A stretch of 55,593 nt of DNA, filler included, from Sluysia triapertura (Eukaryota): NCBI GenBank assembly GCA_046118255.1. It is 4 parts of 4 records of this genome, joined end to end, with 100 filler letters (N's around TTAATTAATTAA, not from the genome) between each part and the next. Parts side by side here need not be neighbours in the genome. Positions count along the whole stretch, not along the records: positions 11,361 to 28,034 come from JBJNIA010199153.1; 3 more parts are not named here. One strand, 5' to 3'. The notes under the pieces were generated by a model. That model made no database searches. It was given only the letters and a program-made list of their open reading frames with translations, and was not told the DNA's origin. Shown one piece after another: positions 1 through 55,593 of this stretch. Each line of letters begins with the position of its first letter. The first letter of the stretch is position 1. The position numbers were made by a program, and so were the translations under genes.

Positions 1-539
1 GCTAACTTTAAATTATTGACATTAAATTTAGATGTAATTTCATTGTAGACATTTTTAACGACACGCGAAGCCAAACTAAAAGCATTAGATGGATCTTTTA
101 TCAAAATACTGAAATAATTTCTGTTTAACGTACTCTCATTTTGCAATTTTTGATATTCTTCATTCATTTTAAAACAGGTGAATACATAATTTAAAATATT
201 GATTTTTTCATCATAATTTATTTATTTACATATTTTAGAAACTAAATATGCTACTGATTCGGACATGTATTGTAAGTAATTTTCCCAAATATATCCTTCG
301 GTAATTAGAATACCTTGCTACATGAAAATACATTCCCTTAATTTAATCCCTACGTACAATCATAAATTCAAACGTCTGTGGACTTTGTCGAAAGAATAGA
401 CGTAATACATATTGTTTTGACTAATAAATATATTCGCTATTGTTATTTTACGTTTATACAAAATTGAAGCATTTCATAAGAGACAGTCTAATAAAGATAA
501 TGCTTATATTTTCTACATAAAGCAATACACAAAGTGCAC

Positions 540-1370
540 AGGCCAAAGCAAAACATTATAAAATCGAATACAATCTAAGTAATGTAGAGTGCACGTTTCT
601 ATGCAATCGTCACGATTGTTATCATTATTAATCAGACACTCATTAGTTTTATTTACCATTCATTTACCGCAACACAATCGTAAAAATCCAACACTAAATG
701 GACTTTCTGATACAAATTTGTTTGGTTGTTTATTTATACATATACATGTAAACTCACCAGTTTCATTAATAAAATAAAAATAGATTTCAGATGTTTTACA
801 ATTAATGTAATTAAAACAATGGACTTTATTTCGTCAGTAAAGTTAATTCCTTTATGTTGAATTAGTTGGACATACAAATCATTACTTTCGCAAATGCCGT
901 TGTCGGGCCATTTTTGACAAGTTGAATCAAATTTATTTTTTGATCCAAAAATACTTTATTTGTTAATTCATATGATTTACACAAAACTTACTACAGCAAA
1001 GCCCCAAATTTATTGAATATCCATTACTTTTATTATAATTTCCATCAAATTCATAACATTGATAATAATCATCATTATCGTGTTTTTCAATTAATATACA
1101 ATCTGTAGCATTTAAACAAAATTTACTTGAACACTTATCACCCGTTACTCGAACGTTTCTTAAATTATTATCACTTACTCGATAATCTTTCATTTCAAAA
1201 ACTTGCGGTTTGCGATGTGGTATAAAATCGTAATCACGTACATATTGATCTATCTGTGATCTATAATTTGGATATTATTTGTAAATATAACTCCGGATAT
1301 TTTCGGTAAGATTAATTTCATTAAATATAATTGAAATTATTGCAGTAATAACACTTCTGGAATTGTACAT
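540..1370 (-). pseudogene. Decayed intronless Cys-rich protein gene, unknown family (possibly virus-derived)
   Basis: ATG at 1370-1368 (caaaATG) is in frame with ORF 963..1193 through two stops. Downstream frames continue with a similar block (YSINLGLCCSKFCVN versus FSVGFLRLCCGKWMVN). Several stops and frameshifts; no family recognised. Confidence 0.4.
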
Positions 1371-4300
1371 TTTGTAAATTGTTATTGATTATATTATATC
1401 TTTAGTACTTTTTCGATGAACACACACATATATATATATATAAACTGGGAAAAACAAAAGAATACGAAGGTTGATAATAAGGATAAAAAATAATAATGAT
1501 AACAATAAGGTAATTATTATGTTTCAAAATAATTGTATTGTTGATGTTAATATGAAAGTTATTATGTGACAATCGTGGTAATTATATTATACAACAATCA
1601 TAATAATTATTATATATTTTAATACGACTGGAAATATAATAACAATAGCTATAGTTCATGATAATTATGTACAATGGTTATGTTTGTTTTTTGAATGAGT
1701 CTAGCAGTTTGTTTAATGTTATGTGTGAGTAACTGATGTTTTTATGTGAAGTGTGATGAATTTTATATGATTTCCCTACAACAAGCAGAGCATCCTTTAC
1801 TAAGTGAGAACGTAAGTGTTAGTTGTCGATCTAAAATGACGACTTGACTTGCAATAGTGCCAATTATGAGTAAATCTCGACCCGTACAGTGCACCAACTG
1901 ACTAGTAGTTCGTCGTGATAAATATAATTCATATACTTATTGTAAAAGGGCCAGCAGTATCGATAAGTGCGTGAATTGGATTACCATTTATTCCTATGTT
2001 CTGCCATACTTATGTGGTAAAAATGGTGTGCATCCAGCAAAGAAATTTTCTCGAATTATTCTTATCTTAGAATTTGGGCATTTAACAAATGGTATAATTA
2101 TTGATGAAATTTTTATAGATTTGGATTTAATTTAAATTTATTTATTAATTGTATCTGAAAATCAGAGTTTTACTTGTTTCTGATGTAGAACTTTAGATTT
2201 TTAAATCTAGAACTTCAGTCTCAAAACAAATTATTATTTTACTGAAAATTACTGATGACAAACTAAAATAGCCAGACTATAATTATGACAGTAAATAAAA
2301 TAAATCACTCAAAATGTTAATGAAATAACCCACCCGCAAATTTAATTAATGAAACTTAATTTATGTCAATTATTAATAATGCTATTATAAAAAGTACCCA
2401 CACAAGCCGTGCAGAATCAATAACGTTATCCACGAAAAGAAAAACTTTAATTAGTAAATTATAAAGAATTGCCAGCCTAAATCTCCGAAATATCAACAGT
2501 GTTAGCATTCAAGATTATTGGTATCGTTGTTCCAAATATCACCTATGTGATACGAAATATCAGTAATGTTATTCAAAAATAGTAGTAATGTTATTTCATA
2601 TATCTATTAATATCATTATTTTATAAGTAAATTTTCTCTTGTCCTTGACAGTAATATATTATTTTCTTCTGCTAATTTTATTAACCAATAATTTCGTCCT
2701 AAAAATTTTTCTTATAATTGATTTCTATTATTCATAATATGTTAAGGGACATCTTTAAAAACCAATATTATAGTACAATAATTTTCATCAGAACATATTG
2801 TTTATTATTAGATTGTATTTACATATTTAATAGACATATTATATTATTATTAATATTATTATATTTTATTATTATTAATATTTACATACATAATGTATTA
2901 CTTTATTCTCATTTAATTTGTAATTTGTACTAATACTTAATAAAAATGTATTTGTGGCTCTTGAAAACATTTAATATGATATTTGTAAGTGTGTTATTAG
3001 TCTGGCTTGCCCATTCCTGCATTATATTAGTTGTTTGTCATTAGATTGTCATTGTCTTTATATTCAACCTACTAAATTGAATCAAAGCTTCTACAATACT
3101 AGAGTATTCAACAATTATCATCAATAATTAATTTTGACGTTTTTTAATTTTTTCTCAAATAAACATATTTCCTTTGTAATAATAATTTTCATAAGTTTAA
3201 ATAATTCTTAAAATATTTTTAGGTTTTGTGATATGAAATAAGTTTTAAAAACTTATAATTATAAATTGTTTTAAATAATTGTATTAAATAATTATATTGT
3301 AAATAACGTGATTATGTGTAACAAACGTGTGATATTGTTTACAAATTTATGACTAAATACGTAAGTGAATAATAATATTTATTTTTTGTAAATAATATTT
3401 TGTTACATTTTTATTAACAATTATTTTATCAACAATTCTAATAATTATATATATTTTCGTTTTAATAATAATTCTCTATGGTTTTAAATAATTATTTCTA
3501 TTGTTTATTTAACTTTTTAAATAATTGTTTAAATTAACTAAATAAAGGTCAGAATACTTTTAGTATAAATATAAACACATGCATTAAAGGTAATTTTGTT
3601 TAACAGTTTAATATGTTGAAGTTTTAACACTTATACAATATTTTATTGTATATTTTGGTTCAAACTCGTACTGTTGAGATATTATAAAAAATCATCGTTA
3701 GTTCGATTTAATATAAGTTTGCAATATTTAAAAAATTGCCTTATAATATAAACTCAAAACCTAATTAAAATAATATCTATTTACCTTTTAAATCGGTAAC
3801 TGAATAAACTAATTTTAAAATATCAGACAAAGATTATTAAACAGAAAATAATAATCTTATAACTTTTTATGTCAGTATTATAAAATAAATTGTTGTATTA
3901 TTATACGTTTTGTTAAATAAATTTTAATTGATTATTTGCTTAAACCCAATATTACGGAACTTTAGAATGTTTTATTTAATATGAAACTTAAATAGAGTTC
4001 TTTATTAAATCATTTGCATGGTTTCATTTGGTATGAAGCTTGAATAAATTACTACAGTAAATTCTAGTAAGTAAACTTACCACATTATATTACATATTAA
4101 TTTCTTGAGAAGAAACACGATTAAAGCATTTTCAATAGCCTTTAATTCATAATTAAGTTAAATAAATCGCAGTTAAATAATGCAATTACAATCAAGTAAA
4201 TAAGCTACAACTTTACGTTACCTCAAATTAAATACAAATATTTATCAAAATACTACGGATTAACCGTGATAGCATTTGAGCACCATAAGATGTCAAAATT

Positions 4301-6547
4301 ATCTATATTACAATATTTTATGATAATTATATCGAACTATCGATTCCAAGGATGTTGCATTAGAGAATCATCACCACCTTTAGACGTAATTAATCATTGG
4401 TCTGATTATTTTAGTTGTGCCATCTGCCAATCTTCGTCATTACAATTTTCCAAATCGAAAAGACATGCTGCTATTCCTATAAGTTATTAATCGGTAGAAA
4501 AATTTTAACTCATCTTGTTTATAAAATGTTTATTTCTATTGGATAGACATGTTTAGAAATATATAACGAAATGTTGTTTAAATACGATTAAAAAACGTTT
4601 GTTCAACAAGGATAAATAACTAAAGGTGTTCAAAATAAACTTTATTTATTTAATTGGGATAGAATAATGTTTCAGTAGATGCGTCTATCAGTGATCACCA
4701 GAAAAGAATCTATTACATTAATAGTAGTAATTAATTAATTAATAGTACAAGTTCAAAATACCTAATAAATATATTGAATAATAAATGTCGTTTTAATGTT
4801 AAAAAAATAAATTTTAAATTTCAAATAATTAAATAAACAGAAAAGTTCAATAAAACTAGATGATCATGTTAGATAATGAAAATGAAAATGAAAATTAACA
4901 TACACATACACACACGCACACACAAAATCAAAACATAATGTTGGAATATGAATATAATAAAATTCCCATTTAAATTTTGTATCAATTTCCGAAATTAGAT
5001 TTCACAAATTTAAACTGAACACTAATTCCATCATCACATAACAAATTATCATTTTCATATTAAATACATTAATTTTATTCAAAAATCGGTAAAATTAATG
5101 TATTTATTTTTCTTTTGAATTTTAATTATTCATTCGTTCATAACTAATAATAATAATAATGATAATAATAATATATGGATATATTTCGTAGAGAAAAGTG
5201 CAAAAATTATAACTAAAATAGCTTCAATTATCAAAAATAAATTTTCAGGTAAAAGGGGATCTCATAACACATTATCTCAAAGAATTCCACTAATTGTCAA
5301 AATTATGAAGGTACTCATGACGTGAAAGTAATGAATGTCTCATGGAATAAGGAAATCAAAATGAAAATGTCTTTAAAATATAATAATAGTAAAATAATAA
5401 TAATGCGTAACAGATTATGTGTCGAATTTTGAAATATATAAAAAGACAAAGTCCCTCTATTTCATAAACATTATAATGACTGATTTATTCAAAACTATTT
5501 TTGAAAACTTATAAATTATAAATTAATAAATTATGATTATGGTTATAATAATGATGGTATTATTCTCAAATTTAATCAAACATTAATTCTGATGAGGTTT
5601 TTCTTATTAACTTTAGCATGTTTCCGTTACAGTATAAGAATATATGTAAGTGTATATGTAAGTATCATTCAACACTTTTTAATGTAAAAATTAAATAATT
5701 CTGTATCTCTTTTACTATTGTATTTATGTGATAGATTTTAAGTTAATCATACTATGCAATAAAACAAGGATTCTGTATATATAAGGGTTTATAAACTTGT
5801 AAATAAACCTTTCACAATTAATCTGCTACACCTTACCTCACAAATTAACTAATTAACTGTACTTCATGAAGAATTTAATAAAATAGAAGGTTTTGTGAAA
5901 TGATAACTACAATACACAAATGTTAAAAGCACAATTAGTCATAAAGACTAAACTTTTTAAATTTTAATCTTTTTTTAAATTTTATTTGATTTTGAATAAT
6001 AAAATAAAATTGCAATGAAAAATTTTCCCCGTAACTTAATATTTAACTCTGGCAAGAAAAATGCCTTAATAAAAGAAAATCAATTAATTTTATGGATATA
6101 ATTTCGAAATGACCCTTTAGTATTTAAATATTGAATTGACTTTCAACTGAAACTATTTTTCATTTGAGAAAAATATTTGATTTTAAACGCCAATCTACCA
6201 ATTCTTTATGGTTACCTTTATGATGAAGGTTTTTGAAAACACATTTGAAATTTAATTACAAATAAATTACGCTAAGATATTATGTTTTTAGAAAATAAGT
6301 GTGACATTAATCAAAAAGAATTATTTTTTCGATAGTCGTCCATTCATAACTAACGCAAACTATGCAATTAATTAAATTAGATAGTCGAGAGTTGATGGAA
6401 TTAATATATAATATGAAAATAATCTTATATGATGAAGGAAGTTGATCCTCAGAATACAATAATTAATGTATTAAGTTTAATAACAGTAAAAATTATAATA
6501 ATGATGTAAAACAGCAAGAATTATAGCGACAATAATGCATTCGAATA

Positions 6548-6590
<43 letters not shown>
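6548..6590. repeat. (AAT)n microsatellite
   Basis: Direct read of sequence. Confidence 0.95.
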
Positions 6591-6592
<2 letters not shown>

Positions 6593-7396
6593 ATAATCTA
6601 AGTTGAAACAATCTGACTAACAAAATTAAAGGCCTACAAAAAGAAAATATTATAAATACTGACTGCAAAGTCAATAAAGCAGAGTAAAAACAAGAATTGG
6701 AACTAAAGATAGTGATCACTAGATAGAAAAATCCACCATTAACATTCAACACACACTTAATTGAATTATGGCACTTAGGATAATAATATTCATAAAAATC
6801 AAAAAAATATGCTTTGAGACTGATTATTTTATATAGTCATAAATTTATAGATTTTCTGTAGCCAATGATATCCTTTTTATTTAAGGAAACTACTTTTCAA
6901 AAATTAGCCATATTTCTACGTTAACGTCAAGCTTAAGTCAGCTACTTTTGTACCAACCATAACGTTTCATTGTAACCGTTAGTTAACTGTTAACTTAGTT
7001 AGATTTAACTTAAATTTAATAGAATAATATTTTTTCGGATATAATAACAAAATTCCATTTTAATTCAGTTTTATTATAATCAGAATTGATTCAGAATTTA
7101 CGATAGGTAAATCGATTTGAATGTTTACAAACATTATTTTTAATGAACAAAATTATAAATTGGATAAATACTAAAAAAAGTATATTTCCATTCATAAAAA
7201 CAATGTTTAAAATAAATGACATTTGTGTGTCACTTAAAAACTCTTCATGATTCGATCCACCAAATTCCATTTCTAAAAAAATTGCTGTAGTAACTTATTT
7301 TTTCTGACCAAATGAACAAAACAACAAAATGATTTCTTCTATATAACCTACATTAATCATCAATTCATTACACTTTAAAGTTTATCCCATTTGTAG

Positions 7397-7397
<1 letters not shown>

Positions 7398-7450
<53 letters not shown>

Positions 7451-7475
7451 GTTATTATTATTGTTATTGTTATTG
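7398..7475. repeat. (ATT)n microsatellite with GTT variants
   Basis: Direct read of sequence. Confidence 0.95.
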
Positions 7476-9160
7476 TAAATTAAACAAAAATTGAAACGAA
7501 ATCCAATATTTGAATTTCAAATTACATTTGTAGTAAATGAAGCATTCTAAAAAAAACTATAAATTTAAGTTTGTACTTATTATCTTTTTATGTTAGTTTG
7601 TGATGAAATTTACAGTTATAATATATATTCTTTTACAAAAAACAAGTATTGTAATACCAGCAATAACATTTTTTGGAAGTAAATTTATGTATTTTTGTTT
7701 TTATTGATTTATTCAGATGTAATAACTGATAATCAATTCGTAGAAAGTATTAACAAAGACACCTTACAAACTATTGGAATCAATATTTCTAAATTTAACG
7801 TACTAAATGTGAATGATTATGTGGCAAGATTACTAAAAAGTAATAAAAGTACATTTTTATTATAAAAATATTTAATTATCATTACTATTAATTTATATCT
7901 ATTTTTGTCATTTTGAGTTAATATAAAAGTTTGATAACACATCAAAAATATCTCATTTGCTTTTTATTTGGTATTTGGATATTCATACTTTTTTAAGAAA
8001 AATTTATAACGCTTATTTGTTTATTAAAATTGTAAAATTTGGTAGAATTATTGTATTTATTGGTTAAATAATTTAAATTATTATTCGTATTATTTTAGTG
8101 TATTAATATTAATATTAATAAAATAATATTACATGCATTATATTTTATTATTATTATTATCATTATTATTATGAAATTAAATTATAGTATAATTAATTTT
8201 TAACCTAAAGTTTTCAAATGTTCGATAATTTTAAAAAATGTTCATATTTGTTTAGTTATGTTTAATTATGTTTGTATGAAATTATATTTGATCTAGGTGA
8301 TTATTCGATGATAGAAGATTCGTTCTTTTGAAGCAATTTCTTCGTCATCAAACGTTATATATCTTCATAATAACTAATGAATATTAAGAGACATTGACAT
8401 AAAATAAGTTGTAATATGATAAATATGATAAAATTTACTATGAAAACAATTTTAGATTCCAAAATTTGTGCAGTGTGATGAATTATTGGTCTTTCAGAAA
8501 GAAACTTAATTTGTCGTGATAAAAGTTTTCTTGTACAGCTTCAAATCTTAAACTTTTAATACATTATTGGATGTTGCCTTGTCTATGAATTCCTAACATA
8601 TGCAATATTTGCATTATTATCGTTTTGCAAAATACTATCACAATCTATTTATAAATAAAATTGAGAATGTGGTTGAAAATTGAACCCATATTTTTCAACC
8701 ACGTTTAAAATAATTTTGTTTTTAATTTTATTACTTTAAGGTTTTTAAGATTATTTAAATTTCAATTTATAATTTGTGTAAACATTATGTATTCACTATA
8801 ATGAGTAGATAATATATGAATAAAATTAATTTTAAATTGTAAATTATTCTTTATTATGATTCAACAAATGAAGATATTAATATCATAACCGAACAATTGT
8901 TTTAAGGATTTTGTAGATAATGAAACATTATTTCAATTTCAATAATGAAAGTAATAAATTCATCAAGTTATTTATTAAAATTTTACTAAAGTAAATTTTT
9001 TCGTCATTAATTAAAAATGGCAAGTTCGGATCTGTTTCTTCCATTTCACATTTATTTTATTCGTTTACTTTTGATTTTAGGACATTGTAAATAACATTAA
9101 GTTCTTTTTAGATTTACTTGTTATCATATCGTTATTTTATTGTAGTTTAAAATTTTACAC

Positions 9161-9203
<43 letters not shown>

Positions 9204-9204
9204 T
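9161..9204. repeat. (ATT)n microsatellite
   Basis: Direct read of sequence. Confidence 0.95.
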
Positions 9205-10739
9205 ACAACTTAATAAATAATTTATTAATTTCTAGCTACTTATGATTATAATTCAACAACAATTGATTTATTCAAAATGGATTTTGTTCGTAATAACAAC
9301 GATTGTGACATGAATACGCTTTTACCACTTAATCGCTTATATTTTAATTTTACAATAGCACAAAATATATTATCAAATGACAACTATTGTTCATTGTTTA
9401 CAACATGGAACACAGCCAGATTTATGCTATCTCAAAGTTATCAAATAATTAATAAACTGCAATCTACAAACACCACAAGTTGTACAATATTGATTTATGA
9501 TGAATTTTATGGTTTGTATTAATTTTTTATTTAATGATTTCACTTTTATATTAAATACATTAAAATTTTAACTTCAAATGGTCCTTACTCCGAACATACA
9601 CTTACAACGCAAAAGGACAATTTAAGTAAAGTTAGAATCCACAATACCTAAATTTTTATTAACATGACATTTGTAAATGAGACATTTTGAAAAATAAATT
9701 ACAGAAAATTTATTTTTGTATTTCAAACAAATTCAATTAATATATTTTTTATGCTTTTTTAAGTGCACTCACAAAACGTAATATTTATAAATATTAAATA
9801 ATGATTCTATGAAATAGAATAAATTACATTATAAAAATAATGTTTTATGATTGATATTATAAATCAAATTTTTGAATAATGAATTTTAATTACGTACCAA
9901 TTAAATTTTGTAAGAAATATTGTGAAAGAAAAATTAAATAATTAATAAAATAAGCACGTTAAAATTACCAAAGAATATTGAATTTAAGCAAATAAATTCA
10001 ATTTTAAAAGTGATATATGTAAATAAAGAATAAGTATATAAAGATCAAACGTTCACTTACTAGGACAATTAGAAATATCTAGATTCTTATTTTAAAAATG
10101 CATTTTTATTTTGCAAATGATATATTTTTTATTGGTGTTTAGTAGTCGTAATAATTTTTATATTATTATATATGTAATTGTAAGTTTTGTGTGATTACTT
10201 GATTGTGAGCAAAGATAACAATAAAATCTTTATTAATACGTAGATAAACTTTGGTAAATATGAAATAACACATTTCTACCTTGTCCATTGTGTTTATTGT
10301 GATGCGGTTTTGCTTAATGAAGCCAACTTACGATCCTAAGTTGAAAATAACTTTAAAAGTCCGTCTGTGGTCCAAGACTTACATGATTTTCCAACGTAAT
10401 AATAGTTTTTTGAGGGCCATTATTTATATTTTTATCATCTTTACTAATAATTCGTTTTATCGCTACTTTTATGATTTACTATAAGGTGAAAATTAAATTT
10501 AAAATTGTTATTATTATTATTACAAAATACGAAATAAGGACAAAATCCTACTAAAACATAATTACAGTGATGTCTCAATATCATGTTTGGATCAGAGAAG
10601 AACAAAAACAATTATCGTCTCAATGTGACAGAATAAGCACTGTGATATAGAAGAATGTGATATCAAACATACGTTTCATAGAAATAATTTTAATCGTGAA
10701 ACAACCATTTATGTAAGAATATCTCTTTGTAAGAAAATC

Positions 10740-11260
10740 TCATTTAATAAACAGGTTAACTGTGAATTTACTTTTCATAGTAAATCAGTATTACCAGGAC
10801 TTGTTTTATACGCAGATTTTGAATTTGCAGTACTACCAGACGAACAATATCAACAAAGACATGAACAATCAGCTGCAGCTTTATTATTAGTGTACAAACA
10901 CGGAATACCTATAGTTTTGCTGGTGATAAATGTGTGGTAAATTTTTTAAATAAAATTGAAAAACTTGTTCAAAATATAGTTATACCAAGATCAAAAAGAA
11001 ATGAATTTCACAAATTACGAACAATTTCAGTTTAATAATAATAATATTTGTGTAAAAAAACGAGCAACTAAACTTGTTAATGATCATGACCATTTTAGGG
11101 GTATATATTTAGGTCCAATTTATAATAAACGTAATTTAAGTAGAAAATTTGTCTAACTTTACTTATATTATTTCATAATTTAAATGTAAATGACATTCAT
11201 CATATATTAAAATATGCATTGGATGAATTAATAAATTGGGAAATAACCTGTACACTACAA
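10740..11260 (+). mobile_element. Polinton/Maverick (adintovirus-like) protein-primed DNA polymerase B, N-terminal/exonuclease fragment, decayed and cut by a gap
   Basis: Manual translation across frameshifts gives PGLVLYADFE (YADFE), VNDHDHFRGIYLGPIYNKRNL (cf. VRDHCHxTGxYRGxAHxxCNL) and IIFHNLNVNDIHHIL (cf. FHNLxGYDxHxI), in the order known for Polinton pPolB. Confidence 0.8.
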
Positions 11261-11360
11261 NNNNNNNNNNNNNNNNNNNNNNNNNNNNNNNNNNNNNNNN
11301 NNNNTTAATTAATTAANNNNNNNNNNNNNNNNNNNNNNNNNNNNNNNNNNNNNNNNNNNN
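11261..11360. other. Assembly spacer (44 N + TTAATTAATTAA + 44 N)
   Basis: The same 100-bp construct occurs three times; TTAATTAATTAA is a six-frame stop linker. Confidence 0.95.
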
Positions 11361-11833
11361 GGCGAAAATATATCGCGAAAAAAATTTTTGTTTCAATTAG
11401 CAGAAGAACTTTCCGCAGAGTATAAAACTCCATCTGAACAGGAAAACTTGAATCACATCTTGCAGAGACCTGAAAGTTCTAATATAAGAAAAACTTGCCA
11501 AATAGGTTATTGTAATGAAAATAAAACTATGAACATATGTGCTGGTTGTAAAAAACATGTATGTGGTAAATGTACACTGAAAAAAATTTCTATATGTAAA
11601 AATTGTGGCGATCCAAATAATAACTAAACCTAAATAAAAAACAAATAATATTACTACATTTTATGTAAATAGATGTATATATCATGTACCTGCAATATTA
11701 GGATGAAATATATTTTATTTTATTTAAAACTTTTGTTTTGATTTTTATATTTAGTCAACTAAATATCAAACCGGTCAAAATGACCGGTTGGTAGAGATAG
11801 GTATATATCAATGCTTGGTATGTCTAGTGTTAA
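11361..11833 (+). mobile_element. piggyBac transposon 3' end: transposase C-terminal Cys-rich domain, right TIR and TTAA
   Basis: ORF 11388..11627 has SRKKFLFQLAEEL and RKTCQIGYC...CAGCKKHVCGKC...CKNC (piggyBac CRD). Subterminal palindrome ACCGGTCAAAATGACCGGT near 11770. Ends TCTAGTG|TTAA at 11829|11830-11833. Confidence 0.85.
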
Positions 11834-11839
11834 TTAATT

Positions 11840-13725
11840 TTAAATAACAAAAATTAATAAAAGAATTAACATAAAAATGTCTATACAGTTACATTTTTCC
11901 AAGATATTCCTTCTGACCATGTTTAGGATCTTAACATCTGAAATAAAAATCATGTTTGGCAATGTTGTGTTACGTAATATTAAATTAATAAGATACCAAT
12001 TTAAGAGTTTGATGTTATAATAAATTACATTAGTTTTAGGTTTACCTAACAATGCTTTAAAGGTTATTTTTACATAATAGAAGTTTAATAATGTTCGTAA
12101 GTAAGTTATTGAATTTAATTTAGCATAACTCGGTTGATTAATAAATTTTAGTCTTAAAATCAAATCTTATATAAACTTTCTTTGTATTAAGGAATCTAAT
12201 TTATTTATAAGGAATATCTTTAAAACTTTTATATAATTTAATGGTAATCAAGTTTCGAAAACAAATTAAGAACGCGTTAATAACAAGAAATTTTGTATTT
12301 AACGCATTTTTTCTATTCCTACGCATATCATTTGGCCTGGCTTTGAAATAAACATCTAAATAAAAATGATAGTTTAAACTATATAAAAAGTCAATAAAAG
12401 AAAAATTTACAATATTAGTATGTTGTATAAGTAGTAACTTCCAAGTAAACATACCTTGACTTGGTTTACTGTGATAATTAAGAGCATACCAAAGATACAC
12501 TTCCAACAAATTTTCAATATCACTGTTTTCCGAATATATGGAAGAGAGCTTCTTAAATGTTGAGTATTGAGTAAGTTTGTGAATAACTCCGCACGTTTTT
12601 GAAGCGTGACGGTAAGCGTAAATACTGTTGTTAACTAAATTATCCATTAATTTCCTAATATAACGTAATGGGTATAATTATAAATTTGTGGTGCCAGATC
12701 GATTACAGTAACTAGAATGTAAGATATATTCACGTAGAGAAGTAGGTTCTGTTGTATTTGTAAAATTGTAACATTTTAGATTTTGAATCAATGTGTATCG
12801 AATTCCTCTATCAACAATTATATCAAATTTTAGTTTAAATTTTTCTATGGCATCTCGATTAGAAGTAGAAGACAACATCAAAATAGACTCGTACTTATCA
12901 AGTGAATCGACTAATTCATTATTAAAATACATAAATGAATATGCGCCCAAATTAGATATTAAATTAGAATTAATATATTTGTAAACTCTACAACATTCTT
13001 GATAATTTGGCATAAAACATAATACTTTATATTTATTATTGGTAACAACTGAAGATAGATTGTTATTCATTTTACCAGAACAGACATTTTTAATAGTATT
13101 TAAAATTACTTCAACCAAGTTTTCGCAATCAATTAGATTATCAAAGTCTAATTTGATTTGTTCTTGTATCCAATTAAATTTCATATTATAAACTATAAAC
13201 TTAGAAAGTGTAATAGCCATATATCATTTGAAATTGGAGCAGTTAATAAAATCAACTTATTTGGTTCTAAATTGAGCTTTAATCTTAACTTCTGAATTCC
13301 GATAAATAAATCATTGTAGCTATTACTAATATGGTAATTCGATATTAATATTGATTTAAATCTTTCAAACATTGATCTACTAACAAAATATTAGCAGCAG
13401 TAAATAGTTTTACGATGGTGCATACGCTACTTAAACCATTAAACCAGAATGTTTCATTGTAGGATTCGAGAAATAAAGTATCACTAAAATACTGGCTGAT
13501 TTCCGTTACACTGGACAAATTGAATACACCATTTATAATTATCACATTAACACTTTTCAAATAGAATTTACTAACAGATGTTGAATGCTTCGCAATTCGC
13601 AAATCGGACCTCATACTGCAAGCTATAGGACATTAACTTGGTGAAAAAACAACTTGCAAATCGGTGGTATCAACAGGCATTAAAAGTGAAGATATAAATG
13701 TTGTTTTTTAGACGAAGACAATAGT
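11840..13725 (-). pseudogene. Decayed SF2 DExH-type helicase gene (NS3/CI/NPH-II/DEAH-like), intronless, candidate endogenous viral element
   Basis: Motif-like blocks in canonical order across frameshifts: I-like SSSKK/KTT (about 13710), Ia-like VVFSP, II-like ILLVDQC, III-like KLILLTAP (about 13235-13260), IV-like VLCFMPNYQEC, V-like STSNRDAIE...FDIIVDRG. ORFs 12678..13220 and 12201..12647 are the same frame split by one TAA. Motif VI is not clearly recognisable. Confidence 0.65.
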
Positions 13726-14508
13726 ATTTTTATTTTACGTTATTTTTAGCACATGATGACCGGTGATTGGTCATTCAACCAGAATTGTTTGCCAGAATGA
13801 AAAATGAATATTATTCTGGTTGGATGGCCAATAAAAGTAGAACATTTAATAAACTGGTTATAGTGAGTGATTAGCCATCACCAGTATTGACATAAATCTG
13901 TTAACAGAAATGAACAGTGTCAACACTGGTGACATTTTTTGATGAATTAAATTAAGTTAATAAAACTTTATATCAATAATAATAGCAATAATGTTATTAT
14001 TATTAATATTACTTTAATAGAAAATACTTTAAAATGCATAAAATCTTGTTGAAATCCACATGATCTTTCTGCCTCTTTCTTTGAATTTCTAACATATTTT
14101 AAATTACAAATGAAATAAAATTTGATAAAATTGAATGTAATAACAAGTTGAACAATATTGTAGTTATTGTTTTTATTACATTGCATAAACTTTTAGATTC
14201 TTTAAAAACTGTATACAAACTTCATTTAGCTACTAATGATTTCTGAATATATTGCAATAATTTTAAATATATTTGAAGCTAAAATCTCTGAATAAAGAAT
14301 AGTTTAAATGAATTTGCATATGTGATTAACGTTTCAAGGTATGATAGCAGTTTTATGTCGTCTAGTGAAATGGAGAATGTGAGAATGGATTTTTAGATGG
14401 TGATTTAAGTTCTTGGTTGAAAGTAATATTTGAATATTGGAAGATTCTGACCGTAAGATGCATTAAGAAGAGTGTGGTTTGGTAAACGTGAAAAGATAAA
14501 TTATAATA

Positions 14509-14900
14509 CAACTATTGGTATATTTGAAAGGTTATTGTGCAATGTTTTATGTGATTTGTTTATTTGTTGTTTTTAAGTGGTATTGTATTTTGTGTTGTTG
14601 GTGATTATGTAATAACAAATGCTGAATTTAAGGTGTTATAATTGATTCAACGGTGCAAAGTGGATAATTTCAAATGCGGTTATTATTTGATTGTTGTGAA
14701 TGTCGAGTTACATATTTTTGATGGATTTTTTGGTTTAAATTGGTGGTATTGGATGTAAATGTGAAGTGTAAGTTATAAGATTGTGAATATGATTTAACTT
14801 TGACAGATGAACTGTTCTATAAGTGTAGAAAAAATGATATGTGAATATTAGAGTGTTAAGTATTATTTTTATCGAATTTTAATAATATTAAGGGTTGACC
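14509..14900. repeat. Dispersed repeat, copy 1 (copy 2 at 48984-49331); probably a non-LTR retroelement fragment
   Basis: Shared sequence such as TTGGTATATTTGAAAGGTTAT, ACAAATGCTGAATTTAAGGTGTT and GTGAAGTGTAAGTTATAAGATTGTGAAT. The class assignment is a guess from strand skew. Confidence 0.85.
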
Positions 14901-14919
14901 ACAAAAAATAATTAAAATT

Positions 14920-15560
14920 TAATGCATTTGGCGAATTCGGTGTTAATTTATGTAATAATTTAATCTTAATGGTAAAGGATGTAATTTTCAGTTTTAGCAT
15001 CAATGCACTAATTTGCGAATTTACAAAGCAATTATCCATTTGGTATTGTAATTGTACCAATTGTTCAGTCAGTAATGTTCGAGATATTTCGAATTGTATT
15101 GCTCAATACTTCTGTTCACTGATACATTTAGTTTCCAAGAGCACCGATCTGAAAACTGGGAATCTATGAGAGACTGCGAGATTTAGTGAAATATCAATTA
15201 AGAAGGACAACAATGAAACATGTTGAACATGCTAAGGAACCATTTATTAATGGTCGATTCATTTGAAGAGTTACATGAAGAATATGCGACGCAAATCAAA
15301 ATTGGTTTTGTATGGCTACTTATTCATTTTCCAAAAGACGGAAATGTTCTATTATTATTATTATTATTTATCTACAAAAGTGCACTGATTATTCGAATTA
15401 CGAGAATTTACAAGCCCGAAAAATGGGTCAGTGTTGATTGTGTAGAAGCAAACAAAATCCATATTTGTGGATTCAACTGAATTTTCATCAATTAACACAT
15501 CAATTTTTTCTGTCAAGCAGTTGGAATGGCGCAAGTAATGCTTCGTATGTACGGTTAGCG
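14920..15560 (+). pseudogene. Decayed coding-like island, unknown family
   Basis: GC above flanks; adjacent ORFs 14969..15169 and 15220..15480; no motif recognised. Confidence 0.3.
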
Positions 15561-18500
15561 TTTATATTATTTTATGAAAAATAATATTTTATTTAATATA
15601 ATTTAATAATAATAATAATCTGAGCTGATTGAGGGGCTTGTTGGACAAGTATATATGAATAAAACACTAAAATGCTTTAATATTATGTGAGTCCACCTAG
15701 TCCGAAGAAGATATTAACTGATGATTTATTACTAACGGAGGTCACTTTCATTTATCGAATTTTACTACTTCAGCTCTTAAAAATGTTTAGTTGTACAATT
15801 AGTGAAAGTTGATTAATTAATGTTTTTGCATTCAAATATTATTGATATTCTTTAAATAGAACTGATAAATAATAAGGGATTACTAATTTCAATTGATAGA
15901 CGAGAATCAGATTTTATTAATGTTAATCTGAACTTACAAGGGCTGATTCGTAGAATTATATTCTAAGTAAACATTGTAGTGAGGAGTTTGAGAGAATCTT
16001 CATCAATTTAATAGTTTATTTTGGTTTATTGTCAAATCGAACCTGATGAAAATTTACGTTTTTGTATTTCTATGTTTAGTCTGATTTATTTTTTAAAATT
16101 AATTAAATAATTGGAAAAATTTATTAATAAAACCTCGAAAATAAATCGTTACATATGATAAAATACTTTATTGAAATTATTTTTATTCAATAATCTTATC
16201 GATTTATAATTTAGCAATTATCTTATTAAATTTATATTTTCAGTAATATTTTGCTAAGCAATTTGTTAAATAATTGCAAAAAACCTATCAAATAAAACTA
16301 ACGATTTAAAAGTTTCCTTGTCAGATACAAAACATTTGATATATGATTTGAATGATCGCTTCAGAAAAGACAGCCACACTTTGTTGAAAAGATATGACGT
16401 ACAAAGATTTATACAAATTTTGTATAACTTTTATGTAATTAAATTATTTGATTAATTAAATTAATTAATTAAACTTTGACCTTAAATAAAGGTCTGGATA
16501 TGAACTTAAACAAATATTCATTTAAATTTTAAGAAATAAATTATAAATATTGTTAGTAAAAATCCTACTTAACAGTTAAAAAATTTATTATCAACAAGGT
16601 TCATCTGCATATTGCGGTATATGTCTTAGAGAGGACGTAATTACAGATACTGGTTTTGAAATATTTTCGCTGTAGTAATTGAAGCTTCCCTACACTGGTA
16701 AGGCCAAGAATTTTATCAAAGAATCATAAATACCTTTGCAAAATAATCAGTTATCTATTAAACTCGATATCGTAATTGATAATGTCTTAACTATGTTTTT
16801 TCTGTATTATCTTAAAAAGTCTCGATTTATCTTTATCGTTAGAAATATCTTTAAAACGTTTGAACCTTTTAAACTTATTTTCTATTAATAAACTCCTTAA
16901 TTTCTCTTTATTCTTTAACTTTTTATTAAAAAATACTGATTAGATCTAAATTTATCTTTTGAATTCTTAAAACTATAAACAAAAATACAAATAAGTCAAA
17001 AACTTTAATAAATTATCAAAGAAATATGAAACAAAATTATACTGGTTGTACGAAATCACAAATTTAATAATTGAAAGTAAAGAAAATTACCAATTATATT
17101 TATTTAAATTTTAATTTAAATTATTTGAACCAGGTATAATACTTGGTTTTTAAAAGTTTAGATATTTTACGTAATACTTTTATGCTAAAATTGTTAAAGC
17201 ACAAACTTATAAATTAACTTACGTGTACAATGTTCCGAAATAATTAACTTTGCATAAAAGATTTCCTCGACGAATAGACAATTATATTGTTGTCCAAAGT
17301 TCTGTAAAAGACCGAAAATTCGATTAAACAATTTATATTGTAGCAGAATTTGAATTTGTTCCAACTTTATATAAAACCGACAATTCGCGTTAATTTCCAA
17401 AAAATATGTAATGTTTTGTTCTGAAAGCGTTAAAAATTTTTTAGTGACCTTACTACAAACTTTTCGTATATATATTCCTTTTTGTGAGACTTAGAATATA
17501 AAATTTTCACAAATATATAATTAATTACTTTTAGATGCTAAATATTTGAAATAAAAGCTTTTAAAATATAAATATTTATTAAAATTTTATTAAAATAAAC
17601 AATTATTGTTAATGTCACTAATTTTTTACAAATTATTTACAAAGATTTAATATAATTTACAAATATTATAATTATAAAATTATTTTGTATTTTACTTGAT
17701 ATTCATATTCGTTTTATAAATTATACTTATTCACATTGAATATTTACTCGTTTTTAAATTTTAATAAATAGATAATGGACATTAATTATTTACATAGTTT
17801 ATTTTATTAAATATATTAATTTTAATATTTAATATTATTTGGGTAATTGCACACAATTATTTCTTAATTAAAAAAATCTTTCTTCTAAAAATATGTGTAA
17901 TTACATTTTATTTTACATCTTGACAGGATAATTGAGTGATAAATCAATGCTGAGTCAAATGGGTGTGTGCACTTGTAAATGAAGATTGACCGCAGAAGCT
18001 CTTAAAACAATTGCAGGGGAAACACTAAAACAAAAAAATATTTATTAAAATTGTAATAAAATCACAAAATAATTATTTTACAAAATATTATAAATCATAT
18101 TAGTTATTCAATAATCATATAGAGTTTTGTGCATGTAAAATAGTAGAATATTAAATTGGTTATGAAATAATAAATTGGTTTTGTAAATAATATACCGATA
18201 ATCAATTGTAAATAAAAGTAGATGTGGTTATTATTATAATATCTCAACTACTATTTAAAGTTTATTGAAACTCTACCAGCTTTTCTTTTTGAAGCTACAT
18301 CAGGTTTATTGACATAAAATATTGGGCCTAAAATATATATTATTGTTGAAAATAATACAGAATATTAAAATAGTAGTTAAAGCCAATGAAATAACTTTCA
18401 ATAGTAGTATTGAAAAAAATGGAAAATGAGAACAAAGAATAGATCCTGCCACACTTAATTAGTTAGGAAGGGAGCTGCAGAATAAACGAAAAATACCATA

Positions 18501-19892
18501 AAATATGAAATCAAATAACAAGGAGGATGTTAATATATAATAGAATTAATTAAATATTAAATTAGTAACACGGATGTAAATATGGCCAGAGTTATGATAT
18601 AGAGTGAAAATAACTATTATATAGAAGAAATTGGTCATATAACTGCAAGAATATTAAAGAGAATAAGATTAAATCTAGATATTAAATTCTGGAGTAAAAT
18701 TAAATGTATAGTGAAATTACTCGCAGAGAAAGAATTTATTATGAATAAGTTATTATAGAATAGAATGTAATAACGATAAAAAACACTGTATAAATAAATG
18801 TTTTCAGTGTAAAACAAAATAATTTAATATTTTACTAGGTATTTACTGGTCTGCAATAATAATGTAATAAATAATGTAATAAATGGTCTATAAATAAAAT
18901 AAATACTCAGACATTTGGCAGGCGTTCTGGTATTCTTAATAAAGAAGGGAATTTATTTTGTATTTCAACTGGGTTGATACATTTTGTTGATTGATTCGTC
19001 ATGGAAGTTGGATCCATTTTCTATTTGTTGTTATGTCTTCGGTAAATTTTTTTATTTGTTGATGGTTATAAGAAAAGTTGATGAAACGTATTATGCTATC
19101 GATGTTGGATTTATGATGGTACCGTAAGTATTAACATCACTGTATACTTAATATCATTCCTCTCACAATTGTAATTATGGACTAATTTTAATAATAAATG
19201 ATTATTAAATTTAATTAAACCACTTGTTTATTTATATTTCTAACATTTATTTTGAGGAATATTTTATCACTATCATAGTTTATTTAGTAACATTTATTTA
19301 ATTTTGTATTGATTTTAACTAATTTATACATTTTATTAATATCATGCAAATATCGTTCTCGAATTTTCTGAATAACAAGGAATAGGTACTTTCTGAGCAG
19401 TGTCAGATAGTATGCTAAACTTGTTAAAATGTTTATATATTCAATTTGGATGAGGATAAATATTTGGAAGATGAAGGTGATTCAGAGAAAGGATGACCAA
19501 ACTTGACTATTAAGTGATAAAAAGATTAAATTGTTGACATGACAACAATTATATAGAGACGAATGCCTAAGTTTGAATCTTGGGCTTATTTTTTGTTTTT
19601 TTATATTTATACTAAATCTTTATTCTTAAACATTTTTCTTACTTTATTTCATTTTCAGCATTAAAATAATTAATATTATTATCATTATTATTAAAATAGT
19701 AATAATTATATTACCATTATGACTGAGGATAATTATTATTATTATCATTTTAATTCATATATTATTATTATTGTAAAATTTATAAATTGTGTAAGCTTAT
19801 TAATAATCCTTTAATGTCTTCGAACGCTTTTTATCTCAATGAATTCTCTATGCGTTTATAGTTAAAATAACTTTCTTTGTATGCTCGCTTTA

Positions 19893-20060
19893 TTAACCCA
19901 TTCGCTCGTCCTTGGCAGGGTGTCACGCATTACCAAGACGAGTATACTCGTCCTACTTTAAATGTATTATAACATGCAGGCTTTTGAATAAGCAAATTAT
20001 AAATATAAATGGCAATGGGGATGATTTCATATAATTTGGGCTTGGCAGCGAATGGGTTAA
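19893..20060. mobile_element. piggyBac-type MITE (160 bp)
   Basis: TTAA|CCCATTCGCT ... AGCGAATGGG|TTAA: perfect 10-bp TIR with TTAA TSD. Internal perfect palindrome GACGAGTATACTCGTC. Confidence 0.9.
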
Positions 20061-21386
20061 ACTCTTTAATGTGAACTTTATCGAATATTAATACTTCGGA
20101 CTATTTGCGACGAATTCTCAAATTCTATCAATATGTATTCTCAAACTTCAACAATTGTATAAATTATTGCTCTCTAACACTAATTTAAAGTCTCTTAATA
20201 ATTCTATCTTTATCGTCTTATTTTATAAATAATCTTTACGTATTAGATTTATTTTTATATATGCGTGAGCTCGGATACTCGTTCCGATAAGCTGGAATGC
20301 AAGGAAGTTTACTTATTTCAATTAAATGTTATTGTTACAGCGTAATTTATACCTTTTCTTTTATTTAAATCCTCTTTTGCTTAATAACAGAATATCAATT
20401 CAACTTCAGTCGTAATTAAATTATCCCCTTTGGGAGCACTATTTTAGATTTTCCTCAAGTTTAATTAATCGTAAATAAAATTTATTATTCAAATACTTCA
20501 CATTAAAAATAATAATCAATAATAGTTGTAATAATTTAAACAAGTAAGTCGGTATAAGTTTAATAAGAGTATTAATTTTACAATTATCGATATTACTAAC
20601 AGATTGAAATTTATTCAAATATCTGACAAAATGTAAATATGTTAATATAGCTTTAGCAAGAATATTAAAATTATCAATGTCATTATTGAGTTTAAGTAGA
20701 TTTATTTTTAGAGGGAAGATATAATATTTGTCATTCACTTTCAATATATTTAAATACCGTCCACAAAATTTACAATGTATTTGAAATTGATTTTTTTCTT
20801 CTAGTGCATATGTTGTGGGTTTGATTATTTTTTTGACTATTTGTAATATTTTTCTTTTATGTGTATTGTAATTTATTTTTTAACGTTAATAATTTCAATA
20901 TGTAGTAAAGACGACAATTCTGCTAATAATATATAATTTTGTTAATCACTACAATAAATAATAATAATAATAATATAATCAAATATAATTTCATCAATAC
21001 TGTTAATAATATTATTAATAAATTCCATTAATGTTTTATACAGTAAATATTTTATACACTAATCAAATATAATTTCGTCAATAGTCTTAATAAAATTGAT
21101 GAGTTTTCTTACTTAAACTTAAACTTACGAATAAAATAACCAGGGTGAGTGTAATGGCCGGTATGAATTGATGTTTGTATTAAGAAAAATTTTTACAAAT
21201 GTAAAATCGACGATTAAAATTTTAGTATTAACAAAATAAGACTTAAGGCCTATGTGAAAATTAAAATATCTAAGATTAAATTCATTAATTAAAAATTGAA
21301 ACAAAAAATAACTCTGTGCATTAATATATTCAAGTTTAAAATCAAAGATATCAAGAATATCAAGTGTATTAAGCACATAAAAAGCA

Positions 21387-22529
21387 TCAAACATCGAAGT
21401 TTTTTTTAATAAAAGTGCATTGATAATAAACAAATAACGAATATAAATTAAAGTCTAAAACCTTTTCGCCAGAGAATTCTAACACTTGAGTCATTGGGCA
21501 GAAATTGGCTTCATCCATTTCGTGAGCTATACAGAATGACATGAATGCTAAGTTGTCACGATTCAACACATATTGATAGGCCGTTCTATGCACATTCTGA
21601 TTTACATCGGCGAAGATACCAGTTTTATCAGTTATTAAATTATCCACATCGTAGTTCAATGCCAACGTTACTAAAGCTTCTAGTTGTTCAGAATGAAATT
21701 CACTTTGTTTTTCAAATATATTCAAAATACATTTTAAACTTTTAAAATATCGTAATAACAGCTCCTTTTCACGCTTCAGCAGCATTTGAATATAACGCGT
21801 ACGTGCTTTCAACGCAGTAACTTTCGAGCATTCACTATTCGTCGTGTTCGCTAACTTTTGCTTTAAAATCTCGAATCTGATTTTCAAATCAGAACGTATG
21901 TTCTTTTCCAAATTGTCACGAATGGCTTTATTTATGAAATTTAATGATAATGATACTGAAGATGTGGAATATGTGGAAGACGTAGCTACATAGGAGTTAC
22001 TCGATTTTGAACGTTCTAATAAATCAGGAAAAAACATTTTATTCTCATTAATAACTTTACGTAAATCCATTATAAAATAAAGGATGAAATAATAATTTAA
22101 ATTAATATTATACCGAAGTTCACTTTCTAAATTTAAAATAATTAAAAACCAGTCATCTTTTTTTACCGTTCTTTTAAAAAATCGTTTACAACCTTCACGA
22201 ACACTAACACCATAATGCTTTCCATTTGATAAATCATTGTTGATTACGCAGAATTCAATTCTTGTAGAATTTGTTGAAATATTACTGCAAATTTCATGAG
22301 TGGATTGTAAAACAGAATTCAATGATTCGGTAGATACACTATTTATGTTTCTATTTTCATCCGAAATTTGTAATAAAGTTTCTGAACCTAGTTGTTCCTG
22401 ATCATTACATTCTATTTCCAAGTCAAATATGCTGTTTGTTTCGCTTTGAATATCTTTATTTTCAAAATGAATTGTAGGTTCAATTTTATAAGGCATTATA
22501 CTGCATACAATATTATTCAAAATTATCAT
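21387..22529 (-). CDS. 380-aa chimeric ORF: nuclear-receptor N-terminal/zinc-finger remnant fused to an unknown ORF starting MDLRKV at 22070
   Basis: Longest ORF in the window. [32 protein letters not shown] matches the NR DNA-binding domain; the C-terminal part is unrecognised. Confidence 0.5.
22152..22250 (-). pseudogene. Degenerate first C4 zinc finger of an NR2-class (RXR/USP-like) nuclear receptor
   Basis: Compared with RXR [32 protein letters not shown], two of the four Zn-binding Cys are lost, the P-box EGCKG reads EGCKR, and the second finger is absent. Confidence 0.8.
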
Positions 22530-25029
22530 AGAAAAGATAAGTTCAAATTATATGACCTTCATACAGATTTTGACAAAATATAATCGATAATTGTTATAAG
22601 ATTCAGTTAAGCAAGAAATGTATTAATTAATTATTTGTTCTATCTTATAAATTAAATTAATTTTTTTAAATGTTACCTTTTTAAACATTCAAATAGGCGA
22701 AATTATCTTGAGACTATAAAATATCATAATAGTAAAACAAAACAAACTTTATTACAATTGTTAAACATAGAAGTAACAAAACAAATACAGAACTTGACAA
22801 ATGCACGAACCTTTTGCAACATTTCTGTTCTTGTTCAAAAAACTATACAAACATAACCAGTAAAAGAATTCTGTAAACATTACTGATCATCAATTACATT
22901 CAGAAAAAGATATACTTTATATAAAACAATGTTACTGACAGTCAGATTTCTTACTAATAATGAATTGAATCATTAATATATCATCCGTGACTTTTTGTAA
23001 GCTTATTCGAAAAGTATCATTGTTCCCTTAAGCTGGTTATAATAATGATACAAAAATTAATCACACAATTAAATGATTTCAAGTCATAATTCAATTATTG
23101 AGCAGTGATTGGTTTGTTATTAATATTTTAATGCAATATATAAACTCGGATACACAACGTACACACACTTTGGTGAGAAACAGTGATTTCTTAATTAAAC
23201 CAATAATTAGAAAAACATCTCTTGCTTTGGTGCCATATTAATTAAAGTTGCTAATGTCAATCTTTCAATTACTTATAATCTGAGAAGCTAAAGTAACCTC
23301 AGTTGTGTCATTGTGTAAGTGTCAATAAGTTCATTAAATGCTATTCTTCGATTTTCTTCATTTTCGTTACTATAAAGTCTTTGTGATTCGAGTTTACCTT
23401 TTTATATCAAAATCATTTCGTACTTTCTTTTTTGTCCATAAACAGTTGACTGAGAAATTCTTATATGTTCTTTGAATAACACATAATCTAAGTTATTGCG
23501 AATTTGTTGCGCTTCCTTTGCATCCATTTTTGATGTTAATTTGATAAATTCCATTTGTATTTCATTTTCAGACTTAAAGTTATTCAATTTGTCTTTATAA
23601 ACTGGCTTCAATTTCCGCAATTTTGATGAAATAATGATAATGATAATATCAGATATAAATTATGAATGTTACTACTTAACAATAATAGTAATAAAAATAC
23701 TAATAATAAAAAAAGGAGTGATATAACGTTGATACTGTTAGGAAAAGCGATGTTGGTGGATTGAAAGCAACATTGTACGATATTATAGTAATTTAGATGT
23801 ATTGTATGTTATTTAACTTAAGCAATATTATATTTTATTTAATTTAGAGTGTATTAATGTATTGTGTTTAAGGTGTGTTATGTTTTCGGTGTTGTTGTAT
23901 GTACGATGTGGCATATTGGATATTAATGATTGCTGGGTAAGAAGTTGACACTACACACCTCATAGTAAAACACAGTGTATAAGTAGAATGTATTTCGCAC
24001 ACATTCATTACCCTTTAGTTTACGCCAATTACAAGTTGATTGCGACATATTTTTAAGATAAAAAGTAGATCTTATGTAACCAAAGTTGTCCAATCGTAGA
24101 TCACACTATACAAATTGCAATTTTATTTCCTACAAAAATACAAAATATTACCTTTAATACCATAATTAAAAATTATAAGTTAAAAAGATTTATTTTAATT
24201 TTTTGCACGATTAAAATTTTATTACATTAAAGAATTGTTTTTGAACTTGTTATGGTCTCAAAAAGAATTTGGTGTCATTTATTGTCTTATTTTAAATGGA
24301 TAAATTATTTTATGTCGAATATAATTAATAATAATTATAAAATCGTTGATTCAATTGTAGTGAAAGCGGAAGTGGCTAAAATGGCAGAAAGAGTTGCATG
24401 CATCACTTATACTTTTGCTTGAATTAAAGTAGGAACATCGAAAGTTAAAACGCATTGTTCATTCTGAGCAATTTGATATCGAATACGAAAAGCAGTTATG
24501 AACCCTTCAGGAGATTATAGGTGTTAATAATAGAAAGTATAATTTTTAAGCAGTAATTTGATCATAATACTCCCACACAAAACAGTATTATAAATCATAC
24601 TTTAGTTTTAAATATTTCAAAAATAATCGAAATACTAATGAATTAGAAACAGTGTCAAAATCGTTTATAAATAAAGATAAAGATTTCGAGACAAAACCAT
24701 GATCAAAACTCGTTCTACGTGCTCTCAACAAACAATTTTCTTCTGTATTAATATGATTAAACTAGTTTTCAGTTTTTCTCAAGATAAACAAATCATCTAC
24801 AGCTGTGATAATGAAGTTAGATACATGCTGAAATCACATTATTTCAGTAAATCGAAGTCACAAGATCCTATGATCGAATACCAGTTAAGCAAATTCAAAC
24901 AAATATTTAAGGAAGTATCGAGTGTATTCAACATAAAACATCAATAAAATGTAAACTTCGAGTTTATCGTTAGTAAATATTTCTTGTATTTTATAAATAT
25001 TTTATGATATTTTGTAAATGTAAACTATT

Positions 25030-26200
25030 TGTCTTTATCAAGTTTTATGTATAATTCACATCGTTGTTATGTTATATTAAAAGGTTTGGAAGGCCTCGAT
25101 GTGTTCTATCGAATTAAATTACGAGGCCTTGTGAAATTACATAAAAAATTATTAAAGTTTTGCGAATTAATACAAGATAAACAATCGCGATCTTCTGAGT
25201 TGAAATAAACTCTGGGTAAATTAGTTTGATCGGCATGTGAATTGAAATAAATCCCAACCTGAAATGAATTATTTTTAAAATCAAATTTAAGGTTTAAGGC
25301 CGGTGATGATACTATTGAAAGTACACAACCCAGTAAATATCTTGTAACGTATTTTAACAATTTAGGTATGATGGGTACACATTTGTACCATATACAACCA
25401 TAAGTCACTGATAAGTGTTTAAATTAACACACGACTATTATGATTGTACGATTCCGTAATTATATCCTTTCCCGACATAATAATGTTTTTCGCCAAATTT
25501 ATGCTTACATTTAGCAACACCGACCGCGTTTGCTTTCTCGTATGAAGACTGCTGTACTTATTTTAAGGTTATTACAACGTTATTACACATTTTGCAATTT
25601 CAAGTGTTTTTTTACATGATCATATTTTTAATCAATATAGATCCTCAATTTAACAAAAGCAGGTAATTTTTTACATGACATAATTTATTACATCTATGGT
25701 ACAAATATTTTCCATTCGTTATATTGAGTGATACACATACATACCACTAGTACTAAGGAAAAATAAAACATAATTTATCTTTACATTTATTTGCTGTATT
25801 TTTTAGCATCAATTATATAAAAAAAGTGCTGACTGTTTGTTTTAGAATAAAATAGCATTGCACATCTAAATTTAAACTGATAACCGTTGATCTCTTAACT
25901 TGCATATTTTCTAAATTTCAAACGTTACGTGTACATAACGTGACCTTTGAGTTTAACGAGGAATCCTTCATCTTTACTATTTATAAATAAAATTCAATAG
26001 CAAACGTGAGTGATTCTTCTATCGAAGTCATAATACATTATAAAAATACATCAAATTTGAACTCCAATGAGATACATCATTAACCTAAGCGCAATTTCCA
26101 TTTCAAAAAAAGATTCACAATCCTGAACTATTTTATTTAAGTGCATTGTCCTTGTTACAGACTGTTGTCTTCCTTATTTACAATTTAAACAACTTTTATC
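25030..26200 (-). pseudogene. Decayed intronless coding-like island, unknown family
   Basis: ORF 25106..25408 plus upstream broken frames (ILFINSKDEGFLVKLKGHVMYT, QSSYEKANAVGVAKCKHKFGEKHYYVGKGYNYG). Carries CCGGCCTTAAA at 25303-25293. Confidence 0.35.
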
Positions 26201-27156
26201 TCAAGAATAAATAAATAATAAGAATAACGAAATAATTCCAATTATGAATCTTACTCATTTTCACGGAACATTTCATTACAGAAACGTCTCACATGAGTAA
26301 AAAATATAAATCAAAATATACTATATTATATCAACGAACTCCAACAGTATATACATGTACACGTCAATAAGTCATGATGAGCTAATTTCTCTGAGGTACA
26401 AATGCACTCATACTACTCAAAATCAAATAAAATAAATCAAATAATTTTAAAATTATTCATATACAAAATTATTGCATGATTTCTACTAGAATAAAATAAA
26501 ATATTTAATTATTAAAACATTCATTTGTTAATAAATAAATTGTATATTTGTATATTTATTATATATTATATATTTATTATTAATGTACATAATACCAGAA
26601 ATAATTAAATTACAAATTTTACCTATTATTTTGACATACTATATTTTACTATTGAATATTTTATTAAGAAAAATAAATTCGTATTTTAAAAACATTTTAT
26701 TTTCAATTTTCTAAAAACTATAATATTTGTTTTAAATTACAAAATAAAAATATTTAAAAATAAATTTTACTTTTTTTGTGTTAATGACTGTTAAGTGTCA
26801 TAAATAAATTTAGTTTTTCCATATATTTAAGTTTATTCAGAATTTATTTTTAAAATAATGATAATAATTACAATTACAATAAGTTTTTTATTATCATTAT
26901 TACCATTATAATAATAGTAATTATTATTATTATCATCATTATTATTATTATATTATAATTATTCATTATTTTCTTCAATGACACGTATTTACTCGTGATT
27001 TCGAAAACGCTCCTAGTAAATTATGCAAACGAATTTCATACCAATATTTAGGTAAACTTTAATAATTATTCACATATGCCAATTATTCAGTAATTTTTTC
27101 ATAAGAATAAACTTTACTGTTGAGGTACATGACTAAGTTGCCATTTAAAATAATGA

Positions 27157-27270
27157 TAGTATAATTGACTATAATAAAATAAAATTGTTTGTCGGAGCTG
27201 ATAGCTTAGTGGTCAGAGCATCGAAATGCACAGCTGTGAAACAAGAGGTTCCGAGTTCGAATTCCTCTTC
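27157..27270 (+). mobile_element. tRNA-derived (SINE-like) module, copy 1, degenerate
   Basis: A box TAGCTTAGTGG and B box GTTCGAATTC; homologous to 53593-53704, including about 40 bp upstream of the tRNA-like part. Confidence 0.7.
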
Positions 27271-28034
27271 GAAGTTTAATACTACTAGACTCTAAAATTT
27301 CATGATGTGCATATAATAAAAAACTTTTCGATTTTAATTGAGTTTTACTTTTCCGAGATAATTGGGAAAAATAAATCTGTGTATTTTAATCATAAAAATT
27401 TTTATTTGTTAAAAATTAGTTACAAACAGAAAAAACTTCAACCAATAAGTATCTTTTAAATTATATTTATTTTTAATATTATCTTAACCCAAATATATGA
27501 TTGACAGAAATCAATTACTTCTGTTAATAATAGGTTAGCAAAAAGAAAATAAACCCCAAATGTGATAACATAACTCTTGGTTAATGCATAGGTTTTCTAT
27601 TCTGAGTTCAGTGATGCTCTTATCATTCTATTTATATTTCATTTATATTCCATTTCATCTTTATTGGAACCATATTTGTTGTCGAGAAGTTTCAAGAAGT
27701 ATACAAGTTAAAAATCTCTCAAAAAGCGCAATAACATAAATGCTTCTAGTCACATTAGTGTGTACAGAAATTGGTTTATGGAAGATCTAATTCATTGTGA
27801 TTATTTTATTTTAAAAATCACATTGTAACCTCAAGGTATGAAAGTATTTATTCATAAAGAGTCGAATAACATCGAATTTTTAAAGAGTTTCATCTAAACT
27901 ATTAATTATTAATAAATAATTAAATAATCATATGATTATCTTTTATTAAATTAAATTTATTTTTTCACGTAAATACACATCAGTTTGATTCCTGTTTTTA
28001 TTAATCTGCATTTTCGAAGCCTTTAAGATTCTTT

Positions 28035-28134
28035 NNNNNNNNNNNNNNNNNNNNNNNNNNNNNNNNNNNNNNNNNNNNTTAATTAATTAANNNNNNNNNN
28101 NNNNNNNNNNNNNNNNNNNNNNNNNNNNNNNNNN
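28035..28134. other. Assembly spacer
   Basis: 44 N + TTAATTAATTAA + 44 N. Confidence 0.95.
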
Positions 28135-28560
28135 GTTGCTTTTATTAATAAAATTCAAAAAATAAGATGTAAACTTTATATATTCACTAAAGTTTTTTGC
28201 TAAAAGGTACATAAAATTTGTTTCGCATTTATGATCATAAATAGCATGTTGGTGTTCATATAAATGCAATGATAGAGCATAACCCTGGCCAGTATAACAT
28301 CACTTTTAAAATTGTCTCTAACATAAATTGCATCGTGCTTATGAACAGCTTTAACCAAACCATATTCGCCGACTCCTGCAAGTAAAATTGTTCCTGAACT
28401 TTCGCTTTCTGGAAAACTGATATCCGCGTTTGAAACTTGATGCATGATCGGTAGATCTACCATTCTATGCAGACGTGTTAGAGTATTAACGTTTATGAGG
28501 TGGTTCCTAATGAAACTTTTAGATGTTTCTTCATCTATTAATTCATGCGTTTAGGCATGG
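28135..28560 (-). pseudogene. Intronless coding-like island with one apparent frameshift, cut by the gap; unknown family
   Basis: The frame is open upstream of ORF 28200..28463 (HELIDEETSKSFIRNHLINVNTLTRLHRMVDLP...) and appears to continue in the frame of 28087..28269. GC above flanks. Confidence 0.4.
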
Positions 28561-29011
28561 AGCTACGCCATAATCATAAATAAAATTCATTCGAATGAGC
28601 ATTTATTATAGGGACAAGATAATTTAATAACACTAAACTCCTATCGTCCAAAACATCGAAGATTTCAGTTTTTTAAATTCTTTTCTGACTTTCGATAGAC
28701 TTAAAACTGTTCTTGTACAATATGCAACATATAAGTGATTTAAAGAATTCAAATTTTCCACACTATTCAAACTGTTATATTCTTTTTTCAATATTTAAAC
28801 AAAATTATAGCTTTTCTTAGTATTTATTTTATATTATAAAAATGTTTAGAAATTCCAACTAAACCATTTTTAAATTTAGATCATCAAAATATTTTCTGTG
28901 TTGTTATAAGAAAATGTAATAAGATTCAAATTTTTATTTGGTATTTGAATTAAATACTTCATTTAGAAAAATTAAAAATTATGAATTTGCTCATCTGATA
29001 AAAATACAGTT

Positions 29012-29177
29012 NNNNNNNNNNNNNNNNNNNNNNNNNNNNNNNNNNNNNNNNNNNNNNNNNNNNNNNNNNNNNNNNNNNNNNNNNNNNNNNNNNNNNNNNN
29101 NNNNNNNNNNNNNNNNNNNNNNNNNNNNNNNNNNNNNNNNNNNNNNNNNNNNNNNNNNNNNNNNNNNNNNNNNNNNN
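29012..29177. other. Scaffold gap (plain N run)
   Basis: Direct read of sequence. Confidence 0.95.
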
Positions 29178-30888
29178 AACTAAATCGTTGGTTTTACCGT
29201 TTGAATTGATGATTGCAATACATGTTTCATATGCAGCGGATTTTTAAAACACAACATTTTCCCATGACAGTCTTAGAATAACTTCTTATGTCATGGTACT
29301 TTGTACGATATTCTTCTACAATTTCGACATTGTAAAACCTTTACAATGATGATAAATTATCACTGTAACTCGATTAAAACTATATTCAAAGCTGCGTTAT
29401 TTTTTGTAAAAATGTCATTCGATATAATATTTTATATCACTAATTGCTATTACGGATCATTGTTTGCATTTGAATTTTCATGTGCGGAAGGTTGTTATCG
29501 AACTTTTAGTGTTAATGGTGATGACAATAATAATAATAATATCAATCGCAGTTTATAATGTTTCAGAAAAAATAACAATCTCATAGTATTAATAAACGAA
29601 AGAGACAGATTATATTCGTTTAAAACTTTTATGAGTTTATTATATTAAAGGTTAATGTTTAATAACGTTAATAAGTTAAAGAAGTAATTTAGAGTTATTT
29701 AAGATCTTCATAAATCTATAGCTTCAAAAGTTTGTTTGATAATGAAGATATGGGAATTGGTGTGAAGTGCATTATATTATGTACTTATGTGGTGCCGGTC
29801 ACATAATATAATTGTATTAAGTGGGTGAACCACCACAACATCACATTGCTACAAAATTAATATTTCCGAACGCTTTGGTCTAAGTTTAGCCATTGCATAA
29901 ATGAAATGAAGTTACCAGAAGCTTTAGGAATTAAGATAAATTTTACATTGAATATTGTCGATCACTTTATGTCATACGTCATATATTGTAACCGGACCCT
30001 ACTCAAAATTATTTTGCCATGGGTTAAGAAGTAGTTATTTTAAGCAGTACTTATTTATTTATATCTGCCTTCTTAGTTAGTATTCACTTTTTATAGGATT
30101 TTTTCATGTTACATTAAAATTTACATTTGATTCATAATATTTTCCGAATACTAATTATGCGTAATGAATTTTTTCCTTCTTCTTTCACATTTACTGTTAT
30201 TTAAAAGTGCTTTTGGTTACTTTTTGATTTTTTCGAGTATCTATGGATATTTAGATATTTGCAAAGTAAGTGCAATATAAAATTAATTTTTAACAATATT
30301 TATAATATTTTTTATTATCAAATTGTTTTCCACAATATTGACAATGTCTATTTACTATATTTATGGGCTATAGTTTTATTTATGGGTTAAAACACCGTTT
30401 TGAGTTTTAATTTTACGATAATTAATGATGAAGCTTTTCAATCTTTATCCCAAAATGGTATTACCGCGATTAATAGACTTATTGTAATATACGTTCTTCC
30501 ACAAATGTTTATATCGTGAAATTAGTGGCCAATCAGTCCATCAAATATTCTTTTGCTTTAAATGTGTTGTTGTTAAATTGATAACTTTGAATGCAATAAA
30601 CTATCTTTTATTTTTATTTTTATTATTATCACTTCAACAGTAATAATTTATTTATGTTTTTCGACAAGTGCATTTATTTCTTTTTTATCATTTTTTTACT
30701 TCTTTTTTTATATATTTAACATCATCTCGTTGACTAAACATTTATCTGTATTTTATTCATAGAATTATCTGTCAGTTTCCTTTTAATTAATTCATTTAAT
30801 TGGAGTCCTCAAACCATAAATATGATAATTTAATCTACAAACTGCAAACAGCTAAACTATTTTATGTTATCCCTTAATAATAAAGACA

Positions 30889-30941
<53 letters not shown>

Positions 30942-30978
30942 CATTATTATTACTATTATCACCATTATTATTATTATA
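30889..30978. repeat. (ATT)n microsatellite
   Basis: Direct read; explains the poly-Tyr ORF 30864..31100. Confidence 0.95.
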
Positions 30979-32374
30979 TGAATAATCACCGGGAGACCTG
31001 TAAGTTCATCGTGAATACATTAAATCTTTCATTTTCGAACAATACATTAGTAAAAAAACTAAATAATTTATATTTCCCAGTTTCTATTTTTGTAAACTAA
31101 TTTAACATATTAGTAACTACAAAAATTGTAAACAAATTAACTTTTTCAAAAATATGCATCATTAATTATTTTTATTAAATAAATTAAAGACAGAATTAAA
31201 GAAAGATAAGCAATAAATTTATTCACGATAAATTTTTACTGTGATTGATTTACATTGAATATAATTATCATAACCATTACAATAACCTTACTAATTATTA
31301 TGAAAATAACAATAATATAATGTAATATAATTTTTAAACTCTCATCAAACAAAAATTGTCTTACAAATAAAACTGACAAGGACACTATTTATATTTTTAT
31401 GTCAAATATACTAACAAATTTAAAGAACATATTACTACATCAATCATAATAGAAATATAGCAACAATAATCAGTCTCATATGAGCTTTTGTGGAAGAAGT
31501 GGATACAACTTTTTTTATTTAATCACGTATTCATCAATCATTCCACATTTTTATTTTATTTTATTTTATTTTTTTATTATTATATCAGTAATATTTTTTT
31601 GTTACTAATAATAGAATTGGTATTAAAATATAATTTAATAATTAGTTTTTGAGACATTCGTTGAATATAAATTCAAAAATGTAGAAAAGAAAATATAATT
31701 GAATAATTAAAACCATTAAAATTTCTACATCATTTTGGGTAATCTCTTTAGATACATTAAAAATTTCTTAATTTAATTTAATTATTTTAGTTACAAGTTA
31801 TACAGTACTTCTTATATTTAAAATTACTAATTATTTAAGGACTAAACATCAAACAATGAAATAAATAAATGTTGATTTCAAAAGAATCAAATAATAAATA
31901 AATAAATAAATAAATAATTTATTATCTAATTTATTTCTTCTACGTATACATACCGCTTCTAAATTTTGTACAAATACAAAATTATTATTAACTTTATACC
32001 GCATAAAATCAGTGATATTTTAGAAAAAATGTGATATAAATTAAGAATAGAATATAAATATTATTATTATTAAATATTATTAAATGTTATAAATATTATA
32101 TTACAAATATTATTATTATATAAATATTATTTTATAAATATATGTTATATACCAAAAATTTAATGAATGAATATCAACGCAGAAAAGTTTACCAGATTCT
32201 CCGTTAACAATAAAATTAATGTTTTATGTCCATCTTTTGAAAGAATTAGAAGGGCTAATCGTTTAATAATTATATTACATATATCAGTTATGCATTAGTA
32301 ATTTTAATTGTAATAATGCTAATTATAACAATAATAATAAATTTTATTAATAATAGTAAAAACTATTATATTAC

Positions 32375-33290
32375 TATTGGGTAATTCGGAAAGTAATTTC
32401 GTTTTTTCCCAACAGAAGACCTAATTATATGATTTCACAGGCAAATTCGCAATTAAGCCGTACAATCATTATAATTATCGACGGCTTGTTTGTTAAAAAC
32501 TTTGTTTGATTCTGTACAATATATTTGTTTGCAGTACTATCAAATGTGGAAAATCGAAAGCAGCATTTTAGGCATATTTTACTTTTTTATTATCGAAAAG
32601 GTAAAAATACAGTTCAAGCAAGGCGAAAATTATGTGATGTGTATGGAGAAGATGTATTGACCGAACGACAATGCCAAAATTTTTGCAAAAATTCGATATT
32701 GAAAATGCACCCGACGAAGACAAAATAAAGGCATTGATAGATACACATCGTCAAATAACAACTCTTGAAATTGCTGAGAGATTAAATTTTTCGAATTCGA
32801 CTGTTCATGATCACGTGACACGTCTTGGATAACGACTGTGGTTTTCTTTTCAAAGGTCAAGTAAATGATCCATTTTGAAACGAATCATTACCAGTGACAA
32901 GAAATTGGTTGTTCACCTAAATTTTAAACGCAAGAGCTCAAACCACTTCGAAGACCAATGTTTACCAAAAAAGGTTTTATTCTCTGCTTGATGGAATTTC
33001 AAGGGGAAGGTTATTTTGAGCTTCTATCGAATGTGTACTGGACAAATTGAATGATTCACTCAAACAAAAAGGATCAGAATTTATAAATAGAAAATGTACA
33101 GTGTTCCACCTGGATAATACAAGTTTGGTAACTCGCCAAAAGATTTTACAGCTTGAACAGAGATGTACTCCCACACCCACCATATTTTCCAAATTTGGTA
33201 CCTTCGGACTATTATGTGTTCCAGTCTCTGCAAAATTTTTGGACGGGAAAACCGTCACTTCAAATCAGAACTTCAAATATTTAGTCTAAT
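32375..33290 (+). mobile_element. Decayed mariner (DD34D-type) transposon
   Basis: Left TIR-like TA|TTGGGTAATTCGGAAAGTAATTTCGTTTTT. HTH region KQHFRHILLFYYRKGKNTVQARRKLCDVYGEDVLTERQCQ. KRIITSDKK (cf. ITGDEKW) and VFHLDN (cf. FHQDNA). Confidence 0.9.
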
Positions 33291-33479
33291 AAATAATATG
33301 ATATACATTTTAAAAAAATCTTAGATTATCGAGAATATCGAATGCACGTGGAATATTCGTTATATTAGTACTGTATACATTGAATGTTATATAATCTTAC
33401 GTTCAAGTAAAGTAAGAACTTGACGATCAAAGATAAGCTTTTTTAAAATAAATAAAATGGGTACCGCTGTGATTTAAAA

Positions 33480-34765
33480 ATTGAAAATTCCGAAGAAATA
33501 TTAATAAGCTTAAAAAGAAGAGATGCTAAGAACAACGTCATGAAAATCTAGAAAATTTAACACAGCAGATGAGAAAGAACAAGTTACAACACGGTTCAAT
33601 CAATGAAATTGCTGCTGCATTTCAAGCAAACCGTCTAACATCAAGCAGAATTTGGCATGCAGCACGAGCTCAATGCCGATGTTGCTTCAAAAAAGAAAAA
33701 TGCAAGAAAAAACGAAAAGATTATTCTGACAATTTAGCTCAAATAAAGAATACACCATTAAATTGCCGAGGAACGATTCGCAGCCTTTCTGTCGCAATTA
33801 ATATTTCATCATCAACTTTGTGTGACATATTTAAACAACGAAACTGTTAAGCTAATATCTTCTACAGTTGAATCTACTTTAACGGATAAAAATAAATTAG
33901 AAAAGATTACAGTTTTGCTTGCCAAAGGTAAACGTTACCAGTGACGAAAAATGGTTTTATCTTAGTAGAGTTAAATACTCTTAATATCTAATGCTAGACA
34001 AAGAAGGACCTGAAAGAAAATGTAAATGCAAAAGATTTATCACTAAAACGGTGTTCATGGCTGCGGTGCTTCGACCAGGCTATGATATAAATATCGAAAG
34101 CATTATTTTGATGGTAAAATTGGAATATGGCCCTTCATATATCAAGAAGCGGGTAAAAAATTTCTATGAACAGACCCAAAATAACAATAATACATAAAAT
34201 GTGAATCTGTTACAGCTGGAAATTGTAAAAAATGATTATATGAAAAGTTTTTCAGCAATTAAATGCAATCAGCAAGATAATGCAAAACCGTATTTCTGTG
34301 ATAATAATGAAGATATTGTTGCTATAGATTCTGCTGATTGTTGGAATATTAAATTTAATATTAAATAATCCTGATTTAAATATACTTGATTTGGGTATTT
34401 TTAACTCAATACGGTCGTTGCAACATGAAGCTTCAGCAAATACAATAGATATATTGATTGATTGTGTTCAAAATTCATTTAATAAATTAACGTTGTTACC
34501 ACATTACAAACATTGATAGAATCAATTATATTAACGGTTGAAAAAAATTCTTAAATAAGGCAAAACTTCATCGCGATTCGCGAGGGTCGATTATCTGAAA
34601 AATATTTATGTTCCGAAGAAGCGAACAATCTTATTTTAATTAAATTTGTATTATAATAAAATCATATTTTGTTTAAAAAATGTATATAATATAATTTTTA
34701 TGTTAAATTTTAGTTTTATTTTATTTTTTCACAAATGTATACCATAATTCCGGACAGAGGAAGTA
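33480..34765 (+). mobile_element. Decayed plant-type Tc1/mariner (DD39D, Soymar/Osmar/Stowaway-related)
   Basis: DEKWFYL (33943), KRFITKTVFMAAVLRP, FDGKIGIWPF (alternate frame), QQDNAKP (34270), PDLNILDLG (34370). Right end GGACAGAGGAAG|TA resembles the Stowaway-type ACGGAGGGAG|TA. Confidence 0.85.
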
Positions 34766-36071
34766 ATGATATGGAAATCATTGTTAAATTCATTGTAAAT
34801 ACTCAGTAAAAGTGAAACTGATCTTAATGAATAAGTGAAAAACGAAGTTTGAAAGAATTAGTTTTATAACGAGAAATTAGTAATAAAGATTAACATAAAT
34901 GTCAACAAATCTTGCAATTCGTAATCCTTTGTGCTAATTTAGATCATATTTATTGATCCTTTATTTAAATTATCTTAAGTAGTTCAATAAAAGAACTTAA
35001 TTTCTAATAAAATAACTTTATTTCTGAACAATTTAATGATCCTTAAATTTTTGAATTAAAATTCAATCATAAATGAAATCTGTAGAATAATACTACTTGT
35101 TTATAAGTAATACGAAAACAGAAATTCGTTGTTCATTTAAATAATATAAGCCAAAGTTGGATTTTGAAGAAACATATTACAATATGTTTACAATTGGTTA
35201 AACTTTTAAAGCTTAAAGTTAAATTAATGTTAGGCATTATTTTTTTCGATTTAATTTTACTTACAGGTTATGAATGTGGCCATCTGAGTAATGTAACATA
35301 ACCCGAACTCAACCTGAATAAATTTTACTATTTGCTTGGTAGATTTTGAGGTAGACACATCATCACCATAACAATTGAAATGAAAATTATAAATTTTACT
35401 TGGAATTGAAAAAAAGTTTATATTAATTAGCAATTAAATGATTTATTTTATTAATTGTTTTCGAAATTGTTACTGATTTTTTCTATTGGTTTTAAATTTT
35501 AAAAATTTGTAATTATTTATTCATTTTATTTTAAAAATTTTTTATAATTTTAACAATTATGATTTTGTTAATAAATGTACGTATTTTATCTAATTACAAA
35601 AACAAATATAATTTTAAATTATTTTCGTTATTTTTGCTAATATTTGTCTTTTAAAAAAAGAATTATTTAGAAAACATTACACCAGTTTTTAAGTGACACT
35701 TTCTGTATTTTGAAAAATTACAGTTATAAACTATATTAGATGTAATTTAATATATTTTAAATAAAAATTTAAACGAGTCATTTTTTGCACATATCGTGTG
35801 AAGCCTTAAATAATACATTAAAATAAATGTACTGATTTAAAATTATTACATTTTTCAATACAATTCCAATAAATTACTTTGATTATATTGTTACTAATAA
35901 TAGTAGATCACTAATTTTTAAAAAAGTTTCTGTATTGTGTAATTGAATTTTTAAAAATAATCAATAAATTAAGAATTAACATTTAATAAAATTATCCTAA
36001 ATTTTCTCATTTTTATAACAATATTTTGATACATATATAATGATGCATGAAACAGCAATTTAATTTCACTG

Positions 36072-36107
36072 TAATGATAATAATAATGATAATAATAATA
36101 ATGATAA

Positions 36108-36137
<30 letters not shown>
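36072..36137. repeat. (AAT)n microsatellite
   Basis: Direct read of sequence. Confidence 0.9.
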
Positions 36138-36138
<1 letters not shown>

Positions 36139-37599
36139 TTTAAAAGTGAATTTTAAAATGTGATTCAAACATCTAATTAATCAATTGAACACTGGCAAGT
36201 ATTCTGGGAATAATAATTTTATATTCTACTTAAACAGCTTTTCTTTATGTAGAATTTTTAATTTCCTGCTTCGTGTATGTGCTTGTGTGTATATGTGTTC
36301 AGATATTATAATGATTATAATAATAAATTAATATAATGATGTCAAACTTTTTCATTTTCGATGTAACAATATATATAATATGACAGAAATATTATTCGAG
36401 ATACTCTTTTTAAAGCTTATAAAATTGCATTTAAACAATAAAATATTTAATTTATCATTGTCAAGGTAAAATAAGTAAATTTTAAAAATATTACTGTTTT
36501 ACATTATTTATGTACTTACTATTATAAATAACAATAAATATCAAAAATAAAAGCTGCTTTTATTTAAACGTTTATATAAAATTATTTTATTTAGATTTAC
36601 AAAGATATTTAATATCATTAAAAAAAACTATTTTGTTTAAATTTTCTTTACGTTTGAAAATCGTTATTCCAAATTATTATAAATTTAACTATTAATTAAT
36701 TACTAATTATTATAAACTTAACAAAAGAAATGAATGCAATGATGCAAATATACATTATCAAGGTCATGTTGATTTAGGAAGGATAGTTAAATTTATAAGC
36801 AAATATTACACAACAAAAAAAACAAATCATGATATGACTAATCACGATAGATAATGATCTATAACTTTTCAGATCTGTCGAAATTTTGACGCTCTTGTTT
36901 TCGCCTACGATATTAAAAATGAACAATTGGCTAAATTGGTTAGTTTCAGAATTTTTAGCCAAATACATTAGTAAAAAATATTTGCTACGTTGTTTAATTA
37001 TGCTGTGCCTTCTGAATTAGAAGTTGCCGGAGTCAGTCATGAGAGTGTTCACAATTTCCATCAGTCATCTAATGAAATATTCGATATTCGAATTAATATA
37101 TTCGTTTTGTTAGTTTGTTTCAATTTTGTTTGTCAATACATCACAAAATTAGAGGATTGAGTATACTGATTTTTTCTCATTTACTACTACTAATAATAAT
37201 AAAACCTTCATACTAAATCAAATAGAAAATTATTTAAATAAAAATATTTAATTAATTTAAGAAAATTATTTACTTAAATAAAATATTACTGTCGATGGCT
37301 CGAATTGCTAAGTGATTGAATAAGCAGCTGATTCTCAAATGTGGATAATACGTTGTATTGACTTTGTTACATTGATTAATAAAAACATTTTTAAATTATC
37401 TGAAATTATTTTTCTTATATATTACTAATTTCCTTCTCAAATTGAATTCATGAACATGGAATTTAACAATGCACAATTTTTTGAAGCTTCTTTATTTTCT
37501 CTCTCAGTGATTATCAACCAATGCACTCCAATGCTACCACTACTACCCATACCTACACGACATCAGAAAGTGTGCAATGCACATGATTATTAAAGATAT

Positions 37600-37812
37600 A
37601 GTTACTGGTCTGCTAGTCGACAGATTGCTAGTGTGCATATTATTCTTTTCGCATGTGTAATATCACATTATTGAGTTGTCAAACATAATTAAAACGGATT
37701 CAAAAGTAATCACTGAATTAAACAAGTGAAGTTCTTTTACATTAATTTTTTTAGTGTGCCACCAAATTTTTTGTAAAATGTAATACGACAGGAAAAAGTT
37801 TGAGAATTACTG
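37600..37812 (+). mobile_element. Probable hAT-type element right end
   Basis: AGTGTGCC...AAAAAGTTTGAGAATTACTG resembles hAT/Charlie-type termini (AAAAAGGTTGAGAAxCACTG). Left end not found. Confidence 0.45.
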
Positions 37813-39767
37813 GTCTAATTAAACAACTAAATGCTTAAGACGATTTTATATTCAACTAATATTATTTTGCTTCGAAAAGTTATAGTTATGTTAGGTTGTC
37901 GACAGAAACCTTTAAACTCTTAAAAAGTGCTCTTAAAAAATTTTCGACACAAGAGAATATTCTAGAAAACTGTAGAAATTCCACTGATTCTGAATTACTG
38001 TGGTTTTTCTACAACAAAATATTTTTTGATAGTAAAACGTGTAGTTAGCGTTTCTGCAACTTCGTAAGTTAATAGCTACCTTAATTCTAATTCTAAAACC
38101 ATAAAACTTACAATCAAATTTAAAAATTTAGGGTCTAAATTCAATAATAATTTACAAATACAAATACAACTTTATTATAGTCAATAAAACCAAACATGCA
38201 AAACCTTTATTAGTTAAAAAATCTAACAATTTATACAAATTATAAAACCTATAAGAGAAGGAAAGAAGGTTAAAATCAGATAAATTATTATTATTAAAGT
38301 TATGTTGGATTGAAAGTTGAATTTTGTTTTTGATTTATTATTGTTTTAATTTGTTATTTTAATTTATATTTGTAATTATTTTGTTAAATACTCATATTTA
38401 TTATATTTAATCTAATAAAATATTAAATTTGAAATAATATAATTTTTAAATATTAAATTAAATAATTTTATTTATTAAATTATAAAACATGAATAATATA
38501 AATATTAAATATTTTTATCTAAAATTTTAAATCTAAATTTCATTTTTAAATTTTGTTTATTTAAATCAAAAAAAGAAAGAAAATTCAATATGGCTACTTA
38601 GTGTAGATTTTATATAAATATATGTGAAATCTTATAGTAAGTAATCAAATAAGATAAATTATAATCATCATAAAAAGAATCATCATAATCATCATTAAGA
38701 ACTATATTTACACTTAAAATCACTTATATTGTAACGCTAGACCTTAATACGCATAGTTCAATTTGTAGATTTAAAATAATTTTAGTATTAGAAATTCCTT
38801 TTCTAATATTATAATATTATTTTATAATTTTATTTTTATTATAATTTAATCTCTATTTTCATTGTATCTGCCTGTCAGTCTATTGTATCCGTTTGTCACT
38901 ATTAACAAAAGTTAGTTTGCTTATCTTTCTTTTGTTGAATAATAAATTTCGAGTTAGTTTGTTAGACCTTAAGAAGACTAGCTTAATTTTTAAAATCACT
39001 AAAATAATTCAAGCTTTACGCTAGACAGTAAGGGCTAAAACTAGACCATAATCGGCTAGTTCAACCACTTAATAGTTTAAATTTGAATACATTGTTGAAT
39101 ATAAGGAATACACTTCATATTTTAACGAAGAAACTTGTGAAGTGAGATTAAATAATTTAATTTACTAAAAATCCTAATAGGATGCCATCTTCACAGATTT
39201 AAGCCGTACTTCTTAGGCGAACTGACTTCTAGGTATTTTGCTAAGATAAGATAAATCTCTTTTCATAATAAAATACACAGCAGTCTTTAACTTTTATTAC
39301 TAAAGCGTTAATTTATCCCTCGGTATATGGAAGAAAACTTATTCTTTCTTCAAAAATTTAAATTTAAGTATATTTTAGTACATTAATCTTATTAATTAAA
39401 ATTAATATCACCTTATAAAAATAGCCTATTGTTTTTTGAAAAAATAAACTCCTCCAAGTAATCGTAAATCCTTTGAACAAGCTAGAACAATTGAGAATTC
39501 CACACATTAAATTTTGCAAATGGCGGTACTTAAAATTACGAAATTTTCAAAATGGTTGCTTTCCAAATCGATGAATTTACAATATGGTGATTTTCATTAA
39601 ACTGATGCTAATTTATATATTAGTCATCAGCCAATGAGAATCGGTAGAATGTTCTATAACATTCTAGAAGATTCTATTTTTTTAGAAGCTAATTTTCTTT
39701 TTTAGAAAATATATTTTCTTTTTTCGAAAAATAATTGTTTTTAAGTAATTTTATAATTTTAAGTAAT

Positions 39768-40777
39768 TTATATAATTTTATGTTGTAATGGCCGGGGCGT
39801 AATATTAAGATATTTAAAGTTAAACTTGAAAAATTTAATTAAAGTAAAACATGACTTTATAAAATTATTCAAACATTTTAAATTTTCGTTGGTAAATAAA
39901 TCAATTAAAACGTAAGGAGTTGCATCAATATATTTAATTTTTATTCCATAACAAGTATTAAAGGATACAATAAAAACATTACACATATTGATCGTCATCT
40001 GGTAAACATTAGTCGTATTGACCGTGATTATAGAAACACTACACTTGTCAATCGTTGTCATAAAAATATTACTTATATTAATAGTTATCATAACAACATT
40101 ACTTATATAAATGGTTATCATAAGAGCATTACTAGTATTACTTGTTATCATAGAAGCATCACTAGTATTACTTGTTACCATAGAAGTATTACTAGTATTA
40201 CTTGTTATCATAGAAGTATCACCAGTATTATTTGTTATCATAAAAGCATTACTAGTATTCTTTGTTATCATAGAAGTATTACTAGTATTATTCGTTATCA
40301 TAGAAGCATTACTAGTATTACTTGTTATCATAGAAGTATTACTAGTATTATTTGTTATCATAGAAGCATTACTAGTATTATTTGTTATCATAAAAGCATT
40401 ACTAGTATTATTTGTTATCATAAAAGTATTACTAGTATTATTCGTTATCGTAAAAGTATTACTAGTATTATTTGTTATCATAGAAGCATTACTAGTATTA
40501 TTTGTTATCATAGAAGTATTACTAGTATTATTTGTTATCATAAAAGCATTACTAGTATTCTTTGTTATCATAGAAGTATTACTAGTATTATTTGTTATTA
40601 TAAGAGTATTACTAGTATTATTAGTTAACGTAAAAGTATCACTAGTATTATTTGTTATCATAAAAGCATTACTAGTATTCTCTGTTATCATAGAAGTATC
40701 ACTAGTATTATTTGTTATCATAAAAGCATTACTAGTATTCTTTGTTATCATAGAAGTATTACTAGTATTATTTGTTA
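39768..40777 (-). CDS. Asn/Thr/Ser-rich decapeptide-repeat protein, 5' end lost in the gap
   Basis: ORF 39768..40751: about 22 MITNNTSNxx repeats, about 5 diverged repeats that keep the 10-aa register, then a unique tail ending at the shared CCGGCCATT motif. Confidence 0.5.
40111..40777. repeat. 30-bp tandem repeat, about 22 copies (TTTGTTATCATAGAAGTATTACTAGTATTA)
   Basis: Direct read; substitutions only, no indels seen. Confidence 0.97.
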
Positions 40778-40877
40778 NNNNNNNNNNNNNNNNNNNNNNN
40801 NNNNNNNNNNNNNNNNNNNNNTTAATTAATTAANNNNNNNNNNNNNNNNNNNNNNNNNNNNNNNNNNNNNNNNNNNN
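40778..40877. other. Assembly spacer
   Basis: 44 N + TTAATTAATTAA + 44 N. Confidence 0.95.
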
Positions 40878-40974
40878 CGATATTAACGATACAATTTTTT
40901 TAATAATAATAGTAAAAATAATAATACTTTAATAATTCAATAGATACAGTCACACAATAAAATAATGGTACAAT

Positions 40975-40975
40975 A

Positions 40976-41018
<43 letters not shown>
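40975..41018. repeat. (AAT)n microsatellite
   Basis: Direct read of sequence. Confidence 0.95.
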
Positions 41019-41019
<1 letters not shown>

Positions 41020-44000
41020 GCAATTTTGGACAAAAATTTTATATTAATTTTTTTATTTTATTAAATTTCATTTTAATTTAGTAAAAGCATTATAATTTTA
41101 ATAATAAATTAATGAATAATTTTAATGATAATTTAATAATAAATTAATGAATATTATGTTACATTATTATTATTAAAATAAAGGTAATAATTTAGTAATT
41201 TAATTTAATATTTAGTCTTTCTTGTTTAGACTTTAATTCTGTTAATTTCTCTTAAGGTATTTTTAAGTTAGAAATGTTGTGATAATTGATTTTGTATTTA
41301 GCACTGTAAAAAATATTAACAATTCTGAAAGTTATAATACGATATAAAAGATGCTCCAATAAAAATATAGTACGGTATTAACTGAATAAAGTATACTGTT
41401 GTAATTTTTCTGTGAATTATTTCTTTTCAATAAGGTTTTTAATTAAATTATTTAGAATCATTGACAATTAGAATTGTTTTTAATTTAAAACTTAATAAAT
41501 TTTATTTTAATTCTTTAATATTTTTCTTTTTTAATTTATAATAATAATTATTATTATTACTACCATTATTATAGAGGTTTGTCTTGATGAAGCAATATAT
41601 TGTAATTATATTAAAGGTTATTGTAAAGTCCTCAATGGCAATACTGTACCCAAAAAGTGGAGAGTCCTTCTTAAAACTGTGTGCAGAAAAACGTGCGGGT
41701 AAGTTTAAAACCTTTACTTTTGTCAAAATTTGATTTTCAAATTTGTGATTATCGAAAAATAATATTTTAATCAGACTATTTATAAATTATTTATTTATGA
41801 TTATTTTTATAATTTCAGATTATGCAAAGTATAATTTATATTTAATAAACAGTGCATTTGCATTTATTTTGTGTTTTTCATTATTATAAAAATAACTAAA
41901 TTAAATCATTATAAGTAACTTAACTTAAATAACGTTTAACGTATTTTTTAATAATTAATATATTTTATTTTAATTATTGAGTTAAATTAGCAAATTTAGC
42001 CTATAAACAAACGTACAATTTAATAGGTTTTAAAGATTCATGTATTTCCAAGATACAAATTTCTAAGAATAATTAAGCAATTATTGATTCGGTTTTCCTT
42101 TCAATGTATGATTCCAATTTTTCATTAATATTTGAATCTATTTCCTCACTATTAATGAATTTGTTTCTTCGCTAACAATGGAGTCAATTTCTTTGTTATT
42201 ATCCTTTGGTTCTGTTATTATTTCTGTTTTAATGTCTTTATTCAATTTCAGTCTCTTTTTCTTGTTCTTCCTGTGTACCATTAATAATCTTACTTTTAAA
42301 AATTTTTTATTATTTCTCTGCCTTCTGTTCAACTTTTTCTAAGTTTGAAAACAATTTTGATACTATCAAATTACGCGGGTCCATCTGTGTAATACGATTT
42401 ATATTACGGAAAAGACGCATCCACAGGTAAAGTGAAATCTACGAAAGAGTAACTTAATTCCTGAAATGATATAATGAACCACGGTCAGTATATTTTTATG
42501 CACTTAACAATTAATTATTTATCAATTTATTTCACTCTACCTTCTTGTTCTTGTAACTAAGTTCAATATATTTTGATTTTAAAAATAAATTAATCTCTTA
42601 TTTCATAACAATAGTCTATGAAATACAAAGGCATATCTATATTAAACTTATTATTTCTAATATAACTAGAAACTAATGAGGGTCGGTATCTATTACTTTA
42701 AGCAAATCGTTAATGAATATGAAGTTCTCTTTATGTTTATTTATCTTGTAAAATAGTTGTTTCTTTTATTTATTCAATTTCTTTTAGATAATTTTATAAT
42801 CTTAACGAAATTATTCTTTTATTCTTTCTATACGAAAAATCAATTTAAAATAACTAAATATATGTATTCGTTGAATAACAATTAAGTATAACGGTATACA
42901 AGAATATAAGAAATAAAAGTATCAACAATATTACAATTTATTCTTCCGAATATTTATTAATGAATATAATTTTAATAAGGATTTTGGTCCAGGGAATGAG
43001 TTTACCTCGGATTTTGATACAAGTTATTTATGCAAATCTTAACAGTAACAAGATTATTTATTGTTGATCATTATAGTAAAGTTCCAATGAATAAGTAATC
43101 CGATAGTTCGTTGTAATTAAAGGTTTGATTGCTCTGATCTTGCTTCGAAGAAAACTTGGTATAATGGTCAAATATTAAATCCAATTCTACGATAAATTTC
43201 AAAGGGACTTTTTTGTTCAACAATCTTGTTACCACGTTTCTGTTTCTGTAAGAGAAATTGTTGATTATGCATTTTTTGTACGTCACTTTTTTGGGTTTTA
43301 TATAAAAGGTGATCAATGATTTTGATTATGTATCAATTAATTATTTATTAATTATTAATAATTATTCAATTATTTATTAATTAATTATTCGTGATATAAT
43401 AGATTTATAAATAGTAGATTTATAAAGAATAGATTTTTTGATTTACATAAATGATTGATAAATTTACATAGAGGTTTTTTGTATTATAAATAATTTACAA
43501 AATAAATATTACTTACAACAGATGTTTTATTTCAATATTCTGTAATCCTTTAAAAAAATGTTTACAATAATATTATTTACAATATAAATTTAGTAATTTA
43601 ATTTACGGTATTTTACGATATTTACAATAAGTTTAATTTACTAAATATTATTTACAATATACGAAATGATATTATTTACGCTTCTTTTTCGTCGAAGTCC
43701 TGTGCTATAAAAATCGTGAACTGTTCTCTCTTCCTCTGTTTGTCTTTTCTGACTCTTCTCATGCTTGTAATCTTCATCATATATATTATAATTTATTCAT
43801 CTTTGAATATAATTTATCGTATTTAATATATTTGTTGGGATTGCACAACTGAGGATCTGGAGATGAATGAAAATATATAAAATCATAAAATGAAGGAAAA
43901 ACTGGTACAAGTGATGGATTTAACATTAAAAACATTGTTGAGATAAGAATCATGATAAAGAAAACATTTATAATGATCTTAACAGATAAAGAATATCTTA

Positions 44001-45611
44001 AGGTTCCAAAGACCTATATAAGGGTTTGAGACCTTATGGAAGCTTGAGATGGACTTGAAAAAATTTTAGAACCTTTAGATCATTTAAGACTTTAGTAACC
44101 TTTAAGTATTCTTGGAGTATCGATAAGCATTTGGGATCCTTAAGTAACCTTATAAAATGTATAAAATCTCTAAAATAGTTGAGAAATAAAATCATTGTTA
44201 ATGGTATTAAGAATAAATCTAGTTTAGTAATAATTAACACGAAGAAGTTGAAAAAGGGAATCAGAAAGGTAAATGTGAAAACATCCAGAGCCTCCTGAAT
44301 GCCTTATAAACTACTAAATAACTTTAAAAACAGAATAAGATTAAGTCCAGAAATACAATAATTAATTAAAATCTTAATTAACTTAATTAAGAAAAAGTAA
44401 GTTTTTGTAAATAACTTTTGAATGCGGAATGTTGTGTTGAATTTGAAAGTGTGTATGTTTTTGTTTTGAAAAGACCTTTCGATGAAGGTATGGTTTGACC
44501 GAGTTCTTTAAGGAAAGCCTTAATAATGAGCAAAATCAAATTTTAATTAATACTTAATTATGTAATGTTGAAATTTTTTACTTAGAATGATGCAAATATA
44601 ATGAACTGAATATCAGATGATTGCTATGGAAGGGGAGAATCTAGAAGTGAGTTTGTAATGTCTGTAGAGTGGTTTGTTTGAGAATACGAAGCTTAAAACA
44701 TTTTTATTAAAAAATTGGGTGTGAAAAACCAAAAATCAATTAAATTCTGACTACTAAAATTAAATTCATTATTTTATGTATGTTAACAATAATAATGATT
44801 ACTATATTAATGTGAGAATTAATTTAAGTAAAAGTAGATTGAGTAGTGTAAAAGAAAATAAAAAATAATCGTAAATCAATTTTTTGTGTTTTGTATCTGA
44901 TAAGCTTTGACAGTATGTACAGTGTAACTGTCAAAGCTATTATTGTCAGATTAATTCTCAAAGAATGTTGCAGTGATTTTTTTGAGAGAATGTTTAATCA
45001 AAAATTTGGGAATGATTGGATGATAAGAAAATATAAAAAAGGAATACGAAAAATTTTACCTTACACAATAATTAATAATGCAAATAAGAAGATCCATGCT
45101 TTAAGTAATTTTTGAATTTATTTTATAATTAAAATAATAATATTATTTTTGGGGGATTTTAATAGAATAGTTTTTGTTTTTGTGCTGTTGTTGGGAAATT
45201 TATGTTTGATTATCATTAAGAAATAATCGTGAGTAATAATTAATATTTTTCTTAGTGTTTGTTGCGTCACTTCTGGTTTCTTTAGATAGACTGTTATGTC
45301 CTTAGTACTAGTATAGGCGTTATTGTTAATCTTATTATTTTAGTCATTTTTTGTGTTGTTTAGTGGAGATTTATAATAATAATTTGTAATTGATTTTTGT
45401 TTAATCAGTAAATTATTTTGTTGTTGTTATTGATTTCAAACGCTTAATTTTGGTGTGCATAATTAATATTATTAAAAAGAATTACTGAAAATTTATACTT
45501 AATATAGATTATTGAGATTAAATTATTGAGATTTTATTAAAGTTAATTAAACTGATATTGATTTAACGTAATTAATAATTTTCAAATACGCAACAGAATG
45601 TATAAAATACT

Positions 45612-46514
45612 TGAAATGGCCGGTATGAATTGGGGCTTAAAAAACTAATAATGTTTGCGATCTCAAAATTTTCATTTAAATAGAGATAATTACAGAAAGC
45701 GGACTAAGGTCCGTTCTAAACTTCGAATATTTTAAATTACAAACCGGCTTAAGGCCATTTTTAAAGTAAATCTTTATTAAATCAAATTAATAAGAGAATA
45801 ATAAAAAGTCTCTAAATTATATTTTATAAAAAGGCTCATCAAGTATTCATTGGGAAGGACAAAAGATTTCAGATCGCAACTATAAAAAGGAAAAATAAAA
45901 CCTGAATTTACGACGAGAGTGCATAAAGTTTTGAGGCATTGTGTTCGAAAACTACAAAGTCTGTCAAATGAAGTCCTGACTATGTATTTCAAATAAGAGG
46001 CATCAGTCAATCTATGCATCAGTAGACCAATTTCTTGCACACACAGATCGTATTCGAGTTTGAACATCGCAACAATGATGTACAAAGACACTTTTTACTA
46101 AAAATGTTAACTTATTTTTAACTTGAGTCGAATTATCATCAAATTCTCTTTTATGACGAGATAACAATGTCAATCGAGCTCTATTTCGTTCTGCTTCCAA
46201 GTGATGAGTATTATTACCACAATTAATACTGATGTTCAAAGCCACGTCAATTGAAACTGGCACCAACTTCATAGATTCTAACGTACTTGTGGATCTGTTA
46301 AAACAGTCGACAGTAATGTTAATTTATCAATCATTTGTTGATCATATGTAATACTATATTGACTTTGAAGATTAAATTCAATATGATTGGGTCCAAATCT
46401 GTTGGCTTGTGGTGCGATTTGAACAGGAAGATATTCAACGTTGTCATGATCCAAATCTTCCGTTAAACTTCTAATAAACTGGAATTGAAAAACTTCACGT
46501 GCAAAAATATTCAT
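45612..46514 (-). pseudogene. Intronless coding-like island with frameshifts, ending in the shared CCGGCCATT motif; unknown family
   Basis: Consecutive ORFs 46278..46514, 46012..46272 and 45777..46091 in different frames. 18-bp identity to 21153-21170 at 45615-45632. Confidence 0.5.
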
Positions 46515-48983
46515 TTGGTGTCAATAACGCTATTGTGATATTTCAAATAATAAACCAAATAAAATCGTTCTTAAAATAAATATCTAAAAAGTGGTGTTAT
46601 TTAAACAACAGAGAATTATGTGACTATCAATCCGATTAATTCTGTTAAAAACTTAAAATTCTTTTAATGCTAATACGAATTCCTCGATTCTAAATACTTG
46701 ATTCTTTATTTTATCATATTGCTCTATTAATTCTGATATATGAGAATCTCCAAAAAAGCATCAGTATCATTCATTTTATTTTCATGAACTTGACGATACA
46801 TGAAAAATATTTCTTGAAAAAATAATAAAACAGAAAATGAAAAACTGTACATAATACAAAGAAAATTTCAAAAAAAGGAGATAAACAATATTTTATTAAG
46901 TAGTCACATAAGGCGAAGTTAGCAGGTTCAGATCGGAAAGGGAGGGGCGATGTCAGCAAATTAATGGTCGTACTAGTTGATTTTATTGTTACAATTTGTA
47001 AACCTTTATCTTCTATTTTGAAATGTTATAGACTGGTTAGACATTTAGTGAGGTTCTAGTATGAGTATTTGTAGGTGAACTTAGCGTGAATTTATGAATG
47101 ACTGTGTTATATATTTTATTTGATATTTGTTTATTTTACTTATTTACTTATTCGGTTCTATCTCGTTTTCATTCGGTGGTTCGCTTTTCTTTAGGTTTTG
47201 ATGCTGTTAAGATTTGCTCTAGCAAAGTTATATTAGTCTCGTAAATTCACTTATTTGGAGTCGTTCGTTCACTCGTCGTAAATGGAACGATGGAAGTGCA
47301 AAGTTTAGTTTATGGAGCTTTTGTTATTTTGTAATTATATTTATAAATTTTGGAACGATTTTGTTATTGTAGCGTTTGTTTTTTTAAAAAATATCTTTCA
47401 CCTGTTGTGTTAAAGTACTTGAAATACATTATTAAATAGAACAATACGTTACAACAGTTGTGGATTTTAATTTGAGCATAAAGTAGAATGAATGTAATAA
47501 TAATTTCGAATCAAATGCTTAGATAAGTCTGACGAAACTACTCAATTTTACAACTCAATTTCACAACTTAATATTATCCTATCAAATTATATAAAATTTC
47601 CTTTTGGTAGATGTCTGTTTAATCTTAATTTATTATTCTTTATTTTCCTTTTTTATTGATATTGCGTTTATTTTGTGAAAATAATCATAGTCAAGCTAAT
47701 TCCAAGTTAATTTTTGGAAGAGAATCAGCTTATTGAAAAGAAATAAATGAATAGAGAAATATCATATATTAAGTATTAAAAGAAATTACAAAGATAAATG
47801 GAATTCTGAAACAAAAAAGTTTGTTAATAAAAGTAACTAAAAAAGATTCATTGGATATTAAGTGTAATGAGATAATTTTATAAAAATTAAAAATTCAAAC
47901 AAGAAGGCTGAATCAAACGACTCGCCAAAACTAGTTCATGAGAAGAACTACTCAGCCATACTAAATTCTGTATCGTAAAATCAAATTAAGCAAATATTCT
48001 AGTTCAGATAACGTCATACAGATAGGTCTCTCAAAAGAGTGTCATCTAACTCTTAATTTAAGCCTATTTTCTCCGTTTTCCTTAAAAATTGTCGCATGTA
48101 ATTCATACTGACAACAAATAAAGGAAAATGATAAATAATAATTTAATTTTTAAACTTGTTTAATCAATATTTTATGGCTTTTTTAAATTGCCAGTAAGCG
48201 ACGTAATTATCTCTACTGGATTTCAGTGTTTATTTAAATCACGAAGAACTTAACAAAAAATTTGTCACTTGTATTTTCCCAACTGCCTACTCGAATATTT
48301 CTATAACTTCGTTATTATTAGTGTCTGTTATTACAGCTTATTATTCCGGTTTTTTCTCTATTATTATTAATTAAAATTTACTTCGTCGTATTTAAGCTAG
48401 AATTTACCTTTTCACTTAACTTATTATTCGAAACGCAGTAATTATTTTAATCTTAGTATTTTGTTATTATTATTTATTAATTTAAGTTATTATTATTATT
48501 ATTATTCTAAAGTATAAACTTGATCGTACTTTGATAAACAGTGTGTATATTACAATAATACAATAAGTCTGAAAATTAGTGAGCAAAAATGGCGCTGTAA
48601 GTAATTATAAGATCACCACGAAGCAAATCAGTTAGATAACTTTAAAATCAACTGAAGTAATATGGTGTAAGTGGAACAGCAAATATTCATGAATTATTTA
48701 AATATTTAGGTAGAAATAAATATCGTATATTAATTTGTCGTTTTTAGCATTAATATTGTTATTTATTGTAATTTCTGTTGCCATGACTGTATTTTCAGTG
48801 AGGTTAGATTTATTAAATTAGTCTTTGATAAATTTAATAATCCTTGAGGATAAATTATTAAATTTAACCTTAATTGATAAAAGAGTCTTTCCATCTTGGA
48901 ATTGAATTTCTTTATATCTTTATTGATATTAAAGATATTAAATATTAAATATTAAAAATATTAAATTTCCTATAATTATAATG

Positions 48984-49331
48984 CAACTCTTGGTATATTT
49001 GAAAGGTTATAGTGCAATGTTATACGTGATTTGTTTATTTGTTGTTTTTAAGTGATGTTGTATTTTGTGTTGTTGGTGATTATGTAGTGACAAATGCTGA
49101 ATTTAAGGTGTTGTAATTGATTCGAAGGTGTACAGTGGATAATTTCAAATGTGATTGTTATTTGGTTGTTGTGAATGTGGAGTTATATGTTTTTGATGGA
49201 TTTGTTGATGTAATTTGGTAGTATTGGGTATAACTGTGAAGTGTAAGTTATAAGATTGTGAATGAGATAATGTGTGAATATTCGAATGTTTAGGGTTATT
49301 TTTGTCAAATTTAATAATATTAAGGGTTGCC
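48984..49331. repeat. Dispersed repeat, copy 2 (see 14509-14900)
   Basis: Alignable by eye, with an internal deletion relative to copy 1. Confidence 0.85.
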
Positions 49332-49749
49332 CACCACAATATTATCAACTGTTCTTCAAATACCTTTAGAATTCGTATTTTAATACATCAGTATTCGGAA
49401 ACATAAGCCTTCTATTTACATTTGTTAATCCTTTTTAGTCACCCAAATTGCTTTATTCATCTGCTTGCCTGTGATAAAATCGAAGTGGTAGCGGAATAAT
49501 AATAATAAACAATTTAATAAAAATGTTTACAGTTTAGACTAAAAGTTTCATGTTGAAAAGTAAACATTTTAAAGATTGGGAACACACAAAATTAGTAAAA
49601 AGGAAAATCAAAAGATAGAACAGAAACAGAAGGATTGAAATGTTGATGAAATAAACATTAGCGGATATAGGAACTACAAAAATACAGTTACTGCAGACTA
49701 AAATTTAAAATTTAGCTTTAATACAATGTCGACGAGAAATACTACATAA

Positions 49750-50070
49750 CAGGGGTAGCCAAGCTCCTTGATAGTCCGAGCCATTTTTCAAAATTTGAAA
49801 TTTTTCGCGAGCCGCAATTAAATACGTATTAAAGTAGAGGTATTAAAAAATTTTTTTCGATAAGTCGTATCATTCTTAACTTGGACGGAAATGAAATTTG
49901 TTACAACGTTGCACTTAATCTTTCATATTTGTTGCCAGTAATTTTAAAAAAACGATAATTTTTAAAATATAACACAAAAATGAAAAGGAAACTCGAGTAT
50001 TTATCAAGAGCCACAAATAATCTTTCAAAGAGCCTCGTGTAGCTCGCGAGCCGCAGTTTGGCCACCTCTG
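49750..50070. mobile_element. Non-autonomous hAT (Charlie/SPIN-like) MITE
   Basis: TIRs CAGGGGTAGCCAAGC and GTTTGGCCACCTCTG; internal repeat CGCGAGCCGCA twice; 8-bp flanks CTACATAA and CTATGTGA fit a decayed TSD. Confidence 0.85.
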
Positions 50071-50339
50071 CTATGTGAGATATTTTCTTAATTAAACATT
50101 GTGAATTGTTGTAGTAATTCACAGATATCTGAGAAGTTTCAATTTGATAGCTTGTTTATAAGTTATTTAACAGTTTGAAAATACATTTGACCACCATCCA
50201 CAATACTTAGTTTGACATGCGAAATAACATTTTCAAAATCAAAATTATAGATGCAATTATCTCTGGTATTTCGGAAGACAGAAATTTTTAGTCGTTTGTT
50301 CATTTTTTTTCATTATTGAAACAGGTATCTCAAGTAGAA

Positions 50340-50915
50340 GCGTTAGATTTTTGAAAATCAAACTTACAAGAACCACACACTTCCATGTCTAACAGTATAC
50401 ACGATTGTTTAAAATTTATAAATAGTTCTGATATTAATAAGTTAATGTTTATAGTTATAGATTACTGAACAAAGATTATAACATTTAATTTGTTTAATTG
50501 ACCTATTTTAATTAGATATTAAATGAAAATAACTTCTTCATCACTTACATTGAATTGGTAAGTCCTTTTTATTTTCCCTCTGGGTACACGTATCAGGATC
50601 TGGCATGGTCTTGTTTTGAAGTACATTTGTACATTCGTACTCTGCATGATACCGCAACTCAGACATCCACACAACAGTCGATGAGGCTAAATCCTTCATC
50701 ACACAGGAAATAGGAATCTGAGCAGATAATCCCAGTTCCGAACCACTGGGCACATCTTGAGATACTGAATATAATTGGTATGAACAACATGAACTGGACG
50801 ATGTTCGAAATTCTACACAGATTTCATCTGCATCGCCTTCAACATTATGAGGTGTACGGGTACTTGATTCAACCGAGTTCATACTCGGTTCAATTTCCAA
50901 TCGGTCCTCCGATTA
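50340..50915 (-). other. Possible host exon(s) of an unknown gene or pseudogene
   Basis: GC-richer 119-aa ORF 50541..50900 ends at a GTAAGT donor (50548). A candidate AG acceptor at 50390-50389 continues in frame as YMEVCGSCK. Confidence 0.35.
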
Positions 50916-51132
50916 TTATCTCAGAGCTTGTTTAATCACAACACGATTTAATAATTGTATATGGCAGCTTTTATTCCTAACTACTATTACTTTCTATAAA
51001 TAACTATTGGAGAATTTAAATAGCCAATAAAATATGAGAAATTAATTTTGATCGTTGTTTGTATACTCTGCTTTAGTAGTAAGATAGTGAAAGGAGATCG
51101 AAAAATTATAAATGTTAAACTGTTCACTTTCC

Positions 51133-51180
<48 letters not shown>

Positions 51181-51215
51181 TATTATTATTATTATTATTA
51201 CTACTATTATTATTA
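51133..51215. repeat. (ATT)n microsatellite
   Basis: Direct read; explains the poly-Leu ORF. Confidence 0.95.
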
Positions 51216-52429
51216 GCATTAATTATAATTTAATATTATTTTATACATGCTTCAATTAGTATTCCAAATAAAAATATCAAAATAAATATATATTCATTTT
51301 GTTTATCCTGGCAATCTTTGTTACAATCAAAATATTTATGTATTATTTTAGTCGTCGTCATTGTTGTGACGTTTCTACTTCAAAATTTTAATTATAAATA
51401 TCATCGCAGTCGTCATATGTAAGAAATTATCTTTATCATATTATGTTCATTACCATTTTCATCATTATAATCACTATAATCATCATCCTCCATCTTTCGC
51501 ACAATCAATTTTTCTACAAAACTCAATTTAAACTTCATTATTAATTGCTTGTAAAGTCAATTTAATTATTGATAAACCATTTCTATTCCATTTTCTCATT
51601 TCTCAGTCTTTCTATTTGCTAAAACACGTAACTATAATAAGAATAATTCAATTTTATTTTGCTTCCCGATATTTTTTCATTCAGTTTGTTATGGAAACTT
51701 AAGAATCGATTCTAATTGGTGTTGTCTGTGTTTGCGAATTAGAAAAAAATATTTTTTTATTTAATTAATCTTTTATTTAGATTATTTAGTTTTATTAAAA
51801 TAACATGTGAAATAGTTTTTGTTCCAATTTAATGTTTACTGGACATTATGAATAAATATAGTTTAATCAATTCGGCTTTAACCTTCACTTAGTTCAAACA
51901 TCGCACATTTTAAAACAATACATTTCGTTCTTTTATGAAAATATATCTACTGCTATTGAAATTATTGCATCTTTAATTATTTTAAAAATTAGAAAATCAC
52001 TTAAATATTTAATTAATCAATAGTAATTTTAATATTACTTAAAATATTAAAATTTGTCTTCTAAATTGATTACACATCGTACAGTATTGTCTAAATTCAC
52101 TCTTTATTATTTTATGTTTCTCTCAAGTACCTACTTTATCAAGTTTCTGAGTTTTTATTTATTCATTTCGTTTATCTGATTTTACTTTTATAATAACTGA
52201 TTCACGTTATTATTCTGACTTCTGTGTATGATGGGTGCATGACTAGAGACAGTCCGACCGACCTATTTTGCCTCTGTAATTGGTAAAGACAACTATTTAT
52301 TTACCTACTTTATTCAATTATCCATCACCTTATTCGCTATTACTATTTGTTAGGATGTCATCACAACTCTCTAATATCATTAAATTCCCCTTGAGTTAAA
52401 TCATTAATTTTTATAACAGAAAATAATTT

Positions 52430-53165
52430 CCAAAAAAAATCAATTTATAATCTTCAGTAATACCAAAATAAATGAAACAAAGTTAATTGTAGGTGGTAAG
52501 ACATACTAGATGCGAAACTAAAAGTACTAAATATAGGTTTTGTATTGATTCAAAAATGAAAATAGGGCAGAAAATATTAATTATATTGTTAAAAAATGTA
52601 AATATCAATTAAATAAAATATTATCACATATTCGAAAATTTATTAATAAAGATACAGCTAAACTTATTGTTCGTTCATTGATAACTAGCAACATAGATTT
52701 TAACAATGGTTTATTGTACTCAATTTCATATATAGAAAAGTGAAAAAATTACAATTAATAATTAATCAAGCAACAAGACTAATTCTCCAAGTGGGAAGAA
52801 GATCTCACATAATACCTTACCTTAAGGAATTACATTGGTTGCCAATAAAAGCAAGAATATAATTCAAAATCATGACAATAATTTACATTATGGAAGTGCT
52901 GAAATAATAATAGATGAATATTTCATTAACCAATACTAATATATATAGAATTCACAGTGATAATAAGAGCTAGGTGATCGTTGTATACCGTTTATGTTTC
53001 AAAAATATACAATTAGTTACCAGAGAATTACTGGAAGATTAAGAAATATTTAAGAAAAAGGCAAAATTGTTTCTGTTTCTGAAATATTATGGTGAATGAT
53101 TTATTTTAAGCACTTTTGAGTACTTAATTTGCAGTAGATATGAGCGCAATATAAATTAATATATT
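52430..53165 (+). mobile_element. L2/CR1-group LINE, 3' fragment (RT C-terminal region and 3' tail)
   Basis: TAKLIVRSLITSNIDFNNGLL, KKLQLIINQATRLI and RSHIIPYLKELHWLPIKARI*FKI match the L2/Crack C-terminal pattern. 3' end AAGCACTTTTGAG...GAGCGCAATATAAAT followed by (ATT)-like repeats. Confidence 0.85.
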
Positions 53166-53269
53166 ATCATTATTTTTTTATTACTATTATTATTAACTTT
53201 AACATTCGATATTTATATTATTACATTTATCACATTCTTCGTGGGAAACGACTAAACATGTTCTGATCA

Positions 53270-53575
53270 TACAGTAAATTCCCGATTATTCGGGCTAATA
53301 ATGGTGAAGGTCGGCACAGATAATCCGCAAATAATAATAATATTAGTATAATACAAAAACAAGGAAAACGCATTCAATTATATATTAAAAAATCGGTAAT
53401 TTTGGTTTGTTTAAGTGAATTTTTCAATGAATTTTTAAGATCATCTCGAATTTTTCTTAAAGACTTAACATCGTTATAGTCGAAGTTCCCTTGATCGACT
53501 TATTCTAGTAAAGTATCGACAGAAGTCAGTGCCTTGTCGTTACTAATACGATTAGTAATATCTTCTAGTTCATTT
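53270..53575 (-). mobile_element. Tigger/pogo-type DNA transposon end
   Basis: TA|CAGTAAATTCCCGATTATTCG is a Tigger-type TIR. The adjacent minus-strand peptide ITNRISNDKALTSVDTLLE...VKSLRKIRDDL resembles pogo C-termini. Confidence 0.6.
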
Positions 53576-53592
53576 TGTTAGACTTCATAAAA

Positions 53593-53704
53593 TGGACTGA
53601 CAGGGGATCGAACCCGGGACCATCGTCTGCGCAGTCGATGCTCTACCACTGAGCTATCAGCCCCGTCTAACAATTTCATATTGTTGTATATTCAATTATA
53701 CTAC
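53593..53704 (-). mobile_element. tRNA-derived (SINE-like) module, copy 2
   Basis: GGGCTGA TA GCTC AGTGGTA GAGC A ... CCGGG TTCGATC CCCTG TCAGTCC A: acceptor and D stems pair and the T stem has one mismatch, but the anticodon arm is non-canonical. Confidence 0.75.
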
Positions 53705-54264
53705 TTTGCACTTTTTAGGCCTTTTACCCCAACAAAAGGATAATTTGAAAGTGTTTAGAAAGATATAATACTGGAATCTTCATCATCTATGTACTTCTTA
53801 TTTTTCAAGAGAAATCACTTAGAGAGTTTTCGAACTACAGAAACATTATCCAATACGAAGGTGAAATGCGAGTAAATATATTGCGAGCAAGAAAAATATC
53901 CTCTTCTTTTGGTAACAATGGATGGATGAGACAATCCAACATTTATTATTTTTAAAATTTAATATAACTTATAAATAAATGTTCCAAAAGTGTGTCAAAA
54001 TATTATATTATAAACATAGAGCTCAAAATAGATAAATAACATTCTCATTCCTTAATCGTATCTTAAAATGAAAATAAGAGAATGAGTACATAAAAACGAT
54101 TCGAGTTAAAATACACATTTAAGATGTATTGACATTTGAATTATAATTTAACTATTAAATACCCTTAAATACCCATTTGGTATTTCTTGAGGACCCCAAA
54201 CATACAATTTTCGATAATTTTGTATTTGGACTTACATGCTTAAGAATTTTAACTCTCAGTTGTT

Positions 54265-54477
54265 ATGACTTGTCGTCAAGTATTTATCAAATTAGACGAT
54301 ATTGTAGAACATGAACCTGAGCGAGTAGATCTGCCTAAGAATCGTGGAAGGTAAATATGAATATCTGTGTCCATGGAGATATGATATAAAGATGAATACA
54401 ATGTGCAACAACTGTGAAAAATTTGTATATAAAGTGTACAGAAAATTGCTACATGTGCAAATTGTTTGTTAAAATGA
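54265..54477 (+). mobile_element. Decayed piggyBac transposase C-terminal Cys-rich remnant
   Basis: Across frameshifts reads KNRGR..YLCPWRYDIKMNTMCNNCEKFV...CANC, the RGRCxxCP..D.K...CxxC.K.VC pattern. Confidence 0.6.
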
Positions 54478-55593
54478 ACCATATATGAAAATGTCCTGTA
54501 TTAATCATAATAAAAACGTTTAAAATATTATCGAAATTCATTTTTCTTTGAAAATATATTCATATTTATCATTAAACTAGTTAAATTTAGCGGACACCAC
54601 ATAAATTATAAAATAAATAATTTCATAAAATAAAATAAATAAAACATATAAAATGTTTCAAGAACACTAATACTCTCAAGAAATTATTTAAACTTTGAAA
54701 ATTTGGAAGTAAATACATCAAAAATGCACTTCAAATTAGAATAAAAAATGAAAATGAATGAAAAATTGAACGCGCCATATTTTATTAACCAGAAGGATAT
54801 ACTACGAATTGATCGGAAACACTGAGGAATAAATAAAATATTTAAGGTTTGTAAAATAGAAATGAAGAACAAGCACTGGCAGCACAAATTAATTCAGTGT
54901 GACATAACGAATGTAAATAAGTTATATTGCCAGTTATAATTAACTATTATCTAGAATTACAAAAATACGTATATAATTAATTATAGATTTAAATTGGCCT
55001 GTAATGAGTTTAACAATAAAGTGAGAAATTATTAGAATAAAATTGGAAATAGTACAAGGAAGCAGTTGTTAATGTAAAACTGTGACTAAAAGAGTTTTAG
55101 AACGTAAATAAACACATTTATTAGACTCAATTATAAATAAAACTGAGTATAGTCCTGGAAATTTTTTAGTAATTATTTAGTTATGTTTTAATAATTTCGA
55201 TATTCAATTTTAGTTGATTAATTTTTGAGATTTTCATAAACTCTGCACTTCTATCTCTAATAAAAACGAACTAAATGAACTCATAATATCGTATATAACG
55301 ATAATTTAGATTTAAAATTCGATATTGAGTTTTAGTGAGGTTAGATTTTTATAATTTTATTGACTAATACAGACGAAATAAAGTTCAAAATACTTCACGT
55401 AAATCTTAAATTTTTATTACATTAAATTAATTCTTGTAAATAATTTATTAATTGTTTCCACTTAAACAATTTTCATCATTTTAAAAACACGTTTTAATCA
55501 AATATGTTTATAAAATATATAAATTGTGATAAACGAATACAGCAACACTGTTGCCACACTATCAAAAAACTAACAATAAAACTAATAGGATTA

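Follow-up and report, generated by a model that had tools for sequence, protein, structure and literature searches.

A decayed, intronless helicase-like gene with dead motifs in a many-copy repeat of Sluysia triapertura

A decayed helicase-like gene is present on the minus strand at 11840-13680 of the DNA analysed here (55,593 nucleotides with filler, made up of four parts of the Sluysia triapertura genome; hereafter the window), and it sits in a many-copy, diverged repeat rather than being a lone insertion. We observed homology of its motif II-IV region to known helicases, many diverged copies, dead motifs shared among these copies, and stops and frame breaks that are mostly private to the copy in the window. 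Our tentative reading, to which we give slightly less than an even chance, is that an intronless helicase-like gene with dead motifs in most copies was carried as cargo of a mobile element, and that its protein, as predicted, was an ATP-independent RNA-binding decoy or scaffold. Live copies would have produced this protein.

The relic was assigned to the DEAH/NS3/NPH-II type by profile, ORF and shuffle tests, and it extends for about 613 codons from a likely start (M-P-V) to the last stop. Stops were found at 13635-13633, 12680-12678, and 12169-12167, and the frame is broken near 13358, 13203, and 12200. The first-pass annotation had reported about 340 codons interrupted by one stop, and 340 codons with a single stop were indeed found at 13223-12201 (minus strand), compared with a longest run of 195 codons and a mean of 94 in 1000 dinucleotide shuffles. 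The motif-like strings quoted at that time were all located on the minus strand in the order given: ILLVDQC at 13389-13369, KLILLTAP at 13258-13235, VLCFMPN at 13025-13005, STSNRDAIE at 12869-12843, and FDIIVDRG at 12827-12804. The helicase-like relic is real.

Reference helicases were gathered by short motif scans and comprised potyvirus CI, pestivirus NS3, poxvirus NPH-II and other large-DNA-virus types, bacterial HrpA, and eukaryotic Prp22/Prp43-like proteins, with no spindle-E or YTHDC2 type among them; the family labels were assigned by us from motifs. A profile pooled from 44 reference helicase cores was compared with the read-through of the relic (X at breaks), giving a local score of 34.5 versus 14.1 ± 2.2 in 60 shuffles, and a global score of 19.9 versus 2.3 ± 1.6 in the same number of shuffles. 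Because the joins in the read-through were chosen by us, the test was repeated on unjoined ORFs. The ORFs at 13390-13196 and 13223-12681 scored 10.6 and 10.5 bits, respectively, at collinear positions of the profile, and both outscored all 183 other ORFs of the window (best, 4.7 bits) and 200 of 200 shuffles each, whereas the remaining three of the five pieces (the motif I-Ib piece and two C-terminal ORFs) scored at chance. Since two unjoined ORFs scored collinearly above the controls, the motif II-IV region can be taken as an established homologue of the SF2 DEAH/NS3/NPH-II branch; the two ends of the relic are putatively assigned to the same branch by eye. The original identification as a helicase of SF2 DExH type agrees with the collinear motifs II-III-IV-V, the family spacing and the profile scores of the unjoined ORFs. 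Single-family profiles gave nothing significant against six-frame chunks, and single-family profile-profile scores did not tell the families apart. For the C-terminal 285 residues, no reference-family C-terminal profile, including that of DEAH/RHA, scored positive, and Pfam gave no match. Structure prediction from the single sequence yielded a low pLDDT of 31. A model of the second domain reached a pLDDT of 63; this model was built on a borrowed alignment of DNA-virus helicases, and is hence circular and cannot prove a tandem RecA-like fold.

The catalytic motifs of the relic depart from those of active helicases. The motif I region (13576-13653, minus strand) was read by eye because the motif I-Ib piece scores at chance, and it offers two registers, VVFSPS at 13653-13636 or IAKHSTS at 13596-13576; the Walker A sequence G-x-G-K-[TS] is missing from both. 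Motif II is ILISNYH (13331-13351, minus strand), which aligns with "iilDEaH" and has the spacing to motif III expected of motif II. It has S-N in place of D-E, giving S-N-Y-H instead of D-E-x-H, and its codons differ from any D-E codon pair by at least five of six bases. The string ILLVDQC, previously taken as motif II, proved to be the helix that precedes ILISNYH, which lies in the next frame. After motif III (KLILLTAP, 13235-13258, minus strand) comes a helix whose register matches that of its counterpart in DEAH-type proteins, and the II-to-III spacing is 33 residues in the relic, compared with 32-33 in DEAH proteins and 29 in CI and pestivirus. Motifs IV (VLCFMPN) and V (STSNRDAIE) and the IVDxG block were placed by pooled profile and alignment in a putative second RecA-like domain (12804-13025, minus strand). 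It had been thought that the piggyBac element cuts off the terminal motif; however, a motif VI region is present at 12681-12722 (minus strand). It lies inside the piggyBac-like end by about 850 bases, and the terminal motif can thus be checked. Its register is ambiguous (LHSSYCNR or NRSGTTNL), and the motif is degenerate, QRxGRxGR being kept in neither register. Depending on the register, the spacing from IVDxG to motif VI is 30 or 36, compared with 24, a short hairpin, in poxvirus NPH-II.

Copies of the gene were examined in contigs of one public run from one study, possibly the window's own source. Among the public runs listed as containing the stretch there was no RNA data set, which says nothing for or against expression. 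In total, 4,821 contigs mapped to 11400-16500, and their summed depth, which is not a copy number, ranged from 360 to 26,900 across 11400-14990. A single-copy flank was indicated by one 945-base contig that matched 14864-15808 with zero differences at a depth of 15.3. Contigs matching the helicase core (1,061 bases) numbered 743 (37 at ≥99%, 128 at 95-99%, 266 at 90-95%, and 312 below 90%). Up to 56 separate contigs covered one site of the core, indicating at least dozens of variants. The many-copy nature of the gene, which the first-pass annotation did not mention, was shown by this contig pile-up together with the terminal segment of the repeat, which occurs twice in the window.

A majority difference was defined as a site at which the window differs from at least 60% of the contig depth. 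There were 49 such sites in the 1,061 bases of the helicase core. Among the 40 of the 49 that were listed, none fell in motifs Ia, II, or V, and the few in motifs I, III, IV, and VI, which touch one base in each motif I candidate register, were insufficient to restore canonical sequences. Dead Walker A, DExH and QRxGRxGR motifs are common to most copies, indicating that the family probably spread as a pseudo-helicase. The earlier suggestion that the donor already encoded a pseudo-helicase is borne out to the extent that the motifs are dead in most copies with only 49 majority differences in 1,061 bases. The stops and frame breaks are mostly private to the copy in the window: the depth differing from the window was 976 of 1,004 at the stop at 12680 and 404 of 445 at that at 13635, and 609 of 1,072 and 141 of 228 at the breaks near 13358 and 13203, respectively. 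Because most of the depth lacks these stops and breaks, most copies, judged site by site, likely had an open frame with dead motifs. The 40 listed differences were distributed 17/14/9 over codon positions 1/2/3, as expected for neutral decay of the window copy alone. No intact copy of the gene was seen among the contigs of the run.

The terminal segment of the repeat (14499-14903, no strand assigned) has the highest summed depth. Its second copy lies at 48974-49335, is 90% alike over 290 bases, and has the same endpoint as the first, near 14903; this end is common to both copies, and the other end lies behind the piggyBac-like end and the gap. No coding signal was detected in the segment on comparison with the second copy: the 29 substitutions between the two are spread 12/7/10 over the codon positions, and the segment was rejected as a coding region. 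A clean solo-LTR reading of the second copy was likewise dismissed by eye, a matching end or duplication being absent. Neither paired ends nor a target-site duplication was found for the repeat, whose left end the piggyBac-like end and the gap conceal. Within 11835-14990 no transposase, integrase, or reverse transcriptase was found; such a gene may sit in the part of the repeat that is missing. The repeat is likely a mobile element, of a class not assigned. Between its two frames, 13711-13970 (no strand assigned) is a spacer or a short ORF with an imperfect inverted repeat (13745-13785 and 13813-13853). An Rfam search gave one weak miRNA-like match, far below the cut-off.

Upstream of the helicase-like gene, on the same strand, the repeat carries a second stop-poor frame (14020-14530, minus strand). 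An F-box-like stretch at its start (14530-14456) matched Pfam PF00646 with an E-value of 0.017 and 15.4 bits, under the cut-off of 20.5. Env- or gag-like readings of the upstream frames had no Pfam support and were set aside. On the other side, a piggyBac-like right end (11361-11833, plus strand) was recognised by eye from a Cys-rich tail and TTAA at 11830-11833; Pfam gave no significant match to it. It abuts the last stop of the helicase-like gene and conceals the other end of the repeat. Beyond it, a decayed frame at 10600-11200 (plus strand) looks by eye like a Polinton-type protein-primed polymerase B; this frame found no support in Pfam, PHROGs or viral contigs.

The A+T content of the window is very high, with G+C at about 17-33% in each kilobase, and a Pfam search of its ORFs revealed animal genes; the host is presumably an insect. 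A 386-codon ORF at 21387-22547 (minus strand) contains a nuclear-receptor C4 zinc-finger domain (Pfam E-value, 2.5e-8) and is presumably knirps/eagle-like. Weak, sub-cut-off matches to stromalin (STAG/SCD) and Inscuteable in exon-sized ORFs at 45777-46323 and 50541-50912 (both minus strand) are consistent with an animal host. An ORF at 33530-33850 (plus strand) matched DUF7769 near threshold (E-value, 6.2e-6; 26.2 bits versus a cut-off of 27). A tandem array with a 60-base unit at 39768-40833 is open in three frames on both strands and adjoins an assembly gap. The gaps at 11261-11360, 28035-28134, and 40778-40877 each consist of 44 N, 12 bases and 44 N, the letters between the N runs of the first being TTAATTAATTAA, and are probably scaffolding filler.

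For the donor of the gene, the comparisons lean slightly towards a DEAH-type helicase, either from a large DNA virus or from a cell, over an RNA-virus NS3 or CI. A viral origin had been proposed, in part from the IVDxG block; this block also occurs in bacterial HrpA and eukaryotic DEAH proteins, and so does not demonstrate viral origin. What stands of that proposal is that an AU test allows CI and that viral polyproteins top a fold search, and what does not is the IVDxG mark, together with the RNA-virus profile, which was the weakest. When pooled profiles were compared with the read-through (20 shuffles each), the z-scores were 9.8 for DNA viruses, 6.2 for DEAH-type proteins, 2.1 for cellular proteins, and 0.8, out of register, for RNA viruses. 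The two unjoined pieces scored 12.9 and 10.0 bits with the DNA-virus pool, 7.6 and 3.7 with RNA viruses, and 2.0 and 3.7 with cellular proteins. Shared composition driven by A+T may inflate the DNA-virus scores, and the tree flagged the composition of the relic. In this tree (32 rows, with 13 of the 44 reference rows left out), the relic branch had 7.36 changes per site, and the highest identity of the relic to any reference was 15%. Neither grouping with potyvirus CI nor grouping with eukaryotic DEAH proteins was rejected by AU tests.

The opposite view of the donor, which we regard as unlikely, is that the gene descends from an endogenous RNA-virus piece (pesti-/flavi-like NS3 or CI-like) that was reverse-transcribed, captured by a transposon, deprived of its catalytic motifs and amplified, the copies perhaps serving as a source of small RNA. 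Of the trees tested, the one constrained to group the relic with potyvirus CI had the best likelihood; it exceeded the free tree by 4.8 log units and had an AU p-value of 0.71. Foldseek searches with the second-domain model, which was built from a DNA-virus alignment, also returned large viral polyproteins and pesti-like viruses as the top BFVD rows (E-value, 2.6e-4) and pestivirus NS3 as the top PDB rows. In addition, the T-A-P of motif III resembles the viral S-A-T-P, and the second motif I candidate, read by eye, is as far from motif Ia as motif I is in CI. However, the same borrowed-alignment model resembled DHX36, DHX9, and a megavirus helicase more closely (TM-scores, 0.50-0.54) than it did solved NS3 structures (0.37-0.45), the RNA-virus pool scored near its shuffles and out of register, and the II-to-III spacing is that of DEAH proteins, for which an indel could account. 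No protease or polymerase remnants were seen by Pfam search of the flanking frames, which are decayed. Moreover, a replicating RNA virus needs a live helicase, so the motifs would have to have died after capture and before amplification.

The high scores of the DNA-virus pool on both unjoined pieces would also suit a repeat that was once part of a larger virus-like DNA element, either Polinton-like or derived from a large DNA virus, with the pseudo-helicase and the F-box-like protein as accessory genes. Two intronless ORFs lying near each other on one strand, and the polymerase B-like relic seen by eye on the far side of the gap and the piggyBac-like end (about 10600-11200), are in line with such an element. 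We nevertheless consider it quite unlikely: the polymerase-like relic is without Pfam or viral-contig support and its linkage to the repeat is putative, the poxvirus V-to-VI spacing of 24 fits poorly, and none of 187 viral stretches with the motif VI pattern proved to be a tblastn relative.

A processed copy of a host DEAH gene, decayed and carried passively by the repeat without function, is very improbable in our view. The gene is intronless, and by eye it resembles cellular DEAH proteins in its M-P-V start, which precedes the second motif I candidate by about 28 residues, in its length of about 613 codons and in the D-x-x-x-G-x-x-K helix that follows motif II. Eukaryotic DEAH also gave the highest raw column score (53.8, a circular comparison) and an AU p-value of 0.52 when the relic was constrained to group with it. 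Against this, the relic reaches at most 15% identity to any reference, on a branch of 7.4 changes per site, and it retains the hydrophobic strand patterns but has lost the catalytic residues. Neutral decay would be expected to break reading frames within a few percent of divergence, and such divergence with an open frame in most copies would not be expected from it.

Searches for relatives were negative within their scope. A word-indexed protein search with the 341-residue read-through gave no match at an E-value of 0.01 among 1,720 longer, 1,109 similar-length, and 72 shorter candidates. Viral contig scans returned 0 of 5, 0 of 10, and 0 of 187 stretches as relatives, and a metagenome contig scan 0 of 103. 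The relic had no helicase match in Pfam, NCBIfam, PHROGs, or PDB sequences, and Atlas feature searches with two native ORFs gave unnamed clusters or nothing. Four loci in viral contigs of 2-8 kb (L144, L172, L186, and L220) encode SF2 helicases with a D-E-M-H box, which the tree separated from both CI and pestivirus NS3; their label of hypovirus-like is a guess. Standard annotation misses the repeat family because its proteins match none of Pfam, NCBIfam, PDB sequences, or word-indexed proteins. In searches of openly accessible articles, a mobile element with a dead DEAH/NS3-type helicase was not found. Helicase-carrying mobile elements are already known, and the present repeat possibly has an unnamed entry in a repeat database.

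In the cargo reading, which we favour, a helicase would have been captured by the likely, as yet unclassified, mobile element, and its ATP- and RNA-coupling motifs would have been lost before the copies spread with the repeat. The protein may then have bound RNA or cofactors without ATP turnover. Because the frame and the strand pattern were kept while the catalytic motifs were lost, and the gene spread with the repeat, the best reading is of element cargo whose task was non-enzymatic. Selection on the frame would mean that the element kept the helicase for a role other than unwinding, which would point to a counter-measure against RNA silencing.

Such a counter-measure is suggested by two precedents. 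Insect R1/TRAS LINEs carry a viral SF1 helicase domain that is proposed to be a silencing suppressor (Lazareva et al. 2015, PMC4686597). Drosophila Bgcn is derived from a DExH helicase, has motifs I and II that preclude ATP hydrolysis, and acts through RNA regulation and its partners (PMC5832417). By analogy with both, the likeliest use of the protein would be to interfere with RNA silencing in the host: the element might evade germline RNA silencing, the pseudo-helicase competing with host DEAH-type silencing helicases or their cofactors, perhaps with the help of its F-box-like neighbour; we hold this to be doubtful. It is unlikely that the process went further, with a hitherto undescribed mobile element of an insect genome capturing a viral DExH helicase, disarming it and spreading it alongside an F-box gene, the two together forming an anti-silencing module. 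In such a module, the dead helicase would grip RNA or silencing cofactors and the F-box adaptor would send them to destruction.

Helicases and F-box domains are each found in other transposons. The helicase of AcademH elements is of the RecQ type (SF2). AcademH DNA transposons are named in PMC10045372, and Zisupton transposons bear an F-box domain (PMC12062965). The present repeat differs from these in that no transposase was seen and its helicase belongs to the DEAH/NS3 branch and is dead. R1/TRAS LINEs are insect mobile elements that also carry a virus-like RNA helicase; theirs is an SF1 helicase fused to LINE ORF2, whereas the relic is of SF2 type, catalytically dead and apparently free-standing, and no reverse transcriptase was seen here. 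Bgcn is encoded by the host and belongs to the YTHDC2 family, carrying an ankyrin insert, whereas the relic is repeat-borne and neither an insert of this kind nor kinship with that family was seen.

Among helicases proper, pestivirus and flavi-like NS3 and potyvirus CI belong to the same branch and have the T-A-P of motif III, the top fold-search E-values and, for CI, the AU p-value of 0.71 in common with or in favour of the relic; however, the spacings of the relic differ from theirs, their pooled profile was the weakest, a polyprotein context was not seen, and the catalytic motifs of the relic are dead. DEAH/RHA helicases (Prp22/Prp43, HrpA/HrpB) and their relatives in large DNA viruses (poxvirus NPH-II and the asfarvirus- and mimivirus-type DExH helicases) differ from the relic in that it is without Walker A, has S-N for D-E, is without QRxGRxGR, shows at most 15% identity to them, has a C-terminal part that they do not match, and comes from a gene in a many-copy repeat. 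Yet these proteins and the relic have the same collinear motifs II-V with IVDxG, the same II-to-III spacing, the same helix after motif III, and the same overall length.
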